Assembly (NCBI GenBank): GCA_042570545.1
Contig: JBHPGJ010000009.1
Coordinates: 1 to 60,623 of the forward strand
Direction of reading: 5' to 3'
Length of the DNA stretch: 60,623 nt
Origin: Patescibacteria group bacterium
Lineage (GTDB): Bacteria > Patescibacteriota > Patescibacteriia > JBHPGJ01
How positions within the stretch are numbered: the stretch's first letter is position 1; the number at the start of each line of letters is the position of its first letter. Below, in pieces: positions 1 to 60,623 of the stretch. The translations under genes were made by a program, and so were the position numbers. The notes below the pieces were generated by a model, which saw only the letters and a list, made by a program, of their open reading frames with translations, was not told where the DNA came from and did no database searches.

Positions 1-483
1 ATGGCAGTGATTGAGTTTGCCAGAAATGTTGCTGGCTTGACGGGTGCAAATAGCGAAGAGGTAAGTACGAGCACAAAACATCCGGTAATACATATAATGC
101 ATGATCAAAAGAAATTACTAGCTAGTAAAAAATATGGCGGGACAATTAGATTGGGTAATTGGCCGTGTAAAATTATTAAAGATTCCGTACTAGCAAAGTC
201 GTATAAGCACACAAAAACTATACAAGAAAGACATCGACACCGATTTGAATTTAATAACACTTACCGCCGGCGCTTAGAAGCCAAGGGCTTGGTGATTAGC
301 GGTCAGTCACCAGATGGCAACTTAGTTGAGGCCATAGAAATTAAAAACCATCCATTTTTTGTTGGTACCCAGTTTCACCCGGAATATAAATCCTCACCAC
401 TAGAACCGCACCCGTTGTTCATTGGCTTTGTTAAGGCCTCAATCAAGATTAAGGCAGTATCATCAAAACGTCCTAAGAATTAA
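1..483 (+). CDS. pyrG: CTP synthase, C-terminal glutaminase domain (5' truncated by window)
   Basis: [10 protein letters not shown] and [13 protein letters not shown] motifs, GGTIRLG. Confidence 0.96.
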
Positions 484-751
484 ATACTGATACTATTTTA
501 ATTTTATTAAGCTTGCCGTTAAAGTTAGTGGTTTTACGCTGACCAAAACTGACTGTCCCCTTGGAGGCAGCATACAAGGTATCATCGTTGCCGCGGCGAA
601 CATTTTTCCCAGCTCTAAACTTAGAACCCCGTTGGCGAACAATAATTTGCCCAGGTTTAACCGCCTTACCGCTGGGTATTTTAACGCCTAACCTTTTTGA
701 TTGTGAGTCGCGACCCAACGATGTTGAGCCGCCTGATTTAGTGTGTGCCAT
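473..751 (-). CDS. rpmA: 50S ribosomal protein L27
   Basis: [24 protein letters not shown]...IIVRQRG...GNDDTLYA. Confidence 0.98.
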
Positions 752-777
752 TATTTATGTATCAATAGGTTTGCTGG

Positions 778-806
778 ATGATATCAAGCAAAATACATTT
801 TGTCAA
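778..806 (-). promoter_or_regulatory. Sigma70-type promoter for rpmA
   Basis: Minus strand: TTGACA (806-801), 17 bp spacer, TGa-TATCAT extended -10 (783-778). Confidence 0.7.
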
Positions 807-809
807 CAA

Positions 810-1079
810 TTATTTATATTTAATGTCGTCAGCAGTGATTATCGGTTGTTCGTCTTTTGACTCCGCCGTTTGTGTAATAGTGCTGTAGGTCTGTTCGTCG
901 ATAACTTTATCGTCACTAATTATTATTGCTTCATCGCTTTGCCAGTCTGGTATACGTGTATACAAAAACCATAGGTTTGTTATTACAAAAATCAATAATA
1001 TTGTAATTACAATAAGCCGTATTATTATGGCTATTTGTTCTTTAGAACCACTTATTTTAAATGGTAATTTAATTCTCAT
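810..1079 (-). CDS. Small single-TM protein, last gene of the pil operon (PilP position)
   Basis: One N-terminal TM helix plus acidic tail; start overlaps the end of pilO. Confidence 0.65.
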   Translation of the reverse strand: MRIKLPFKISGSKEQIAIIIRLIVITILLIFVITNLWFLYTRIPDWQSDEAIIISDDKVIDEQTYSTITQTAESKDEQPIITADDIKYK

Positions 1080-1593
1080 TATTCATATACCAATAAGTAT
1101 CTAAAGTCAGACTAATATTGTCCGGATCACTTTCTTTATATTCAAAACTTGATAGTAATAAATATTGTTCAATATGTTCAAGTGAATTAATATATGATAT
1201 TACGTTATCTAAGTCACCCTCAATAAACAGTGTTGTAGGTATGACATTAAGTTTTGCTGAATCGTCAGTGGGGGAGAAGTTAATCGTTTGCGCTAGATTA
1301 TTATCGGTGGCTAGTTGTTCAAATAGTTGAAAAAAATCAATTTCTTCACCGATGTTAAAAAAATATTTGTTTATGAGTTTTTCTTTGTCGATAACCTGTT
1401 CATATTCTGTTTGAAAAGCTTCTGATTGTTGGACTTGTTGTTGGGCCAAATTACGGTCGGCAGTTAGACCACCTATTTTTGTATAAGTAGAAGAAATTAT
1501 TTCTTTTTGCGGTCCAATAACTAAAATAAATAAGCCAAATACAATAACCAATCCTGCTAATAGATAAATATAACTTTTTTGTTTAAGTTTCAT
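1069..1593 (-). CDS. pilO: Type IV pilus alignment protein PilO-like
   Basis: TM, coiled coil, then IEGDLDNVISYINSLE (PilO-type motif); follows pilN. Confidence 0.75.
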   Translation of the reverse strand: MKLKQKSYIYLLAGLVIVFGLFILVIGPQKEIISSTYTKIGGLTADRNLAQQQVQQSEAFQTEYEQVIDKEKLINKYFFNIGEEIDFFQLFEQLATDNNLAQTINFSPTDDSAKLNVIPTTLFIEGDLDNVISYINSLEHIEQYLLLSSFEYKESDPDNISLTLDTYWYMNNEN

Positions 1594-2128
1594 TCTTGGA
1601 AGTAATCTCTATAGTTAATTGAAAACTTATATCAGTTTGAAGTGACAAGCTTGAGACTGGTAAATTAACCGTGGATACAAAATCAATATTTTCTAATTCA
1701 CTCTTTAGACTTAACAACTGGTCGCGAGTGGCTGCCTCACCGGATATTAATATTGTATTGTTATCATTATTGATTTGTAAGGCGGCAACATCTATACCCT
1801 GAGGAATGACATTAAGCAAATCCTTCAAACGATGTGACCAGGCGATATATTCTCCCTGTATATTGGAGATATAATCAAGTTTTTGGTTGATTGATGAAAT
1901 CGCTTCATCTAACGGCTGAGCCGTCGTCGCTTGTGATTGTAATGTTGTTATTTCATCAGTTAATCTCGATTCTTTGAAATCTAGATAAAATCGTGCACCT
2001 AAAACGATAAAGGCAATAAAGAAGGTTAAGAATAAGCTAACTATTACAGTATTTTTGATGAGTAAATACTGGGCTCGTTCTCGTACCTCTGTTCTTGGTC
2101 CTGGTGGTAGTAAGTTTAAATTAATCAC
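1583..2128 (-). CDS. pilN: Type IV pilus alignment protein PilN
   Basis: N-terminal INLNLLP PilM-binding motif, TM, coiled coil, ISGEA strand. Confidence 0.88.
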   Translation of the reverse strand: MINLNLLPPGPRTEVRERAQYLLIKNTVIVSLFLTFFIAFIVLGARFYLDFKESRLTDEITTLQSQATTAQPLDEAISSINQKLDYISNIQGEYIAWSHRLKDLLNVIPQGIDVAALQINNDNNTILISGEAATRDQLLSLKSELENIDFVSTVNLPVSSLSLQTDISFQLTIEITSKNET

Positions 2129-3182
2129 CTTGGTAGCGTTTAAGGGCTAAGCCAACAGTAGTCGCAAAAGATAGTTTTCTTTCGGCGTCGAATTCTTTAC
2201 TAATTTTGTTTTCCTCAATATTTATCAGTGAGTTTCCAATTGCCACGTCCTGCTTAAGTCTGGTTTTAATGTATGTATCCAAACCGACTAAGCTTGCTCC
2301 TGAACCGGTTAATAAAACTTGTTTGATGTCACGACCGTAGGAAAAGTCATTTTGATAATATATTTCAATTTGTTTTATTTTAGTAATAAGGTCATTTAGC
2401 TCAGGAAGTAATATTTTGCGAACTTCTCCTTTGCCCTTTTTAGGATCAAGGCCACATATTCTTTTCGCTTTGGCGGCTTCTTTATAAGACAGTTTGGTTT
2501 TTTCAGCTATAGCTTCGATTAAAGAATGATCATGTAGATCAAGAGCTGATGTAAATTGTATTGCGCCGTGATCATATAGTATCATTGTAGAATGCTTACT
2601 GCCGATATCTATAATAAGAATTGGCTGCTTGTCATCGGGTAAGCCGTCAGGAATTATACCTCTAGCGGTAGCGACTGATTCTACTTCAAAACCGAGTGGA
2701 ATAATTTTTGCAATTTTTAAAAGTTCAATCAAATTATCGGCCACTACTTTCTCAACAGCTCCAAGCATTACTCGAGTTGATTCCTTATTTTTTATTGCTG
2801 GAATTATCTGCCAATCTAAATACATATCATCAATAGGGAATGGTAAATGCTGAGCTGCTATTTGCTTAACAAAATCCTTGGTGTTTTTTTTATAACCATC
2901 AGGTAATTCAATGATTTTAAGAAAAGTTTTCATTTCTGGTATAGATACAAAAGCGTACTGTGAACGAAATCTTCCCGGTAAGGCATTAATTAACTCTTGT
3001 AACAGGGAGGAGGCTTTAGTGCGATCAATAACAATGCCACTTTGCATGATTTTATCATCTATTTTAATCTCGGCATAACCTTCCAATGTTGATTTGTTTT
3101 TTCCCTGATCTACGGTGGCAATTCTAAAAGCTGAATCGGTTAAATCTAGGCCAATTTTTTTGTGAAAGGGATTAAATAGCAT
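2121..3182 (-). CDS. pilM: Type IV pilus assembly protein PilM (actin-like)
   Basis: IGLDL, HLPFPIDDMYLDWQ, IIDIG, LLTGSGA, VGLALK. Confidence 0.92.
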   Translation of the reverse strand: MLFNPFHKKIGLDLTDSAFRIATVDQGKNKSTLEGYAEIKIDDKIMQSGIVIDRTKASSLLQELINALPGRFRSQYAFVSIPEMKTFLKIIELPDGYKKNTKDFVKQIAAQHLPFPIDDMYLDWQIIPAIKNKESTRVMLGAVEKVVADNLIELLKIAKIIPLGFEVESVATARGIIPDGLPDDKQPILIIDIGSKHSTMILYDHGAIQFTSALDLHDHSLIEAIAEKTKLSYKEAAKAKRICGLDPKKGKGEVRKILLPELNDLITKIKQIEIYYQNDFSYGRDIKQVLLTGSGASLVGLDTYIKTRLKQDVAIGNSLINIEENKISKEFDAERKLSFATTVGLALKRYQGD

Positions 3183-4399
3183 TACAACGCCTCAGATAGT
3201 TGATAAATTGGGAGAATTATTGACACCGCCATACCAGCCACGCCAACACCTAGTAATAGCATAATTATTGGCTCGATTAAAGATGATAAACTTGCCATTG
3301 TAAGGTCGACTTCTTCCTCATAAAAAGTGGCAATTTCACCTGATATTGTATCAAGGGTACCGCTCTCTTCGCCAATAGATACCATTTGTCTAGTTACTGG
3401 CGGAAATAGCATAGGGTAATTTTGTAACGTTTTGCTTACACTAACTCCGGTTTTTATTTTTTCGGCGATTTCAGTGCAAGCCACTTTATATTCTGTATTA
3501 CCAAGTGTAGAAGCAATAATATTAAAACTTTGAACTATAGGTATGTCGGTTTCTAAGAGTGAACTTAAAGTTCGTGAAAATCTGGCTAAATTTATTTTTT
3601 TAACCACTGGTGAAAAAATCGGCATTCGGAGTAAAATTTTATCTTTTATTTCTATACCTTTTTTTGTTTTAAGCAATCGGTAGAGGGAAAAAATAACTAT
3701 GGCGACTGCTGACAGGGCAATGTACCATTGCTTGGTTAAAAAATCGCTAGTAGCAATAAGTATTTTAGTCGGTAACGGCAGCTCTACCGCTGATTCGGAA
3801 AAGACAGCTGTTAACTGTGGAACAACAAAAACCATTGTTACTACTCCCACTGCCACCATAGCTATCAGCACAATTACTGGATAAGTAAGTGCTGATTTTA
3901 CTTTACTTATCATGCTGTGGTCTTTTTTCATCTGAACTGATAGCCGTTTTAATACCTCATCTAATTTACCACTTGATTCACCAGCGGCTATCATATTGAT
4001 AAACATCTCGGGAAAAACTTTTTTATGGGCTGACATCGCCTTTGATAAACTTTTACCGGATTCGACATCTACTCTTAGTTGTTCAATAATATTTTTAAAT
4101 TTTTTGTTATTTGTCTGCAATGATAGGGTAGACAGGGCTTTGCTTATTGAGAAGCCGGTTTTGATCATTATGTATAAATGCTGAGTAAAGAATAGCTTTT
4201 CTACTAATCTGACGCCTCCGAATATGTTATTTAGCTTTTGAATAAAACTAGTATTACCTTCTTTTTGCGGTGTTAGTTCATCAATTGATAAACCCTGCTC
4301 TTCAAGTTTTTGCCGAGCATCAGATTCACTAATTGCAATGATGGTATCCTTAGTTTTTTTGCCGTCTATTCCCTTGGCCTTATAAAAGAACTGAGCCAT
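3182..4399 (-). CDS. pilC: Type IV pilus platform protein PilC (T2SS F family)
   Basis: AGESSGKLD, SALTYP, IGEESGTLD, LIEP motifs. Confidence 0.95.
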   Translation of the reverse strand: MAQFFYKAKGIDGKKTKDTIIAISESDARQKLEEQGLSIDELTPQKEGNTSFIQKLNNIFGGVRLVEKLFFTQHLYIMIKTGFSISKALSTLSLQTNNKKFKNIIEQLRVDVESGKSLSKAMSAHKKVFPEMFINMIAAGESSGKLDEVLKRLSVQMKKDHSMISKVKSALTYPVIVLIAMVAVGVVTMVFVVPQLTAVFSESAVELPLPTKILIATSDFLTKQWYIALSAVAIVIFSLYRLLKTKKGIEIKDKILLRMPIFSPVVKKINLARFSRTLSSLLETDIPIVQSFNIIASTLGNTEYKVACTEIAEKIKTGVSVSKTLQNYPMLFPPVTRQMVSIGEESGTLDTISGEIATFYEEEVDLTMASLSSLIEPIIMLLLGVGVAGMAVSIILPIYQLSEAL

Positions 4400-4400
4400 A

Positions 4401-6125
4401 TTATTCTTGTGTAACTCTTAATACTTCCTCAATTGTTGTTACGCCTAGTTTTGCTTTAATAAAACCATCGTGAATAATTTCTAACATGCCTTGCTCTCTA
4501 GCAGCCTCTTTTAATCTCTCGGCTGCTGCTTGATTTAATATTAAATCGGATATTTTTGGTGTTATTTCTAATATTTCATATATACCAACTCGGCCTTTGT
4601 AGCCATCGTGGTTGCATTGATTACAACCCTTGCCACGGTAAAATAATAGATTATCAAGTGATTGTTCCGCCGATACAATTGCTCCTTCGTGCTCTAAGGT
4701 CTTAAGAATATTTTTAAAATTGATTTGCCGCTCAAGTTCCTCAATATTTTTCTTGGTTAAGGTATAGCTCATGATACAGTTTTGGCAGACTTTTCTTACT
4801 AATCTTTGTGCCAAAACGACATTGGTGGTTGATGCAATTAGAAACGATGGCACACCCATTTCTTCCAAACGAGGTAGGGTAGTAACCGCATCGTTGGTGT
4901 GTAAAGTGGACAATACCAAATGACCGGTCATGGCTGAATGGGTAGCAATCTCCGCCGTATCTTTATCTCTAATTTCGCCAACCATAATTATATCGGGATC
5001 TTGTCGTAAAAGAGAACGTAGGCCATTCGCAAACGAATAACCAATGCGGACATTTACTTGACTTTGATTTATTCTCGGCATGCGATATTCAATCGGATCT
5101 TCAACTGTCGATATGTTCACATCAGGCTTATTAAGAACGTTAATAACACTGTATAAAGTAGTGGTCTTTCCTGAACCGGTTGGACCAGTCACTAAAATCA
5201 TACCGTGTGGTTTTTTAATATTACGTTTAAGAATTTCTAAGGGACCTGGTTGGAAGCCTAGGTCTTCCAACGTTTTAACCTGAGCAGTTTCACGCAATAA
5301 TCTCAGAACGGCTTTCTCGCCATCATATACCGGTAAGATGGAAACACGAAACGAAACTTTTTGATCATTTGACTCAATTTTAAAGCGACCATCTTGAGGT
5401 AAGCGGTGCTCATCAATTTTAAGCATAGAAAGTATTTTAATTCTGGCTAAAACTCCTGATTTAACTGATTTAGGTAGAGACATAACATCTCGTAAAATAC
5501 CGTCAATTCGGTATCGAACTATCATTCCTTTTTCCATCGGTTCTATATGGATATCAGAAGCACCCTCAAAAATGGCATATTCTAATAAAGTATCCACCAT
5601 TTTTATTACTGGTAGATCTTCAGCTAACTCTTTTAATGATTGAGCTGTTTCTAGCTTACCTTTCTCTTGGGTAATATCTTGAAATTCTGCTTTCAGACCC
5701 TTGTGAAATTGCTTTAGCACCTCTTGTATACTACTTGGAGATGTTAGATGTAATTCTGGCTTAAGTCCTGTTTTTTTCTCTATAAATTCAAAGGTTTGTA
5801 GATCCGAAGGATCGATTACTGCTAATTTAATACTTTTCTCATCTTTTTCAAAAGCAATAACTTTATGCTTTTGTACTATTGGCTCAGGTAGAATTGATAG
5901 TATATCTCTTCTTATAACCTGATTTTTTAAATCAACAAAAGGGATTTTGAAATAATTAGCTGCCGATTCGTAAAGAGAATTTTCATCAATAATGTGATCT
6001 TGTATTATAAATTCAGCTAAGTTTGCTTTTTTAGCTTTAGCTTTTTTTATAGCTTCTTTTAATTCATTGTCGGCTAGAAGCTGTCCGTCCTTGATAATCT
6101 CAATCGTTTGTTTTTCTTTTAGCAT
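4401..6125 (-). CDS. pilB: Type IV pilus extension ATPase PilB (GspE/PulE family)
   Basis: ASDIHIEP, RLPQDGR, Walker A GPTGSGKTT, LRQDPDIIMVGEIRD, TGHLVLSTLHTN, tetracysteine motif. Confidence 0.96.
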   Translation of the reverse strand: MLKEKQTIEIIKDGQLLADNELKEAIKKAKAKKANLAEFIIQDHIIDENSLYESAANYFKIPFVDLKNQVIRRDILSILPEPIVQKHKVIAFEKDEKSIKLAVIDPSDLQTFEFIEKKTGLKPELHLTSPSSIQEVLKQFHKGLKAEFQDITQEKGKLETAQSLKELAEDLPVIKMVDTLLEYAIFEGASDIHIEPMEKGMIVRYRIDGILRDVMSLPKSVKSGVLARIKILSMLKIDEHRLPQDGRFKIESNDQKVSFRVSILPVYDGEKAVLRLLRETAQVKTLEDLGFQPGPLEILKRNIKKPHGMILVTGPTGSGKTTTLYSVINVLNKPDVNISTVEDPIEYRMPRINQSQVNVRIGYSFANGLRSLLRQDPDIIMVGEIRDKDTAEIATHSAMTGHLVLSTLHTNDAVTTLPRLEEMGVPSFLIASTTNVVLAQRLVRKVCQNCIMSYTLTKKNIEELERQINFKNILKTLEHEGAIVSAEQSLDNLLFYRGKGCNQCNHDGYKGRVGIYEILEITPKISDLILNQAAAERLKEAAREQGMLEIIHDGFIKAKLGVTTIEEVLRVTQE

Positions 6126-6153
6126 GGGGCACCTTAGGCTGAAAAGTTATGAT

Positions 6154-6183
6154 ATTATAGCACAAAATTAGCCTCCTCGTCAA
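6154..6183 (-). promoter_or_regulatory. Sigma70-type promoter for the pil operon
   Basis: Minus strand: TTGACG (6183-6178), 18 bp spacer, TGc-TATAAT (6159-6154). Confidence 0.65.
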
Positions 6184-6195
6184 TATAAATATTGT

Positions 6196-7962
6196 TTAAC
6201 GCAAATCGTAAATATAAATAGTATGGCCAATTATGTGGTCAGGTTCACGTTGTCTTAACCATTCAAAATTTAAGTCTTCAGAATATAAAACGCCGGCACT
6301 TATAGCAATAAAATAATTTGGTAAGCCGTGTCTACTTATATCATCGTCGTTTGGTACCGGTTGAATATTATTAATGTAATAAGTTGGATCGGCTGATCCA
6401 AAATATGCAAAATGGAAATCAGTGATATATTCTTTATCAATGTATTTCTTTAGTAACTTTAAATCTTGACCCCAATCCAGATTTGAATCTAGTAAGATTT
6501 GGTGTCCATTTTTTGCGCCACCAACTATTTCATTGAAGTAAGTTAAATAATGTGGAAATATTGATATCGAACTAACGACGTAAACCAGCAGTAGGATAAT
6601 TGCTGTGTATCTCATCCAGATATTACTTTTTATTAATTTGTTTGTTGCCCAGGCGGCCATAATTATAACGAATGGAAAAACTGGTAATATGTGCCGAACA
6701 CCTAGATTAATATTACTAAGCATAGAGAATGTAAAATATATTAAAGGCGGTACGGTTATAATAATCCATTTACTGTCTGCCGTTTTGCATCTATTTATGA
6801 AGTCAGTAAATTTATGACTAAATAATTTTTTAATAATAAATATTAATGAAAAAATTAAGAATATTAATAACGAAACCGGCACCTTTACCAGAAAGGCAAT
6901 GGGGAAGTAGTACCACCAACCAAATTGGGATTGTTCGCCTAGTAAATAAGCACCATGACCCGTTTGGTTGTGAGAAAAGACACTCGTCAGACCACGCCAA
7001 TATGAATATGCCGGAATAGGCACTGATTCAAGAAAGTTTTTAGTAAGTGCCCCAAAATTAGTGTTGGGATCAAATATATTTATTGTTGTTTTTACAAATG
7101 GCAACTGTTCATCTACCGTATCACTTTCAACTATCTCATTTAGTTCACTATAAAGAGAAGCTATGCGCGGATCATCATTTGGTACCTGGACCTGAAAACC
7201 GTAAAAACCCCAGATAGATAATATGGTTATGCCCAGATAAACAAATATAATTTTAAATAAACTAAATTTTTTAATAGATAGATCAGAAGAATTTATCTGC
7301 CAGCGATATAGTAAATATATAATTAGCAGGGTGGGAATTAAGATTATACTTGAAAATTTTGTTAGTAACGCTAAGACAAAGATAAAAGCAGCAAAGACCA
7401 GTCTCTTTGTTGAAGGTTTTAATAAATAATTATAGAAAGTAATTACCGAACCAAAGAAAGTTAATGTCAATGGAACGTCGGTGGTAATTAATCTGCCGTG
7501 AGCAATAATATTTGGCTCAAAAACAATAAATAACGAAACCAGAGCAGCGGTTGTTTTGCCAAAATAATTTTTTGTCCAATACCAAACCAGCCATAAAAGT
7601 GTCAAACTAATTAATATCATAGGTAAACGGCCGGCTAATAATAAACTATCAGCTGGTACAGTATTGTCGTATAAAAATGCTCGTCCGAATTCCCATTGAT
7701 TGTATTCTTGCCAAGCAGGGTTATCAAGTGGTAATCTGGGATTTAGTGGTAAGACAAAAAGACCAGCCAAGAATTTTACCAGGGGCGGGTGCTCAGGATT
7801 TATACGCCAGTCACCGGTGGCCAGATAACTATAACCAGCTGATAAATGTGGACCTTCATCAATGGTTTGCGATTTAAACAAAGCACTACCAAACAGCAGA
7901 GTAAACATTATCAGACTCGCCAAAATGATCAACCAAGTACTTTTATGACTTGCTTTAAACAT
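6196..7962 (-). CDS. GT-C fold membrane glycosyltransferase (GT39/ArnT/PMT-like)
   Basis: TIDEGPHL acidic pair in loop 1, NPEHPPLVK, TTDVP, GVRHILP, DSNLDWGQDL; many TM helices. Confidence 0.85.
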   Translation of the reverse strand: MFKASHKSTWLIILASLIMFTLLFGSALFKSQTIDEGPHLSAGYSYLATGDWRINPEHPPLVKFLAGLFVLPLNPRLPLDNPAWQEYNQWEFGRAFLYDNTVPADSLLLAGRLPMILISLTLLWLVWYWTKNYFGKTTAALVSLFIVFEPNIIAHGRLITTDVPLTLTFFGSVITFYNYLLKPSTKRLVFAAFIFVLALLTKFSSIILIPTLLIIYLLYRWQINSSDLSIKKFSLFKIIFVYLGITILSIWGFYGFQVQVPNDDPRIASLYSELNEIVESDTVDEQLPFVKTTINIFDPNTNFGALTKNFLESVPIPAYSYWRGLTSVFSHNQTGHGAYLLGEQSQFGWWYYFPIAFLVKVPVSLLIFLIFSLIFIIKKLFSHKFTDFINRCKTADSKWIIITVPPLIYFTFSMLSNINLGVRHILPVFPFVIIMAAWATNKLIKSNIWMRYTAIILLLVYVVSSISIFPHYLTYFNEIVGGAKNGHQILLDSNLDWGQDLKLLKKYIDKEYITDFHFAYFGSADPTYYINNIQPVPNDDDISRHGLPNYFIAISAGVLYSEDLNFEWLRQREPDHIIGHTIYIYDLR

Positions 7963-7964
7963 AA

Positions 7965-8333
7965 ATGATATTTATAACTAGGTTAAAAGAATCCATAATA
8001 TTTAGAAGTTGGCCAGCCAGAGTGATAATACTCTTATCGCTCTTACTACTAATAGGGTTGTGGGCTTATATTCTGACTACGAAAAAACCGGTCGAAAATA
8101 TTGTTCCCTTACATTATAACATATATTTTGGTATTGATTTGTTCACTGAGTGGTATAAAATATTTCTTATCCCGATAAGCGGTACAATGATTTTAATTTT
8201 CAATTTGTTATTATCCGTATACTTGATAAAGGACAACACTTTATTAATTTACACCTTACTCCTAGCGGCTCTTATATGTCAGATGATACTTAGCGCTTCC
8301 TCCTATCTAATAATTTCTCAAATTTACTTTTAA
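7965..8333 (+). CDS. Three-TM membrane protein (DUF1648-like) coupled to mraY
   Basis: TM-PLHYNIYFGID-TM-TM; stop overlaps mraY start (TAATG). Confidence 0.7.
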   Translation: MIFITRLKESIIFRSWPARVIILLSLLLLIGLWAYILTTKKPVENIVPLHYNIYFGIDLFTEWYKIFLIPISGTMILIFNLLLSVYLIKDNTLLIYTLLLAALICQMILSASSYLIISQIYF

Positions 8334-9379
8334 TGTATTCAACAGCTGACGTTATATCAATATTTTTAACAGCTACGATTGCCTTTGTAGTAACTATGTT
8401 TCTGACGCCAATTTTAACACACTGGTTATATAAATATCGATTAACTAAACAGATAAGAGTAAGCGACAAGACGCCGGTTTATTCTGAATTACATAAGCAC
8501 AAGGCCGGTACACCAACCATGGGCGGTATTTTGATCTGGGGTACAACTCTATTATTAGCCTTAGTATTTTATTATTTATCCCGGATAAGTGATCTGGATA
8601 TCATTAACCGTTTAAACTTTTTATCTCGACCACAAACACTATTACCCCTAGGAGCTTTGATAGCATCAGCCTTAGTTGGTTTAGTAGATGATTTTTGGAA
8701 CGTCAAACGTATTGGACCCGCTGGCGGAGGGTTGCGTGTTCGCCATAGATTAATTATTTATTCAATAATTGCTGCCGTTGGTGCCTGGTGGTTTTATTTT
8801 AAACTAGATTGGACTACTATCCACGTGCCTTTTATTGGTAATTTTGATATCGGCATATGGTATATTCCCATATTCTTATTTATTATTGTAGCTACCTCAT
8901 TTTCAGTAAATGAAACTGATGGACTTGACGGTTTAGCTGGTGGGACATTACTTACCGCCTTTGGTGCCTACGGCATAATTGCTATAGTTCAGGGCCGGAT
9001 AGATCTAGCAGCTTTCTGTGCGGCAATTATCGGGGCGTTACTTGCTTTTCTTTGGTTTAATATACCGCCGGCTAGATTTATTATGGGTGATACCGGCGCT
9101 ATGAGCCTGGGAGTGACCTTAGGCATTGTTGCCATGTTAACAAATGAATTATTTTTATTACCAATTATAGGTTTAGTTTTAGTTGTAGTATCACTTTCAG
9201 TAATAATACAAATTATTGGTCGAAGAGTTTTTAAGAAAAAGATATTTTTGTCTGCTCCATTGCATCATCATCTGGAGGCTAAGGGTTGGTCAGAATCAAA
9301 AATTGTAATGAGATCCTGGGTCATTTCTGGTGTGATGACAGTAATCGGTCTCATTATATTTCTATTGGATAAAGCCTAA
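8333..9379 (+). CDS. mraY: Phospho-N-acetylmuramoyl-pentapeptide transferase
   Basis: KAGTPTMGG, GLVDD, VNETDGLDGL, IMGDTG, APLHHHLE. Confidence 0.97.
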   Translation: MYSTADVISIFLTATIAFVVTMFLTPILTHWLYKYRLTKQIRVSDKTPVYSELHKHKAGTPTMGGILIWGTTLLLALVFYYLSRISDLDIINRLNFLSRPQTLLPLGALIASALVGLVDDFWNVKRIGPAGGGLRVRHRLIIYSIIAAVGAWWFYFKLDWTTIHVPFIGNFDIGIWYIPIFLFIIVATSFSVNETDGLDGLAGGTLLTAFGAYGIIAIVQGRIDLAAFCAAIIGALLAFLWFNIPPARFIMGDTGAMSLGVTLGIVAMLTNELFLLPIIGLVLVVVSLSVIIQIIGRRVFKKKIFLSAPLHHHLEAKGWSESKIVMRSWVISGVMTVIGLIIFLLDKA

Positions 9380-9402
9380 AATTGGTTAATAAAATAATAA
9401 TT

Positions 9403-9437
9403 AGCAGCTAGAAATAGCCGCTTGTTTGTGGTATAGT
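9403..9437 (+). promoter_or_regulatory. Weak GAAA-tetraloop hairpin after mraY and extended -10 element upstream of murD
   Basis: GCTA-GAAA-TAGC (9407-9418) followed by TGTTT; TGg-TATAGT at 9429-9437, 10 nt before the ATG. Confidence 0.4.
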
Positions 9438-9447
9438 AGTCGTTGTC

Positions 9448-10836
9448 ATGATGACGGCGGAACGAAATTATAAAGGAAAAAACATTTTAATTTTTGGCCT
9501 TGGTCAGCACTCGCAGGGTAGTGGGATGGCGGCCGCTATTTATTTTGCCAAATTAGGCGCCAACGTGGTTGTGACGGATAAAAAAAGTAAGACCGATCTG
9601 AAAAAAATGATTACCGAACTAAAATCGTTGCCCCTAACCTATCATTTGGGCGGTCACAGCAATAAAGACATAAGATGGGCTGATATAATTATTCAAAATC
9701 CCGGTGTTCCATTTGATTCGAAATTTATTTTATATGCCAAAAAAATTAAAAAAGATATACAAACAGATGTATCGGTTTATCTCTCAATTTACAAACCAAA
9801 TGTTATTGCCGTTACAGGAACCAGGGGCAAAAGCACTACCGCGTCACTAATTAGTAAAATAATAAAAAGTAAGTTTCCTAAGTCAAAATTAACTGGTAAT
9901 ATTGGTCGTTCTCCTTTGTGGCACATAGGAAAAGAGAAACTAATAAATTATGCTGTAATGGAATTGTCCAGTTGGATGCTAGAAGGACTAGAAAAATATA
10001 AATATTCTCCAAACATTGGTGTGCTTACCAACATTTATTCAGATCATTTAGATAGATATAAAAAATTTAGTAATTATACTAAGGCTAAAAAATTAATTTA
10101 TAAATATCAAAAGAAAAGTAATCTGGCCATAATTAATTATGATCAATCTATTTGTCGCCAAATTGCGAAAAATGTCGGTAATGTTTATTGGTTCTCTTTA
10201 AGTAAAAAAGTACCCAGAGGAGTGTTTTATAATGACGGCGACTTTTATTGGCATTATAAAAATAAAACAACCAAGATAATAAATATAGCTGAATTTAAAT
10301 TATTGGGACGACATAATTTAAATAATTTAGCCGCCGCTTTAGTAGTAGCCAAATTATTAAAAATAAAAAAATCTAATATTACTAAAGCAGTAAAGTCGTA
10401 TAGTGGATTACCACACCGAATCGAATATATAAGAAAATTCCGGGGTGTAAAATATGTGAATGATTCATATTCAACTATCCCCGAGGCCACGATTAGCGCT
10501 ATTGATTCATATGACAGTCCGATTGTACTTATTATCGGTGGGACTGATAAAAACTTAGATTATAAAAAATTAGCCAATAAGATAAATCAGCGAGTTGAAT
10601 ATGTAATAACTTTACCCGGGACAGCCACAAAGAAGATTGTTAAGCAGTTAGAAAAAGTAAAATATAAAAACATTGTAAAATCAAAAGATATAAGAAAGGC
10701 CTTATATATAGCTAGAAGAATTGCACGATCCGGTGACCTGGTTTTATTTTCACCGGCCGCAACTAGCTTTGGACAGTTTAACAATGCTAGTGAACGAGGA
10801 GAGAAATTTAAGAATTTAATAAACAAACTGTCTTGA
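9448..10836 (+). CDS. murD: UDP-N-acetylmuramoyl-L-alanine:D-glutamate ligase
   Basis: NPGVP, VTGTRGKSTT, MELSSW, DHLDRY, NDSYST, FSPAATSFGQF..ERG. Confidence 0.95.
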   Translation: MMTAERNYKGKNILIFGLGQHSQGSGMAAAIYFAKLGANVVVTDKKSKTDLKKMITELKSLPLTYHLGGHSNKDIRWADIIIQNPGVPFDSKFILYAKKIKKDIQTDVSVYLSIYKPNVIAVTGTRGKSTTASLISKIIKSKFPKSKLTGNIGRSPLWHIGKEKLINYAVMELSSWMLEGLEKYKYSPNIGVLTNIYSDHLDRYKKFSNYTKAKKLIYKYQKKSNLAIINYDQSICRQIAKNVGNVYWFSLSKKVPRGVFYNDGDFYWHYKNKTTKIINIAEFKLLGRHNLNNLAAALVVAKLLKIKKSNITKAVKSYSGLPHRIEYIRKFRGVKYVNDSYSTIPEATISAIDSYDSPIVLIIGGTDKNLDYKKLANKINQRVEYVITLPGTATKKIVKQLEKVKYKNIVKSKDIRKALYIARRIARSGDLVLFSPAATSFGQFNNASERGEKFKNLINKLS

Positions 10837-11945
10837 TAAAGCGTCAAGCAAAAAAAAGTATCGATTACCCATTATTGTTGATTGTAGCAGCCATAATTTT
10901 ATTTGGTCTAATAATGTTATCGTCAGCCAGTACGGTGACATCATTCCAACGATTTGATGATCCCAACTGGTTATTTAAACGCCAGTTAGTTAGTATCCTA
11001 GTCGGCTTAGTAGCTTTTTTTATAGTTATTAGGATCGATTATCATGTTTGGCAGAGATTTTCATTATTACTTTTGATAATTAGTTTGGCTTTATTGATTA
11101 TGGTTTTTGTGCCCGGCTTAGGCACTGAAGCTTTTGGCGCTCAGCGCTGGATTGATTTTGGTGGTGGAATATCTTTTCAGCCGACAGAAATTGTCAAATT
11201 GACTTTTTTAATATACTTAGCATCTTGGTTAGAAAAAAGAGGTCGCGGCATTAAAGATGTTTCGTCTGGCTTGTTGCCTTTTTTAGTATTATTAGGTCTG
11301 GTTACCTTGCTAGTAATGGCTCAGCCCGATTTGGGTACCATGACTATCATTGGTTTTACGGCCCTAATAGTCTATTTTGTAGCTGGGGCGCCTTATAAAC
11401 ATATGGCAGCAATAATTGGAACGGGTCTGGCTCTATTTACTATTTTGGTACGCATAGCACCTTATCGAGCAGCTAGATTAACAATTTATTTAAATCCTGA
11501 ATTGGATCCACAAGGAATTGGTTATCATATAAATCAGGCTTTATTGGCAATTGGCAGCGGTGGTATTCTCGGTGTCGGTCTGGGACATTCACGTCAGAAA
11601 TTTAACTACCTTCCAGAAGCGGCCGGTGATTCAATTTTTGCAATTATTGCTGAGGAGTTAGGATTTATCGTCGTTAGCGGCCTTGTGCTAGCTTTTGTGT
11701 TTTTACTCGTAAGAGGTTTTAATATTGCCCGACGTTCAAATGATGAATTTGGCAGATTACTGGCTGTGGGTATAACCGTTTGGTTTGTTGCTCAAGCATT
11801 TATAAACATCGGCGCTCTGACCGGATTGCTGCCACTAACTGGTATACCTTTGCCATTAATTAGCTATGGTGGGTCAGCTATGATTCTATCCATGGCTGCC
11901 CTGGGAGTATTATTAAATATTTCAAGACATGCCCGAACTAGATAA
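10833..11945 (+). CDS. ftsW: SEDS peptidoglycan polymerase FtsW
   Basis: GAQRWI, FQPTEIVK, QPDLGT, YLPEAAGDSIFAIIAEELG, PLISYGGS; dcw position. Confidence 0.95.
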   Translation: MIKRQAKKSIDYPLLLIVAAIILFGLIMLSSASTVTSFQRFDDPNWLFKRQLVSILVGLVAFFIVIRIDYHVWQRFSLLLLIISLALLIMVFVPGLGTEAFGAQRWIDFGGGISFQPTEIVKLTFLIYLASWLEKRGRGIKDVSSGLLPFLVLLGLVTLLVMAQPDLGTMTIIGFTALIVYFVAGAPYKHMAAIIGTGLALFTILVRIAPYRAARLTIYLNPELDPQGIGYHINQALLAIGSGGILGVGLGHSRQKFNYLPEAAGDSIFAIIAEELGFIVVSGLVLAFVFLLVRGFNIARRSNDEFGRLLAVGITVWFVAQAFINIGALTGLLPLTGIPLPLISYGGSAMILSMAALGVLLNISRHARTR

Positions 11946-13008
11946 AAAAATATTAATATTATTATCAGGTGGGGGGACTATGGGGTCAGTTTCACCATTG
12001 ATGGCCATATTTGAACAATATAAAAAAAATGATGAAGGGTATGATTTTATGTTTGTCGGTACCAGCAGCGGTCCAGAAGGACAAGTTATTAAAAAATTAA
12101 ATATCCCATTCTATAATTTACAAGAAGCGAAATGGCGGCGTTATTTTTCTTGGTCAAATATTTTATCACCGATAATATTTCTAATTGCATTTGTTAAATC
12201 AATTAGATTGCTCTATAAAAAAAAGCCAAAGGTGATAGTAAGCGCTGGTAGTTATGTATCAGTACCGCTGGCTTGGGCCGGAAAAATTATTGGGATACCA
12301 ATAATTATTTATCAAATGGATGTAGTTAAAGGCTTGGCAAATAAATTAATGACACCATTGGCCAAAAAAATAGTTGTTGCCTTTAGACATCACTTATACC
12401 AATTTCCCCGAGAAAAGACCGATCATATTGGTTTAATAGTTAGACCTTCGCTTACTAGACCAAATCTAAATAATGCCAATAAAATATTTGGTATTGATGA
12501 AGGCAAAAAAACTATATTAATTGTAGGCGGCGGGACCGGAGCTTTAAATTTGAATAAGAAAATTGGTAAAATTTTACCAACTTTATTGAAAAAATATCAA
12601 ATAATTCATTTAACAGGCCTTAACAAACAGTCTGTAAAAATTGACTCTCCTTATTATCATGAATATGAATTTTTAAACCAAGAGATGGTTGACGCTTACG
12701 GCGTTGCTGACTTAGTAATTTGCCGAGCCGGGTTATCTACCATAGCTGAATTGTCAGCCTTAGGGAAGGTGTCGCTAATCATTCCCATAACCGATAATCA
12801 ACAAGAGAATAATGCTATTTTTATGCAAAAACACAGTGCCGCTGCCGTCTTAACTGAACAGCAATTAGCTGGACATAGAACGCTTAAACTAATTGAAAGA
12901 TTACTGGTTGATGATAAAATAAAGCGTCACTACCAAAAGAATATAAAGAAATTATATCAAGAAAAAGGATTAGAAAACTTGGTTAATATAATCAATGAAA
13001 CAATATAA
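11929..13008 (+). CDS. murG: Lipid II GlcNAc transferase MurG
   Basis: SGGGTMGSVSP, VGGGTGA, CRAGLSTIAEL, QQENNA. Confidence 0.93.
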   Translation: MPELDKKILILLSGGGTMGSVSPLMAIFEQYKKNDEGYDFMFVGTSSGPEGQVIKKLNIPFYNLQEAKWRRYFSWSNILSPIIFLIAFVKSIRLLYKKKPKVIVSAGSYVSVPLAWAGKIIGIPIIIYQMDVVKGLANKLMTPLAKKIVVAFRHHLYQFPREKTDHIGLIVRPSLTRPNLNNANKIFGIDEGKKTILIVGGGTGALNLNKKIGKILPTLLKKYQIIHLTGLNKQSVKIDSPYYHEYEFLNQEMVDAYGVADLVICRAGLSTIAELSALGKVSLIIPITDNQQENNAIFMQKHSAAAVLTEQQLAGHRTLKLIERLLVDDKIKRHYQKNIKKLYQEKGLENLVNIINETI

Positions 13009-14347
13009 CATGAAAAAGAGGCAAAAAGTATTTATAATCGGCATTGGTGGTATCGGTACTTCTGGTCTAGCACAATTGTTAAGAGAAAAAAATTATCAGG
13101 TAAGTGGCAGTGATAGAAATGACAACCAAATAGTAAAAATATTGCTTAAAAAAAATATAAAAGTTTATATTGGCAATAAAAAATATTTACCAGCTGATAC
13201 CAATATAGTAATTTACTCTCCTGCCGTGCCGACTAATCATCGATTATTAAAGCAAGCAAGAAAAAATAATTTAAAAATCCTTTCTTACCCCCAAGCGTTA
13301 TGGGAAACGGTAAAAGATAAGAAGGTTATCGCTATATCTGGAACACATGGCAAGAGCACAGTCACGGCAATAGTTGGCTGGATTTTAAGTAGTCAGAAAA
13401 AAAAACCAACGATTCTCTGTGGTAGCATTATGAATAATTTCAATACCAATGCCATCTGGGGAAACGGAGAATATGCTGTCATTGAAGCCGATGAATTTAA
13501 TAAATCATTTTTAAATTATCATCCTTATGTCTCAGTAATAAATAATATTGAGCTCGATCATTTTGACACTTATAAAAATCCCACAGATCTTATCACTACC
13601 TTTAATCAATTTATTAATCAGACTGAAGCTGGGGGCAAGGTCATAATTAATGCTGATAATGAATTAACCAAGAAATTAAACCAGTATCCGGGCAGTATTA
13701 CGTTTGGTATAGAAAGTGGTAAATATAAGGTTAAAAATATACACTATAATAATAAGGTGACGTTTGTATTTAATAATATTAAAGCGACGACTAATTTGGT
13801 GGGTGTTCATAATATTATGAATATTGCAGCAGCTTTTACTGTTATTAAAAGTATAAACTTATCTTTGCCCAAAGCAATTAAATCTTTGAAAAAGTTTAAA
13901 AATACATGGCGGCGTTTTGAAAAAATTGGAAATTTCAATAATATTACTACCATCAGCGATTATGCGCATCACCCAACGGAAATTAAAGCTACATTAAATA
14001 GTGCAAAAATTAAATATCCAGAAAAACAGATTATCGCAGTATTTCAGCCCCATCAGCATAACCGGACCAGACACTTAATAAAAGAATTTGGAAAATCATT
14101 TGTTCAAGCTGATAAAGTCATTATAACTGAAATTTATAATGTGGCCGGACGTATAAGTAAACAGGACAGTAAAGTCAGCGCTAAAAGAATAATTAATTAT
14201 TTACCCAGAGGCAAAAAGGTATTGTGGGCACCAAAGTTAGAAAATATCAAATCAGCGATAAATGAAATGATTAATAAAAATTCAATAATTATATTCTTAG
14301 GAGCTGGTAATATTGATGATCACGCTAGAAAGTTAGTTAAAAAATGA
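12995..14347 (+). CDS. murC: UDP-N-acetylmuramate:L-alanine ligase (start may be ATG 13010)
   Basis: IGIGGIGTSGLA, SGTHGKST, EADE, DYAHHPTEI, FQPH, LGAGNI. Confidence 0.96.
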   Translation: MKQYNMKKRQKVFIIGIGGIGTSGLAQLLREKNYQVSGSDRNDNQIVKILLKKNIKVYIGNKKYLPADTNIVIYSPAVPTNHRLLKQARKNNLKILSYPQALWETVKDKKVIAISGTHGKSTVTAIVGWILSSQKKKPTILCGSIMNNFNTNAIWGNGEYAVIEADEFNKSFLNYHPYVSVINNIELDHFDTYKNPTDLITTFNQFINQTEAGGKVIINADNELTKKLNQYPGSITFGIESGKYKVKNIHYNNKVTFVFNNIKATTNLVGVHNIMNIAAAFTVIKSINLSLPKAIKSLKKFKNTWRRFEKIGNFNNITTISDYAHHPTEIKATLNSAKIKYPEKQIIAVFQPHQHNRTRHLIKEFGKSFVQADKVIITEIYNVAGRISKQDSKVSAKRIINYLPRGKKVLWAPKLENIKSAINEMINKNSIIIFLGAGNIDDHARKLVKK

Positions 14348-15228
14348 TTATGCACGAATTAGAAAATATTAAAGGAGTAAAGAAAAATATTTCCTTAACC
14401 CCACTGACCACCTTCAAAGTTGGTGGACCGGCTGAGTATTATTATGAACCAAACGACATTGGACAATTTTCTAATATTATTAAATCTGCTATCAGCTCAG
14501 AAATACCGATTACAATATTAAGTGGAGGCAGTAATGTACTGATTAACGATAATGGAATAAAAGGATTAGTAGTTCATCCAAAAAATGATCAACATAGTAT
14601 TGAAAATACCAGTATATATGCTGGCGCCGGTATGAGCATTAGTAGATTACTGGCCATTTGTACAAAAAATAGTTTAAGTGGATTGGAATTTATGGGGGGC
14701 ATACCAGGTACGGTCGGAGGTGGAGTGTACGGCAATGCCGGATCACCAAAAATATCATTAGGTAATTTTATTGATTATATCGAAGTTATAAACAGATTAG
14801 GAGAAGAACAAAAATGGAGTCAATCAGATTGCAATTTTAGTTATCGTAATAGCAGAATGAAAAAAGAAAAAACCATAGTAATGGCGGCAAAATTTAAGTT
14901 GAAAATCACTGATTCTAAAATTATTAGAACAAATATAAATATTTTTATCGATAAAAAAAATGAAAATCAACCAGCTTCTAGTGCGTCATCCGGATGTATA
15001 TTTAAAAATCCGGCGAACAATATCGCTGCCAAATTAATAGATCAAGCCGGTCTGAAGGGTAAAAGAATCGGCGGAGCTGAAGTGTCTAAAATACATGCAA
15101 ATTTTATAATAAACACCGGTTCAGCAACGGCTGAAGATATTACTATTCTCATAAGCTATATAAAACAGCAAATTCGTGATAAATTTAATGTGCAACTAAA
15201 TGAAGAGATCCAGTATTTAGGATTTTAA
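14344..15228 (+). CDS. murB: UDP-N-acetylenolpyruvoylglucosamine reductase
   Basis: TTFKVGGPA, GGSNVL, GIPGTVGG..GNAG, FSYRNS, SSGCIFKNP, HANFIIN. Confidence 0.96.
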   Translation: MIMHELENIKGVKKNISLTPLTTFKVGGPAEYYYEPNDIGQFSNIIKSAISSEIPITILSGGSNVLINDNGIKGLVVHPKNDQHSIENTSIYAGAGMSISRLLAICTKNSLSGLEFMGGIPGTVGGGVYGNAGSPKISLGNFIDYIEVINRLGEEQKWSQSDCNFSYRNSRMKKEKTIVMAAKFKLKITDSKIIRTNINIFIDKKNENQPASSASSGCIFKNPANNIAAKLIDQAGLKGKRIGGAEVSKIHANFIINTGSATAEDITILISYIKQQIRDKFNVQLNEEIQYLGF

Positions 15229-15233
15229 AATAA

Positions 15234-15608
15234 ATGAATATTCAAATTCATGGACAAAACTTCACAATAACTCCGGCTATTAGAAATCAAATAGAAAAAA
15301 AATATGCTTCGATTGAAAAAATTGTAAGTCCAATAGATAGGGTTCATGTAAGCATAAGTGTGAATCGACACCACAAACACGGCGAAATATTCACTGTCAG
15401 CAGCCAAATTGCAATCGGCAAGAATTCAATACACGTAACCGAGAAAGCCGAAGATGTTTATACGGCTATCGATAAATCAGAAGAGATTATATTACGTCAA
15501 ACCAAGAAATATAAAACTAAACATCAAATGCGATTACGCCGTTTAAAAAGATTAATATCACCTCGTAATTATTGGCGCTGGGGCAAAAATATATTTAATA
15601 AAGAATGA
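15234..15608 (+). CDS. hpf: Ribosome hibernation factor (short HPF/RaiA family)
   Basis: MNIQIHGQNFTITPAIRNQIEKK...EDVYTAID...RQTKKYK; hpf-secA synteny. Confidence 0.88.
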   Translation: MNIQIHGQNFTITPAIRNQIEKKYASIEKIVSPIDRVHVSISVNRHHKHGEIFTVSSQIAIGKNSIHVTEKAEDVYTAIDKSEEIILRQTKKYKTKHQMRLRRLKRLISPRNYWRWGKNIFNKE

Positions 15609-15609
15609 T

Positions 15610-18294
15610 ATGGGATTATTCACTAGAATATTAGGCGATCCAAACAAGAAAGAGTTAAAAAAACTACAGCCAAAAGTAGATAGTATTAATAAATTTGAAA
15701 ATAGGTTTAAGAATTATGACAGAGAAGCAGCCATCGGCAGAATTACTGAAATAAAGAAAGACTTATCATCAAATCCTAATAAGATAAATGATTATTTGGA
15801 TGAAGTGTTTGCCTTAGTTCGGCAAGCGGCCGTAAGTACCATCGGTCTTAGACATTATGATGTTCAACTAATTGGCGGTATAGTGCTTCATCAGGGTAAG
15901 ATTGCCGAAATGCGCACCGGTGAAGGTAAAACCTTGGTAGCTAGTTTGGCCCTGACTCTCAACGCCTTAACTGGAAAGGGAAGTCACTTAATAACCGTGA
16001 ATGATTATTTAGCTAGACGTGATGCTGGTTGGATGGGACCAATATATAATTATTTAGGTTTAAGTGTTGGTATAATTATACACGATTCAGCCTTCTTGTT
16101 TGATCCGGAATTTACTGATGAAAAACACGAAGATCCAAGATTATCACATTTGAGGCCAGTAGAAAGATTGCAGGCTTATCAGGCGGATATTACATACGGT
16201 ACTAATAATGAATTTGGCTTTGACTATTTACGGGATAACATGGTACCGACGCTGAAGCACAAAGTTATGCGTCAATTAAATTTTGCTATTGTCGATGAGG
16301 TAGATAGCATATTGGTTGATGAAGCTCGTACCCCACTAATTATTTCTGCACCATCTGACGAATCAGCCGAGTTATACGAGCGCTTTGCGAAAATTGTTCC
16401 ACAATTGAATGAACTTGATGATTATAATATTGATGAAAAAATGAGAGCGGTAACATTAACTGATGGTGGGATCGAAAAAGTGGAGAAAATACTCGGCCTA
16501 GATAACATATATCAGGCCGGTGGTGTTGAATTAGTTCATCATCTAGAACAAGCTCTAAAGGCAAATACACTTTTTCATAAAGATAAAGAATATGTTATTA
16601 AGGATGGCGAAATTGTTATCGTTGATGAATTTACCGGTCGCTTAATGTTTGGACGTCGTTTTTCTGAGGGATTACACCAAGCGATTGAGGCCAAGGAAAA
16701 TGTAGAAATAAAAAAAGAAAGCCGAACTTTAGCTACTATTTCATTTCAAAATTATTTTAGAATGTATGACAAATTATCAGGGATGACCGGAACGGCAGTA
16801 ACAGAGGCAGAGGAATTTGCAAAAATATATGACTTATCGGTTGTATTGGTACCAACTAATAAGCCAATGATAAGAAACGACATGACCGATGTTATTTATA
16901 AAACTGAACTGGGTAAATTAAAAGCCATAGTTCGAGAAGTAAAAAGACGAAATGAAATTGGTCAACCAGTATTAATTGGTACTATTTCCATAGAAAAAAA
17001 TGAATTACTTGGGGGACTATTAGAACGCGAAGGCGTCCACTTTGAAGCGCTTAATGCCAAGAAACACGAACAAGAAGCCGGTATTATAACCAAAGCCGGT
17101 ATTAAAGGTGCGGTGACTTTAGCTACCAATATTGCGGGACGTGGTGTTGATATTGTTTTGGGCGGGCCAAATGCCGATCAAAAGGAGCGTCAGGATATAC
17201 TTAGTTTAAGTGGGCTGCACGTCATCGGAACCGAACGTCATGAATCAAGAAGGATTGACAATCAGTTACGCGGTCGTTCGGGTCGACAGGGTGATCCCGG
17301 TTCAAGTCAATTTTTTATTTCAATGGAAGACGATCTAATGAGAATTTTTGGTTCAGACAGGATGAAAAATATGATGGACAGAATGGGTATACCCGATGAC
17401 ATGCCGATTGAAAATAAACTTATTGCTAAGTCAATAGAAACAGCTCAAAAAAAAGTAGAAGGTCATAATTTCGATATCCGCAAACATCTTGTTGAATATG
17501 ATGATGTAATGAACAAACATCGTGAAGTTGTTTATAAAAAAAGAAACGACGTATTAAAATATAAAGATGATCAACTGCGACAAGAGGCCCTGGGAATAAT
17601 TAACACAGAAATTGAACAAATTGTTTCTTTTCATACAAACCAACAGGATAAAACCTGGGACTTAGATGAGATTTATGAATCCGTTGATGCACTCTTCCCC
17701 ATACCGCTTGAGGTCAGGATAAAGATGGATGATCTGGAAAAATCCAATGAGGTAAAGAAATCCGTTGAAGCAAGGGACAAGATTATCTCATATATTTCAA
17801 ATTTGGCTGTTAAGGCATATGAAGACATAGAATCAGCCATGGAAAATAATGATATGATGAGAAATATTGAAAGAGGAATGATGCTAAGAATAATTGATAG
17901 TCTATGGACAGAACATCTAGATCAAATGAGTTATCTAAGACAGGGGATTGGCCTGAGAGGATATGCTCAACGTGATCCGCTGGTTGAATATAAAAAAGAT
18001 GCCTTTCAGTTATTTACTCAGCTGTTGAATTCTATCAATTCACAATTTGCCCATAGTATATATAAAATTGTACTGGCCAAAGATTCTATAAACAAATCGA
18101 CTCCAGAAGTAAGACATTATAAGCATGACAACGTAAGCATGTCTGGCATGGCAGAGACGGGCCAAGTTGATAAGCCTATTAATCAGAACGAGGTTTCCGG
18201 ACAGGCCACGGATGATAAATATAATAAAGTTGGTCGGAACGATCCTTGTCCATGTGGATCGGGAAAGAAATATAAAAAATGTCATGGTCGGTAA
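15610..18294 (+). CDS. secA: Preprotein translocase ATPase SecA
   Basis: EMRTGEGKT, VDEVDSILVDEARTPLIIS, RIDNQLRGRSGRQGDPG, C-terminal SEC-C motif GRNDPCPCGSGKKYKKCHG. Confidence 0.99.
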   Translation: MGLFTRILGDPNKKELKKLQPKVDSINKFENRFKNYDREAAIGRITEIKKDLSSNPNKINDYLDEVFALVRQAAVSTIGLRHYDVQLIGGIVLHQGKIAEMRTGEGKTLVASLALTLNALTGKGSHLITVNDYLARRDAGWMGPIYNYLGLSVGIIIHDSAFLFDPEFTDEKHEDPRLSHLRPVERLQAYQADITYGTNNEFGFDYLRDNMVPTLKHKVMRQLNFAIVDEVDSILVDEARTPLIISAPSDESAELYERFAKIVPQLNELDDYNIDEKMRAVTLTDGGIEKVEKILGLDNIYQAGGVELVHHLEQALKANTLFHKDKEYVIKDGEIVIVDEFTGRLMFGRRFSEGLHQAIEAKENVEIKKESRTLATISFQNYFRMYDKLSGMTGTAVTEAEEFAKIYDLSVVLVPTNKPMIRNDMTDVIYKTELGKLKAIVREVKRRNEIGQPVLIGTISIEKNELLGGLLEREGVHFEALNAKKHEQEAGIITKAGIKGAVTLATNIAGRGVDIVLGGPNADQKERQDILSLSGLHVIGTERHESRRIDNQLRGRSGRQGDPGSSQFFISMEDDLMRIFGSDRMKNMMDRMGIPDDMPIENKLIAKSIETAQKKVEGHNFDIRKHLVEYDDVMNKHREVVYKKRNDVLKYKDDQLRQEALGIINTEIEQIVSFHTNQQDKTWDLDEIYESVDALFPIPLEVRIKMDDLEKSNEVKKSVEARDKIISYISNLAVKAYEDIESAMENNDMMRNIERGMMLRIIDSLWTEHLDQMSYLRQGIGLRGYAQRDPLVEYKKDAFQLFTQLLNSINSQFAHSIYKIVLAKDSINKSTPEVRHYKHDNVSMSGMAETGQVDKPINQNEVSGQATDDKYNKVGRNDPCPCGSGKKYKKCHGR

Positions 18295-18814
18295 AAATCA
18301 AGAAGTTGCCGCAGACATAAATTTAAAAAAGGCAGAAAAGCATAAATTATTTTATTTTATTGCCAATGCCATTGTTTATCGTAATTCAGATAAACGTTGT
18401 TTGTTGTTAAAGAGAAATAGTAAGAATAAAATTCACCCCGGTAAATATTGTGTTCCTGGTGGTAAACTAGAGTGGTCAGATTTAGATATTGATAAACCAA
18501 CAAGATTAAATGGTAACGTTTTAGATTTTGAAAATGCTATTGAAAAACTGTTGAAAAGAGAGATAAAAGAAGAAGCCAATATAACAATTGAAAATAGCAT
18601 CAAATACATAAACAACGTAGCCTATATCCGTCCCGACGGGACTCCGTCAATGATGGTGAAGTATGCTGTAAAGTATAAAAGCGGAAAAGTAATTTTGGAA
18701 AGTAAATTCTCATCTCATCGTTAGGTCAATGAAAATGAAGTCAACAAGCTCGACTGCATATTAGGAGTGCCTGAAGAAGTAAAATTAACCATAAAAATGT
18801 TTAAAAATAATTGA
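18284..18814 (+). pseudogene. Nudix hydrolase interrupted by an in-frame TAG at 18722-18724 (nonsense mutation or sequence error)
   Basis: LLLKR..HPGKYCVPGGKLE...KREIKEEANI Nudix box; frame stays open for 29 more codons after the TAG (VNENEVNKLDCILGVPEEVKLTIKMFKNN) to TGA 18812-18814; ATG 18284 overlaps the secA end. Confidence 0.7.
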
Positions 18815-18839
18815 CATTTAGCTAAAAATGTGCTAAACT
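18811..18839 (+). promoter_or_regulatory. Strong sigma70-type promoter
   Basis: TTGACA (18811-18816), 17 bp spacer, TGc-TAAACT (18834-18839). Confidence 0.8.
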
Positions 18840-18844
18840 ATTAT

Positions 18845-19000
18845 ATGTGTTGTCCTTTTTCAAAGGAAAAATAAAAACAAAAACACACATGAGGAGGCCA
18901 GAGGCCTATAATTCGCCTCTGGATTTATAAAAAAATCCAAAGTCGATAGGGCCTCTGGCCCTCAAACTTTTTCTTGATATGCTCTCTTATAAAAAAGAGA
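18845..19000 (+). ncRNA. Putative structured 5' leader or small RNA of unknown family
   Basis: Several hairpins starting at the predicted TSS; GC-rich 10-bp stem GGCCAGAGGC/GCCTCTGGCC in an AT-rich context; alternative pairing partner; two stems with identical ATAAAA loops. Confidence 0.6.
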
Positions 19001-19018
19001 TTTTTTAATAAAACAAAA

Positions 19019-20428
19019 ATGAAAAATAAAAATTATTTTATTGCTTTCGTCATTATATTACTGTTCATTCTTCCAGTTGATGTTAAAGCAGAAAATGAGC
19101 AAGCACCAGAAATAAAATTATTTGATACCGAAGCTGTTAAGCAATTTAGAAGTTTTTTTGGCTTTGCTAAAAATTGGTATGGTGGAGTCAATCTTGCCAC
19201 TGGCGATGTTGATGGTGATGGTGAAGAAGAAATAATTGCTGCTGCTGGCCCAGGTGGTGGTCCGAATGTACAAGTTTATTCCCGAAGGGGAAATCGGTTA
19301 TTTAATTTCATGGCTTATGACGAACGATTTCGTGGCGGAGTTAATATTGCCACCGGAGATGTTGATGGTGATGGTATTGATGAAATTATTACCGCTCCCG
19401 AATTTGGCGGTGGCCCACATATAAAAATATTTAGATTTGACGGAAAATTATCAACGCAATTTAATGCTTTTGATCCAAGTATGAAAAAAGGTTTTACCGT
19501 TACCTCGGGTGACACTGATGGCGATGGTAAAGACGAAGTGATTGTAGCAACCGGACTGGGGACCAGAACTGAAGTAAAAATATTTAATCGATATGGCAAA
19601 TATTTGGACCAAACGTTTTATCCATTTTCTGAAGATGAAAAAGGCGGAGCCTCAATGGCCACAGGAAACTTTGATGATGACCCAATGGACGAAATTATAA
19701 TTGCCGTAAGACGACGTGGTAAGCCCTGGATAAAAATTTATAACAATGATGACCACCGGACAATAACTAGCGAATTTTATGCTTTTCCTAATGAATTTCA
19801 AGGCGGTGTTAATGTGGCCGCCGGTGATATAAACGGTGACAATATTAATGATATTATAGTAGCGGCAAATTCAGGTGGTGGACCACACGTCAGAACGTTT
19901 TCAGTTAATGGTATTAAGAAAAATTTTCAAGTATTCCCGTATCCTCTAAACTTTAGTGGTGGAGTAAATGTTGCAACTATTGATAACAATAACGATGGAC
20001 TATTAGAAATTATAACAGCGCCCAGTGCTCATCTTTCTGGAAATCGTCCAGAACTAGTAAAATATATCGAGGTTGATTTATCTGAACAGACTTTACGAGC
20101 TTATGAATACGGAAAATTAATTAAAACTTTTTTAGTATCAACAGGCAAACTTGGCTATAATACTAAACAGGGGGATTTTTCAATTTCGCAAAAAATACTG
20201 GTCAAAGATTATTTTGGATATTATGGACCAGGCCATCCTGATAATTACGATTTGCCCAACGCCAAGTGGAACTTACGTTTTAATGGCGCCTTTCTTTTAC
20301 ATGGTGCTTATTGGCATAATAATTTTGGTAATGTTATGAGCCATGGTTGTGTAAATATAAGTTATACAAATGCCGAGTGGCTATATAATTGGGCAACAAT
20401 TGATACTGCTGTCAAAGTAAAAGAATAA
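19019..20428 (+). CDS. Secreted FG-GAP-repeat beta-propeller fused to a YkuD L,D-transpeptidase domain
   Basis: Signal peptide from ATG 19019 (MKNKNYFIAF...VKA); six GGVN.A.GDxDGDG..EII repeats; IEVDLSEQ, VSTG, HGAYWH...SHGCVN catalytic motif. Confidence 0.9.
   Translation: MKNKNYFIAFVIILLFILPVDVKAENEQAPEIKLFDTEAVKQFRSFFGFAKNWYGGVNLATGDVDGDGEEEIIAAAGPGGGPNVQVYSRRGNRLFNFMAYDERFRGGVNIATGDVDGDGIDEIITAPEFGGGPHIKIFRFDGKLSTQFNAFDPSMKKGFTVTSGDTDGDGKDEVIVATGLGTRTEVKIFNRYGKYLDQTFYPFSEDEKGGASMATGNFDDDPMDEIIIAVRRRGKPWIKIYNNDDHRTITSEFYAFPNEFQGGVNVAAGDINGDNINDIIVAANSGGGPHVRTFSVNGIKKNFQVFPYPLNFSGGVNVATIDNNNDGLLEIITAPSAHLSGNRPELVKYIEVDLSEQTLRAYEYGKLIKTFLVSTGKLGYNTKQGDFSISQKILVKDYFGYYGPGHPDNYDLPNAKWNLRFNGAFLLHGAYWHNNFGNVMSHGCVNISYTNAEWLYNWATIDTAVKVKE
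19181..20024 (+). repeat. Six FG-GAP-like protein repeats (about 50 aa period)
   Basis: GDVDGDGEEEII, GDVDGDGIDEII, GDTDGDGKDEVI, GNFDDDPMDEII, GDINGDNINDII, IDNNNDGLLEII; the first two are also similar at DNA level. Confidence 0.85.
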
Positions 20429-20456
20429 TATAACAATTTATTGAGAATTTGAAAGA

Positions 20457-20482
20457 ACGTCTTTTAAAATATTAAAAGACGT
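20457..20482. terminator. Perfect 11-bp inverted repeat between the L,D-transpeptidase gene and secD (terminator or operator)
   Basis: ACGTCTTTTAA-AATA-TTAAAAGACGT. Confidence 0.5.
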
Positions 20483-20501
20483 GATATATTATTTCTCATA
20501 A

Positions 20502-22202
20502 ATGACACAACAATCAAAAATTAGAGTAATTCTACTAATAATATTTTTACTTACTGCCGCTGCGGTCTATGTGGATTATCCAAAATCACCCGACTTAAAG
20601 ATTGGTAATTGGGAAAAAGAATTAAAAGTGCATCTAGGGCTAGATTTAGAAGGTGGTATTCATTTAGTATATCGTGCCGATGTCAATGAAATTCCAGACA
20701 GTGACCGATCTGATGCTCTCGATGGAGCCAGAGATGTTATAGAGAGAAGAATAAATATTTTTGGTGTATCTGAACCTATAGTACAAACTAGTCAGTTGGC
20801 AGGTGATTACCGGATCATTGTTGAACTAGCTGGAGTTTTTGATGTAAATAGGGCTATCGAAATAATTGGTGACACTCCATTGCTTGAATTTAAAGAAGAA
20901 GGAGAAACTAGTGAAACTGATGAATTAAGCGAGGTTGATGCTGATATCACAGCCTATAATGAACAAGCCAAAAACAGGGCCCAAGAAATACTGACTAAGG
21001 CATTATCAGCTGATGCTGATTTTGCTTCATTGGCAAACGAGTTTTCAGAGGATCCGGGTAATACCAACAGCGAAGGCGATAAATTGGGTGGTGAACTGGG
21101 ATTTAATATAGCCGGTACTTTTGTTGAAGAATTTGACGAGGCGTTATTTGTTAATTTAGAAGATGATGAAATTTATCCGGAATTAGTAGAAACGGTTTTT
21201 GGTTATCACATAATTAAGAGAGAAGAAAGTAGGCAGAATGATGATGATGAACTCGAAGTAAAAAGTCGGCATATTTTAATATCAAAAAGAAGTGAACAAG
21301 ATATTGTAAATCAATTAGAAAATTATCAAGCCACTGATTTAACCGGGCAACATTTGAAATCAGCCCAAGTACAATTTGATCCAAATACAAACGAACCGTT
21401 AGTAGCCTTGGAATTCAATAGTGAGGGAAGTGATTTGTTCGCTGAAATTACCAAAAGGAATTTAGGACGGACGGTCGCAATATTCTTGGATGGTGCGCCG
21501 ATATCTATTCCGGTAGTTAATCAAGAAATTACATCAGGTCAAGCCGTAATACAAGGTAGCTTTACTCTAGACGATGCCAAAACATTAGCTCGTAGATTAA
21601 ATGCCGGAGCCTTACCAGTTCCGTTAACCTTATTAAGTCAGCAATCGATTGGTGCCACCTTGGGAAGACAATCAGTGGAGACTAGTCTTTTCGCCGGGTT
21701 AGTTGGTTTAATCATGGTGGCAATATTTATGGTTATATATTACCGTTTACCTGGTGTCATGGCAGTATTGGCATTAACAATTTATGCCTTAATAGTTTTA
21801 GCAATATTTAAATTATGGCCCGTAACTTTAACCCTAGCTGGTGTGGCCGGTTTTATATTATCTATCGGCATGGCCGTCGATGCTAATATTTTAATATTTG
21901 AGAGACTGAAAGAAGAATTAAGAGCCGGACGAGCACCAGCACAAGCTGTTGAAGAAGCATTCCGTCGAGCCTGGCCCTCTATTAGGGATGCTAATATATC
22001 AAGTTTAATTACAACTTTTATATTATTTATTTTCTCGACAAGTCTAATAAGAGGTTTTGCTGTTACTTTAAGTATTGGCATAGTAATAAGTATGTTTTCG
22101 GCCATGGTAATTACAAAAAATTTGTTAAGATCAATCTCTGTAAATAAAGATATCCACGGTAAAAAAATATTTGGCATTAAAATACCGACTAACAATGAAT
22201 AA
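20502..22202 (+). CDS. secD: Protein translocase subunit SecD with an inserted parvulin-type PPIase domain
   Basis: LGLDLEGG, IERRINIFGVSEP, LNAGALP, GMAVDANILIFER; insert aa ~153-262 with DFASLANEFSED, GGELG, TVFGYHII, SRHILI. Confidence 0.96.
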   Translation: MTQQSKIRVILLIIFLLTAAAVYVDYPKSPDLKIGNWEKELKVHLGLDLEGGIHLVYRADVNEIPDSDRSDALDGARDVIERRINIFGVSEPIVQTSQLAGDYRIIVELAGVFDVNRAIEIIGDTPLLEFKEEGETSETDELSEVDADITAYNEQAKNRAQEILTKALSADADFASLANEFSEDPGNTNSEGDKLGGELGFNIAGTFVEEFDEALFVNLEDDEIYPELVETVFGYHIIKREESRQNDDDELEVKSRHILISKRSEQDIVNQLENYQATDLTGQHLKSAQVQFDPNTNEPLVALEFNSEGSDLFAEITKRNLGRTVAIFLDGAPISIPVVNQEITSGQAVIQGSFTLDDAKTLARRLNAGALPVPLTLLSQQSIGATLGRQSVETSLFAGLVGLIMVAIFMVIYYRLPGVMAVLALTIYALIVLAIFKLWPVTLTLAGVAGFILSIGMAVDANILIFERLKEELRAGRAPAQAVEEAFRRAWPSIRDANISSLITTFILFIFSTSLIRGFAVTLSIGIVISMFSAMVITKNLLRSISVNKDIHGKKIFGIKIPTNNE

Positions 22203-23091
22203 CGTTTATAGAATTATTCAACGAAGAAAAATATGGTATTCACTGTCAATAATTATAATTATTATTGGTGCGGTATTTATTGCCTTGGGCGGTTTAAAAT
22301 TGGGCGTTGATTTCACCGGCGGTTCATTAATGCAAATATCTTTTGCTGATGATCGGCCAGCTATGAGTGAAATTACAAATGTGTTTAGTGGACAAAATGT
22401 TGAAAATGTCAGAATGCAAACGCTAGGTGAATTAAGTTATAATATTAGATTTGCCGAAGTTGACAGTCAAAAACATCAAGAAATACAATTAGCCCTTAAA
22501 GAAAAATTTAATGATTATAGGGAAGAATCATTTGAAGTCATTGGTCCAGTTATCGGTCAGGAAGTTACGAATCGAGCAATAACATCGATAAGCTTAGTGT
22601 TGTTAGGAATAATAATTTATATTATGTGGGCCTTCCGGTCGGCCACCAGTGAATTTTCTTCATGGATGTTTGGAATAAATGCTGTCATTGCTCTACTGCA
22701 CGATATTGCCATTACTATTGGTATATTTGCTGCGTTAGGATATTTCTTCGGCATTGAAATTAATGTATTGTTTGTAACGGCTCTACTTACCATCTTGGGA
22801 TTTTCTGTACATGATACCATCGTTGTATTTGATCGAATCCGTGAATCATTAAAGGTCCAATCGGGTACATTAGAAGAAATTGCTAATTACAGTGTTAATC
22901 AAACAATAGTAAGATCTGTTAATACTACATCGACAACACTATTAGTTTTGTTAGCATTGTTTATCTTTGGTGGAAATAGCATTCACTATTTTGTATTGGC
23001 CCTAATAATCGGTATGATTGCTGGTACATATTCATCAATCTTCATTGCCAGCCCATTATTGATAAGTTTATCTGGACTGAAAAAAAGATAA
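22195..23091 (+). CDS. secF: Protein translocase subunit SecF
   Basis: LGVDFTGG, IGPVIG, LLHD, GFSVHDTIVVFDRIRE, GTYSSIFIASP; ATG 22195 overlaps the secD end. Confidence 0.96.
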   Translation: MNNVYRIIQRRKIWYSLSIIIIIIGAVFIALGGLKLGVDFTGGSLMQISFADDRPAMSEITNVFSGQNVENVRMQTLGELSYNIRFAEVDSQKHQEIQLALKEKFNDYREESFEVIGPVIGQEVTNRAITSISLVLLGIIIYIMWAFRSATSEFSSWMFGINAVIALLHDIAITIGIFAALGYFFGIEINVLFVTALLTILGFSVHDTIVVFDRIRESLKVQSGTLEEIANYSVNQTIVRSVNTTSTTLLVLLALFIFGGNSIHYFVLALIIGMIAGTYSSIFIASPLLISLSGLKKR

Positions 23092-23139
23092 AAATTATCA
23101 CAATAAAAAAAATAATATTGTTTTAATTTAGCCATAATC

Positions 23140-23168
23140 TTGACAAAAAATGTATAAAATGCTATACT
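23140..23168 (+). promoter_or_regulatory. Strong sigma70-type promoter
   Basis: TTGACA (23140-23145), 17 bp spacer, TGc-TATACT (23163-23168). Confidence 0.8.
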
Positions 23169-23186
23169 ATGGCTGAATTTTAAATA

Positions 23187-24359
23187 ATGGTAAATAACGA
23201 TAAACAAAATAATTCGACTGAAGAAATCATGAACGAAAGCGGTTCATCCATTTTGGATAAGATAATTAGCTCAAAACAATCTTCAGCTATTGAAGCATTT
23301 CATCCGGTTGATACGGTAACTAATTTATTAAAACAGCTATCTAATAAAGACGAAGATATTATTAGAAGAAGATTTGGTTTGAATGGACAAAAGTCAGAAA
23401 CATTAGAAGAGATTGGAAAAATATATAATGTTACTAGAGAAAGAATTAGACAAATCGAAAGATCCGGAATCGATAAGATAAAATCATTTGGTCAATTTGA
23501 AACAACTGTTGAACCGGTAGCTGAAGTTATAAAATCAATATTAGAGCAAAGCGGCGGTATCATGGAAGAAGAATCAATGATGAGACAATTGTTAATTAAT
23601 ACCGGCGATACCAAAATAAATAGAAATTCTATAAATTTCATAATTCAAGAACTTTTAAATAATCGATTTGAAATAATTAATGAATCGTCTTCAAGAAAAA
23701 TAGCCTGGCACATAAAATTATCTCCATTAGACTTAGTTAACAGAACCATCGATGCCATCGAAGAGATAATAAGCAAAATCGGTAAGCCAATGGATCTTGA
23801 AAATTTGATTGATGAATTTCGCCAGCATGAAATATATAAACATAACGCTGATAAATTAAATGAGACAGTAATAACTAGCTATATTGAATTATCAAAAAAT
23901 ATTGATAAGAATCCATTTGGTGAATACGGACTAGTTGGTTGGGGCAGTATCGTGCCAAAAAGAATGAATGATAAAATATACCTCGTTATGAAAAAGCATG
24001 GTAAGCCATTGCATTTCAATGAAATTACAAAACAAGTAAATACAGCTGGCTTTGACAACCGCAAAGCCTATGCCCCGACAGTTCACAACGAGCTAATATT
24101 AAATGATCGTTATGTTTTAATCGGTAGGGGAATTTATGCCCTAAAAGAGTGGGGCTATAAACCAGGAGTGGTGCTGCAAGTATTAATAAGAGTATTAGAA
24201 AAATCACCCATTGCATTATCTCGTGATGATTTAGTTAAGAGGGTCCTTGAACAGAGAGTAGTGAAGAAAAATACTATATTTTTGGCCTTAACAAATAAAA
24301 ATTATTTTACCCGTCTTGAAGATGGCAAATATATTATCAATAACAAAGAACAAAATTAA
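23187..24359 (+). CDS. Sigma70 region-4 HTH plus C-terminal HARE-HTH (RNAP delta-like) protein; not a complete sigma factor
   Basis: IIRRRFGL...TLEEIGKIYNVTRERIRQIE; C-terminal KHGKPLHFNEI...TVHNELI..RYVLIGRGIYALKEWG; no region 2 motif. Confidence 0.8.
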   Translation: MVNNDKQNNSTEEIMNESGSSILDKIISSKQSSAIEAFHPVDTVTNLLKQLSNKDEDIIRRRFGLNGQKSETLEEIGKIYNVTRERIRQIERSGIDKIKSFGQFETTVEPVAEVIKSILEQSGGIMEEESMMRQLLINTGDTKINRNSINFIIQELLNNRFEIINESSSRKIAWHIKLSPLDLVNRTIDAIEEIISKIGKPMDLENLIDEFRQHEIYKHNADKLNETVITSYIELSKNIDKNPFGEYGLVGWGSIVPKRMNDKIYLVMKKHGKPLHFNEITKQVNTAGFDNRKAYAPTVHNELILNDRYVLIGRGIYALKEWGYKPGVVLQVLIRVLEKSPIALSRDDLVKRVLEQRVVKKNTIFLALTNKNYFTRLEDGKYIINNKEQN

Positions 24360-24374
24360 AAATCTAAACTATAA

Positions 24375-25769
24375 ATGTCCGATCTAGCAGCTTCCAGTTT
24401 AACAATCTGGGATCCATTTATAACATTATGGCAAATATTAACCAATGGTGGTTGGCTGGTTATCCTTGGTGCTTTTTTAGTCGGTTTTTGGTGGTGGTAT
24501 GTGATCCATATAAAGTTAAGTTATTCGGGCAAGATCGATTATGTATTATTAGCCATTGATGTGCCCAAAGATAACGAACAAAGTCCCAAGGCCGTTGAAC
24601 ATATTTTTTCACAATTACATGGCATATTAAAATCAGGCGATCTGATACAACGCTATGTCGCTGGATATAATCAAATGGGCTTTGCTTTTGAATTGGTTAG
24701 CATTGATGGTTATATACAATATTTGGTAAGAACGCCAACTAATTATAGAGATTTAGTAGAGTCTGCAATCTACGCTCAATATCCAGATGCCGAAATAAGC
24801 GAAGCTACTGATTATACAGAAAATATACCCCATGAATATCCAGATGACGAATATGACATGTATGGTTTTGAAATGAAATTGACCAATAAACAAGTCTATC
24901 CCATAAGAACATATCCAGAGTTTGAACATTCACTTTCACAAGAATTTAAAGATCCGATGGCGGCTTTGTTGGAAATGATGAGTCGTTTACAGGTAGGTGA
25001 GCAGGTATGGTTACAATTAAATGTTTATCCAGCCTCAGATAAAATATGGCGTGAGGAGGGGAAGGCTCTAATAAAAAAATTAGTTGGCGCCAAATCTGCC
25101 AATGGTAAAAGCGGTATGGTATCGCAAGTTGGTCAGGGCGTAAGTGAATCAATCACCGCTTCATTGATGCCCATTGGCGCGGATTCTGACAACAAAGTAG
25201 AAAACCGGTGGCCGACATTAATGCAACACCTAACCCCGTCCGAAAGATCAATTGTTGAAGCAATTGGGATAAAATTGTCAAAACTAGGATTTTTTTGCAA
25301 GATTAGATTAATATATTTGGGTAAAAAAAATGTCTATAATACCAGAACACGCATACAAGCAATTATGGGTACAATTAAACAGTTTAATTCCCAGGACTTG
25401 AATGGATTTAAACAAGATAAAAAAACTCGTACCAGAGCTGTCTATCCACCAATAAAATCAATAATTGACTGGAGAATAAAACGTCGGCGTAAAAAAATAA
25501 TGTTAGGATACAAATATAGATCTATTTTACGTGGACGTAATCAGTTTGTTCTTAATATAGAGGAACTGGCCTCAATCTGGCACTTCCCGGTACTGACGGT
25601 CAAAGCTCCGCTAGTGCAAAAAACAGAAAGTAAAAAGAGCGAACCACCCACCTCATTACCATTAGAAGGCGCCCAGATACCGATTGGACCGGAAGAAGAG
25701 GTGGAAGAAGCTAAAACTGCTGTGCCGACCGAAGAAAAAACACCAGCTAATTTACCATTTGTAGAATAA
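24375..25769 (+). CDS. Membrane-anchored conserved hypothetical protein, partner of the downstream ATPase
   Basis: N-terminal TM; VESAIYAQYPDAEI, YPIRTY..FE, LNIEELASIWHFP; TAATG coupling to the ATPase. Confidence 0.75.
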   Translation: MSDLAASSLTIWDPFITLWQILTNGGWLVILGAFLVGFWWWYVIHIKLSYSGKIDYVLLAIDVPKDNEQSPKAVEHIFSQLHGILKSGDLIQRYVAGYNQMGFAFELVSIDGYIQYLVRTPTNYRDLVESAIYAQYPDAEISEATDYTENIPHEYPDDEYDMYGFEMKLTNKQVYPIRTYPEFEHSLSQEFKDPMAALLEMMSRLQVGEQVWLQLNVYPASDKIWREEGKALIKKLVGAKSANGKSGMVSQVGQGVSESITASLMPIGADSDNKVENRWPTLMQHLTPSERSIVEAIGIKLSKLGFFCKIRLIYLGKKNVYNTRTRIQAIMGTIKQFNSQDLNGFKQDKKTRTRAVYPPIKSIIDWRIKRRRKKIMLGYKYRSILRGRNQFVLNIEELASIWHFPVLTVKAPLVQKTESKKSEPPTSLPLEGAQIPIGPEEEVEEAKTAVPTEEKTPANLPFVE

Positions 25770-27418
25770 TGAAAGAAGAAAAAAAAGACGAAGTTGTAGC
25801 TTTTGCTCTGACCAACTTCAGAAATGTTAAAAAGAAATTTGGGATATTGCCCGACGACCGACGGCGACATATTTATGTAATTGGAAAAACCGGTATGGGC
25901 AAATCAACATTGATTGAGAATATGATCATTCAGGACATTAGAAATGGTAAAGGGGTTGCGTTGATAGATCCGCTAGGTGATTTGGTTGAAAGAGTAATAA
26001 AATATATACCGGCTGATAGAATAAATGATGTAGTTTATATTAATCCGGCTGATCTGGATCATCCAATTGCCTTCAATGTACTAGAAGCTATTGATCCCAG
26101 TCATCATCATTTGGTTGCTTCCGGGTTGATCGGAGTGTTTAAAAAACTGTGGATTGATTCTTGGGGCCCAAGATTAGAATATGTACTTCGAAATACAATA
26201 TTATCGTTATTAGAATATCCTGGCTCAACTTTATTAGGTGTAACTAGATTATTAGTCGATAAAAAATATCGTCAAAAAGTTGTTGCCAAATTAACTGATC
26301 CAATTATTAAAGCGTTCTGGCTTGACGAATTTAACGCCTACAGTAATCAATTCAGAACCGAGGCGATATCACCAATTCAAAACAAAGTTGGGCAATTTTT
26401 ATCATCACCAGTCATAAGAAATATAGTCGGCCAACCAAAGAGTACCATTGATATGAGAGATATCATGGATAGCGGCAAAATATTATTATTAAATTTATCC
26501 AAAGGCAGGATTGGCGAGGACAATTCTTCATTGTTAGGCGCCATGATGATTACCAAATTACAGTTAGCGGCCATGAGCAGGATAGATACACCAGAAACAA
26601 ATAGACGTGACTTCTATATGTTCGTTGATGAATTCCAAAATTTTGCTACGGAGAGCTTTGCCACAATATTATCAGAAGCAAGAAAATATCGACTTAATAT
26701 ATTAATCGCACATCAATATATTGAACAATTAGACGAAACGGTTCAAGCTGCAGTTTTTGGAAACGTTGGCACGATTGTTGCCTTCCGCATCGGTGCCGCC
26801 GATGCCGAGTTTCTGGTAAAAGAATTTGAACCGATATTTTCTGAAACGGATCTAGTTAATTTAACTAAATATGATGTTTATTTGCGGTTGATGATTGATG
26901 GAGTTGCTTCAGATCCTTTTTCTGCTACCACCTTACCTCCATTAAGTGGAGAAGTGGGTAATCAAGAGAAAATAATACAAGCCTCTCGTGAGCGCTATTC
27001 GAATGATCGTGAAAAAATAGAGGAAAAGATAACACGTTGGTCGGGAGTTGAAGAAACATATAAGGCCACGGCCGAAGAAGATAATTTAGAAGCGAATCGT
27101 CATAATAATATAAGAAAAGCTCAAGCAGAAGATTTACACAGATCAGCTGATAAAAATATTGATTTAAAAAAAATATCACCTGGAAACCTAAAACCAGTAA
27201 TTAATCAACCAGAAAAAGATACAATATCATTAAGTGAGGCTATAAAAACCGGACCGGTATCTTTTAGCGGTAAGAGAAAAAAATCTGATAAAGATCGTAA
27301 CCGAAAAAATAACTATAATCAACCAAGAACTGATAAAAAAAACATTAACAAAAAAGATTTTCAAAATAATTCTTCACAGTTTAAGCCAATATCCCCGGGA
27401 CAAGTAGTAAAATTTTAA
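25769..27418 (+). CDS. VirD4/TraD/TrwB-HerA-like P-loop ATPase
   Basis: DRRRHIYVIGKTGMGKST (Walker A), IDPLGD, FYMFVDEFQNF (Walker B), SEARKY, AHQY, GNVGT; basic low-complexity tail. Confidence 0.88.
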   Translation: MKEEKKDEVVAFALTNFRNVKKKFGILPDDRRRHIYVIGKTGMGKSTLIENMIIQDIRNGKGVALIDPLGDLVERVIKYIPADRINDVVYINPADLDHPIAFNVLEAIDPSHHHLVASGLIGVFKKLWIDSWGPRLEYVLRNTILSLLEYPGSTLLGVTRLLVDKKYRQKVVAKLTDPIIKAFWLDEFNAYSNQFRTEAISPIQNKVGQFLSSPVIRNIVGQPKSTIDMRDIMDSGKILLLNLSKGRIGEDNSSLLGAMMITKLQLAAMSRIDTPETNRRDFYMFVDEFQNFATESFATILSEARKYRLNILIAHQYIEQLDETVQAAVFGNVGTIVAFRIGAADAEFLVKEFEPIFSETDLVNLTKYDVYLRLMIDGVASDPFSATTLPPLSGEVGNQEKIIQASRERYSNDREKIEEKITRWSGVEETYKATAEEDNLEANRHNNIRKAQAEDLHRSADKNIDLKKISPGNLKPVINQPEKDTISLSEAIKTGPVSFSGKRKKSDKDRNRKNNYNQPRTDKKNINKKDFQNNSSQFKPISPGQVVKF

Positions 27419-27452
27419 AGTTATTATCCCCATTGATAAACGTTTTTAATAT

Positions 27453-28514
27453 ATGCCAAAAATGAATAAAAAGGTTTTTCTGGCTATGTCGGGTGGAGTT
27501 GATTCATCGGTGGCGGCTGGCTTGCTACTGGAAAAAGGTTATAGAGTAACAGGAGTATTTATGAAGAATTGGACAGAAAATTTAGCCGGTGCGTGTCCTT
27601 GGGAAATTGACGAACAAGACGTCCGATTAGTATGTGGTCAATTGGGTATTAATTATCACGTTTATAATTTTGAAAAGGAATATAAAAGGCAAGTATTAAA
27701 TTATTTTTTTAGTGAATATAAATCAGGTCGTACACCGAATCCTGATGTACTATGCAATAGCAAAATAAAATTTAAAGAATTTCTGAATAAGGCCATGAAA
27801 CACGGTGCAGATTATATTGCTACCGGACACTATGTAAGAAAGTTAAATAATAAACTACTTAAGGGGACAGATGATAATAAGGATCAATCATACTTTTTAT
27901 GGCAGTTAAATAATAAACAAATTAATAAATCGTTATTTCCGGTTGGGCACTTAACAAAAGATAAGATCAGAAAATTAGCAAAAAAATGGTCTTTACCAAA
28001 CGCAAAAAAACCCGATAGTCAAGGCATATGTTTTATAGGCGATATCGACGTAGCAGATTTTCTACGAAATCATATAAAAATGAAAAGAGGAGAAATATTA
28101 ACTAGCGATGGCAAGTTCATTGGCTTCCATGATGGAATAATGTTTTATACTATTGGGCAAAGACACGGACTGGGTGTTGGTGGTGGCATACCGTATTATG
28201 TAATAAATAAAGATATAAAAAATAATACTTTGATTGTTGGACACGGCAATCGCGATCAAGCTTTATATAATAAAAAATTAACAGCTAATAAAACTAATTG
28301 GTTAATTAAACCTAAAAAAATATTATTTGATGCTAAAGTTAAGATTAGATATCGCCAACCAGATCAGGCGGCAAAGATAAAAATAAAGAATAATCAATTA
28401 CAGGTGGAATTTTATAAACCACAGAGGGCGATTACACCTGGTCAATCATTAGTAATATATAAGGGCAAAGCTTTAATCGGTGGAGCGGTAATAAATAAAG
28501 CACTAAAAACTTGA
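27453..28514 (+). CDS. mnmA: tRNA 2-thiouridylase MnmA
   Basis: AMSGGVDSS, RTPNPDVLCN, ATGHY, KDQSYFL, DSQGICFIG, TIGQR, PGQ. Confidence 0.98.
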   Translation: MPKMNKKVFLAMSGGVDSSVAAGLLLEKGYRVTGVFMKNWTENLAGACPWEIDEQDVRLVCGQLGINYHVYNFEKEYKRQVLNYFFSEYKSGRTPNPDVLCNSKIKFKEFLNKAMKHGADYIATGHYVRKLNNKLLKGTDDNKDQSYFLWQLNNKQINKSLFPVGHLTKDKIRKLAKKWSLPNAKKPDSQGICFIGDIDVADFLRNHIKMKRGEILTSDGKFIGFHDGIMFYTIGQRHGLGVGGGIPYYVINKDIKNNTLIVGHGNRDQALYNKKLTANKTNWLIKPKKILFDAKVKIRYRQPDQAAKIKIKNNQLQVEFYKPQRAITPGQSLVIYKGKALIGGAVINKALKT

Positions 28515-28538
28515 ATAATTGTACTTAACTGCTAAAAT
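28511..28538 (+). promoter_or_regulatory. Putative promoter for alaS (very short leader)
   Basis: TTGAAT (28511-28516), 16 bp spacer, TGc-TAAAAT (28533-28538), 9 nt before the ATG. Confidence 0.5.
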
Positions 28539-28547
28539 AATGCCACT

Positions 28548-30368
28548 ATGAAGGCTCAAGAACTAAGAAAAATATTTCTAAAATATTTTGCTGGACACGA
28601 TCACGCAGTTGTGAAATCATCAACGCTGATACCCAATAATGATCCCTCGGTATTATTAACCACTGCTGGTATGCAGCAATTTTTACCATATTTTACCGGC
28701 AAGGCAGATCCTAAAAAAGATTTTAAAAATATTAATTGTACGTCAGTTCAAAAATGTTTTCGCACATCAGATATTGATTCGGTAGGTGATATAGCGCATT
28801 TAACATTTTTTGAGATGTTGGGTAATTTTTCTTTTGGCGGTTATTTTAAAGAGGGAGCGATAGATTTTGCGATGCAATTTTTGGTTAAAGAGATTGGCCT
28901 GAAAGAAAGAAAATTATGGGCCACGGTATTTTCTGGTGATGAGGAAATTGATGAAGATATTGAAGCGATAAAATTTTGGCAGAAGCATATTGACAAAGAT
29001 AAAATTAGCGTATTTGGACGTGAAGAAAATTGGTGGGGCCCGACCGGAAAAACAGGACCCTGTGGCCCGTCATCAGAAGTGCATTATGATTTAACTGGTC
29101 GACCATGTGATAAAAAGAAAAAATGTATACCCAATTGCAACTGTGGCCGTTTTATTGAGGTATGGAATTTAGTTTTTATGCAATATAACAAGGACCGAAG
29201 TGGTAGCTACAAATCTTTGTCTAAGGGGCAAATTGACACCGGCATGGGATTAGAGAGAGTATTAACGGTGGTTAATGAAAAATCATCGATTTTTGATACC
29301 GACGTTTTTAATCCACTAGTTGAAAAGATAAAATCAGATTCAAATTTTGCATTTGAAGGAGTGAATAAGAGAATCAGAATAGTAGCTGATCATATAAAAG
29401 GTACAATATTTTTAATTAGTGATGATGTCTTGTTTAGCAATAAAGAACAGGGTTATATCATGAGAAGAATATTTAGAAGAGCGATTGATCAATTTAGGGA
29501 ATTACCAGTCAATATGTCAGAGTATGTTGAAGTCGTTATAGATATGTATAAATCATCATATCCTGAATTAAAGCAAAAACAAAAACACATAATTGATACC
29601 ATGAACAGGGAAATAGAGACGTATAAAAAAATAGTTAATATGAAAATTGAAGAAGTCTATAAGAACATTCAACAAAAAAAGAAAAAAACTAAATTGGCTG
29701 GCCGGGAGGGCCCAACCGCAAGAAAAATTAGTGCCGAAGAAGCATTTCAATTATATTCTACTTATGGTTTTTCTTTAAATAGACTCAAAGAAGAAGGATA
29801 TGAATTTGATGAAAAAGAATTTACCAATCAAATTGATGAACACAAAGAAATATCAAAAAAAGGTTCAGCAAAAAAATTTGGCGGCCATGGGATTGATGAT
29901 GAATCGATTTGGGATCCAAAAGAATTAGAGATTATGAAAATTTATCATACCGCCACTCATTTATTGCACGAAGCCTTAAGACGGGTGTTGGGGAAACACG
30001 TGAAACAAGAGGGCTCAGATATTAATCCCCATAGACTAAGGTTTGATTTTCAACATCCATCAAAATTAACTGATGCGGAAATTAAAAGTATTGAACGCAT
30101 TATTAATGAACAAATCTCTAAGAAATACGAAGTAAGTCATCGGGAAATGTCTTACGAAGATGCAATTGCTAGCGGTGCTTTAGCATTTTTTAAAGAAAAA
30201 TATCCTAAAAAAGTTACGGTATATTCGTTAGGCGATTTCAGTAAAGAAATTTGTGGTGGTCCCCACGTATCAAATACGGGCGAGATAAAAGGAAATTTTA
30301 AGATAACCTCAGAAAAGAGTAACGCTGCTGGGATAAGAAGAATAAAAGCAATAGTAGAACAATCTTGA
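28548..30368 (+). CDS. alaS: Alanine-tRNA ligase, short form without C-Ala domain
   Basis: TTAGMQQF, HLTFFEMLGNFSFG, GPCGPSSE, IDTGMGLER, editing motifs HTATHLLH and EICGGPHV, ends GIRRIKA. Confidence 0.97.
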   Translation: MKAQELRKIFLKYFAGHDHAVVKSSTLIPNNDPSVLLTTAGMQQFLPYFTGKADPKKDFKNINCTSVQKCFRTSDIDSVGDIAHLTFFEMLGNFSFGGYFKEGAIDFAMQFLVKEIGLKERKLWATVFSGDEEIDEDIEAIKFWQKHIDKDKISVFGREENWWGPTGKTGPCGPSSEVHYDLTGRPCDKKKKCIPNCNCGRFIEVWNLVFMQYNKDRSGSYKSLSKGQIDTGMGLERVLTVVNEKSSIFDTDVFNPLVEKIKSDSNFAFEGVNKRIRIVADHIKGTIFLISDDVLFSNKEQGYIMRRIFRRAIDQFRELPVNMSEYVEVVIDMYKSSYPELKQKQKHIIDTMNREIETYKKIVNMKIEEVYKNIQQKKKKTKLAGREGPTARKISAEEAFQLYSTYGFSLNRLKEEGYEFDEKEFTNQIDEHKEISKKGSAKKFGGHGIDDESIWDPKELEIMKIYHTATHLLHEALRRVLGKHVKQEGSDINPHRLRFDFQHPSKLTDAEIKSIERIINEQISKKYEVSHREMSYEDAIASGALAFFKEKYPKKVTVYSLGDFSKEICGGPHVSNTGEIKGNFKITSEKSNAAGIRRIKAIVEQS

Positions 30369-30393
30369 CAATCATAGACAGGATGTATATAAT
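30365..30393 (+). promoter_or_regulatory. Perfect consensus sigma70 promoter for the infA/alpha operon
   Basis: TTGACA (30365-30370), 17 bp spacer, TATAAT (30388-30393). Confidence 0.88.
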
Positions 30394-30399
30394 TCGGCT

Positions 30400-30540
30400 G
30401 ATACTTCAAGCATTAGTGAAGCCGTGAACTATTTTACTAGTGTTAGCCACAAAAAAGCTAATCACCTTGGTAAAAAATCGTTGAACCTGCAAAATAAATA
30501 GCAGAAAAATTCGTGGCTTGAGTAGCTACGTTTTTGTTTA
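30400..30540 (+). ncRNA. Putative structured attenuator leader (or stand-alone sRNA) upstream of infA
   Basis: Four hairpins, the last being an intrinsic terminator; AGCCAC (30445-30450) is complementary to the terminator arm GTGGCT (30513-30518). Confidence 0.6.
30512..30539 (+). terminator. Intrinsic terminator within the infA leader
   Basis: CGTGGCT-TGAGT-AGCTACG followed directly by TTTTTGTTT. Confidence 0.65.
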
Positions 30541-30548
30541 AGTAATAT

Positions 30549-30791
30549 ATGACAGATAATAAATCTTCATTTTCAAAAAATGATAAAGGGTTTATAGAAG
30601 TAACTGGTGAAGTTTTCGACTTGTTGCCAAATACAACTTTCAAAGTAAAGCTTGAAAATGGCCACGAAATTTTGGCACATTTATCAGGTAAAATGAGAAT
30701 GAATCGAATTAAAATTTTACCAGGGGACAAAGTTACTATTCAAATGAGTCCCTATGATTTAACCAAAGGTCGTATAACATATAGGAATTAA
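30549..30791 (+). CDS. infA: Translation initiation factor IF-1
   Basis: [37 protein letters not shown]...[13 protein letters not shown]. Confidence 0.98.
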
Positions 30792-30792
30792 A

Positions 30793-30906
30793 ATGAAAGT
30801 CAGATCATCAGTAAAAAAAATTTGTAAAAACTGCAAGATTGTGAAGCGCGGAAAAAGACTATATGTAATATGTGACAATCCCAAGCATAAGCAAAGACAA
30901 GGATAA
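30793..30906 (+). CDS. rpmJ: 50S ribosomal protein L36, zinc-ribbon form (too short for the ORF track)
   Basis: Translated by hand: [37 protein letters not shown]. Confidence 0.98.
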
Positions 30907-30908
30907 AT

Positions 30909-31301
30909 ATGGCAATAAGATTAGCCGGTATAACATTACCTAAAAAGAAGAGAATTGAAATTGCCCTTACTTATGTTTATGGCATTGGCAGGAATTTATC
31001 AAAAAAAATATTAATTCAAGCCGAAATTAATCCAAATATTAAAACGGATGATCTGCCGGAAGAAGATGTTAGTAAATTACGTGAGGTTATTGAGGGTAAG
31101 TTTAAAGTCGAGGGAGAACTACGACGCGATACTTTATCGAATATTAAAAGATTAAAAGAAATTTCCTCTTACCGCGGAAGTAGACACGCAAAGAGTTTAC
31201 CGGTACGCGGCCAACGAACTAAAACTAATTCGAGAACCGTTCGTGGCAATGTACGAAGAACCATGGGCTCGGGAAGAAAACCGTCAGCTGAAAAAACTTA
31301 A
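30909..31301 (+). CDS. rpsM: 30S ribosomal protein S13
   Basis: IALTYVYGIG, YRGSRH..LPVRGQRTKTNSRT. Confidence 0.98.
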   Translation: MAIRLAGITLPKKKRIEIALTYVYGIGRNLSKKILIQAEINPNIKTDDLPEEDVSKLREVIEGKFKVEGELRRDTLSNIKRLKEISSYRGSRHAKSLPVRGQRTKTNSRTVRGNVRRTMGSGRKPSAEKT

Positions 31302-31304
31302 TAT

Positions 31305-31757
31305 ATGAACGAAAAAGTGAAAACTGAAGGTAATTTAAAACCAGACACTAAAAAAGGTGATAAAGTTGGTGCTAAGTCAAAAACTTCCAAAAAGAAAAAA
31401 CGGAAAAGATTAGTGACTCATGGTCGTGCTTATATTTTAGCCACTTATAATAATACAATCATTACCTTTACTGACTCAGGTGGCGATGTCTTAGCACAAT
31501 CATCAGCTGGACGCGTAGGTTTCAAAGGACCAAAAAAGGCTACACCGTATGCAGCCGGAGTTATTGTTCGCGATGCAGCTGAAAAGCTGAGTGATTATGG
31601 GTTAAAGTATGTTGATGTATTTGTGCGTGGAGTGGGATCTGGACGCGAGGCGGCCGTAAGAGCTCTGGGAATAAATAATTTAGTGGTTATGAGTATTAAA
31701 GATATTACACCAATTCCTCATAATGGACCCAGACCACGTAAACCAAGGAGAGTATAG
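31305..31757 (+). CDS. rpsK: 30S ribosomal protein S11 (Lys-rich N-terminal extension)
   Basis: YNNTIIT, GFKGPKKATPYAA, DITPIPHNGPRPRKPRRV. Confidence 0.98.
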   Translation: MNEKVKTEGNLKPDTKKGDKVGAKSKTSKKKKRKRLVTHGRAYILATYNNTIITFTDSGGDVLAQSSAGRVGFKGPKKATPYAAGVIVRDAAEKLSDYGLKYVDVFVRGVGSGREAAVRALGINNLVVMSIKDITPIPHNGPRPRKPRRV

Positions 31758-31759
31758 TA

Positions 31760-32371
31760 ATGGCTAGGTACACAGGATCAAAATGTAAACAATGCCGACG
31801 AGCCGGGGAAAAGGTGTGTAATTCAGCAAAGTGTGGAACTATAAAAAGAAATTACCCGCCAGGAGTTCACGGACCGAAAAATGTACAACGTTTATCAGAT
31901 TATGGCACCCAATTAAGAGAGAAGCAAAAGACTAAGCATATTTATAGAATTCTTGAAAAACAGTTTAGAAGATATTTTCAAAATGCCACCAAGGCGGAAG
32001 GTGATGCCGGTGAAAATCTTTTACGCTTATTAGAATCACGTTTAGACAATGTTGTTTTTCGTTTAGGTTTTGCTGACACACGCGATGGCGCTAGACAATA
32101 TATAAAGCATAAACATATAGCGATTGATGGCAAAAAAGTGTCGATACCATCGTATAATGTTAAACCAGGTCAAAAAATTAATATTGTTAGTTCAAGTACC
32201 AATAAGCAGATATTCAAGGATCTGGCTAAGACAATGGCAAAAAAACAGGTTCCTGGTTGGTTAGAACTCAAACCAAAGGATAAAGAGGGAATAGTCAAAC
32301 ACTTACCTCAAAAAGACGATTTAAATGTCGGCGTTGATTCGCAGTTAATCGTTGAGTATTACTCAAGATAA
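31760..32371 (+). CDS. rpsD: 30S ribosomal protein S4
   Basis: MARYTG..CKQCRR, QLREKQK, LESRLDNVVFRLG, IVEYYSR. Confidence 0.98.
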   Translation: MARYTGSKCKQCRRAGEKVCNSAKCGTIKRNYPPGVHGPKNVQRLSDYGTQLREKQKTKHIYRILEKQFRRYFQNATKAEGDAGENLLRLLESRLDNVVFRLGFADTRDGARQYIKHKHIAIDGKKVSIPSYNVKPGQKINIVSSSTNKQIFKDLAKTMAKKQVPGWLELKPKDKEGIVKHLPQKDDLNVGVDSQLIVEYYSR

Positions 32372-32387
32372 TTAAATATTAATAAAT

Positions 32388-33143
32388 ATGGAAAATATAC
32401 TTTTACCAAATTCGACAAACATCACTGAAGATGAAAAAAATACAGCTACGATAACTATTGAACCATTGTATCCAGGCTATGGAACAACAGTAGGTAATGC
32501 TCTTCGTCGGGTTATGCTGTCTTCCTTACCCGGTGCGGCTGTTACCTCAGTTAAAATAATTGGTGTTGATCATGAGTTCTCAACAATTGATTTTGTTAAA
32601 GAAGATGTGGTTGAAATTATTCTTAATCTGAAAAAATTGAATTTTAAACTCAAGGGCGATGAGGCGGTAAAAGCAAATTTGAAAATTAGTAGCGTTAAAA
32701 AAGTTACTGGTAAAGAAATAAAATTGCCAACACAAGCGACTTTAATAAATACGGATCAACACATTGCTACAGTAACTGATGCTAAAAGTAAATTAGAAAT
32801 GGAGTTAACGATTGAAAATGGTCGTGGTTATGTACCTATAGAAACTCGGGACAAGGAAAAACAGGAGATTGGCAACATCGCCATTGATGCCATCTATACA
32901 CCCGTAAGAAATGTTAATTTTGAAAACGAACATGTTAGGGTTGGTCAGTTTACAAATTATGATAGGTTAAAATTGCAAGTTAAAACCGATGGTACGATTA
33001 CACCAACCGAGGCACTGTCACAAGCTACTAATCTCTTGATAGATCATTTCAAGGCGATAGAAGAAAATTCTAAGAGTAAAAATGATACCAAGGGGAAGAA
33101 AGATACAGTTAAAAAACCAGAAGTAAAGAACGTCGAACAATAA
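32388..33143 (+). CDS. rpoA: RNA polymerase subunit alpha, N-terminal domain only
   Basis: IEPLYPGYGTTVGNALRRVMLSSLPGAA, HEFSTI, GRGYVP, IDAIYTPV, RVGQFTNYDRL; 251 aa. Confidence 0.96.
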   Translation: MENILLPNSTNITEDEKNTATITIEPLYPGYGTTVGNALRRVMLSSLPGAAVTSVKIIGVDHEFSTIDFVKEDVVEIILNLKKLNFKLKGDEAVKANLKISSVKKVTGKEIKLPTQATLINTDQHIATVTDAKSKLEMELTIENGRGYVPIETRDKEKQEIGNIAIDAIYTPVRNVNFENEHVRVGQFTNYDRLKLQVKTDGTITPTEALSQATNLLIDHFKAIEENSKSKNDTKGKKDTVKKPEVKNVEQ

Positions 33144-33500
33144 ATGCGTCATAGAATTAAAAAGAAAACATTAAAGAGAAAAAGCGATCAAAGAAAGCTT
33201 TTGCTACGCACGATGGTAAACCAGTTTTTGAAAAATGGGTCAATAAAAACGACTTTAGTTAAAGGACGGGTTATTAAAAGTAAGGCCGAGCACTTGATAA
33301 AAGTTGGCATGACCAATGATTTAAATCATCGACGTAGACTTATTAAAGTAACTAACAATCCAAAGTTAGCCAACACAATAATAAATGAAATTAGTCCGAA
33401 ATACAAAGATCAAAAGGGTGGCTATTGTAGGTTGGTTAAAACCGGAAAAAGAAAAGGTGACGCTGCTATGACTGTTAAAATTAGTTTAATAGATAAATAA
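33144..33500 (+). CDS. rplQ: 50S ribosomal protein L17
   Basis: MRHR, IKTT, GGYCRL, RKGDAA. Confidence 0.95.
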   Translation: MRHRIKKKTLKRKSDQRKLLLRTMVNQFLKNGSIKTTLVKGRVIKSKAEHLIKVGMTNDLNHRRRLIKVTNNPKLANTIINEISPKYKDQKGGYCRLVKTGKRKGDAAMTVKISLIDK

Positions 33501-33501
33501 T

Positions 33502-33885
33502 TTGGATAAAAATATTGAAAATAAAATTACGGTTGATGCCAGCGGTCAAGCACTGGGAAGGTTAGCTACGAAATTAACACTATTATTGAGAGGGAAAGAC
33601 CTGCCAAATTGGAGACCAAACGTTGTAGTTAATAGAAAAATTGAGGTAATTAATCTCAAGGATATTAAATTTACGGCTAAAAAGGGCAAAGAATTATATT
33701 ACCGGCACAGTGGTTACCCCGGTGGATTGAAATCAATTAGCATGAAAGATCTTTGGAATAAAGACCAAGAATCTTTTTTACGTAAAGTAGTTACAGCTAT
33801 GTTACCGACTAATCGTTTGCGAAAACAATATATGAAAAATTTAATAATTATATCGAATGACAACAACACCGAAAAAGACAACTAG
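33502..33885 (+). CDS. rplM: 50S ribosomal protein L13 (compact, TTG start)
   Basis: VDASGQALGRLAT, LRGK, YYRHSGYPGGLK, MLP. Confidence 0.95.
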   Translation: MDKNIENKITVDASGQALGRLATKLTLLLRGKDLPNWRPNVVVNRKIEVINLKDIKFTAKKGKELYYRHSGYPGGLKSISMKDLWNKDQESFLRKVVTAMLPTNRLRKQYMKNLIIISNDNNTEKDN

Positions 33886-34375
33886 TAAAAAGGAAGTGAA
33901 AAAATTGAAAAAGATTGTAAAAAAGTCAAAAAGTATTGATGAAAAATTAATCTCTGATGTGGTTGAAAAAAAGAAAACTATCAGACGCAATTATATTTAT
34001 GCAGTTGGCCGTAGAAAGTCCGCTATCGCTCGAGCCAGATATTATCGAAAAGGATCAGGAGATATAATTGTAAACAATAAGTCGGTTGACGAATATTTTC
34101 CATTTAATTTTTATCGACAATCAGTCCAGGCGCCAATGAAGTTAATAGATGACAAACTTGAAGGTGATTTTACCATAAGGGTCCACGGCGGTGGTCCCCA
34201 GGGACAAGTAGAGGCTATTAGACTAAGTATTGCCCGATTGTTAGTTAAGATAAACAAGGATTTTCGTAGCCCATTAAAAAGAGCTGGGTATCTGAAGCGT
34301 GATCCAAGAATAAAAGAACGAAAAAAATACGGGCTAAAACGTGCTCGACGTGCGCCACAGTGGCAAAAGCGTTAA
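33857..34375 (+). CDS. rpsI: 30S ribosomal protein S9 (Lys-rich N-terminal extension)
   Basis: GRRKSAIAR, GGGPQGQ, RDPRIKERKKYGLKRARRAPQWQKR. Confidence 0.98.
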   Translation: MTTTPKKTTSKKEVKKLKKIVKKSKSIDEKLISDVVEKKKTIRRNYIYAVGRRKSAIARARYYRKGSGDIIVNNKSVDEYFPFNFYRQSVQAPMKLIDDKLEGDFTIRVHGGGPQGQVEAIRLSIARLLVKINKDFRSPLKRAGYLKRDPRIKERKKYGLKRARRAPQWQKR

Positions 34376-34387
34376 TTAAGTTTCTTA

Positions 34388-35851
34388 TTGCCGAGCCAAT
34401 TAAAAACTAATTCGATAACACGAAATACCACCTATTTGACGGTAGCATTTATTTTACAAAAAATACTATCGTTTATTTATTTTGTATATTATTCAAATAT
34501 CATAGGCTTTACTGACACCGGCAAATACATCTTTGCTATCTCGTTTGTAACAATTTTCGGGATAATAGTTGATTTGGGATTCAGTCCAGTGCTAATAAGA
34601 GAGGTGTCTAGAAATCGCGGAAATGCCCAAAGGTATCTAAATAATATATTAGGCGTCAAATTATATTTTTCAATCATTGCCGCATTATCAATAATAATTC
34701 TTGTTAATTTACTTAGATACCCCCTAGTAACTCAACAATTAGTATGGTTGGTCATGATGGTGATGATAGTCGAATCATTTACTTTAACTTTTTATGGTGT
34801 ATTTCGGGGATTCCAGAATTTAAAATATGAAGCCCTGGGCTCCGTATTATTTCAAATAATCACATTTACGTCCGGATTTATTGGACTTAGCATAACGCAT
34901 AATCCGCTGATTTTAGGCTTGGCCATAATTATCGGCAGCGTAGGAAATTTAGTATTTGCTATTATTTTCTTAAGAAAAAAACTTAATCTCAGTCTGAAAG
35001 TAAAATGGCACCACAATACCTTGAGATTTTTGGTCAGAACCGCAGTTCCGTTTTTTATTGCCGGTGTATTTATTAAAATATACGCCTATGTCGATATCGT
35101 CATGTTATCATTATTTAAAGGCGATGATTATGTTGGCTGGTATAGTATCGCTTACAAATTAACTTATTCATTACAATTCTTACCGATCGCTCTATCTAAT
35201 GCCATCTATCCAGCCTTTAGCCGTTTATTTATTGAAGCCAAAGATAAATTATCCAAATCATTTGAACGAGGTTTACAGTATGTAATTATTCTAAGCATAC
35301 CTGTAAGCATCGGCGCCGCTTACTTAGCCGCTGATATTGTAAATACCCTTTGGCCAACCTTTAGTGAATCAATCCCAGCACTCAGGATCGGTATCGCTGG
35401 TTTATTCTTTGTATTTGCTAATTTTATTATCTCGTCATTCCTTAACGCCTGTAATAGACAAAAAATCAATACGATAAATATTGGTTTAACTATGTTAGTC
35501 AATATAATTATGAACCTCATATTAATTCCTAAATTTGGACATAATGGAGCAGCCTTATCAGCTGTGGGCAGTGCGGTATTCTTGTTTATAATTGGCACAA
35601 TTTGGACCAGTCGTATAACCAAGATCAATTTTGGTTGGATAATAATAAAACTGTTCCAGGCAACATTTTCCGCTGTAATAATGATATTAATATTGCAAAT
35701 AATTAATTATAATCTCTTTATAAACATCGCGATTGGTGCTATGGTTTATGTAGTCGTCTTATTTATTGTAAGAGGGATAACCGTGAATGATATTAGAATA
35801 TTTTGGAAATCATTGGCTAGAAAAAAAGATAATCAAGAATTAACAGATTAA
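34388..35851 (+). CDS. Wzx-type oligosaccharide flippase (MOP family)
   Basis: RNTTYL, DLGFSPVLIREV, VGWYSIAYKL, NLILIPKFGHNGAA; polytopic membrane protein. Confidence 0.9.
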   Translation: MPSQLKTNSITRNTTYLTVAFILQKILSFIYFVYYSNIIGFTDTGKYIFAISFVTIFGIIVDLGFSPVLIREVSRNRGNAQRYLNNILGVKLYFSIIAALSIIILVNLLRYPLVTQQLVWLVMMVMIVESFTLTFYGVFRGFQNLKYEALGSVLFQIITFTSGFIGLSITHNPLILGLAIIIGSVGNLVFAIIFLRKKLNLSLKVKWHHNTLRFLVRTAVPFFIAGVFIKIYAYVDIVMLSLFKGDDYVGWYSIAYKLTYSLQFLPIALSNAIYPAFSRLFIEAKDKLSKSFERGLQYVIILSIPVSIGAAYLAADIVNTLWPTFSESIPALRIGIAGLFFVFANFIISSFLNACNRQKINTINIGLTMLVNIIMNLILIPKFGHNGAALSAVGSAVFLFIIGTIWTSRITKINFGWIIIKLFQATFSAVIMILILQIINYNLFINIAIGAMVYVVVLFIVRGITVNDIRIFWKSLARKKDNQELTD

Positions 35852-35857
35852 AAATGA

Positions 35858-37006
35858 ATGAATTTACTTGTTACTCATTCATTTCCACCACTAATTGGTG
35901 GTCTAGAAAATTACTGGCTTAATGTAGTAAAACAATCAAACCAACAATTTGTTGTTTTAACAAATCCACTGCCCAAAGGAACCTCAGAAATTGAAATTCC
36001 GAATGTAAAAATAATACGTCAAAAATTATGGGCCTGGCCGGTTTTAAAACCATCATGGCTTCCTTGGTTTTGGAAGTTACCAAACATTGTTAATAAATAT
36101 AGAATAGATTTAATACATTTTGGGCATTATACGCCGATAAGTACAGCAACCAGAATAAGAATGCCTAAAGTGCCGTATCTAATTTATTTTCATGGCACCG
36201 ACCTGATGAAAGCCGTGGCAGGTAATTTTAGTAGAAAAATGCTGGTAAATAATACTGATAAAGCGGCTAGAATAATATCTAATACTGAATATCTAAAAAA
36301 TATTGCTTTAAAAAATGGTATTAACGATAAAAAGATAAGTGTCGTGTATCCATCAGTATATCCTGATAAATATATTATTGATCAGGATTTGTCAGATAAA
36401 TTAAAAAATAAATACAATCTAAAAAATCGTCGTGTTATAATCAGTCTGGGCCGTCTTGAATATCATAAGGGTCAGGCTGTGGTTTTGCGGGCTTTAGAGA
36501 GAATAAAAAGTAATTTACCATCAATTATTTACCTAGTAATAGGCGATGGTTCTGAAAAAAACAATTTAATAAAATTGGCATCAAAACTGGGTCTCAACAA
36601 TAATGTAAAATTTATCGGCAAAATCGATGATAACCCACTCATAAAATCCACCTATCTATCTCTGGCAGAATTTACTATAATGCCAAGCTTGGAAACTAAT
36701 GATAGAAAGGAAAGTTTTGGATTATCAGCGGTAGAATCACTAGCCTGTTCAAAACCGGTTATTATGAGCAGACTTGGCGGAGCCAGTGAAATTATTGATA
36801 ATGATACAAATGGCTTGTTGGTTGAACCAAATAACGTAAACGAGTTAAAAAAAGCAATATTAAAATTACTTAATGATGATAATTCACTAATGAAAATGGG
36901 TGAAGTTGGACTTAAAACGGTTGAAGAAAAATTCAATTGGTATAAAAATCAAACGAAATTAACTCAAATTTGGGATGAAGCTAAGCGTTATAATACCAAC
37001 CTATAA
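35858..37006 (+). CDS. Glycosyltransferase family 4
   Basis: FPPLIGGLE, HGTD, GRLEYHKG, ESFGLSAVE (EX7E). Confidence 0.9.
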   Translation: MNLLVTHSFPPLIGGLENYWLNVVKQSNQQFVVLTNPLPKGTSEIEIPNVKIIRQKLWAWPVLKPSWLPWFWKLPNIVNKYRIDLIHFGHYTPISTATRIRMPKVPYLIYFHGTDLMKAVAGNFSRKMLVNNTDKAARIISNTEYLKNIALKNGINDKKISVVYPSVYPDKYIIDQDLSDKLKNKYNLKNRRVIISLGRLEYHKGQAVVLRALERIKSNLPSIIYLVIGDGSEKNNLIKLASKLGLNNNVKFIGKIDDNPLIKSTYLSLAEFTIMPSLETNDRKESFGLSAVESLACSKPVIMSRLGGASEIIDNDTNGLLVEPNNVNELKKAILKLLNDDNSLMKMGEVGLKTVEEKFNWYKNQTKLTQIWDEAKRYNTNL

Positions 37007-37658
37007 TCAGGTTATATTATTAAAAAAAACACTAGAATCATTAAGACAACAGTCATATGAAGATTTTGAAATAATTGTTGTTGATGATGGCTCCACCGAT
37101 GATACAGGTACATTTATTAAAAGCCAAGAAGGAATCATATATCTAAAGCAAAATAATTCGGGACCACCGGTGGCCAGAAATTCTGGAGCTAAAATCGCTC
37201 AGGGGGATTACTTATTATTTTGTGATTCTGATGTGATTATATATAAAAACATGTTGTCAGTCATGGTGAGTGAACTAAATAATAATCCGGATATTAATTT
37301 TGTATATGGTGGATTTAAATATGGTCGGAAAACATTTTCCGCATTACCGTTTAATATTGATAGATTGAAAAAAATGAACTACATATCAACCATGTCGATG
37401 TTAAGAAAAAAATACTTTCCCGGTTTTGACGAAAAATTACTAAGATATCAAGATTGGGATTTGTGGTTAACCATGGTCGAGGATGGAAGCATAGGAAAGC
37501 CTATCAATGATATATTATTTATGGTCCACCGGCATAAAAATGAAATTAGTAATTGGCTGCCTAGTTTTATAGCCTCAAGAAAGTTGTTTAACTTTTTGAA
37601 GCCCAGAAAACAGCTAGCAGCTGAAAAAATTATAAAAAATAAACATCACTTAAATTAA
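36975..37658 (+). CDS. Glycosyltransferase family 2
   Basis: SVIIPTYN, VVDDGSTD, ARN, FCDSD, QDWDLWL. Confidence 0.92.
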   Translation: MKLSVIIPTYNQVILLKKTLESLRQQSYEDFEIIVVDDGSTDDTGTFIKSQEGIIYLKQNNSGPPVARNSGAKIAQGDYLLFCDSDVIIYKNMLSVMVSELNNNPDINFVYGGFKYGRKTFSALPFNIDRLKKMNYISTMSMLRKKYFPGFDEKLLRYQDWDLWLTMVEDGSIGKPINDILFMVHRHKNEISNWLPSFIASRKLFNFLKPRKQLAAEKIIKNKHHLN

Positions 37659-37700
37659 GTGGCCAAACTGGTTATCATAGGTTAAAATGATGATTGTTTT

Positions 37701-39293
37701 ATGATTCTTAATGAACAAAAATTAATATCATTTAGATTATTATGGTGGTTATTACCAATTGGATTAACTATATATTTGGTATCCTTTTTGGCCTATTTAT
37801 ATCCAAATTTTAATGACGTAGCTTTTTGGGTAATTACTATTGTGTTTGCCGTGTTGTCATACAAAAAGATGGAATATGGCCTGATGATAATAGTAGCTGA
37901 ATTAATTCTAGGCAGTAAGGGCTATTTACTTTCGCAAAGCGTTTTTGATTACGTTATTTCATTAAGATTATCGTTCTTTATTGTAATATTTATTATTTGG
38001 ACCATAAAAAGGATCAGTGACAAACAATGGCGCTTTTGGAAAACGTCATTAAAATGGCCGTTTATATTATTTACTGTCTTTTTATCATATGGATTGGTTA
38101 ATGGATTATTAAATAGTAGCGCCAAGACAGCATTTTTTGATCTTAATGGATATTTATTTTTTGGATTACTAATTATTGGTTTTGATATTATTAGAAATCA
38201 AAAGAGTATATTAAATTTAATAAAAGTTATTATTAGTAGCAGTCTAATACTGGGATTATTCACTTTTATTCTGTTTATTAATTTTAGTTTTATTAATTAT
38301 AATGACGGCTTAGTAGTAGCCACCCAGGTAAACGAAGAACAATTAGCTAAGCTTGGACAAACTCCGGAAACAGCGCCTCTGGGACAGACGTTGGACCAGG
38401 ACCAAGAATTGTTAAAAGTTAGGTATGATGAATTAACATCCGATAAAAATATAAGTTACCGCTGGTTGAGAGATACCGGCTTAGCAGAAATATCATACCT
38501 GGGGGGAAAGTTTTTCAGAGTATTTTTTTATAGTCATTTATATCTAATGATAAGTTTTGTTTTATTTTTGATGATAGTTCTGAATAATTGGGACAAAATG
38601 ATCGCCAAATATAAATTTGTTAACACGATATATTTATTATTTATAACCTTTACTGTCCTAATAAGTTTTTCACGAAGTATTTTACTGGGTGTGATAATCG
38701 CCGTATTAGTATCATTGTTTTATATTTCTAAGAGGAGAAGATGGCAGCTTGTTGTGACAATATTATTATTATTAGTTGTTAGTTCATTGATAATAAAAGT
38801 AGTTGCACCAGAAACATATGAAGTGATTACCGATAGATTGCTTTCTTTTTATAATCCGCAAACAGAAACAGCAGCCGTTACTAGAGTTAGTCTACTCGGT
38901 GAAGTCTGGAATAAATTTATGGAAAATCCGGTAATGGGCAGTGGATTTGGGGCCAGTGTAGTTTTACCAAATATTATTCCCGGTTCTGATGATGTATATT
39001 TTACTAGTGTTTATTTATATGAATGGACATATTTAGATATTGCTGTAAAGATTGGATTATTAGGATTATTGGCATTAATTTGGTTGATTATCGGAATAAT
39101 AAAACAGGTTAATAAATTACGTGAATTCATTGAATATAAAATAATATACCTGTGGTTTACAATTACTTTGATTTCATTCATTGTTATTAATATAACTACT
39201 CCATATATTAATCACCCCCTGGGCATCGGCTGGCTGATAATAGTATATTTGGTCAGTTGGAACTTAGTTAAATTAAAAAACGTTGAATCATAA
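37701..39293 (+). CDS. O-antigen ligase/polymerase (WaaL/Wzy_C-like) membrane protein
   Basis: SFSRS, R...PVMGSGFG, YLDIAVKIGLLGL; polytopic. Confidence 0.8.
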   Translation: MILNEQKLISFRLLWWLLPIGLTIYLVSFLAYLYPNFNDVAFWVITIVFAVLSYKKMEYGLMIIVAELILGSKGYLLSQSVFDYVISLRLSFFIVIFIIWTIKRISDKQWRFWKTSLKWPFILFTVFLSYGLVNGLLNSSAKTAFFDLNGYLFFGLLIIGFDIIRNQKSILNLIKVIISSSLILGLFTFILFINFSFINYNDGLVVATQVNEEQLAKLGQTPETAPLGQTLDQDQELLKVRYDELTSDKNISYRWLRDTGLAEISYLGGKFFRVFFYSHLYLMISFVLFLMIVLNNWDKMIAKYKFVNTIYLLFITFTVLISFSRSILLGVIIAVLVSLFYISKRRRWQLVVTILLLLVVSSLIIKVVAPETYEVITDRLLSFYNPQTETAAVTRVSLLGEVWNKFMENPVMGSGFGASVVLPNIIPGSDDVYFTSVYLYEWTYLDIAVKIGLLGLLALIWLIIGIIKQVNKLREFIEYKIIYLWFTITLISFIVINITTPYINHPLGIGWLIIVYLVSWNLVKLKNVES

Positions 39294-40308
39294 GAAAGAA
39301 AACAAAATAACAGTACAATTGGTTACTTGGAATAGTAAATTATATCTTCCTAGTTGTATTAAATCTTTATTCGATCAAACATACCGAGATTTCAATATTC
39401 TGGTAATTGATAATGCGTCGCGTGACGGGTCGATTGAGTGGCTTAAAAGTAATTATCCTGATATATACATATTGAAAAATGTAAAGAATTTGGGATATAG
39501 CCGTGCTCATAATCATGGACTAAATCTACAACACAGCCCTTTCGTTTTATTAATGAATCCCGATGTGATATTGGAAAATAAATTTTTAGAAATAGCTATA
39601 AAAACCTTAGAAGAAAAGAACAACTATGCTAGCTTGTGTGGCAAGCTAAAACGTTTTCATTTTTCACATGGTGACTTGAATGAACCAGTTGATGATGGTA
39701 TAATCGACGCCACTGGTCTTTTAATAAAGCGTAATTATCAAGTACTAAACCGCGGTGCCGGTGAAAAAGATTATGGCCAATATAATCTGTCAACTAATGT
39801 TTTTGGCGGTAGTGGAGCCCTGACTCTATACCGACGTCAGGCTTTAGATGCGGTTGCCTATAAAAACCAAGTACTAGATGAGACACTGTTCGCTTACAAG
39901 GAAGATGTTGACATCGCTTGGCGATTACAATTAAACGGCTGGAACTGTTGGTATGAGGCAAAGGCGGGGGCTCTTCATTACCGTGAAGTAAAAGATAAAG
40001 TAAATCAATCAAATAAGGCAATTGCCCAGGCCAGAAAAAGTAAAAGCTCATATGTAAACTATCTTTCATATAGAAATCACATTATGGTCGTATTAAAAAA
40101 TGCATTTATCTCAAATTACTTTAGACAATTACCTTCAATTGCCTGGTATGAATTAAAAAAATTAACGTACCTCTTATTAAGAGAATGGCATACGTTGACC
40201 GCATGGAAAGAGGTCATTATGAATCTATCGAAAATAAAACGATATAGAAAATATAATAAACAAATAATTCAAAGAAGTCCTTCAGAAATGAAAAAGTGGT
40301 ATCAATGA
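39283..40308 (+). CDS. Glycosyltransferase family 2
   Basis: VTWN, IDNASRDGS, NLGYSRAHN, MNPD, FAYKEDVDIAWR. Confidence 0.92.
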   Translation: MNHKKENKITVQLVTWNSKLYLPSCIKSLFDQTYRDFNILVIDNASRDGSIEWLKSNYPDIYILKNVKNLGYSRAHNHGLNLQHSPFVLLMNPDVILENKFLEIAIKTLEEKNNYASLCGKLKRFHFSHGDLNEPVDDGIIDATGLLIKRNYQVLNRGAGEKDYGQYNLSTNVFGGSGALTLYRRQALDAVAYKNQVLDETLFAYKEDVDIAWRLQLNGWNCWYEAKAGALHYREVKDKVNQSNKAIAQARKSKSSYVNYLSYRNHIMVVLKNAFISNYFRQLPSIAWYELKKLTYLLLREWHTLTAWKEVIMNLSKIKRYRKYNKQIIQRSPSEMKKWYQ

Positions 40309-41135
40309 GCGATATTGAATTATCAATAATAATTTTAAATTATCGTACGAAGGGACTACTGAAGCAATGTATAAGAGGCATAGAGCAGTCGCAGGTATCA
40401 ATTACACATGAGGTCATAGTAGTAGATAATAAATCCGGCGATTCTTCAGTTTCTATGGTAAAAAGTAATTTTGATAACGTCCGGTTAATTGAAGCAGATA
40501 AAAATAGAGGTTATGCAGCGGGTAATAATATCGGCATTAAAGAAGCCAGAGGTAAATTTATTTTAATAATAAATCCAGACATTGCAATCTTTAAGGGAGC
40601 GGTTGAGGCAATGGTAAGCTACATGAATAACAATGAGAAGGTAGCCGTTATTGGTCCCAAATTAATTAATCCTGACGGATCTACGCAAATATCATGCTAT
40701 CGTTTTCCAACTTATATGACGCCAATATATAGGCGAACACCAATTGGTAAACTACCGAAAGCAAAGAAAAATTTAAAACAATATTTAATGAGTGATTGGC
40801 ACCGGAATGAAAATAAACAAGTTGACTGGGTACTGGGAGCTTGTATGTTGGTGAGAAAATCAGCGATTGATAAGGTTGGCTTGATGGACGAACGATATTT
40901 CCTATATTTTGAAGATATTGATTGGTGCCGACGTTTTTGGAAAGAGGGATACCAGGTTCATTACTTGGCCGATGTTGATTTGGTACATTATCATCAAAGG
41001 CAATCAGCTGAGAGTCCAGGCTTTAAGGGGGTATTTAGCTGGGCTACCAGAGTGCATATTGCCAGTGCTATTAAATACTTTGCAAAATATCTTGGTGAAA
41101 AAGAACCGAAGATTAATGATAATGTTGAAAAATGA
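40305..41135 (+). CDS. Glycosyltransferase family 2 (WbbL/rhamnosyltransferase-like)
   Basis: IILNY, VVDNKSGD, NRGYAAGNN, INPD, DWVLGAC, YFLYFEDIDWC; ATGA overlap at 40305-40308. Confidence 0.9.
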   Translation: MSDIELSIIILNYRTKGLLKQCIRGIEQSQVSITHEVIVVDNKSGDSSVSMVKSNFDNVRLIEADKNRGYAAGNNIGIKEARGKFILIINPDIAIFKGAVEAMVSYMNNNEKVAVIGPKLINPDGSTQISCYRFPTYMTPIYRRTPIGKLPKAKKNLKQYLMSDWHRNENKQVDWVLGACMLVRKSAIDKVGLMDERYFLYFEDIDWCRRFWKEGYQVHYLADVDLVHYHQRQSAESPGFKGVFSWATRVHIASAIKYFAKYLGEKEPKINDNVEK

Positions 41136-43024
41136 AAATTGATTTAAATGAAAAAGGTCAAAAAAGAAAAAAAGTATCCAATAAAAAAAGAAAGGCAGTA
41201 ATTGTAATTGCCATTGTTGCGATATTCGGAATATTTATCAGTTATTATGCAGTATCAGCAAAAATGTTGATTAATCAAGCAAATAGTGCAAAGAGCCATT
41301 TTGATTCGGCTCAGGAGCTATTAAAGGAACAAAATTTATCCGAAGCCAAGGTTGAGTTAGATATAATATCTAACGAACTATCAGCGGCTGATAAAACTGT
41401 TAAAAGATTCAATTCTCTATCATGGTTGCCATATTTGGGAAATCAGATTTTTGCAGTTAATAAGATTATTGATGGTGGGGAAATATTAGTAAAAAATGCT
41501 GCCGAACTTGTTGAATTGGCCGATGAAATTTTATCACCTTTTAGGGATGAAGAGACAATAAGCTTAGCTTCGTTAAGTCAAGATGACAAAGGAAATATAT
41601 TATCAAACCTTAATGACGCAGAACCTAAATTAATTGACATACAAAACAATTTAAGAATGGCCTATGAAGAGTTAAAAGAAATACCTCGGGCTGGTTTGAT
41701 TGGACAACTGACTGAAATCAGCGATGAGCTAAATGAGCAGTTACCGGCACTATATGAGCTAATTGAGAACGCCATACCCCTAATAAGGATATTGCCTGAT
41801 ATCGCTGGACACCCTGATACTAATAAATATCTGTTTTTACTTCAAAATAACGCCGAACTCAGACCGACTGGTGGCTTTATAGGTACCTACGGTGTTATTG
41901 AAGTAAATGATGGTGAAATAATTGAGTTTAGCACTGACAATGTATACAATTTAGATTCTCAGTCAAATATCTCTGTAACTCCACCTGAACCATTAATTAA
42001 GTATATCAGAGCTGATAAGTGGTTTTTACGTGACGCTAATTGGTCTCCTGATTTCCCAACATCTGCTGAACAAGCCATATGGTTCTACGAACAAGAAACA
42101 AGGACGAATAGCAATTTTGATGGTGTCATTGCTATTACCCCAAGCTTAATTGCTCAGATGTTGTTGCTTACCGATCCGATAACTGTCTATGGCGTAACTT
42201 TTAATTCGGAAAATTTCTATAAAGAATTGCAATATCAAGTAAGCGAAGGATTTCTAAGACAGGGGATTAGTTTTTCTGATCGCAAAGATATAATTGGCGA
42301 ACTGGGTACGATTTTAATAACAAAGATTTTAAGTTTACCGCAAGAACAATGGTCTGATTTATGGAATATTTTACTGGATAATCTTACCGAAAAACAATTT
42401 CTACTATATATGCGTGATGAACAAGCGCAAGAGTTAATATCAAATCAAAATTGGTCAGGTGAAATAAAAAATACCAGCGATGATTATCTAACTGTGGTAG
42501 ATGCTAATCTGGCCAGTTTAAAAACTGATCCATCAGTCGAGCGTAAAATTTACTATAAATTAGACACCAACCGAAACGAGCCACAAGCTACTGTACAGAT
42601 GACATATAATCACGTGGGTGAATTTAACAACTTTACCACCAGATATAGGACTTATGTCAGAATATATGTTCCTGAAGGAAGTAGCATTATAAATGTAACC
42701 GGAAATGATAATGATGTAATTACTAATAACGAACTGGGCAAAACTGTTTTTGAAACATTTATGTCGATAGAGCCCGGTGAAAGTGAAGTATTAGAAATAA
42801 CTTATAAAATTTCTCAACAAATATTAGATCAGATAAATGCTGGTCAGTATAAATTATTAATCCAAAAACAACCCGGTACTTTTAATCATGATCTAGTAAT
42901 GGATCTAAATTTTGATAAGTCGGTTAAAAGTTTCTTGCCTGAAGAGATTTTAAAAGTTGACAAAAAATTGATTACATACCAAACTGATTTGCGCCATGAT
43001 GAAGTAATAATGGTAAATTTCTAA
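41132..43024 (+). CDS. DUF4012-type membrane-anchored extracytoplasmic protein
   Basis: TM, helical stalk, YLFLLQNNAELRPTGGFIG, RDANWSPDFP, DGVIAI, VRIYVPEGS, QKQPG. Confidence 0.82.
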   Translation: MKIDLNEKGQKRKKVSNKKRKAVIVIAIVAIFGIFISYYAVSAKMLINQANSAKSHFDSAQELLKEQNLSEAKVELDIISNELSAADKTVKRFNSLSWLPYLGNQIFAVNKIIDGGEILVKNAAELVELADEILSPFRDEETISLASLSQDDKGNILSNLNDAEPKLIDIQNNLRMAYEELKEIPRAGLIGQLTEISDELNEQLPALYELIENAIPLIRILPDIAGHPDTNKYLFLLQNNAELRPTGGFIGTYGVIEVNDGEIIEFSTDNVYNLDSQSNISVTPPEPLIKYIRADKWFLRDANWSPDFPTSAEQAIWFYEQETRTNSNFDGVIAITPSLIAQMLLLTDPITVYGVTFNSENFYKELQYQVSEGFLRQGISFSDRKDIIGELGTILITKILSLPQEQWSDLWNILLDNLTEKQFLLYMRDEQAQELISNQNWSGEIKNTSDDYLTVVDANLASLKTDPSVERKIYYKLDTNRNEPQATVQMTYNHVGEFNNFTTRYRTYVRIYVPEGSSIINVTGNDNDVITNNELGKTVFETFMSIEPGESEVLEITYKISQQILDQINAGQYKLLIQKQPGTFNHDLVMDLNFDKSVKSFLPEEILKVDKKLITYQTDLRHDEVIMVNF

Positions 43025-43028
43025 TTAT

Positions 43029-44036
43029 ATGTTTGAAAAAAGAATTGGTATAGACTTGGGGACAACAAATACACTGGTACATCTACCAAATAGAGGTATT
43101 GTAATTAATGAGCCGTCGGTTGTTGCTATTTCCATTTTAGATAAAAAAGTACTAGCCGTCGGTGATGAGGCTAAAGAAATGCTAGGCCGGACCCCAGACA
43201 CCATAGTTGCTAAAAGACCGCTTAAAGACGGTGTAATAGCTGATTATAGGACAACTGAAGCCATGCTAAGGTATTTTATAAATAAATCAGTCGGTGGTAT
43301 ACGATTATTGCGTCCCGAGGTAATGATTGCTGTGCCGGCAGGGATTACCTCAACCGAAAGGAGGGCTGTTATAGACGCTACTTTAGCAGCTGGCGCCAAG
43401 GCCGCTTATATCATTAAAGAACCGGTTGCCGCCGCCATCGGATCAAATATTCCCATTGGTTCAGCCTCGGGCCATATGATTGTCGATATTGGCGGTGGAA
43501 CAGCTGAAATTGCCGTGATATCACTCGGCGGTATAGTAACCAACACCTCTGTCAGAATCGGTGGAAATAAGTTTGATTTGGCTATTCAAGAACAGGCCAG
43601 AAAAAAATATGGCCTGGCTGTTGGTGAAAGGACAGCCGAGATTGTAAAAATAAATATCGGTTCAGCCTTACCGCTGGAAGAAAAGTTAATGATGGAGGTA
43701 AGAGGCAGAGACTTGGTCAGCGGCCTGCCCAAGACTATTACTTTCGCGTCAGATGATGTAACCGAGGCCATTCAAGATGAATTGGCTGGTATTATTCAGG
43801 CAGTTAAGCAAGTATTACAGGAAACACCACCGGAATTATCAGCGGATATTATTGATAAAGGTATGGTAATTAGTGGTGGTTCATCTCTTTTGAGGAATAT
43901 TGATAAATTATTAACACAAGCTACCGGTGTAAATTCATTTATTGCTGACGATCCATTGCAAAGCGTGGCTAGAGGCACTGGCATCGCTCTAGAAAATCTT
44001 GATTCATATAAACGTAGTTTGGTATCGCAAAAATAA
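43029..44036 (+). CDS. mreB: MreB/Mbl family actin homologue (stand-alone paralogue)
   Basis: GIDLGTTNT, NEPSVVA, RPLKDGVIAD, VDIGGGT, RGRDLVSGLP, TPPEL. Confidence 0.93.
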   Translation: MFEKRIGIDLGTTNTLVHLPNRGIVINEPSVVAISILDKKVLAVGDEAKEMLGRTPDTIVAKRPLKDGVIADYRTTEAMLRYFINKSVGGIRLLRPEVMIAVPAGITSTERRAVIDATLAAGAKAAYIIKEPVAAAIGSNIPIGSASGHMIVDIGGGTAEIAVISLGGIVTNTSVRIGGNKFDLAIQEQARKKYGLAVGERTAEIVKINIGSALPLEEKLMMEVRGRDLVSGLPKTITFASDDVTEAIQDELAGIIQAVKQVLQETPPELSADIIDKGMVISGGSSLLRNIDKLLTQATGVNSFIADDPLQSVARGTGIALENLDSYKRSLVSQK

Positions 44037-45233
44037 ATGAATATAGGCATTGACGCTTCACGCGCTAATGTAGAAAATAGAACAGGTACTGAGTGGTACT
44101 CTTTTGAGGTGATTAAAAGACTGATTGCAAAAAATCACAATCATCAGTTTATTTTATATTTAAAAGACAAACCCTTGCCTGATATGTCCGATCTTGGAGA
44201 AAATGTGAAATATAAAGTGCTGCGGTGGCCACCTAAAATATTATGGAGCTTAGTAAGGTTATCTATTGCCATGATAAAAAAAAGGCCAGATGTATTATTT
44301 GTACCGGCTCACACAATACCAATAATCCATCCAAATAAAACCGTAACTACGTTACATGATATTGGTTTTGAAAAATATTATGATTTATATTCTAAAAATA
44401 ATATTCAGGGTAAAAATATTGTTTCAAAAGTGTTATCATATTTAATAAAAATATTTACTTTTGGTCGTTATTCGGTTAGTGAGTTGGATTATCATAAATG
44501 GTCAGCCAGATATGCTATTAAGAATGCCTGGAAAATTATTACTGTATCAAATTTCTCAAAAAACGAAATCGTCAATACATATAAAATTAATGAAAATAAA
44601 ATATCAGTTATTTATAACGGTTATAATGAAGAATATAATTATAAAGTTGATAAAATTTTATCTGATAAAATATTGAATAAATATAACATTAGTAAACCCT
44701 ATTTTACATTTATCGGTCGTCTTGAAGCAAAAAAAAATATTGTTAGAATAATCGATGCCTTTTTGAAATATTTATATCGAGATACTAGCAATGAAAAATA
44801 TTCATTAGTATTGATCGGACAACGCGGGCTTGATTTTGATAAAGCTGAGAAATTATTTGTAGACAGTAAATACAGTAATAATATTATAGAAACTGGCTGG
44901 TTACCTGACAACGAAGCCAAAGCCCTAATACAAAACTCTAATTTATTTCTGTTTCCTTCTTTGTACGAAGGTTTCGGTATTCCAGTTATTGAAGCTTTTG
45001 CAGCAAATATCCCGGTTATTACATCAAAATATTCAGCTTTATCAGAAGTTGCTGGAAATGCGGCCTACTTAATAAATCCTAATAAAGTAAATGAAATTAG
45101 TGAAGCTATACACAAAATTATGTCTTCCAATATTATCAAACAAGAATTAATAAAGCTTGGACAGGCAAGAAAAAATCATTTTAGTTGGGATAAATGTGCT
45201 GAAAAAACTATGGCAATCTTGACCAGACAGTAA
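44037..45233 (+). CDS. Glycosyltransferase family 4 (mannosyltransferase-like)
   Basis: IGIDAS, TGTEWY, TLHD, GRLEAKKN, PSLYEGFGIPVIEA, FSWDKCA. Confidence 0.92.
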   Translation: MNIGIDASRANVENRTGTEWYSFEVIKRLIAKNHNHQFILYLKDKPLPDMSDLGENVKYKVLRWPPKILWSLVRLSIAMIKKRPDVLFVPAHTIPIIHPNKTVTTLHDIGFEKYYDLYSKNNIQGKNIVSKVLSYLIKIFTFGRYSVSELDYHKWSARYAIKNAWKIITVSNFSKNEIVNTYKINENKISVIYNGYNEEYNYKVDKILSDKILNKYNISKPYFTFIGRLEAKKNIVRIIDAFLKYLYRDTSNEKYSLVLIGQRGLDFDKAEKLFVDSKYSNNIIETGWLPDNEAKALIQNSNLFLFPSLYEGFGIPVIEAFAANIPVITSKYSALSEVAGNAAYLINPNKVNEISEAIHKIMSSNIIKQELIKLGQARKNHFSWDKCAEKTMAILTRQ

Positions 45234-45238
45234 ATTGC

Positions 45239-45267
45239 TTGCTATAAAGTCAAGATAATGTTATAGT
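45239..45267 (+). promoter_or_regulatory. Sigma70-type promoter for the holB operon
   Basis: TTGCTA (45239-45244), 17 bp spacer, TGt-TATAGT (45262-45267). Confidence 0.6.
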
Positions 45268-45296
45268 ATCGGCGATTAATTTTTGGTTTTATCTGA

Positions 45297-46271
45297 ATGA
45301 TCGGAAACAAAAAGGTACAAGAAATTATTTATAGACAAATAGACAAAGGGTTTTTACCGCATGCAAATCTATTCACTGGTCCAGATCATCTGGGAAAATT
45401 TTTATTAGCCAAAGAACTAGGCAATTATATAGTATGTCGAAATAGAAAAGGCAATGGTCAAGTATGTAATAAATGCATCGGCTGCCAAATAAATGAAAAA
45501 AGTAATTTATCTCAAGTAATTATTGTTAGTCCAAACGAAGATACTAATTTGATTAGCATCAATGAAATACGTTCTATAATAAAGGAACAGAAACTTACGA
45601 AACCTTTTAGTCTACCTTCTGTAATTATAATTAATGATGCCGATAAATTATCAGAATCAGCTGCCAATAGCATGTTGAAAATACTAGAGGAGCCGCCTAA
45701 TAAAACGTATTTTTTCATTATTACTAGCAAGCTAAATCACATTCCAAAGACAATAGCCTCAAGGTGTCAATTAATGTATTTTAAAAAAGTAAAAAAATCA
45801 GAAATAGTAGATTACTTAAAAAATAATACTAATTATTCAACAAGTGAAATTAGTGAGTTGGCCAGATACTCTCTCGGTTTACCAGGCAAGGTGATAGAAT
45901 GGAAAAATAACCATGATATGTTTATAGCCTACAAAAATTATCTTAAAAGTGTATTTAGATTATTGGCAGTTAATGATTTTAATACTAGCGTAAAAATTGC
46001 TGAAGATTTAACTAATAATTTCAACGATAAAGATTCAATTGTTGATTTGATGCAATCTATTCAATTGATAGTAAGAGATAAAATATTAATTGACTACAAT
46101 AATAAAGAATTATCAAATTTTACGAATTTATATCCAAAAAACTTTCGTCTGACAGGTGTTAATGACTTTATTCTTGCCGTTAATAAATCATTTAAATTGC
46201 TAAAAGATATTAAAATGAATGTAAATCAAAAATTGGCTTTTGAAAACTATTTAATACAAACCAGTAAATGA
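45297..46271 (+). CDS. holB: DNA polymerase III delta-prime subunit
   Basis: HANLFTGP..LGK, C..CxxCxxC zinc motif, AANSMLKILEEPP, TIASRC. Confidence 0.9.
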   Translation: MIGNKKVQEIIYRQIDKGFLPHANLFTGPDHLGKFLLAKELGNYIVCRNRKGNGQVCNKCIGCQINEKSNLSQVIIVSPNEDTNLISINEIRSIIKEQKLTKPFSLPSVIIINDADKLSESAANSMLKILEEPPNKTYFFIITSKLNHIPKTIASRCQLMYFKKVKKSEIVDYLKNNTNYSTSEISELARYSLGLPGKVIEWKNNHDMFIAYKNYLKSVFRLLAVNDFNTSVKIAEDLTNNFNDKDSIVDLMQSIQLIVRDKILIDYNNKELSNFTNLYPKNFRLTGVNDFILAVNKSFKLLKDIKMNVNQKLAFENYLIQTSK

Positions 46272-47326
46272 AATATATTAAAATAATATATTTATTATCT
46301 TTTATTTTATTATTCGGAGCTGGCTGCAGTATTTTTGGAGGTAAGACCGTCAATACCAACGATGGTGGTATCTTTCAGTCAGGTGATTTTGGCAACACTT
46401 GGCAAGCGATTAATTATGTAGGCCAAGATGGTAAAAATCAAATAACAATTAACAACGTTAATACCAAGCAGCTATTTTTCCATCCGCAGGATAAAAGTAC
46501 AATTTATTTGTTATCTCAAACACAAGGATTATATAAGACCGATAATGCTGGTGGTCAATGGCAATTATTAAACCAGAACCTGGGCCCAATCGGCAGTTTT
46601 GCCCAAGACGCTAAGGAACCGGAAACATTATACGCTTCCCGTGGAGGAAATATTTTAAAAACTGTGGATGAGGGTTTAAATTGGGAAACAATATATATTG
46701 AAAGTCGAGCTGGTCAATCTATTAGTTATATATTGGTAGATTTTTTTGATAATCAAAAAGTATATGCCGGTACAAATACCGGAGTATTATTATATAGTGT
46801 CAACGGTGGAGAAACATGGTCTATAAAATCGACACCAAATATTGCTATGAATATCATGATGTTTCACCCAGACGATAGCCGTATGATGTATATTATTTCT
46901 TATGGGGGTGGAATATGGCAATCAAAAGATAGTGGTGTTACTTGGTCAGTAATAACCGAACAATTGTATTCTACCAACAAAACTGCCTATCAGATTAATG
47001 ACTTTACTATTGATCCCAATAATCCAGAAAAAATGATGGTAGCAAGTAATTATGGTTTATTTATAACTGCCGATGCAGGTAAAAATTGGGAATTACTCGA
47101 ATCAACTATACTACCGGGAACGGTACCGATATTAACTGCTAATTTTGATCCAAATAAGAAGCCGATAATATATTTCACTGTGGGCAATAAGATGCATCGA
47201 TCCACTGACAATGGTCGCAATTGGTCGATTGTCGAAATACCAACGACCAGAAATATAACCGAAATGATTATTAATCCCGAAGATTCCACAATTATTTACA
47301 CCGGACTAACTCAACCAATAAAATAA
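46268..47326 (+). CDS. Putative lipoprotein with BNR/Asp-box beta-propeller (YCF48/sortilin-like)
   Basis: Lipobox-like FGAGC; repeated S/TxDxGxxW boxes (SGDFGNTW, TDNAGGQW, TVDEGLNW, SVNGGETW, SKDSGVTW, TADAGKNW, STDNGRNW). Confidence 0.85.
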   Translation: MKYIKIIYLLSFILLFGAGCSIFGGKTVNTNDGGIFQSGDFGNTWQAINYVGQDGKNQITINNVNTKQLFFHPQDKSTIYLLSQTQGLYKTDNAGGQWQLLNQNLGPIGSFAQDAKEPETLYASRGGNILKTVDEGLNWETIYIESRAGQSISYILVDFFDNQKVYAGTNTGVLLYSVNGGETWSIKSTPNIAMNIMMFHPDDSRMMYIISYGGGIWQSKDSGVTWSVITEQLYSTNKTAYQINDFTIDPNNPEKMMVASNYGLFITADAGKNWELLESTILPGTVPILTANFDPNKKPIIYFTVGNKMHRSTDNGRNWSIVEIPTTRNITEMIINPEDSTIIYTGLTQPIK

Positions 47327-47862
47327 TGGAACAAGGAAAAATAGATCAAATAATAAATCATCTAAAAGATGAATTTTCTAGTTTAAGAACGGGGCGAGCT
47401 ACTCCTTTGCTGGTAGAAAAAATATTAGTTGATGCTTACGGTTCAAAAATGCCGATAAATCAATTGGCAACCATTAATACACCGGAGCCGCTATCACTGT
47501 CAATCCAACCATTCGATCAGTCCAACATTAAAGCCATAGAAGAGGCAATACAAAAGTCTGATCTGGGACTTAATCCAGTAAATGAGGGGAAACTTTTAAG
47601 AATAGTCATTCCGGCTATGACCGAAGAAAGACGAACTGAGTTAAATAAGTTAATAAAAGAAAAGACCGAATTAGCTAGAGTGGCTATTAGAAAATTGCGT
47701 GATGAATCAATAAAAATAATAAGACAAGATGAAAAATCAGGATCAATTACAGAAGACGATAAATTTACATTTGAAAAAGACTTACAAAAAACCGTTGATG
47801 AAAACATAAAGGACATCAACGATTTATTGGCCGATAAAGAAAAAGAAATATTAAGTGTTTGA
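47326..47862 (+). CDS. frr: Ribosome recycling factor
   Basis: LRTGRATP, AYG, IQPFD, SDLGLNP, MTEERR, ITEDD, KEKEIL. Confidence 0.98.
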   Translation: MEQGKIDQIINHLKDEFSSLRTGRATPLLVEKILVDAYGSKMPINQLATINTPEPLSLSIQPFDQSNIKAIEEAIQKSDLGLNPVNEGKLLRIVIPAMTEERRTELNKLIKEKTELARVAIRKLRDESIKIIRQDEKSGSITEDDKFTFEKDLQKTVDENIKDINDLLADKEKEILSV

Positions 47863-47865
47863 TAA

Positions 47866-48975
47866 ATGATTATTTCAATAATTACATTTGTTGTAGTTTT
47901 TAGCATCATAATATTTGTCCATGAACTTGGTCACTTTTTTACCGCCAAGAAATTTGGCGTCAACGTAGAAGAGTTTGGTTTTGGTTTTCCACCACGAATA
48001 TTTGGAATAAAACGCGGGAAAACGATCTACTCAATAAATTGGATACCATTCGGCGGTTTTGTGAGACTCAAGGGAGAGGGCGGTGAAAATAAAGACGATT
48101 CTGATAGTTTTGCCAGTAAATCCGTATTTAAAAGATCTATCATACTTTCTAGCGGAGTAATCATGAATGTGATATTGGCGATGGTGTTGCTAATAATATC
48201 TTATAATATTGGGGTACCATCAACAATTGATGAAAATACAAGTGGAAATATAACAAATCGACAAGTACAGATAGTCGAGATTGAAAAAAATACACCAGCC
48301 GAACAAGCTGAGCTAAAACCAGCGGATATTATTAAATCAATTAACAATCAGATTATTATAAGTACGAATGATCTACAAACCATAGTGAGGTCAAGTGAGG
48401 GGACGGCTTTAAATTTCGAAGTGGTAAGAGATGAAGATACTATCAATAAAACTATAATTCCTGAGAAGCTAGAAGATGATTTAAATCCTAAGATTGGTGT
48501 TAGTTTAGTAGCTACCGGAATAATTAAATTTCCTTGGTATCAAACTATTTGGGAGGGGACCAAAAATACTGTTATATTGATTTGGGAAATTATAAAGGGC
48601 TTTTCCACTATAATAAAAGATTTAGTAATTACTCAAAAAGTAAGTGTAGATATTGCTGGACCAGTGGGCATAGCCGTACTTACTGGACGGGTAGCTGACT
48701 TAGGTATTTTATATATATTACAGTTTATTATAGTACTGTCGTTAACTTTAGCCGTGATAAATATTGTGCCATTTCCCGCGCTAGACGGTGGTAGATTGTT
48801 GTTTGTAATAATAGAAAAAATAAGAGGCCGGCCGATGAATCAAAAGGTTGAAGGTTTAATACACGGCATTGGTTTTTATTTGTTGATAATTATGCTTATA
48901 GTTGTTAGTTTTCGAGATGTACAAAGATTTGAAATTGGCACGAAAATAAATGATTTGTTTAAAAATATTTTTTAA
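47866..48975 (+). CDS. rseP: RIP metalloprotease RseP (M50, one PDZ domain)
   Basis: HELGH, FGFGFPP, IPFGGFV, GPVGI, NIVPFPALDGG. Confidence 0.95.
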   Translation: MIISIITFVVVFSIIIFVHELGHFFTAKKFGVNVEEFGFGFPPRIFGIKRGKTIYSINWIPFGGFVRLKGEGGENKDDSDSFASKSVFKRSIILSSGVIMNVILAMVLLIISYNIGVPSTIDENTSGNITNRQVQIVEIEKNTPAEQAELKPADIIKSINNQIIISTNDLQTIVRSSEGTALNFEVVRDEDTINKTIIPEKLEDDLNPKIGVSLVATGIIKFPWYQTIWEGTKNTVILIWEIIKGFSTIIKDLVITQKVSVDIAGPVGIAVLTGRVADLGILYILQFIIVLSLTLAVINIVPFPALDGGRLLFVIIEKIRGRPMNQKVEGLIHGIGFYLLIIMLIVVSFRDVQRFEIGTKINDLFKNIF

Positions 48976-48977
48976 TA

Positions 48978-50210
48978 ATGAAACAGAGTAAAGCTTTTAT
49001 TAAAACACTAAGACAACCACCCGCAGGCGAGAAAAGCGCCAACGCTAAGTTATTAGAGCAAGCTGGTTATATCAGTAAATTAATGGCCGGAGTATATACA
49101 TACTTACCACTCGGTCTTAAGGTGTTTAATAACATTAGCAATATAATAAGAAAAGAAATGTATTCACTCGGAGCAGAAGAATTATATATGCCAGCCCTGC
49201 AGCCAAAAGAATTATGGAATCAGACAAATAGATGGCAAGAATTATCACCGATAATGTACCAATTTAAAGATAATTCAGAACACGAAGTTGGCTTGGCCAC
49301 AACTCACGAAGAAACAATAACATTGATAATGAGTGATAAAATTAATTCCTACAAAGATTTACCGTTTAGCCTTTTTCAAATACAGGATAAATTCCGAGAT
49401 GAACCAAGGGCCAGGTCTGGTCTGATTAGGGGTAGAGAATTTTCTATGAAGGATTTATACAGTTTTCATGCTGATGAAGATGATTTGAATAAATTTTATG
49501 ATAAATCTAAAATTGCCTACCATAATATATTTAATAATTGTGGCTTAGAAGCAATTATTATTGAAGCCTCTGGTGGAAGTTTTACTAAGCAGTATTCACA
49601 TGAGTTCCAAGTAATATGCGAATCAGGTGAGGATAAACTAGTCTATTGCCAAAATTGTAAATTTGCCCAAAACAAAGAAATCAGCAAAACCACAGAATGT
49701 CCAAACTGCAAACACAAATTAAATGAGTACCGTGGTATAGAAGTCGGCAATATTTTCAAATTAGGTACAAAATTTAGTAAGTCATTAAATCTTAATTATT
49801 CAGACAAAGATGGTAAATTACATCCGGTGGTTATGGCTAGCTATGGTATTGGTCCGGGAAGAGTGATGGCCACTATAGTTGAAGTAAATCATGACCAGGA
49901 TGGTATTATCTGGCCCACTAGCGTTGCTCCTTATGAATTACATTTACTGTTGTTGAGCAAAGATAAAACTATCATCAAACAAGCTGAAGAATTATATATT
50001 ACTTTATCAGAAAATCATTCCATATTATTTGATGATAGATCGGTACAGGCCGGAGTAAAGTTAAAAGACTCCGATTTAATTGGTATACCTCACCGGTTGA
50101 TCTTAAGCGATAAGACAACAGGAGGAAAGTTAGAATATAAAAAAAGATCAGAAAAAAAGACTTCAAGTATTGATATTAATAAAGTAACCGAGTTGTTAAA
50201 AAATGATTAA
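48978..50210 (+). CDS. proS: Proline-tRNA ligase, short form without INS editing domain
   Basis: GVYTYLPLG, TTHEE, KFRDEPRARSGLIRGREFSMKDLYSF, GIEVGNIFKLG, MASYGIG. Confidence 0.96.
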   Translation: MKQSKAFIKTLRQPPAGEKSANAKLLEQAGYISKLMAGVYTYLPLGLKVFNNISNIIRKEMYSLGAEELYMPALQPKELWNQTNRWQELSPIMYQFKDNSEHEVGLATTHEETITLIMSDKINSYKDLPFSLFQIQDKFRDEPRARSGLIRGREFSMKDLYSFHADEDDLNKFYDKSKIAYHNIFNNCGLEAIIIEASGGSFTKQYSHEFQVICESGEDKLVYCQNCKFAQNKEISKTTECPNCKHKLNEYRGIEVGNIFKLGTKFSKSLNLNYSDKDGKLHPVVMASYGIGPGRVMATIVEVNHDQDGIIWPTSVAPYELHLLLLSKDKTIIKQAEELYITLSENHSILFDDRSVQAGVKLKDSDLIGIPHRLILSDKTTGGKLEYKKRSEKKTSSIDINKVTELLKND

Positions 50211-51258
50211 TCGCATTCTGGGATCAATATCAAAAGATATGGGTATAGACTTAGGAACTGCCAATACACTTGTATACGTTAAAGACAGGGGAATAGTTAT
50301 TAATGAACCATCGGTAATTGCATTAAATACCAGAAATAATCAAATCTTAGCTGTCGGTGAAGCTGCCCAGAAAATGGTCGGCAAGACACCGGCTCATATT
50401 ATAGCAAGTCGTCCCTTGGTTGATGGAGTAATATCTGATTTTGAAGTAACCGAAAGGATGCTTAAACATTTTATAGATAAAGTACATCGTGAATCATTTA
50501 GCTTTATGCCTCGTCCTCGGGTTGTTATTGGTATACCGCTTGGGGTGACTGAGGTAGAGAAAAAAGCTGTCGTCGATGCCAGTATGCATGCCGGAGCTCG
50601 TGAAGTATTTTTAATTGAAGAGCCTATGGCTGCTGCTATTGGGGCCAGAATGCCCATTCAAGATGCCGCTGGTAATATGATCGTTGATATCGGAGGTGGT
50701 ACCACGGAAATTGCAGTAATTTCATTGGGTGGTGTAGTTTCTTGGCGATCATTGAGAATCGCTGGCGACGAGCTAAATAATGATATTATTCAATACGCCC
50801 GAGATCATGATAACTTACTTTTAGGTGAGAGAACGGCTGAGGAAATTAAAATAAAAATTGGTTCAGCAGTTGAAATGAAAGAACCATTAATTGCGAAAAT
50901 CAGAGGACGGGATTTGGTTACTGGTTTACCAAAGGAGATAAATACCTCAAGTGCCCATTTGCGAGAAGCAATGATGAAATCGATAAGGACTATAGTAGAT
51001 AATATAAAAAATACAATAGAAGATACACCGCCTGAACTAGTGGCTGATTTACATGAAAGGGGAATATTTTTAACGGGTGGTGGTGCGTTATTGCGCGGTT
51101 TGGATAATATGATTAAGACCGAAACGCATATTAATGTCCACGTTGCTGATGATCCCTTAACAGGAGTTGTCAGGGGGACCGGTATAGTGCTTGATGATCT
51201 TGATAGCCTAAAAGAAGTGTTGGTGCTATCAGGCGACGATGAAAGATTAGATTTTTAA
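50203..51258 (+). CDS. mreB: Rod shape-determining protein MreB
   Basis: GIDLGTANT, EEPMAAAIGA, VDIGGGTTE, LTGGGALL; first gene of mreBCD-mrdA. Confidence 0.97.
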   Translation: MINRILGSISKDMGIDLGTANTLVYVKDRGIVINEPSVIALNTRNNQILAVGEAAQKMVGKTPAHIIASRPLVDGVISDFEVTERMLKHFIDKVHRESFSFMPRPRVVIGIPLGVTEVEKKAVVDASMHAGAREVFLIEEPMAAAIGARMPIQDAAGNMIVDIGGGTTEIAVISLGGVVSWRSLRIAGDELNNDIIQYARDHDNLLLGERTAEEIKIKIGSAVEMKEPLIAKIRGRDLVTGLPKEINTSSAHLREAMMKSIRTIVDNIKNTIEDTPPELVADLHERGIFLTGGGALLRGLDNMIKTETHINVHVADDPLTGVVRGTGIVLDDLDSLKEVLVLSGDDERLDF

Positions 51259-51262
51259 TAAC

Positions 51263-52072
51263 ATGGCAAAAGTAAACAGGATTTACAATTCTCGCTTTGT
51301 TGTAATTATAACAGTAATATTATTATTAATATTGTTATATTATTTGGGAGTTCTAAAACCCGTCGATGGTGCAATAAGTTTTGTCCTCAGGCCATTTCAA
51401 TCCGTTGCCAGTTCAATCACTAGCGGTTTTAAAAATATAACTGATCCATTTTCATCGGTCATGTCTTTACAGACTGAAAATGAAGATCTTAGACAGAAAA
51501 ATAATGAACTTAATATTAGAATTAGCGAACTTCAAAATTACATATCTGAGCAATTTCAAATTAATATACAACAAGAATTTCTAGTCAGTAAAAATTTGGA
51601 ATTCGTATCAGCTAGAGTTACGGGTAAAAGTAGTGATCTATCATTTCGTACATTAATTATTGATAAAGGTATAAATAACGGTATAAAAGTAGGACAGCCA
51701 GCTGTAATTAATGAAGGTGTATTGATTGGTATAGTTCAAAAAACTGAAATAAATCATTCAGAAATATTACTAATTAATGATAATCGCAGTACCATAAATT
51801 CTCAGGTGCAAAATGATAATCAAACATCAGGCATAGTTTATGGTCAATTTTCATCAAGCTTGTCGATGGAATTGATTCCGCAAGGTGATCCAATTGAAAT
51901 AAATGATCTAATTGTGACTGCTGACGATGACGAAGTTCCCTCTGGTCTGATAATTGGCCGAGTAGTTGAAGTAAATAATAGTCCTGGTGAGTTATTTCAG
52001 ACAGCCTTGATTTTGCCGCTAGCTAAGCTTGAAAATATTTCTGTAGTTAGTATTATCACTAGCAGCCTATGA
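51263..52072 (+). CDS. mreC: Rod shape-determining protein MreC
   Basis: TM, coiled coil (LQTENEDL), IIDKG..NGIKVG, PSGLIIGRV. Confidence 0.92.
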   Translation: MAKVNRIYNSRFVVIITVILLLILLYYLGVLKPVDGAISFVLRPFQSVASSITSGFKNITDPFSSVMSLQTENEDLRQKNNELNIRISELQNYISEQFQINIQQEFLVSKNLEFVSARVTGKSSDLSFRTLIIDKGINNGIKVGQPAVINEGVLIGIVQKTEINHSEILLINDNRSTINSQVQNDNQTSGIVYGQFSSSLSMELIPQGDPIEINDLIVTADDDEVPSGLIIGRVVEVNNSPGELFQTALILPLAKLENISVVSIITSSL

Positions 52073-52593
52073 TCAGAAAATTCATATTAGCCAGCATATT
52101 ATTACTTTTAATAATCACTATACAATTGAGCGTATTACCGTCTTTTGGTTTATCAACCTATATAAATTTATATCTAGTATTTACGCTAATGCTGATTTTA
52201 TATATAGGTATCTCTAAAACAATATGGTGGATTTTGGCCGGAGCCGTTATTATTGATTTTTATTCAATACTGCCTTTTGGCATAACGCTTATCAGTTATA
52301 TGGTGACGATATTATTCGCAAATTTATTAGCCGAAAGATGGCTAACCAACAGATCCTATACCACCCTGGGCATATTGATGCTCATTGCCACTGTATTATT
52401 TATTATAATAAAATTTGTTGGCATCAATCTGGTATACTGGCTTAATATTTCAAATTTAAATATTTCCTTATCATCACAATTAATTATGATATCTTTTTAT
52501 CAAGTAATATTTAATAGTTTACTGGCAATATTTATTTTTTTAACCACCAGATCTTCACGCTTTGCTAATCCGAACATAGAGCAACATATATAA
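52069..52593 (+). CDS. mreD: MreD-like membrane protein
   Basis: About five TMs, GAVIIDFYS..PFG; lies between mreC and mrdA. Confidence 0.75.
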   Translation: MIRKFILASILLLLIITIQLSVLPSFGLSTYINLYLVFTLMLILYIGISKTIWWILAGAVIIDFYSILPFGITLISYMVTILFANLLAERWLTNRSYTTLGILMLIATVLFIIIKFVGINLVYWLNISNLNISLSSQLIMISFYQVIFNSLLAIFIFLTTRSSRFANPNIEQHI

Positions 52594-54495
52594 ATGCCTA
52601 GAGTTGACCCATTTAAAATATTTGGTACGACCGAAGAGATTAAAGATCCGGTTATCGATAAATATGTCCAATCACGTTGGCAGGGGGACGAATATTCACC
52701 GGAACGTAGTAATCAGTCAAAAGAAGAAATTACCGTACCACGTAATCGCTACATGTGGCTTTCGATTGTTGTTAGTGTAGCAATCTTTTTAATAATAGTG
52801 CGGGTGTTTAGCCTGCAAATAGTAAGCGGAGCAGAATACAGAGATAAGGCTGAAAATAATAGGATTAAGCTTGAGGTAATATCAGCACCGCGCGGTATAA
52901 TATTTGATAGACATGGTTCGCCATTCGTTGAAAACGTACCAAATTTTAGTATTTGGTTTAACGCTCAAGACAAAAGCGATGATCAATCATATCTGGAAAA
53001 CATTTCAGCTATTAGCAGTACTTCTATAGACGATATTAAGAATGCCATAAATGAAAGTAATGATTTATCTAATGTTGAAATCAGGACCGGTGTAGAGTAT
53101 TTTGAGGCGCTTGATCTAAAAGTTAAACTTAAGGATATTGAAGATGTAAATCTAATGGTTAATGCTAAAAGAATATATCCGAGTGGTCCAGCCTTTTCTC
53201 ATTTACTCGGCTATACTGGATTGATATCACCGGAAGAATTTGATATTGAGGATAGATATTTATTTAATGACTATATTGGAAAAGAAGGCATTGAAAAAGA
53301 ATATGAAAAATATCTTGATGGCACTGATGGTGGACAGCAAATTGAAAGAGACAGTAAAAATAGTACTCAGCGAATAATAGCATCAGCTGATCCTGTTCCT
53401 GGTGATAGCATAACCCTTACAGTAGATAGCAATTTACAAAATGTATTATATACAGCTCTCGAGAATGAAGTAGAAAATAATGTTAATGCTACCGGTGGTG
53501 CAGCGGTGGCCATTGATCCACGTACGGGTGCGATATTATCACTTGTTTCGTATCCTTCATACGATAATAATCAATTATACTCAGGAGATGATGAAGGATA
53601 TATTAATAATATTTTTAACGATCCACGAACTCCACTGTTTAATCGGGCAATCTCAGGAGAATATCCACCCGGTTCAACTATAAAACCGTTGATAGCAACA
53701 GCTGCTTTACAAGAAGGTACTATTACAGAAAATACTACGATCTTAAGCACTGGTGGATTTCAGATTAAACAGTGGTATTTTCCTGACTGGAAAAGCGGCG
53801 GACATGGTGTTACTGACGTTAGAAAAGCCATTGCCGAATCAGTAAATACATTTTTCTACACTATAGGTGGTGGACGTGATGATTATACTGGCTTAGGCAT
53901 TAGTAATATTACCAATTATGCTAGACGATTTGGATTAGGTGATCAATTGGGTATTGATTTACCAAACGAGAGTAGTGGATTTTTGCCATCAAAAGAATGG
54001 AAAGAGGAAACAAAGGGGGAATCTTGGTATATTGGCGATACTTATCATGCCGCGATTGGTCAAGGTGATATATTGGTTACACCACTTCAAGTTGCTTCGG
54101 TGACAGCTACTATAGCTAATGGCGGAACTGTTTATCGGCCACATTTGTTAGAGAAAATTAACAACTATCAAAACGATAATATAAAAACTGAATCAATTGA
54201 AGCGTTGAGAGAAAACATAATTTCACCATATATAACAAAGATTGTGCGAGAGGGTATGAGACAAGCGGTAACATCTGGCAGTTCAAGAGCTTTATCTAAT
54301 TTTAAGGTCCCTGTAGCCGGTAAAACTGGTACGGCTCAAACAGCCGGAGAAACTTATCATGCTTGGTTTACTGGTTTTGCGCCTTATGATTCTCCAGAAA
54401 TAGTTATCACGGCCATGGTGGAGAATGGCGGCGAAGGACACACAGCTGCGTTGCCGGTTGTAAGAGAAGGATTGAGCGAATATTTTAAGCAATAA
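52594..54495 (+). CDS. mrdA: Penicillin-binding protein 2 (class B)
   Basis: APRGIIFDR, GKEGIE, YPPGSTIK (SxxK), SVN (SxN), AGKTGTAQ (KTG), HAWFTGFAP. Confidence 0.95.
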   Translation: MPRVDPFKIFGTTEEIKDPVIDKYVQSRWQGDEYSPERSNQSKEEITVPRNRYMWLSIVVSVAIFLIIVRVFSLQIVSGAEYRDKAENNRIKLEVISAPRGIIFDRHGSPFVENVPNFSIWFNAQDKSDDQSYLENISAISSTSIDDIKNAINESNDLSNVEIRTGVEYFEALDLKVKLKDIEDVNLMVNAKRIYPSGPAFSHLLGYTGLISPEEFDIEDRYLFNDYIGKEGIEKEYEKYLDGTDGGQQIERDSKNSTQRIIASADPVPGDSITLTVDSNLQNVLYTALENEVENNVNATGGAAVAIDPRTGAILSLVSYPSYDNNQLYSGDDEGYINNIFNDPRTPLFNRAISGEYPPGSTIKPLIATAALQEGTITENTTILSTGGFQIKQWYFPDWKSGGHGVTDVRKAIAESVNTFFYTIGGGRDDYTGLGISNITNYARRFGLGDQLGIDLPNESSGFLPSKEWKEETKGESWYIGDTYHAAIGQGDILVTPLQVASVTATIANGGTVYRPHLLEKINNYQNDNIKTESIEALRENIISPYITKIVREGMRQAVTSGSSRALSNFKVPVAGKTGTAQTAGETYHAWFTGFAPYDSPEIVITAMVENGGEGHTAALPVVREGLSEYFKQ

Positions 54496-54512
54496 ATATG
54501 TGGAAACATACC

Positions 54513-54541
54513 TTGACATAACCTTGTGGCTATATTATTTT
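54513..54541 (+). promoter_or_regulatory. Putative promoter for greA
   Basis: TTGACA (54513-54518), 17 bp spacer, TATTTT (54536-54541). Confidence 0.5.
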
Positions 54542-54578
54542 CTCATAAGTTATAAAGGCATCATTTGAAACCGACAAT

Positions 54579-55046
54579 ATGGAAGATGAACAAACATATC
54601 TAACAAAAGAAGGTTTTGAAAAACTGAATAAAGAGCTGAACGATTTGAAAACCGTTAAGCGTAAAGAGGTGGCTAAAAGGATTTACGAAGCTAAAGAACT
54701 AGGCGATTTATCAGAAAATGCTGAATATGCTGAAGCAAAAAACGAACAATCCTTCATTGAAGGAAGAATTATTGAGTTGGAGAATATATTGAAAACAGCA
54801 ACCCTTATTGATAATAATAAACAGAAAAAAGATTCGGTCATGGTTGGTTCGACAATTATTATTAAGACCGACGAAGGTGAAAAAACATATATAATTGTTG
54901 GATCGAATGAAGCCAATCCACTTGAGGGCAAAATATCAAACGTATCGCCGCTCGGTAAGGCCTTTATTGGTAAGAAATTAGGCGAGTCTATTGACATTGA
55001 AGTGCCTCGCGGTAAGAAAAAAGTAACAATAATAGATATTAATTAA
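54579..55046 (+). CDS. greA: Transcription elongation factor GreA
   Basis: LTKEG, GDLSENAEY, IEGRI, ISNVSPLGKA. Confidence 0.97.
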   Translation: MEDEQTYLTKEGFEKLNKELNDLKTVKRKEVAKRIYEAKELGDLSENAEYAEAKNEQSFIEGRIIELENILKTATLIDNNKQKKDSVMVGSTIIIKTDEGEKTYIIVGSNEANPLEGKISNVSPLGKAFIGKKLGESIDIEVPRGKKKVTIIDIN

Positions 55047-55078
55047 AATCAAAAGCCAATATTAATAGGATGTTTTGG

Positions 55079-55107
55079 TTGCGTTGATGTAAAATAATAA
55101 TTATAAT
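55079..55107 (+). promoter_or_regulatory. Putative promoter giving a leaderless lysS mRNA
   Basis: TTGCGT (55079-55084), 17 bp spacer, TATAAT (55102-55107); in-frame ATG at 55114 falls at the expected +1. Confidence 0.55.
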
Positions 55108-56586
55108 ATGTCTATGGAAGTATCTAATGATCAGTGGGAGAATAGGATATCCAAGCTAAATGAACTTAGGAAACTTGGCATAAAGCCATACCCATCAAAA
55201 TCGGATAAAGAGGTGAGCTCTTCATATCTGGTAAGTAATTTTTCTGAACTAGAAAAAAAAGATAAAATAATAAAATATGCCGGACGTATTATGACCATAC
55301 GTGGACACGGCGGATCTACCTTTATGCACCTACAAGATGAGAAAGGAAGATTTCAAGTATACATTAAAAAAGATGTTATTGGTGATGATAAATACAGTAT
55401 TATTAAAAAATATCTTGATCTGGGAGATTTTATATCAGTCAGTGGTAAGTTATTTACGACAAAAAAAGGTGAACCGTCCATTATGGTGGATGATTTTGAA
55501 TTATTGGCCAAGAGTCTAAATCCTTTACCGGAAAAGTGGCACGGATTAAAAGATACTGACTTAAGGTTTAGAAATAGACATCTTGATATGATCATGAATC
55601 CAGAAATGATAAAGATATTCAGGACCAGATCTAAAATAATTGATACTTTGAGATCGCAATTAAACAACTGGGATTATTTAGAAGTTGAAACTCCTACCTT
55701 ACAACCTATTTATGGTGGCACTTTGGCCAAACCATTTAAAACAAAATTTAACGCCGTTAACCGAGAAGTTTACTTACGGATTTCAAATGAACTATATCTT
55801 AAAAGATTAATAGCTGGTGGATTAGAAAAGATATATGAATTCTCTGTTGATTTTAGAAACGAAGGTATTGATACGACACATAATCCAGAATTTCTGCAAC
55901 TTGAAACAATGACCGCCTATAACGACTACGAAGACTCAATGAAATTACTTGAAGAGTTATTATATCAAATGGTCTTGACTATAAATCAAAGTCCTAATAT
56001 TACTTACCAAAACAAGAAAATATCTTTTAAGAAACCCTGGAATAAAATCTCATTTCCTAACGAGTTGAAAAAAATAACCGGAGTCGATTTTACTAAATCG
56101 TTAAATAATTTTGAGTTACTACAAGGACTTAATAAAAAGGGGATTAAGATTGAAAAATCAGCTCAAAATAATAAGGGCAAAATAGCTGAAAAGATATTAG
56201 ACGAACTAATAGCACCAAATATTGTAAATCCAACAATTGTTTATGATTATCCGATTGAGACTTCTCCTCTAGCCAAAGAAAAAGATGGATTGCCAGGCTG
56301 GGTTGAAAGATTTGAGTTTTTCATAGCTGGTAAAGAAATTGGAAATGTTTATTCAGAATTAAATGATCCAATTGCTTTAAGAAATAATCTTATACAACAG
56401 CAAGAACAATATAAGCAAGGGGATAAAGAAAGTCATCCGGCGGATGAAGATTTTATTAAAACCATGGCCAGCGGTATGCCGCCAACGTCTGGTATCGGTA
56501 TCGGGATAGATAGATTGGTCATGATATTAACTAATCAAACCTCCATCCGCGAAGTAAATTTCTTTCCCATGTTAAAAGAAAAGTGA
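55108..56586 (+). CDS. lysS: Lysine-tRNA ligase, class II (true start may be 55114)
   Basis: PLPEKWHGL, EVETP, YLRISNELYLKRL, FRNEGID..HNPEF, ELNDP, GMPPTSGIGIGIDRL. Confidence 0.97.
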   Translation: MSMEVSNDQWENRISKLNELRKLGIKPYPSKSDKEVSSSYLVSNFSELEKKDKIIKYAGRIMTIRGHGGSTFMHLQDEKGRFQVYIKKDVIGDDKYSIIKKYLDLGDFISVSGKLFTTKKGEPSIMVDDFELLAKSLNPLPEKWHGLKDTDLRFRNRHLDMIMNPEMIKIFRTRSKIIDTLRSQLNNWDYLEVETPTLQPIYGGTLAKPFKTKFNAVNREVYLRISNELYLKRLIAGGLEKIYEFSVDFRNEGIDTTHNPEFLQLETMTAYNDYEDSMKLLEELLYQMVLTINQSPNITYQNKKISFKKPWNKISFPNELKKITGVDFTKSLNNFELLQGLNKKGIKIEKSAQNNKGKIAEKILDELIAPNIVNPTIVYDYPIETSPLAKEKDGLPGWVERFEFFIAGKEIGNVYSELNDPIALRNNLIQQQEQYKQGDKESHPADEDFIKTMASGMPPTSGIGIGIDRLVMILTNQTSIREVNFFPMLKEK

Positions 56587-56602
56587 AATTAAATAAAATC
56601 TT

Positions 56603-57007
56603 ATGATAACTTTAACCGATATAATTATACGATTATTAGTAGCCACTCTTTTTAGCGGCATATTAGGGTTTGAAAGAAAATTAGCTAAAAAGCCAGCCGG
56701 TCTAAGAACTAACATATTAGTTGGCGTAGGCTCTACATTATTAATGATAATTTCCATTGACATGGCTGGTAAGTATGGCAATTTTAATGACGCCGGTAGA
56801 ATTGCGGCACAAATTGTAACTGGTATAGGTTTTCTTGGGGCCGGTGCTATAATTCAATCTCGTGGTGAGGTTCATGGTTTAACGACGGCAGCCACTATAT
56901 GGGCCGTCGCAGCAATTGGCATGGCTGTCGGCATGGGTAATATAATTGCTGCAGCAATTGTTACCGTGCTTGTAATAATCGTTGAATTAGTATTAAGAAA
57001 CGAATGA
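56603..57007 (+). CDS. MgtC/SapB family membrane protein (TM domain only)
   Basis: GFER...KPAGLRT, RIAAQIVTGIGFLGAG, GLTTAATIW. Confidence 0.92.
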   Translation: MITLTDIIIRLLVATLFSGILGFERKLAKKPAGLRTNILVGVGSTLLMIISIDMAGKYGNFNDAGRIAAQIVTGIGFLGAGAIIQSRGEVHGLTTAATIWAVAAIGMAVGMGNIIAAAIVTVLVIIVELVLRNE

Positions 57008-58248
57008 TAGATATTAAAATACTTAGAGAAGATCCTGATCAAATTAAAACCTCAATAAAGAAAAGGGGATTGAGTATTGATCTGAAAAAGATTTCTGACC
57101 TAGATAGACAGGTATTGAATTATATTAAGAAAACAGACGAACTAAGAAGACAACAAAATAAATTATCTAAATCTGAAATCAGCGAAAGCGAAAGAAGTAA
57201 ATTAGTAATATTAAAAAATGATCTTAAGGAAAAATTAAACAAGCTAAAAGAGTTAAGAAATACACTTAATAAAGAATTATCAGAAATCCCTAATCTTATC
57301 TTTGATGAAGTTCCAAGTGGAGATAAAGAGAACAATCAGATAATTGAATTATACAAGAAAAAATCTGAATTCAAATTTAAAAATAAAGATCATATAAAAT
57401 TAACTAGCGATTTAGATATCGTTGATTATGAACGTGGTGCGAAAATGTCTGGTTCGGGTTTTTGGATTTATAAAAAACAAGGAGCAGAATTGGAGTGGGC
57501 CTTATTAAATTATTTCATAGATTTTCACCGGCAAAATAATTATACCTTTATTATTCCACCATTTTTACTAACCCAAGAGTCTGCTTATATTTCTGGACAT
57601 TTACCAAAATTCAAAGATGATCTATATTGGACCGAAGAAAAGTTGTGTTTAAATGCGACTAGTGAGATGATGTTAGGAAATCTTCATCGCAACGAAATAC
57701 TGAAAGAGGAATATTTACCAATAAAATATTATGCTTATTCTACATGTTTTCGGCGCGAGGCTGGTGCTTATCGTACAGAAGAAAGGGGCATGGTTAGGGG
57801 ACACCAATTTAATAAAATAGAAATGTTTCAATTTACTAAACCGAAAAACTCAGATAAGGCCTTTAATGAATTATTTGAAAATGCCAAAAAATTAGTAGAG
57901 GGTCTAGATCTACATTATCAAGCGGTACTACTTTCTGCGGGGGATACAAGTGTTGCCATGGCTAAAACCATTGATCTGGAAGTATGGATACCCAGTATGA
58001 AAAAATATAAAGAAGTAACCAGCATATCCAATGCACTCGATTATCAAGCGCGAAGGGGTAATATTAAGTACAAAAATATTACTAATAATTCAAATGAATA
58101 TGTCCACACTTTAAACGCTTCAGGATTGGCAACTAGTCGATTAGTTCCCGCCATTTTGGAACAATTTCAGATGAATGATGGCTCTGTAAGTATACCCAAG
58201 GCCTTGCACAAATATTTGCCATTTAAAAAGATTGAAATAGATGAATAG
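57004..58248 (+). CDS. serS: Serine-tRNA ligase
   Basis: MIDIKILRE, N-terminal coiled arm, IPN, CFRREAG, HQFNKIE, DYQARR, HTLNASGLA. Confidence 0.97.
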   Translation: MIDIKILREDPDQIKTSIKKRGLSIDLKKISDLDRQVLNYIKKTDELRRQQNKLSKSEISESERSKLVILKNDLKEKLNKLKELRNTLNKELSEIPNLIFDEVPSGDKENNQIIELYKKKSEFKFKNKDHIKLTSDLDIVDYERGAKMSGSGFWIYKKQGAELEWALLNYFIDFHRQNNYTFIIPPFLLTQESAYISGHLPKFKDDLYWTEEKLCLNATSEMMLGNLHRNEILKEEYLPIKYYAYSTCFRREAGAYRTEERGMVRGHQFNKIEMFQFTKPKNSDKAFNELFENAKKLVEGLDLHYQAVLLSAGDTSVAMAKTIDLEVWIPSMKKYKEVTSISNALDYQARRGNIKYKNITNNSNEYVHTLNASGLATSRLVPAILEQFQMNDGSVSIPKALHKYLPFKKIEIDE

Positions 58249-59368
58249 CAGCTGGGTTGAGATAAGTCGTTCAGCTTTAAAGCAAAATCTACGCAACTTT
58301 AAAAAATTAGTTGGCGCTTCAAAACTATTGCCGGTGATCAAGAGCAATGCTTACGGACATGGATTAGAACAAATAGTTGATATAATCAAGACTCAGTCGG
58401 TGTGGGGCGTAGCTGTGGCTGCCACATCAGAAGCATTGATGGTACGTAAATATGGCTACAAGAAACCAGTTCTGGTTTTGAGTTATACCGACACTGATGT
58501 AAAAGAAATTATAAATAAGGATATAAGATTGGCAGTCTACAGTCTATCTTTTGTTAAAGCTTTAAACAGTCGGGCCGTTAAATTAAATAAGATAGTGAAA
58601 GTCCATCTCAACTACGATAGCGGTGGAACAAGATTAGGGTTAACTGATCAATTGTTTATTGAATTAGTTAAAGAAGTAAAAAACCTTAAAAATATAAAAA
58701 TCGAAGGAGTATTTAGCTGGTTAGCTGATTCTGAAGAAATTAATTCACAACTTACAAATTTACAGTTAAAAAGATTTAATATAATAAAAAGTCAGGTACA
58801 CAACCTGATTGGTAAACAGGTGATTTTTCATATCACTTGTACTGCTTCAAATATAAACTATGCTGAAAGTTATCATGAACTTGCCCGGGTGGGTATTGGT
58901 CTTTACGGGCTCTGGCCATCAGTAAAAACGAAAGTTCAATCTGAAATAATCAACAAGTGGTTCAGCATAAAACCAGTTTTGTCTTGGTACACAAAAATAA
59001 TACAAATAAAAACTGTCCCGGCTAGAACTTCAGTAAGTTACGGTCGCACATACACTACCAAAAGAAGGACTAAGATTGCCGTGCTGCCAATTGGTTATTG
59101 GGAAGGATATGACAGGGGATTATCTAATAAGGCAAAAGTGATCATTAATGGAAAACCATGTCCAGTCCGGGGAAAAATATGTATGAACCTAACTATGGTT
59201 GATATTAGTAATATAAAAAACGTTAAAGTAGGTGATAAGGTAATTTTGATAGGTAAAAAGGGCAAAGCAGAAGTAACCGCTGATGAATTAGCGGAAGCCT
59301 GTGGTACAATCAATTATGAAATTGTAACTAGAATTAATCCAACCATTAAAAGAATAACGGTCAAATGA
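58241..59368 (+). CDS. alr: Alanine racemase
   Basis: VIKSNAYGHG (PLP lysine), RVGIGLYG, VSYGRTY, PIGYWEG, GTINYE. Confidence 0.93.
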   Translation: MNSSWVEISRSALKQNLRNFKKLVGASKLLPVIKSNAYGHGLEQIVDIIKTQSVWGVAVAATSEALMVRKYGYKKPVLVLSYTDTDVKEIINKDIRLAVYSLSFVKALNSRAVKLNKIVKVHLNYDSGGTRLGLTDQLFIELVKEVKNLKNIKIEGVFSWLADSEEINSQLTNLQLKRFNIIKSQVHNLIGKQVIFHITCTASNINYAESYHELARVGIGLYGLWPSVKTKVQSEIINKWFSIKPVLSWYTKIIQIKTVPARTSVSYGRTYTTKRRTKIAVLPIGYWEGYDRGLSNKAKVIINGKPCPVRGKICMNLTMVDISNIKNVKVGDKVILIGKKGKAEVTADELAEACGTINYEIVTRINPTIKRITVK

Positions 59369-60474
59369 AAAAGATTAAAGTCGGAGTAATATTTGGCGGA
59401 CAATCAGGAGAGCACGAGGTATCGGTAGTTTCAGCTAGGGCTATTATAGATAATTTAGATAAAACAAAATATGATGTAATACCATTAGCGGTGCTTCCAA
59501 ACGGCCTTTGGTTAAATAATAATGAATCAAATAAATATCTGCTATCAGCAGATGTTAGTAAAATAAAGAAGTTGTCATCAAAAACAAAACAATCAAATAC
59601 ACTGGTACCTTTAACTGATTATGATAACCGTCCATTTGATGTCATATTTCCAATTATACATGGTACATCAGGAGAAGATGGTAAAATCCAAGGCTTGTTT
59701 GAATTAGCCAAGATACCCTTTGTTGGGTCAGAAGTTATTGGTTCAGCCGTGGGGATGGATAAAATTATTCAAAAACAACTATTTGACCAAGCCGGTATTC
59801 CAGTTGTTGAATATCAACAAATACTTTTACCCCAATGGAAAAAAACAAGGAGAACGGTTATTAAAAATATAAATACCAGATTGAAATATCCAGTATTTGT
59901 AAAACCGGCCAATCAGGGGTCATCAGTTGGTATAAATAAAGTAAATAATAAAGCTTCTTTGGTAAAAGCAATTAACATTGGGTTTAAATTTGATCATAAG
60001 GTGATAGTAGAGGAGGCGGTAGCAAATGCTCGCGAATTTGAATGTGCTATCCTGGGCAATGAAAATCCGATAGCCTCAACAGTTGGCGAAGTGATACCAG
60101 GTAATGAATTTTACGATTATGATGCAAAATACGTTGATGAAAATTCATTAACAATTGTACCGGCCAAAATACCAAAAAAATTAATAAAAATTATTAGACA
60201 TATCTCAATAAAAGCCTTTATGACAATTAACGCCATTGGTATGGCCAGGGTTGATTTTCTATACAATAAAAAGACAAGAAAATTATTTTTAAACGAGATA
60301 AATACCGTTCCTGGCTTTGTCAGTATTTCTATGTATCCTAAATTATGGCAGGCTAGTGGTATCTCCTACGCCAGATTGTTAGATAAGCTTATTAAATTAG
60401 CTATTCAACGGCACAACTCAAAGACAAAATTAAGCACAAAATACAAAACAAATAATTGGTACAAAAAAACATGA
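59365..60474 (+). CDS. ddl: D-alanine:D-alanine ligase
   Basis: GGQSGEHEVS, HGTSGEDG, FVKPANQGSSVG, FYDYDAKY, RVDF, NEINTVPGF. Confidence 0.97.
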   Translation: MKKIKVGVIFGGQSGEHEVSVVSARAIIDNLDKTKYDVIPLAVLPNGLWLNNNESNKYLLSADVSKIKKLSSKTKQSNTLVPLTDYDNRPFDVIFPIIHGTSGEDGKIQGLFELAKIPFVGSEVIGSAVGMDKIIQKQLFDQAGIPVVEYQQILLPQWKKTRRTVIKNINTRLKYPVFVKPANQGSSVGINKVNNKASLVKAINIGFKFDHKVIVEEAVANAREFECAILGNENPIASTVGEVIPGNEFYDYDAKYVDENSLTIVPAKIPKKLIKIIRHISIKAFMTINAIGMARVDFLYNKKTRKLFLNEINTVPGFVSISMYPKLWQASGISYARLLDKLIKLAIQRHNSKTKLSTKYKTNNWYKKT

Positions 60475-60623
60475 GGCTACGTTGGCGCCGACTATTAAAT
60501 AAACCAGCCCGTCAAAATCCATATTTCGTAAAGCCCAAACCACAGTTAAATAATTGGTTGAGTAATATCATACCAATAGCTGTTGTAGTTATAATTTTAG
60601 GTCTTATATATGTGGTATTTAAT
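60471..60623 (+). CDS. Probable FtsQ/DivIB N-terminus (3' truncated by window)
   Basis: Translated by hand: MRLRWRRLLNKPARQNPYFVKPKPQLNNWLSNIIPIAVVVIILGLIYVVFN; ATGA overlap with ddl; basic N-tail plus TM; ddl-ftsQ synteny. Confidence 0.55.
   Translation, partial: MRLRWRRLLNKPARQNPYFVKPKPQLNNWLSNIIPIAVVVIILGLIYVVFN

Follow-up and report, generated by a model that had tools for sequence, protein, structure and literature searches.

We analyzed the leader of a secreted cell-wall protein gene at 18811-19021 on the + strand of contig JBHPGJ010000009.1 (GCA_042570545.1), from a Patescibacteria group bacterium. The whole stretch of 60,623 nt that was analyzed is called the window here, and the leader and genome of this contig are called the home leader and home genome. 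The leader and the gene that follows it contain these features:

18811-18839, + strand: promoter, with TTGACA at 18811-16, a 17-nt spacer and an extended -10 element, TGcTAAACT, ending at 18839
18845-18890, + strand: P1, the 5'-terminal stem, from the sequence and the minimum free energy (MFE) fold; its inner hairpin is compensated in relatives
18852-18858, + strand: 5' pyrimidine word GTCCTTT, conserved in the form G-Y-Y-C-(Y/A)-T-T and resembling boxA
18890-18964, + strand: P2, a long three-tier hairpin, from the MFE fold, covariation and RNAalifold
18915-18922, + strand: proximal copy GCCTCTGG, an alternative partner of the 5' arm of P2, from sequence and folding
18965-18975, + strand: pyrimidine-rich tail AAACTTTTTCTT, 3' of P2, in which the T-run begins 3-4 nt past the helix
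18983-19006, + strand: P3, a weak AU-rich hairpin, TCTCTT (18983-88) / AAGAGA (18995-19000), then T6 (19001-06)
19007-19021, + strand: second A/CA-rich tract AATAAAACAAAA and the ATG at 19019, without a Shine-Dalgarno core
19019-20428, + strand: FG-GAP/YkuD L,D-transpeptidase gene, 469 aa, secreted, with FG-GAP repeats and a C-terminal YkuD domain

The open reading frame from 19019 begins with a signal-peptide-like sequence, MKNKNYFIAFVIILLFILPVDVKA, and Pfam assigned YkuD (3.9e-21), FG-GAP_3 (1.7e-18), and FG-GAP (8.9e-18) to its product. The promoter is the sole TG-extended promoter-like site on the + strand of the region, and transcription is predicted to start at about 18845-18847; P1 begins 6-7 nt past the -10 element. 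The outer helix of P1 pairs ATGTGT (18845-50) with ACACAT (18885-90) and encloses TCCTTT (18853-58), the loop TTC, and AAAGGA (18862-67), and the first CA-rich tract (18867-18884) lies within the P1 loop. P2 consists of approximately 28 stacked pairs. In its basal helix (18896-18906 with 18950-18960, extended by GAGG/CCTC), the GC-rich 5' arm GGCCAGAGGCC at 18896-906 pairs with the distal partner GGCCTCTGGCC at 18950-60, which is followed by CTCAAACTTTTTCTT. Above it are the middle helix TCG/CGA and an apical hairpin (18920-26 with 18933-39) with an A-rich loop, which includes GGATTT (18921-26) / AAATCC (18933-38). In the final fold, the proximal copy is split between an internal loop and the 5' side of the apical hairpin.

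An earlier note on this DNA had listed the promoter, the 5' stem, the GC-rich arm, both of its partners, and the T-rich tail, and all of these were found in place. P3 and its T6, just 5' of the ATG, were absent from that description. The home leader also carries a purine-rich, Shine-Dalgarno-like GAGGAGG (18891-97) approximately 125 nt 5' of the start codon, and CCUC at 18916-19, 18952-55, and 18960-63. A mini-ORF of 13 codons (ATG at 18889, stop at 18928-30) covers both the 5' arm and the proximal copy; since the other leaders lack an equivalent, it was taken as chance.

RNA of 18845-18975 folded with an MFE of -46.5 kcal/mol, compared with a mean of -24.0 (sd 3.6) for shuffled sequences (z = -6.2), and 0 of 200 shuffles folded as well. 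The distal pairs had probabilities of 0.93-1.0, except for the outermost pair (0.51). The minus strand gave a similar energy (-51.2 kcal/mol, z -6.4); as it folds about equally well, the strand call rests on the comparative G-U evidence given below. No Rfam match reached the gathering score in the whole window, in agreement with the earlier note, which by eye had seen no likeness to ydaO/c-di-AMP, T-box, SRP, or 6S RNAs. With E values up to 10, the 18650-19100 region gave 19 matches, all far below the gathering score (among them LhrA, Ref84, and miRNAs), and a tRNA/tmRNA scan found nothing.

Perfect inverted arms of 11 bp around about 43 nt, A-rich on either side, are reminiscent of REP/MITE palindromes. 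Allowing up to one mismatch, the 11-mer arm occurred three times in the window, two of these being the two arms themselves; 0.2 occurrences were expected, and 0 of 100 shuffles reached three. However, searching the home genome with the element returned the element only, and covariance models found one site per carrier genome. Unlike REP/MITE sequences, the element thus has one copy per genome, stands at an orthologous place in six families, and shows compensatory substitutions, which rules out a dispersed repeat.

Conservation and covariation in relatives

The comparative set comprised 15 leaders, from 14 genomes in six families of the class (f1, f16, f27, f31, f32, and f47) and one distinct metagenome contig (M209). 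Searching the DNA of 60 relatives for the element returned mostly A-rich noise, with useful matches in G030 and G015 and a weak one in G003. Covariance model R1 missed G026, G090, and G132, and model R3 missed G107, G031, and G132 and took seven unrelated hairpins or terminators; since these models both under- and over-detect, genome counts are approximate. A pattern scan of metagenomes yielded 16 stretches, of which L209, a variant resembling G026, and L213, which looks identical to G140, were true leaders and the other 14 were chance matches. In genome contigs, the pattern AGGCYRGAGR-N24-54-YCTCTGGCC was too degenerate: it matched at least 120 stretches, and among the matches listed (80) all were unrelated and came mostly from GC-rich taxa. 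A search of sequencing runs for the region returned one DNA run (share 0.07) and no RNA run. A literature search for a CPR RNA motif or an FG-GAP/YkuD protein in Parcubacteria returned nothing relevant.

All 15 leaders share a layout in the order promoter, 5' pyrimidine word or hairpin, CA-rich tract, long hairpin, second CA-rich tract, and ATG, with a TTGAC-N16-19-TAnnnT promoter at the equivalent place in every one. The leader always stands directly 5' of FG-GAP/YkuD orthologues, mostly between secA (upstream in G030, G031, G178, G026, and G090) and secD (downstream in the home genome, G046, G107, and G031). The carriers' proteins are 36-47% (YkuD) and 45-55% (SecA) identical to those of the home genome. 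P2 was absent in L029, L039, L040, L043, L050, L051, and G281, which have a short A-rich leader after the promoter.

No promoter-like site was found on the + strand in 18840-19018, and the hairpin lies 32-66 nt from the ATG in the 15 leaders. Therefore, the gene must be transcribed through the element. With the layout kept in orthologues, this bears out the earlier proposal that the FG-GAP/L,D-transpeptidase gene has a true leader RNA, and it speaks against the alternative given there, an exclusively stand-alone small RNA. An sRNA of about 125-160 nt, free-standing or derived from the 5' UTR, could act in trans, for example by exposing CCUC to Shine-Dalgarno sequences, and the strong promoter, the terminator-like end of the home leader, and its several CCUC copies would suit such a molecule. 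We regard it as very unlikely, as no second promoter serves the downstream gene, terminator features are not kept in relatives, and the element always stands directly 5' of one gene; covariance-model matches outside this context were ordinary hairpins or terminators.

In the basal helix of P2, 165 of 165 alignment cells pair, with changes on both sides in 10 of the 11 pairs; 0 of 500 shuffles matched this, and slid controls paired in 28-53% of cells. RNAalifold independently predicted the same helix. In the 14 genomes, it comprises 143 Watson-Crick pairs, 11 G-U pairs, and no mismatches. All 11 non-Watson-Crick cells are G-U when read on the + strand and none is A-C, indicating that the + strand RNA is the folded molecule. 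From the aligned sequences, we conclude that the structure of P2 is under selection. As the leader is conserved, covarying, and single-copy, neither of two grounds for rejection named in the earlier note, lack of conservation and repeat nature, applies.

The inner hairpin of P1 is compensated, as TTCCT(T)/(A)AGGAA in f27 and f31, GCTCTTT/AAAGAGT in f47 and f32, and TCTTT/AAAGA in G132, and is missing in four of the 15 leaders (G015, G171, G205, and G237, all f16); its outer helix occurs in the home genome only. The f27 relatives have an additional outer helix, P0, followed by an A-rich tract, and their inner helices and P0 are compensated as well (TGGTAT/ATACCA vs. TGATAT/ATATCA, TTAC/GTAA vs. 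TTGC/GCAA, and ACACAA/TTGTGT vs. ACAAGAA/TTCTTGT). Small hairpins of no shared form stand at the place of P3 in G015, G031, G107, and G132.

The interior of P2 is poorly alignable across families, and in alignment A4 the two invariant and three nearly invariant columns all lie in helix arms. This bears on the riboswitch suggested in the earlier note. A metabolite-binding riboswitch would fit a long structured 5' UTR of a cell-wall gene, but no conserved unpaired core was seen, nor a multi-helix junction or a conserved alternative expression platform, and Rfam gave sub-threshold matches only. We consider this reading extremely unlikely.

Several sequence features are conserved beyond pairing. 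The 5' arm has a purine fraction of 0.64-0.73 in 14 of 14 genomes. Ten of the 15 leaders contain the motif UCACC(U/C), and leaders of the home type retain the A-rich apical loop. These features, and the fixed place between secA and secD, would be expected of an operator at which an autoregulatory or secretion-linked RNA-binding protein recognizes the insulated P2 together with conserved sequence. Such an operator is quite unlikely in our judgment: no protein stands out as a candidate, the internal loops of P2 vary between families, and the structure leaves the translation start region free. This region was unpaired in the MFE fold of all seven leaders folded whole, and this speaks against an on/off switch of translation.

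The tail UCACCU(C) matches the 3' end of 16S rRNA of relatives, with 14 of 16 positions identical in G140; a 16S search of the home assembly found none. An anti-Shine-Dalgarno mimic was considered and dropped, as the motif is absent in the home leader and f16.

Alternative pairing, termination and the 5' word

The earlier note had read the two partners of the 5' arm as a bistable switch. The folds with the distal and the proximal partner have energies of -46.5 and -34.7 kcal/mol, a gap of 11.8 kcal/mol, and the probability of the proximal pairing is approximately zero. Co-transcriptional folding was judged by the MFE of growing transcripts, and the proximal hairpin was the MFE structure solely for nascent transcripts ending at 18925-18930. 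A proximal complement of at least 7 nt is present in 2 of 15 leaders (the home leader and G178) and one of 5-6 nt in four (G140, G026, M209, and G030); the remaining nine, including G090 within f27, have none. Covariation supports no alternative fold. Thus, of the earlier reading, the leader RNA of a cell-wall gene stands, whereas the bistable switch is supported by neither energy nor conservation.

The terminator-like end was examined in the same set. With 8 G-C pairs in 11 bp, the basal helix of P2 is, as in a terminator, a stable GC-rich hairpin. The home P2 is followed by AAACTTTTTCTT and the home P3 by T6, and f16 leaders have ATTTCTATAT or ATTTTCTTAC immediately past the helix. However, the T-run of the home leader starts 3-4 nt past the helix, and it is not conserved: the 10 nt after the helix contain 2-6 T, G046 (CCTCTCCCAC) and G031 (ACCTCTCTAT) are C-rich there, and in f27 P0 is followed by A-rich sequence. 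The tail is pyrimidine-rich in relatives and not T-rich in all, which does not sustain a conserved terminator.

These data also weigh on a kinetic version of the earlier proposal, a transcription attenuator or kinetic switch, in which P2 with its T-run and P3 with T6 would terminate transcription, a transient proximal hairpin would delay the folding of P2, and read-through would be set by polymerase speed or a factor. The T-runs after both hairpins, the nascent fold at 18925-18930, and the 5-8-nt proximal complement retained in six of 15 leaders are consistent with such a device. As in intrinsic terminators and attenuator leaders, a GC-rich hairpin and T-rich sequence lie between promoter and gene, and the home leader has a mutually exclusive upstream pairing. 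Unlike in those leaders, the T-tract is neither adjacent nor conserved, and the alternative pairing is both unconserved and energetically remote. We therefore regard this reading, read-through control included, as unlikely.

The 5' word was compared with boxA. G[CT][CT]C[CTA]TT occurs 8-13 nt past the -10 element in 15 of 15 leaders, as GTCCTTT in the home leader. A passage of PMC5725501 gives the boxA consensus as GYTCTTTAANA and mentions boxA sites upstream of non-rRNA, protein genes; six of 15 leaders have exactly its first seven letters, GYTCTTT. Three positions of boxA are called critical in a passage of PMC3177189, with C at the third in Aquifex, and 13 of 15 leaders retain G, C, and a pyrimidine at these positions. 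The same paper reports that transversions are not tolerated at one of these key positions, where G205 and G237 carry A. NusB is encoded in the home genome (141 bits), and in G178, G140, G090, and G107 the rRNA leaders open with a word of this kind, equally far from a consensus promoter.

A boxA-type leader acting through Nus factors, with the 5' word as a NusB/NusE site, would send termination-resistant polymerase through P2, P3, and hairpins further downstream into YkuD-secD-secF. Several observations make this quite improbable. In four of the eight rRNA leaders examined (G026, G030, G132, and G031), the first word was not boxA-like, so the form of boxA in this class is not established. In 11 of the 15 leaders the 5' word is paired, as the 5' strand of P1; boxA, by contrast, is recognized as single-stranded RNA. 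In the home genome, the word followed 2 of 175 promoter-like sites, compared with 1.8 expected. A search of this genome for Rho, against which the rRNA antitermination complex mainly acts, gave nothing above the cut-off (best 21 bits).

As in lambda nut and the boxA of rRNA leaders, a boxA-like pyrimidine word past a strong promoter is followed by a hairpin. In contrast to those systems, the word is mostly base-paired here and the boxA of the class itself is undefined, and boxB, the hairpin of lambda nut, is far smaller and closer to boxA than P2 is to the 5' word. A nut-like Nus loading site on a protein operon of this tiny-genome, Rho-less bacterium, with the word as boxA and P2 as an obstacle or scaffold, is accordingly a long shot in our estimate.

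A structured 5' UTR as a proposed mRNA stabilizer

The leader resembles a permanent structural component of the mRNA more than a two-state switch. Our preferred reading, which we hold at about even chances, is a constitutive structured 5' UTR that serves as an mRNA stabilizer or processing element. The 5' UTR would be about 175 nt long, with the transcript starting within a few bases of P1, followed by the unstructured CA-rich tract and the long, very stable, insulated P2, and then by the second CA-rich tract, which contains the start codon and has no Shine-Dalgarno sequence. P1 and P2 may stabilize the mRNA by blocking 5'-end-dependent attack and 5'-to-3' decay by RNase J, and RNase III perhaps processes the transcript at P2 as well. 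Ribosomes would load on the open CA-rich tract. Together, P1, P2, and the open tract could keep expression of an abundant envelope protein high and steady.

One dominant fold, a start region left unpaired, deep conservation across six families despite the divergence of YkuD and SecA, and the lack of a separate promoter after P2 are all consistent with this role. The home genome encodes RNase J (487 bits, above the cut-off) and RNase III (233 bits), and Rho is not above the cut-off. A Shine-Dalgarno core at -18 to -4 was found for 72 of 581 long ORFs of this genome, compared with 30 of 581 in a control window; this low use makes an A-rich leader plausible as a ribosome entry site.

A stabilizer does not account for every observation. 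P1 is absent in the four f16 leaders, indicating that the 5' hairpin is not universal, and some related genomes have no P2. Stability alone also leaves the purine-rich 5' arm, the 5' word, and UCACC(U/C) unexplained, and their conservation hints at a sequence-specific partner. Furthermore, P2 and P3 of the home leader are each followed by a T-run, so that some termination may occur there.

Precedents for 5' stabilizing elements are ompA, STAB-SD, and the polypurine stabilizer, which are cited in PMC3997798, and hbs of B. subtilis with its structured 5' UTR (PMC5737220). Like hbs and E. coli ompA, whose 5' UTR has a 5'-terminal hairpin, the leader would be a long 5' UTR of the mRNA for an abundant protein, with a hairpin at or near the 5' end, other stable hairpins after it, and an accessible ribosome entry region, in a genome that encodes RNase J. 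It differs from them in having no sequence or Rfam kinship, a much longer P2, and no Shine-Dalgarno sequence. The STAB-SD and polypurine stabilizers of Bacillus (cryIIIA, SP82) are similar in that GAGGAGG (18891-97) lies in the 5' UTR, about 125 nt from the start codon. Unlike in STAB-SD, these purines are held in a helix with a probability near 1 and are thus not free for the 3' end of 16S rRNA.

Almost nothing is known of RNA-level gene control in the uncultured small-genome lineages among which this genome seems to fall. The leader described here is a clean, covariation-backed cis-RNA structure that is absent from Rfam and tied to one gene, and it is kept across six families although the proteins are only about 40-50% identical. 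It would represent a new principle only if the Nus/boxA or the protein-operator reading were true; in the former case, polymerase made resistant to termination, as on rRNA operons, would read YkuD-secD-secF, genes of envelope and secretion. The 15 leaders can seed the alignment of a new RNA family. For these organisms, the leader yields a defined module of promoter, leader, and Shine-Dalgarno-less start, and a testable case of how an abundant envelope protein may be expressed with RNase J and RNase III and without Rho.

Genomic setting, promoter and fold of the leader

The genome that carries the leader (1.0 Mb, 27 contigs, 97% complete; the window is its contig C9) was compared with nearest relatives that share only its class and have genomes of 0.6–1.6 Mb; these sizes suggest a CPR/Patescibacteria-like lineage. 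The genes in the window are ordered murB, hpf, secA, a NUDIX ORF, a spacer, the FG-GAP + YkuD gene, secD and secF.

Features around the leader
15610–18294: secA, upstream of the NUDIX ORF
18167–18724: small NUDIX ORF (Pfam 4.3e-08), between secA and the leader
Between the NUDIX ORF and the FG-GAP + YkuD gene: 294-nt spacer
18811–18839, + strand: promoter (TTGACA, 17-nt spacer, TGcTAAACT)
18845–18975, + strand: leader element
19019–20428: FG-GAP + YkuD L,D-transpeptidase gene, 469 aa, signal-peptide-like N-terminus
20502–22202: secD, with an inserted PpiC-type rotamase domain

Sequence inspection recovered, position for position, every feature that an earlier note had listed. Within 17500–20500, no other promoter-like site of the + strand carried a TG extension, and no + strand promoter-like site was detected between 18840 and 19018. 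The RNA 18845–18975 had a minimum free energy (MFE) of −46.5 kcal/mol, compared with −24.0 ± 3.6 kcal/mol for shuffled sequences (z = −6.2), and none of 200 shuffles folded as well; by energy alone, the reverse strand folds equally well. At the gathering score, Rfam matched nothing in the whole window, and near the element its hits were noise below the threshold; the element is thus not a known RNA. The tRNA/tmRNA scan found none. The element matched only itself in its own genome and is therefore not a repeat, a possibility that the earlier note had raised.

Other features of the neighbourhood were recorded. The rotamase (peptidyl-prolyl isomerase) domain of SecD (residues 150–242, Pfam 2.1e-14) sits in the periplasmic part, an unusual fusion of a foldase and a translocon accessory subunit. 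An AT-rich 11-bp hairpin (ACGTCTTTTAA/TTAAAAGACGT, 20457–20482) between the YkuD gene and secD lies among several promoter-like sites and possibly serves as a weak terminator or as a site of processing inside the presumed operon. The ORF at 23187–24359 (390 aa) has an unusual architecture, with sigma-70 region 4 near the N-terminus and a HARE-HTH domain.

Distribution and covariation of the leader RNA

YkuD protein homologues were found in 362 of 401 sampled class genomes (E up to 1e-20). We inspected the upstream DNA of 52 homologues (32 regions, two running into contig ends, and 20 more), and 13 of these shared a common leader architecture.

Layout of the common leader
1: consensus promoter with extended −10
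2: pyrimidine word G-Y-Y-C-(Y/A)-T-T, 8–13 nt past the −10, in most cases the 5′ arm of the small hairpin P1
3: CA-rich tract, then the long hairpin P2
4: pyrimidine-rich tail, second CA-rich tract, ATG 32–66 nt past P2

Genomes carrying the leader, by family
f1: own genome
f27: G178, G140, G026, G090
f31: G030
f16: G015, G171, G205, G237, G132
f47: G046, G107
f32: G031

The G140 leader was added by a covariance model. A pattern scan of metagenomes gave two true leaders among 16 hits: L209, which is a distinct variant, and L213, which duplicates the G140 leader. The carrier proteins are deeply diverged from those of the window (YkuD 36–47% identity, SecA 45–55%). The upstream secA is kept in G178 and in G030, G031, G026 and G090, where its end lies close upstream of the leader promoter; the downstream secD is kept in the own genome, G046, G107 and G031. 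Only the own genome has a NUDIX ORF between secA and the leader. At other homologues (L029, L039, L040, L043, L050, L051 and G281) a short A-rich leader comes immediately after the promoter, and the remaining ones have unrelated DNA upstream.

Over 151 sampled class genomes, covariance model R1 matched eight (its six training genomes, G140 and, weakly, G053), and model R3 matched 14, comprising seven leaders and seven ordinary hairpins or terminators elsewhere. Together with G132, recognized by eye, approximately 10 of the 151 genomes carry the leader. The weak match L061 (G053:C45:7251–7317, 28–30 bits), near a contig end, combines TAGTTC and a CA-rich tract with a hairpin of 10 bp and a tail reading CCTTT. 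No gene was seen after it, and this match may represent a diverged leader from a seventh family.

Covariation, which the earlier note had named as a check of its proposal, was analyzed in a MAFFT alignment of 15 P2 regions. The 11-bp basal helix of P2 paired in 165 of 165 cells, a figure that partly reflects selection because several sequences were recognized partly by their hairpin at this site; this bias touches neither the compensatory pattern nor the alignment, which is based on sequence. Two-sided changes occurred in 10 of the 11 pairs (38 cells). In 500 shuffles of the columns, the pairing, the covariation score and the compensatory counts never reached the observed values, and sliding the 3′ strand by 1–3 columns lowered the pairing to 28–53%. 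RNAalifold, unprompted, gave the same helix, and an earlier six-sequence alignment showed the same picture. Compensated variants also occur in the closest leaders (own and f27), both in the apical hairpin (GGATTT/AAATCC, TGGTAT/ATACCA, TGATAT/ATATCA, TGGTT/AACCA and AGTT/AACT) and in the middle helix (TTAC/GTAA versus TTGC/GCAA). Compensation extends to an outer helix, P0, that closes the domain in f27 (ACACAAA/TTTGTGT; ACAAGAA/TTCTTGT in G140).

Among 154 basal-helix cells from 14 genomes, 143 were Watson–Crick and 11 were G-U; A-C and all other mismatches were absent. A G-U pair on the + strand corresponds to A-C on the opposite strand or in DNA. Therefore, the folded molecule is the + strand RNA. 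The existence and conservation of the leader RNA are confirmed.

Switch, terminator and boxA readings

The earlier note had read the leader as a bistable attenuator or riboswitch platform in which the GC-rich arm (18896–18906) has two partners. The 8-bp proximal pairing (with 18915–18922) is present in the window but is not competitive with the distal one (with 18950–18960; −34.7 versus −46.5 kcal/mol). Pair probabilities were 0.0 for the proximal and 0.93–1.0 for the distal pairs (0.51 for the outermost), and the proximal hairpin was the MFE structure only for transcripts ending at 18925–18930. Across the 15 leaders, a proximal complement of at least 7 nt occurred only in the window and G178, and one of 5–6 nt in G140, G026, G030 and the metagenome leader M209; it is absent from the other nine, including G090 within f27, and the attenuator's alternative pairing is thus not conserved. 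In the P2 alignment no conserved unpaired core pointing to a ligand pocket was observed, which argues against a riboswitch. What stands of that reading is a real, conserved leader RNA, which is not bistable, has no conserved terminator and is not a riboswitch.

A conserved terminator was rejected: the T-run varies (2–6 T in the 10 nt past the helix), and the tails of G046 and G031 are C-rich. In f27, the closed P0–P2 domain is followed by an A-rich tract. A 13-codon mini-ORF over the GC-rich arm had no counterpart in other leaders.

The 5′ word (GTCCTTT, 18852–18858) resembles boxA in sequence, although we consider it very unlikely to act as one. The boxA consensus GYTCTTTAANA of PMC5725501 is gamma-proteobacterial, and that of the host class may differ; the same paper documents boxA sites upstream of protein genes. 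The key positions, from PMC3177189, are G, C and U, with C instead of U in Aquifex. Judged against these boxA sequences of other organisms, exact GYTCTTT occurs in six of 15 leaders and the three key positions are kept in 13, but two leaders have a disfavoured A and the word is mostly paired within P1. NusB is encoded in the own genome; however, of the 175 promoter-like sites there, 2 have the word after them (1.8 expected). Of eight rRNA leaders from relatives, four open with a comparable word, spaced from a consensus promoter as in the YkuD leaders, and the other four do not.

UCACC(U/C) follows the 3′ arm of P2, or lies inside it, in 10 of 15 leaders and is part of the relatives' 16S 3′ end, GGATCACCTCCTTTCT; the G140 tail is identical to this end at 14 of 16 bases. 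The motif is absent from f16 and the window (CTCAAAC instead; 18960–18975). The relatives' tails noted for this feature were L060, L066, L067, L068, L005, L026 and L036.

Two further loci of the own genome were noted. On the minus strand of contig C10 (~49830–50365; L240 1529–2066), a consensus extended −10 promoter and a boxA-like word precede ~500 nt without an ORF of at least 60 aa and with long inverted repeats, upstream of a 122-aa DksA/TraR-type zinc-finger ORF. Rfam did not match this stretch at the gathering score, nor when E values up to 0.1 were admitted; it may be a long leader, or a large non-coding RNA that lacks annotation. The minus strand of contig C11 (42110–42156) has a promoter 79% identical over 47 nt to that at 18811. 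Downstream of it come a 5′ hairpin, a leader that is rich in A and has no Shine-Dalgarno sequence, and the ATG of a gene whose product has a hydrophobic N-terminus. This is the same expression-module style without the long hairpin.

Proposed role of the leader

The start region was unpaired in all seven whole-leader folds, one fold dominates, and the FG-GAP/YkuD gene has no promoter other than 18811–18839. The own genome has genes for RNase J and RNase III, and no Rho was found in it above the cut-off. Of 581 long ORFs, only 72 have a Shine-Dalgarno core ahead of them; a control window gave 30 of 581. From these observations we infer, with about even confidence, that the element is a structured 5′ UTR that folds constitutively. 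Its 5′ hairpin and its long hairpin would shield the mRNA or undergo processing, and ribosomes would enter via the open CA-rich tract. This proposed role resembles that of the ompA 5′ UTR and Bacillus 5′ stabilisers, which are reportedly precedents for 5′ UTR stabilisation; the structured hbs 5′ UTR is said to be a further one. The leader represents an RNA family that is new, of a type that is familiar.

Follow-up and report, generated by a model that had tools for sequence, protein, structure and literature searches.

Does a subunit of the bacterial protein export motor carry its own folding helper, and is this helper a complete parvulin in spite of an unusual order of its strands? The question is raised by a secD gene of a Patescibacteria group bacterium (assembly GCA_042570545.1, contig JBHPGJ010000009.1; the window is the whole analysed stretch of 60,623 nucleotides). 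The hand-over of chains that exit SecYEG to folding helpers is currently argued from weak evidence, namely low-resolution EM, cross-links and structure predictions. According to one report, AlphaFold models place both parvulin domains of SurA on the SecDF P1 head in the holo-translocon (PMC9987972), and a preprint describes cross-links in Mycoplasma pneumoniae between SecD and Mpn444, a parvulin lipoprotein (bioRxiv 10.1101/2024.09.05.611430). With a parvulin beside the P1 head of SecDF, where chains leave the Sec channel, a hand-over of emerging chains to the foldase has been proposed (PMC9987972; bioRxiv 10.1101/2024.09.05.611430). As described there, SurA and SecDF, or Mpn444 and SecD, are separate proteins and their contact is deduced from low-resolution EM, AlphaFold models and cross-links, whereas motor and parvulin form one polypeptide here. 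A literature search found no published account of a SecD-parvulin fusion, nor of any permuted parvulin. Our main reading, to which we assign a probability of roughly 0.78, is that this protein belongs as SecD to a SecD/SecF motor in small-genome Patescibacteria (CPR; the group is assigned from the source names of homologues), that it carries one permuted parvulin where base and head of its extracytoplasmic P1 domain join, and that this putative foldase exists beside a stand-alone PrsA/PpiD-like foldase. A natural and conserved fusion of SecD P1 with a parvulin gives independent evolutionary support to a functional parvulin-SecDF link and offers a single-chain object for probing it.

The secD gene and its domains

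The secD open reading frame (P0001) extends from 20502 to 22202 on the forward strand, where all features described here are located, and encodes 566 amino acids plus stop in a single open frame. The protein scores 395.4 bits against the NCBIfam secD model TIGR01129 (cut-off 244.4) and matches SecDF from Thermus thermophilus (3aqp) with an E-value of 1.2e-83. Along the chain the Pfam families appear in the order SecD_1st, Rotamase, SecDF_P1_head and SecD_SecF_C, with the parvulin inside SecD as the initial annotation had claimed. The N-terminal part of P1 (SecD_1st, PF21760, E 6.1e-17) covers residues 74-133 (20721..20900) and ends with a conserved PLLEFKE strand; T125, P126, L128 and F130 are invariant among the 35 SecD homologues of alignment A1. 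The P1 head comprises residues 277-373 (21330..21620; PF22599, E 5.3e-30, profile positions 18-114 of 114), and the transmembrane C-terminal SecD_SecF part comprises residues 378-545 (21633..22136; PF02355), in agreement with the alignment to 3aqp. Boundaries between P1 base and head were set by the Pfam models together with the Thermus structure. In SecD_SecF_C, D460 and N462 of the AVD460AN motif are invariant in the 35 homologues. The adjacent secF (22171..23091; 306 amino acids if counted from its first potential start) begins before secD has ended and matches PF02355 (E 2.4e-55) and Sec_GG (E 4.5e-06). The TIGR01129 score, the P1 head, D460 and the neighboring secF together identify the protein as SecD. 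Canonical SecD/SecDF proteins (Thermus thermophilus 3AQP/5YHF, Deinococcus radiodurans 5XAM/5XAN/5XAP, E. coli 5MG3) have in common with it the N-terminal part of P1, the head and the transmembrane domain with the AVDAN Asp, and adjacency to SecF is likewise found there.

A parvulin domain between P1 base and P1 head

Residues from about 145 to 261 of SecD are a parvulin domain, located between the last strand of the P1 base (LEFKE) and the P1 head. An insert of this type had been claimed for positions 20958-21287, corresponding to residues 153-262, and profile searches bear this out. PF00639 (Rotamase) matches residues 150-241, between SecD_1st and SecDF_P1_head, with 50.6 bits (cut-off 21.7, E 3.9e-13), and PF13616 (Rotamase_3) matches residues 151-242 with 54.5 bits (cut-off 22.5). 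The Rotamase profile is matched at positions 12-96 of 97 only, leaving 1-11 unmatched, and Rotamase_3 is matched at positions 31-114 of 116. A genome search placed the parvulin match at 20949-21224. The parvulin core from helix 1 to β4 (residues 145-241, 20934..21224) is preceded by an acidic linker (residues 134-144, 20901..20933) that is variable and gapped in alignment A1 and for which the Pfam search gave no match. The best PrsA/SurA/PEB4/PpiC-type chains matched the insert with E-values of 3e-10 to 1e-8. A search of the 136-residue insert against protein representatives returned 8103 matches at E <= 0.001, and since the best 150 of these 8103 are mostly multi-parvulin proteins, it says little about SecD.

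In the alignment with 3aqp, SecD residues 39-138 correspond to 29-125 and residues 264-547 to 145-427. Thus, the stretch that separates the LEF(K/R) strand from the head has about 125 residues here, including the parvulin, and about 20 in Thermus SecDF. The insert, which the initial annotation had assigned to the moving head and which may move with it, is placed at the base-to-head connector, displaces positions 1-17 of the SecDF_P1_head profile and is followed by a connector to P1 (residues 262-276, 21285..21329), which falls into the part aligned to 3aqp from its residue 145 onwards. The solved SecDs have no foldase domain, as no matched SecD chain aligned to the insert. By profile family the insert belongs with PrsA (Bacillus subtilis 4WO7, 1ZK6), SurA (1M5Y), PEB4 (3RFW) and PpiC/Par10-type proteins, and the motifs FGYHIIK, SxDxxS...GGxLG and xxHIL are common to it and the PrsA/SurA/PEB4/PpiC-type parvulins. 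In PrsA and SurA the parvulin is inserted into a host protein as well. However, the host is an N/C chaperone domain in these proteins and a membrane motor here; a Pfam search revealed no SurA_N-type domain in SecD, which sets it apart from PrsA/SurA/PpiD-type chaperones.

Permuted order of the strands

Solved single-domain parvulins start with an xSHILV strand (2m08 5-20, 4wo7 119-141, 3rfw 111-141) and end with FGYHIIK, and β1 comes first also in PrsA, SurA and PEB4. In the SecD insert, in contrast, β1 comes after β4, so that the canonical order β1-helix 1...β4 is not found. Its His-bearing strand follows GYHIIK as R256-H257-I-L-I, with RHIL (R256-L259) at 21267-21278. The whole relocated strand, EVKSRHILIS, spans E252-S261 (21255..21284; H257 at 21270-21272) and is connected to β4 by a loop of family-wide variable length (residues 242-251, 21225..21254; columns 320-345 of alignment A1). 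The segment after β4 aligns with β1 of 3rfw and 2m08. Upstream of helix 1 a His-bearing strand is absent from the 35-sequence alignment, where the stretch has an 'LTxEE...' consensus and no strand conservation. The initial annotation had described precisely this order, and it holds for all 47 SecD-like proteins among 387 fetched, each with the His strand downstream and none upstream. The LEFKE strand was also considered as a β1 in double use and rejected: it is present in all SecDs, including that of Thermus, and the variable linker between LEFKE and helix 1 seen in the alignment rules it out, too.

Conservation within the insert is high at single positions. D184 (codon 21051-21053), G234, H236 (in GYH236IIK, 21207-21209), I237, I238, H257 and I258 are invariant in 35/35 SecD homologues; the same is true for A160, F174, G196 and G197, and L259 is conserved in at least 90%. 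Both His were matched in 42 of 44 SecD homologues, and in these they are 16-66 residues apart.

The trailing strand as a predicted part of the parvulin sheet

In the parvulin sheet the His-bearing β1 lies between β2 and β4. The fold is a four-stranded antiparallel sheet, as given in the accessible text of PMC12524980, and the question is whether the trailing strand of the insert completes it. We used a split-chain fold in which SecD 140-246 was chain 1 and SecD 247-282 was the partner, with three runs and three controls. A score of 0.82 was obtained in 3/3 runs, compared to 0.02 for the best control; 116/157 solved complexes reach the 0.82 mark, but only 2/215 mismatched pairs. Contacts agreed to at least 92% in the runs, and pLDDT of the partner stayed at or above 65, at only 66. 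The least-error contacts were antiparallel with β4 (235:260, 237:258, 238:257, 239:256, 240:254) and, for β2, 201:253/254. Core pLDDT was 86 with the trailing strand versus 56-60 with unrelated partners, and residues 145-167 displayed a helix-like periodicity of contacts. Both chains are halves of one domain with a well-known fold, and therefore a resemblance to solved parvulins may account for the high score, although this resemblance is itself what the fold was to probe; the figure is the model's own confidence, and memory of the parvulin fold may be its source. The ESM Atlas model of P0001 has a pTM of only 0.50.

Covariation was analyzed by mean-field DCA on 199 distinct permuted parvulins (effective number 153). 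All of the top three couplings involve the trailing strand (E241-R256 6.67, R244-E252 4.95, F216-V253 4.41), and L199-K254, F201-K254, F174-I258 and N202-S255 are further ones. The strand couples with residues 199, 201, 202, 216 and 240-244 and contributes to 11 of the 30 top couplings; among all pairs its share is 18.5%. Scores reached at most 2.48 in 15 sets with shuffled columns, a null that ignores sequence relatedness. Prediction and covariation thus both point to a four-stranded sheet with β1 between β2 and β4, and the trailing RHILI strand is predicted to occupy this central slot. The claim that the trailing strand completes the sheet, and that the parvulin is complete with both His residues, is supported by the invariance of H236 and H257, the sequence match of the strand to β1 of solved parvulins, the predicted pairing, and the covariation with β4, β2 and the core residues F174 and F216.

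RHILI might, however, be a mere linker, left over from a second parvulin unit in an offset tandem slice like SurA P1-P2, and the insert would then be an incomplete, three-stranded parvulin. Such a slice is seen in the alignment to SurA, where the insert runs from helix 1 of P1 through β4 and the linker to β1 of P2. In addition, longer SecD forms carry two parvulin units, with a full second unit directly after a KARHILI-like strand. We nevertheless judge this to be highly improbable. H257 and I258 are invariant and L259 nearly so, while the preceding loop varies from 16 to 66 residues; the strand is predicted to pair with β4 and β2, and the core is predicted with confidence only in its presence; and the strand covaries beyond its hairpin partner, with β2, helix 4 and F174 in the core. 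In a complete permuted parvulin, the chain would enter at helix 1 and continue through β2, helix 4, β3 and β4 (GYH236IIK). The variable loop would then turn back and R256-H257-ILI would supply the missing central strand as a β4/β1' hairpin, before the chain exits toward the P1 head at the point where β1 normally joins helix 1.

A stand-alone foldase with the same strand order

The genome (1.0 Mb, 97% complete, a draft of 27 contigs) encodes a second parvulin gene, P0121. Its product of 349 amino acids has an N-terminal hydrophobic segment, read as a membrane anchor, matches to SurA_N_3, SurA_N_2 and SurA_N, and a parvulin that is 47% identical to the SecD insert. P0121 is also permuted, as are the 39 relatives aligned with it, which come from the same group of bacteria (helix 1 to β4, loop, RHILI), and H281, I282, H307, I308 and L309 are invariant in 40/40 of these foldases. 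A possible canonical β1, 'KLLIN' in front of helix 1 of P0121, was rejected, as the 40-sequence alignment reveals neither strand nor His conservation there. The permuted order is therefore common to the SecD insert and the stand-alone foldases, which differ in having a transmembrane anchor and SurA_N-type domains and no SecD part. Two points of the initial annotation need correction. Because a gene for a membrane-anchored PrsA/PpiD-like foldase is still in the genome, the SecD insert does not replace PpiD/PrsA, and since P0121 and its relatives share the order, permutation is found beyond the parvulin grafted into SecD. Instead, the SecD parvulin would work alongside the anchored foldase, and would derive from a lineage of permuted parvulins that is also used in the stand-alone protein. 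The parvulin fold thus appears to tolerate C-terminal relocation of its central strand with the catalytic His, an arrangement used family-wide in the stand-alone foldases.

Distribution of the fusion

A lineage survey, as the initial annotation had called for, covered 200 other genomes sampled from the phylum, and at least 11 of them have the SecD-parvulin fusion. In a draft genome of 27 contigs, an error of assembly or gene calling could have joined secD and a parvulin gene; otherwise nothing was found in favor of this, and we regard its probability as practically negligible. The gene is a single open frame without stops, the same architecture was found in 44-47 fetched proteins from independent sources, and in 10/10 tested genomes of the phylum the P1 head lies directly downstream of the parvulin in the same frame. 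ESM Atlas clusters with this architecture have 54-84 members. A contig scan with alignment A2 used two patterns, among them the generic [TS]x[FY]GYHIIK, and kept 80 loci, mostly ordinary parvulins from many phyla, and these loci were left out of the distribution count.

Active site and possible function

The active-site residues of parvulins are given as Pin1 His59, Cys113 or Asp, and His157 in the accessible parts of PMC12524980 and bioRxiv 10.1101/2024.09.05.611430. Equivalence was assigned by motif alignment to SurA and PEB4 together with these residue lists; on this basis H257 corresponds to Pin1 His59, D184 to Cys113, which is Asp in PrsA-type enzymes, and H236 to His157. The invariance of both His and Asp is what a catalytic site still in use would show. 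Of the two units in the longer SecD forms, one is without the catalytic residues and the other keeps them, a pattern that suggests selection on these residues. We infer that the insert is a working foldase, a prolyl isomerase or a holdase or both, tethered where chains leave the Sec channel, and its conserved residues lead us to expect prolyl-isomerase catalysis.

A parvulin fold does not guarantee isomerase activity, and the parvulin domain of PpiD and the first SurA parvulin (P1) are not known to have it. The SecD insert could instead be a non-enzyme with a role in substrate binding (holdase) or docking, a role reported for the parvulin domains of some periplasmic chaperones. In line with this, several PrsA/PpiC foldases have lost the His59 equivalent and are still foldases, according to the accessible text of PMC12524980. 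The insert also lacks a SurA_N-type chaperone domain, and thus binding beside the substrate-binding P1 head may be its main contribution. Against a non-enzyme stand the invariant His and Asp residues in 35/35 SecD homologues, the invariance of H281 and H307 in 40/40 stand-alone relatives, and the longer forms with one degenerate and one intact unit. We therefore consider a loss of catalysis rather unlikely.

As a foldase, the insert would act on chains while these are pulled out by SecDF, and the fusion would turn the contact between parvulin and P1 head, as proposed for SurA and SecDF, into a permanent one. In model bacteria such a folding helper is a separate protein; here it appears to be wired into the export machine. 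A more far-reaching reading, which we hold as possible but doubtful, assumes a lineage of permuted and catalytically live parvulins, one of them in the SecDF hinge. There, each emerging stretch of a secreted chain would be offered to a prolyl isomerase as the P1 head makes its proton-driven swing, so that pulling and folding would be coupled in one polypeptide, and elsewhere the β4-β1' loop would nest further units. In a tree of 169 parvulin cores, based on 83 columns and with 74/160 inner branches open, a single clade of all permuted forms is not rejected (p-AU 0.49), which does not establish such a clade, and the SecD label needs 15 changes.

A parvulin domain within SecD

The open reading frame at 20502..22202 on the forward strand of the window encodes a SecD protein of 566 amino acids (P0001), identified by NCBIfam TIGR01129 (395.4 bits, cut-off 244.4). 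Downstream of the SecD_1st domain (residues 74-133) and upstream of SecDF_P1_head (277-373) and SecD_SecF_C (378-545), Pfam places a parvulin domain, matched by Rotamase at residues 150-241 (50.6 bits, cut-off 21.7) and by Rotamase_3 at 151-242. The initial annotation had described a parvulin insert in SecD at 20958-21287, that is residues 153-262 of P0001, and this observation is confirmed: the profile search that it proposed finds both the SecD and the Rotamase families, and the RHIL motif at 21267-21278 is R256-L259, exactly where it had been placed. In an alignment with Thermus thermophilus SecDF (3aqp), residues 39-138 of P0001 correspond to 29-125 and residues 264-547 to 145-427, so that about 125 residues separate the aligned blocks in P0001, compared to about 20 in the Thermus protein. 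The head profile aligns to P0001 from its position 18 onward only; its initial positions are thus displaced by the insert.

The next open reading frame is secF (22171..23091, Pfam). Read from its first possible start, a TTG, it shares 32 bases (22171-22202) with the 3' end of secD; translation may in fact begin further into the frame. Directly upstream of secD, at 18974-20428 on the forward strand, a protein of 484 amino acids combines FG-GAP repeats with a C-terminal YkuD L,D-transpeptidase domain. Further downstream on the same strand, a 464-aa frame (24375-25769) matches no Pfam family at E <= 0.001, and a 390-aa protein (23187-24359) matches Sigma-70 region 4 near its N-terminus and HARE-HTH at 264-291, an odd pairing for a sigma-like protein.

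The order of strands is permuted

Neither parvulin profile is matched from its beginning: the alignment to P0001 starts at position 12 of 97 in Rotamase and at position 31 of 116 in Rotamase_3. Alignment of the P0001 segments to solved single-domain parvulins places the His-bearing strand (beta1) at the N-terminus of these proteins and FGYHIIK at the C-terminus. In the parvulin 2m08, KIKCSHILV lies at 5-20 and FGYHIIKR at 78-91; the corresponding parts lie at 119-141 and from 192 onward in 4wo7, and at 111-141 and 192-213 in 3rfw. P0001 has the opposite order, and the segment that follows its beta4 (LEVKSRHILISKRSE) matches 3rfw and 2m08 at beta1 and the first part of helix 1. Similarly, the entire insert can be aligned to a stretch of SurA that opens with helix 1 of the first parvulin, crosses the linker and ends in the initial strand of the second parvulin, EVHARHILLK. 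Upstream of helix 1, an alignment of 35 SecD sequences contains only a variable acidic stretch of the LTxEE type. Among 387 fetched proteins, none of the 47 SecD-like ones has a His strand within 30 residues upstream of helix 1, while all 47 have it after beta4. 

The relocated strand as a predicted part of the fold

Four results indicate that the relocated strand is part of the parvulin fold, namely its conservation, its match to beta1, a split-chain fold and covariation. G234, H236, I237, I238, H257, I258 and D184 are invariant in 35 of 35 SecD homologues and L259 is conserved at 90% or more. The spacing between the two histidines varies from 16 to 66 residues.

For the split-chain fold, residues 140-246 were modelled with residues 247-282 as a separate partner, with 33 aligned rows each. 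Since both chains were cut from a single much-solved domain, the score of 0.82 in all three runs (best of three controls, 0.02) indicates likeness to the parvulin fold and is no measurement; 116 of 157 solved complexes attained the mark, as did 2 of 215 mismatched pairs. Contact agreement between the runs was at least 92% and partner pLDDT at least 65, and the core reached a pLDDT of 86 with the strand compared to 56-60 with unrelated partners. The contacts of least error to beta4 are antiparallel (235:260, 237:258, 238:257, 239:256 and 240:254), and further contacts reach beta2 (201:253/254), which places the strand between beta4 and beta2, the slot that beta1 occupies in parvulin sheets. Further predicted contacts reach residues 160, 163 and 177-183, where the core is helical.

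Covariation was analysed by mean-field DCA on 205 single-domain sequences whose match to the insert HMM reached the trailing strand (199 distinct, effective number 153, 107 columns). The top three couplings at a separation of at least 5 all include the strand: E241-R256 (6.67), R244-E252 (4.95) and F216-V253 (4.41), against a maximum of 2.48 in 15 column shuffles, a null that ignores kinship among the sequences. Other strand couplings are L199-K254, F201-K254, F174-I258, L215-S255, N202-S255 and E183-S261. Overall, 11 of the top 30 couplings include a residue from 252-261, a share that is 18.5% among all pairs (hypergeometric p 0.014).

A second permuted parvulin and possible function

The genome of the window (1.0 Mb, 27 contigs, 97% complete) contains exactly two Rotamase matches, the SecD insert and P0121, a protein of 349 amino acids encoded on the minus strand (L001:1312-2361, G000:C11). 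P0121 begins with a hydrophobic segment, a membrane anchor as judged from the sequence, followed by SurA_N_3/SurA_N_2/SurA_N domains and a parvulin that matches Rotamase from position 12; because of this combination we classify it as a predicted PrsA/PpiD-like foldase. The suggestion that the insert replaces PpiD/PrsA therefore falls, as such a protein is still encoded.

P0121 is likewise permuted, with RARHILI after FGFHIIK. Among 40 aligned P0121-type proteins, named by source as Patescibacteria, Kerfeldbacteria, Magasanikbacteria and Parcubacteria, none has a His strand upstream of helix 1, and H281, I282, H307, I308 and L309 are invariant. The parvulin of P0121 and the SecD insert share 47% identity, trailing strand included. 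Since P0121 and its 39 relatives share the order, the permutation appears to be a trait of an entire lineage of parvulins in these bacteria, SecD insert included, and not SecD-specific. In a tree of 169 cores with unresolved branching, one clade for all permuted forms is compatible with the data (p-AU 0.49) but is not established by them.

SecD appears intact, with SecF adjoining and a complete parvulin at the base-to-head connector. The invariant H257, D184 and H236 occupy the positions of Pin1 His59, Cys113 (Asp in PrsA-type enzymes) and His157, as listed in PMC12524980 and bioRxiv 10.1101/2024.09.05.611430. According to a review, the P1 domain of the SecDF family binds the emerging chain and shifts it from the pore via the proton gradient (PMC6028853). 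In model bacteria, SurA is described to bind the holo-translocon, with both of its parvulin domains placed on the P1 head of SecDF in five of five AlphaFold models (PMC9987972), and the parvulin lipoprotein Mpn444 cross-links to SecD (bioRxiv 10.1101/2024.09.05.611430). It seems plausible that this contact between parvulin and P1 has been made permanent here, and chains captured by P1 would therefore immediately encounter a prolyl isomerase or holdase. We assign a probability of roughly 0.6 to a foldase role of some kind, and within it an active isomerase would carry more weight than a binding-only module.

Distribution and longer SecD forms

A literature search that covered a minority of subscription journals returned no publication describing a fusion of SecD with a parvulin, nor one describing a permuted parvulin. 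The SecD-parvulin architecture is already annotated automatically in databases, since SecD-plus-Rotamase clusters from several candidate phyla, with 54-84 members, are listed in the ESM Atlas. With the insert as query (E <= 1e-5), a sample of 200 further genomes from across the phylum yields 59 with a match, or 60 of 201 when the window's own is counted. The majority of matches fall in open frames of about 270-410 amino acids, i.e. stand-alone foldases. Eleven genomes have it in frames of 551-1035 amino acids. SecDF_P1_head lies directly downstream in the same frame in all ten of these tested, where the head profile again begins at positions 15-19, and in the eleventh, G182, the frame is 799 amino acids long and contains SecD motifs.

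Among ten parsed frames, a set outside which the G071 frame lies, only loci L091 and L092 have a single permuted form like P0001. Longer SecD or SecDF forms of 669-1021 amino acids occur at L083, L084, L086, L087 and L089, in other genomes of the phylum. In the longer forms, LEFK is followed by a degenerate unit and then by a strand of the KARHILI type. An intact unit with FGYHLIY at its end comes next, and a His-less strand, which aligns to RHILIS of P0001, precedes the head. This order fits a degenerate permuted parvulin whose loop holds a second, intact one. A SecD with a parvulin insert (P0028) is also found on L003, a public contig of 9,986 bases labelled Lysobacteraceae/Xanthomonadaceae; as all other named SecD-parvulin matches come from candidate phyla, this short contig may be mis-binned.

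Follow-up and report, generated by a model that had tools for sequence, protein, structure and literature searches.

Several described leaders offer points of comparison for the leader reported below, which precedes infA and further ribosomal protein (r-protein) genes in a genome of the Patescibacteria. In Bacillus subtilis, the L20 leader heads the infC-rpmI-rplT operon, in which, as in the infA operon, an initiation factor gene comes first and r-protein genes follow (PMC1865079). L20 stabilises the terminator in this infC leader, and the same outcome, i.e., termination upon binding of an r-protein, is proposed here for the infA leader (PMC6097659). However, the L20 leader is built of several conserved helices and contains a site resembling rRNA, whereas the infA leader holds about 11 conserved bases among helices that vary between families, and rplT is absent from the infA operon. 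In Escherichia coli, the S4 operator of the alpha operon (RF00140) controls rpsM-rpsK-rpsD-rpoA-rplQ, a block that is common to the infA operon, yet this operator acts on translation, as a pseudoknot that spans the start of rpsM, while the element described here precedes infA and relies on a terminator (PMC10931766). Predicted S4 leaders from Clostridia and Fusobacteriales, together with L13 leaders and an L17 leader, are lineage-restricted candidates that comparative genomics has revealed ahead of gene sets overlapping with the infA operon (PMC7247131). In the accessible part of that paper, Table 1 holds no entry for Patescibacteria or upstream of infA, and the terms 'infA' and 'CPR' have 0 occurrences; it is this table and the covariance models that set the infA leader apart from those candidates, and the consensus diagrams could show a likeness. 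Finally, TRAP of the B. subtilis trp operon occupies the antiterminator strand and thereby gives way to the terminator, a logic that is the only feature shared with the infA leader, as TRAP requires 11 (G/U)AG repeats and the infA leader has one 11-base motif (PMC3064811). A literature search, which reached few subscription journals, found no paper on an infA leader or an r-protein leader in Patescibacteria, and infA is not mentioned in the accessible part of PMC2965389.

The window, i.e., the whole stretch of 60,623 nucleotides that was analysed, had been the subject of an earlier note, which proposed an undescribed attenuator ahead of infA. A scan against Rfam, as advised there, yielded 0 matches for the window; the strongest sub-threshold hit, with E 0.12, lies over the terminator only. 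RF00140 (Alpha_RBS) had no match at the infA locus, and RF03140 (S4-Clostridia) and RF00555 (L13_leader) had none in the genome, where the result for S4-Clostridia has to be read together with its positive control, in which 8 Bacillota loci also gave no match with the family present in the library. In one genome of the Andersenbacteria order, a sub-threshold Alpha_RBS match (27.9 bits against a cut-off of 38) was observed over the rpsM start at L449:1793-1868, which may be mere coding similarity. Taken together with the comparative data below, the infA leader is regarded as a new candidate family of r-protein attenuators. From the original proposal, the undescribed leader with mutually exclusive folds stood, and this leader proved to be conserved across lineages, while the helix chosen as antiterminator (AGCCAC) is not its conserved element and the ligand named first (S4) is disfavoured.

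Promoter and operon

The operon infA-rpmJ-rpsM-rpsK-rpsD-rpoA-rplQ-rplM-rpsI extends over 30549..34375 of the plus strand, with all nine ORFs matching NCBIfam models above cut-off, intergenic gaps of at most 16 nt and rplM starting 1 nt past rplQ. Between alaS (stop at 30368) and infA (ATG at 30549) lie 180 nt, and a σ70-type promoter, TTGACA-17-TATAAT, is found on the plus strand at 30365..30393 (TTGACA from 30365, TATAAT at 30388-93), so placed that the alaS stop codon (30366-68) sits within the -35 box. The perfect promoter, the leader of about 150 nt and the mostly tight gene spacing had already been described and hold up: the promoter scores 12/12, and 43 of 56 gaps in the window, based on a crude ORF set, are shorter than 20 nt. 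Among 56 promoter-like sites in 25,000-38,000 it is the sole 12/12 match; genome-wide, this score is reached by 11 of 59 strong promoters. According to the promoter spacing, transcription would start at about 30400-01. Since no further promoter-like site of at least 9/12 lies between the leader promoter and infA, transcripts of infA must traverse the terminator hairpin.

For comparison, infA upstream regions were collected from 177 loci of the same class, a non-random sample drawn from the top IF1 or S13 matches; one locus without infA and 6 of the other 176 without a promoter by the rule used (at least 9/12) were left out, which leaves 170. Genomes of this class, presumably ABY1, bear labels such as Kerfeldbacteria and Patescibacteria group. 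The 60 relatives of the window genome belong to the same class and none to the same order, with best IF1 matches of 81% over a partial alignment (metagenomes) and 78% (genomes), so that the comparison is one with distant genomes. The full nine-gene set was present in 78 of 80 regions read, one of the others being cut by a contig end and one (genome G281) lacking rpsD. Among the 53 motif-bearing regions read, the nine-gene operon is seen in 51; rpsD is lacking in one of the other two, and a contig end truncates the second.

Some features of the neighbouring genes were observed in passing. AlaRS of the window (28548-30368) is a short form of 606 aa (PRK01584) devoid of the C-terminal domain, and alaS often lies directly upstream of infA within the class. 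RpoA (32388-33143) comprises 251 aa without the C-terminal domain and covers profile positions 2-246 of 320; the rpoA-rplQ spacing, viewed in regions that include L475-L494, suggests a short RpoA throughout the class, while in the Andersenbacteria order this spacing has room for a full-length alpha subunit. Judged by eye, the start codon of infA in many genomes of the latter order (L446-L474) is apparently TTG, CTG or GTG and not ATG.

A conserved motif at the 5' end of the leader

The conserved core of the leader, which the earlier note had overlooked, is an 11-base motif, CA(A/C/G)G(A/C)H(U/C)UHG(G/U). In the window it reads CAAGCATTAGT (30407..30417, plus strand; pattern CA[ACG]G[AC][ACU][UC]U[UCA]G[GU], alignment A5) and is the predicted site of a ligand. 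The strict pattern occurs in 36 of the 170 class leaders as compared with 7.5 +/- 2.7 in 200 dinucleotide shuffles, where the window had influenced the first version of the pattern and the relatives counted are not independent. After the addition of 13 leaders from orders chosen for carrying the motif, a matrix trained on 46 sites, with the window left out, reached its threshold of 11 bits in 48 of 183 infA leaders from 15 families, 13 of the 48 stemming from the motif-targeted orders. The window motif scores 12.8 bits at 30407, with 8.6 bits marking the 99th percentile of shuffled leaders; matches this good are expected by chance 0.0016 times per 110 nt. It is also the top-scoring site among the leaders of 59 strong promoters of its own genome, the runner-up having 7.8 bits. 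Moreover, it begins 13 nt past the -10 box, an offset that families f27, f32 and f47 share within one base, and in all motif leaders the motif is located between promoter and infA.

Beyond the class, 2 of 29 sampled loci and, in another small class, 1 of 6 loci reached 11 bits. In the Andersenbacteria order, so called after the label of one member, which is out of class and did not contribute to the matrix, 22 of 30 loci did so (one of the 22 being the discovery match), mostly 14-20 nt past the -10 box. An alignment of 63 sites has C0, A1 and G3 throughout, U7 in 60 sites and G9 in 59, which is to be read with the fact that these sites were chosen by a pattern favouring the same letters. A matrix built from out-of-class sites only has its window match at the same position, with a modest 4.7 bits (0.036 expected in 60 nt).

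Two groups of less typical sites were seen. The f65 leaders L250, L255, L336, L305 and L299 have divergent motif-like sites of 6.9-10.1 bits in a similar place, possibly degenerate members. In a Moranbacteria locus (L172:104-199), CAAGCATTAGG precedes infA with 15.8 bits and no terminator was seen; this could be a translational variant or chance.

Predicted alternative folds in the window

The hairpins listed in the earlier note were all recovered, on the plus strand and at the coordinates it gave. Fold prediction yields a small hairpin CTTCA/TGAAG at 30404..30421 (30404-08/30417-21), the motif lying in its arm and loop; a long interrupted stem at 30432..30475 (30432-47/30457-75) with two 3' bulges, which forms a lineage-variable middle element; a weak 4-bp hairpin CTGC/GCAG at 30487..30504 (30487-90/30501-04); and an intrinsic-terminator-like hairpin with U-tract at 30512..30539. 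The latter consists of a hairpin at 30512-30530, whose stem 30512-18/30524-30 has 7 bp including one G-U (about -8.4 kcal/mol), and the U-tract TTTTTGTTT at 30531-39, after which 9 nt remain before the infA ATG at 30549. For 30395-30552 as a whole, folding gave z = -2.44, and 3 of 200 shuffles were equally stable. All fold energies and probabilities given here and below are equilibrium predictions.

In the minimum-energy fold of 30400-30530 (-28.8 kcal/mol), AAGCCGUGAA (30419-28) is paired to UUCGUGGCUU (30510-19) and hence to the terminator arm. The 5' strand of this antiterminator, AAGCCGTGAA (30419..30428, plus strand), forms 10 bp, two of them G-U, and is extendable back into the motif; its pair probability amounts to 0.85-0.86 at transcript ends 30526-30. 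The terminator fold of the same segment has -27.3 kcal/mol, and terminator and antiterminator are predicted to be mutually exclusive and of similar stability. Upon addition of the U-tract the terminator fold becomes the best one (-29.6 kcal/mol). The hairpin CTTCA/TGAAG is present in the terminator-state fold and is thus a predicted anti-antiterminator. Forcing 30404-21 to remain unpaired raises the terminator probability from 0.13 to 1.0. Taken by itself, the window antiterminator is not significant, as an equally good duplex arises in 17% of shuffles. Blocks placed elsewhere in the window leader as controls likewise increase predicted termination, to 0.62 on average and 0.96 at most, as against 0.97 for the motif block.

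The antiterminator proposed originally was AGCCAC (30445..30450, plus strand), which is indeed the exact complement of GTGGCT (30513-18) in the terminator arm. Such an AGCCAC complement occurs in 3.2% of 1000 upstream-leader shuffles, and some Watson-Crick complement of 6 bp to either arm or loop of the terminator in 21% of them, so that the complementarity taken alone exceeds chance only modestly. In the growing chain a 13-bp stem (30409-21/30432-44) is predicted to form first, in which the 5' strand of the long stem pairs with 30409-21 and AGCCAC is freed; later the 10-bp helix takes over. Accordingly, the probability of AGCCAC/GUGGCU declines from 0.73 at end 30519 to 0.01 at end 30530, where its fold (-25.0 kcal/mol) is 3.8 kcal/mol less stable than the helix 30419-28/30510-19. 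As the long stem that harbours AGCCAC is without sequence counterpart in the relatives' leaders inspected, its helix is not a conserved antiterminator and may instead be a transient, window-specific route; in the fold predictions both routes require the motif strand. A third antiterminator, UCAAGC/GCUUGA (30406-11/30516-21), the homologue of the f21 helix, was rejected with a probability of at most 0.11 from a 30400 start.

RNA begun upstream of 30395 behaves differently in the prediction, as CGGCU/AGCCG forms and the terminator is favoured (0.81 at end 30530, 0.97 at end 30538). Between the alaS stop and the leader hairpin, no other terminator-like site is listed. Because read-through RNA from alaS contains 30395-99, which closes the 5' hairpin and favours termination, the hairpin may also end upstream transcripts. 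With regard to leader peptides, the only short ORF seen across the antiterminator in the window is GTG-AAG-CCG-TGA at 30416-27, and a conserved start codon is absent from motif alignment A5, the part of the relatives' leaders that was compared.

Motif and terminator in relatives

A hairpin with U-tract ends 45 of 49 motif leaders, the remaining 4 being without terminator; by an automatic rule, 8 of 24 out-of-sample leaders lack one. The motif or the bases just 3' of it are complementary to the 5' arm or loop of the terminator hairpin, by means of partner strands that are specific to each family, e.g., GGCAAGA/UCUUGCC in f81, GGGCAGA/UCUGCCU in f30 and GACUUAGGAAUGGC/GCCAUUUUUAAGUU in f27. Sequestration of the terminator arm by upstream RNA averages 0.63 in motif leaders versus 0.47 after shuffling, is positive in 12 of 14 motif families and passes the 10% level in 20 of 45 leaders; for the window the values are 0.80 and 0.66, with 1 of 30 shuffles as high. 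In motif-less leaders it is 0.36 versus 0.34, with 11 of 64 at the 10% level and 16 of 32 families positive. Judged by duplex energy, just 19 of 43 leaders from the class surpassed 95% of their shuffles, as did 4 of 16 from outside the sample. Two f31 leaders were left out of the duplex and masking counts because their motif lies within the hairpin.

In 33 of 43 motif leaders, the default fold is predicted to disfavour the terminator. When motif positions -2 to +14 (17 bases) are forced unpaired, the terminator probability rises from 0.22 to 0.72 over the 43 leaders, and 26 of the 33 leaders with read-through as default are flipped. With a sliding 17-nt block, the effect peaks at the motif (+0.50) and is about +0.12 at offsets of 18-30, though the motif block exceeds every control block in just 17 of 27 leaders. 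Out of sample, masking raises the terminator probability from 0.17 to 0.72 and flips 10 of 12 leaders.

Covariation was found for some of the family-specific helices. It is clear in f21, where 7 pairs changed on both sides, the paired percentage was reached in 0 of 500 shuffles and the covariation score in 3 of 500, while f27 displays modest covariation (16 of 500 shuffles). In the order comprising f81, f61 and f106, the motif helix covaries weakly (changes on both sides were matched by 26 of 500 shuffles, the paired percentage by 108 of 500), and no covariation is evident for the helix adjacent to the motif, whose value was equalled in 394 of 500 shuffles. Of the MAFFT alignments, A1 (2 of 7 rows shifted by one base) and A4 were misaligned at their 3' ends, and pairs of A4 were not counted. 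Opposite the motif, the pairing strand varies among relatives. A covariance model of f21 misses the window and matches other families at best with E = 0.15. As this model misses the window and the helices differ, the conserved unit appears to be the short sequence, around which the helices vary.

A hairpin with U-tract is likewise present in 64 of 121 motif-less leaders and forms by default in 48 of the 64. Hairpins of this kind cannot all terminate efficiently, and that of the window may leak as well; furthermore, the operon is essential, and such hairpins must therefore often be read through, which weakens any claim of efficient termination. As a separate observation, motif-less leaders of f16, f42, f45, f46, f49 and f66 (e.g., L002, L005, L028 and L195) end in a hairpin that is closed at its base by AAUUCU...AGAAUU and precedes UUUAUUUU, and for most of them no antiterminator is predicted; those of f16 have a conserved upstream stretch of their own and some sequestration.

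Proposed regulation and alternative explanations

That the infA leader is a regulated RNA switch of some kind appears highly probable to us. On balance, we also incline to a complete model with read-through as the default, in which the motif strand would pair with the terminator and the operon would be transcribed, until a protein, likely encoded by the operon itself, covers the motif; the terminator would then form and the RNA would stop at about 30538. The outcome would be negative autoregulation of the operon, which we infer in the same manner as termination and protein binding. Rather tentatively, this can be extended to an old attenuator specific to Patescibacteria, in which an 11-base single-stranded site has been kept while the helices were rebuilt in each lineage, with a ligand other than S4 that would control IF1, the RNA polymerase alpha subunit and seven r-proteins from one site, and that possibly belongs to those without an established leader (S13, S11, S9, L36, IF1, alpha).

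An unlikely alternative retains the same two-state switch and assigns it a signal other than a repressor from the operon, such as a ligand that stabilises read-through, NusA, NusB-S10, IF1 acting as RNA chaperone, or transcription speed. IF1 has antitermination activity, NusA and NusB are encoded in the genome (97% complete) and Rho was not found there, and in many leaders the motif lies inside the read-through helix, with a mean pairing of 0.5-0.8 at positions 2-15. An activator is nevertheless unneeded, as 33 of 43 leaders are predicted to adopt the read-through fold by default, and conservation is lacking on the strand opposite the motif. A boxA-like function is opposed by the rRNA upstream regions of 6 genomes, where the best motif match (11.2 bits) lies far upstream in one; a site near rRNA in genome G255, which by eye looks boxA-like, scores 2.6 bits and is unlike the infA motif of that genome.

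Somewhat less likely still is that hairpin and U-tract form an unregulated leaky terminator or pause, which damps a very strong promoter and ends read-through from the secD...mnmA-alaS genes, the motif being kept for another reason. The default-forming hairpins of motif-less lineages (48 of 64), the preference of RNA from upstream of 30395 for the terminator and the fact that no other terminator-like site separates the alaS stop from the leader hairpin would fit this explanation. It leaves aside that terminator sequestration tracks the motif, that the masking effect peaks there and that f21 and f27 covary; in addition, with no promoter-like site of at least 9/12 between the leader promoter and infA, transcripts of infA must pass through it.

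A switch acting on translation of infA, by way of access to the U/A-rich stretch ahead of the start codon, is improbable: in 45 of 49 leaders the alternative hairpin directly precedes a U-tract, and the window AUG is uncovered in both predicted folds, even though the U-tract begins about 4-27 nt from the start codon in most motif leaders, 4 of 49 are without terminator and the motif helix of L006 (f47) seems, by eye, to cover the start region. Least probable of all is a DNA operator for a transcription factor, to which an 11-base direct repeat (CAAG...CAAG; seen in f81, f19, f31, f61 and f35) resembling sites of the OmpR/PhoB family, and a near-fixed position just past the promoter in the out-of-class order, f27, f32, f47 and the window might point, since the out-of-class order lacks the second copy, which elsewhere is explained by terminator-arm pairing, the motif is always on the same strand, no second site occurs behind any of 58 other strong promoters, and for 22 other genome matches of at least 12.5 bits no promoter is visible by eye within the 40 bases before them.

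The genomes of Patescibacteria are reduced, and to our knowledge little RNA-level regulation has been described in them. A switch retained across at least three classes would indicate that these bacteria still balance their ribosome parts through feedback. If true, repression by a product of the operon would moreover add an alpha-type operon under termination control upstream of infA, apparently without S4.

The candidate ligand

S4, the ligand named first in the earlier note, is disfavoured by the gene order of a single genome: in G281, a motif of 20.4 bits, an antiterminator of 9-10 bp and a terminator all precede infA, although rpsD has left the operon and lies about 198 kb away (L413:1435-2103), where it has a separate promoter and a motif-free leader of about 19 nt. 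The gene of L13, rplM, is retained in every motif-bearing operon read to its end. Eckert and Weinberg guess the ligands of r-protein leaders by precedent (PMC7247131), and L13 is an established autogenous repressor in E. coli (PMC10931766). With S4 set aside, the precedent rule points to L13, which is our guess. Dividing the chances by judgement, we regard L13 as a tentative first choice, L17 as a doubtful one and S4 as a poorer one yet, with the remainder shared by S13, S11, S9, L36, IF1 and alpha. With so short a motif and one RNA 3' end as the read-out, nine purified proteins should suffice to find the ligand.

The comparison of the leader with the rRNA sites of S4 or L13, another check proposed in the earlier note, revealed no significant mimicry: for 23S helices 25, 61, 89 and 91 and the S4 junction of 16S rRNA, resemblances lacked significance and failed to follow the variation among leaders. 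The best matrix match in this comparison had 10.0 bits (0.18 expected), and no 16S match above 8.7 bits occurred in 4 of 5 genomes scanned. The segment CAAGCAGUCGG of the genome's own 23S rRNA (position 727), presumably helix 25 and a contact of L13/L20, has 10 of 11 allowed motif letters, with 1.5 such sites expected by chance. Another candidate, an 11/12 match at position 1383 of the same 23S rRNA, is absent from 5 relatives and was dropped.

In family f128 (L475, L478, L480, L485 and L489), S4 was observed to lack about 40 N-terminal residues, including a cysteine cluster of the window's S4. The C-terminal part of S4 binds RNA alone, which is why this truncation was discounted as evidence on the ligand.

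Palindromes and rRNA promoters

No 16S gene was found in the assembly of the window genome. Its 23S rRNA gene (G000:C1:46381-46900, minus strand) is transcribed from a separate TTGACA/TATAAT promoter by prediction, and its leader contains a hairpin with U-tract. This promoter is among those with an upstream palindrome GCTAA-N1-4-TTAGC, which was noticed about 10-40 bp upstream of TTGAC-type boxes (G000:C1:46678, C1:75089 and C12:24174) and also upstream of the infA promoters of L006, L017, L023, L024, L026 and L028. A looser GCTAA/TTAGC palindrome lies upstream of 28 of the 183 infA promoters, and the element looks like a putative binding site of a transcription factor.
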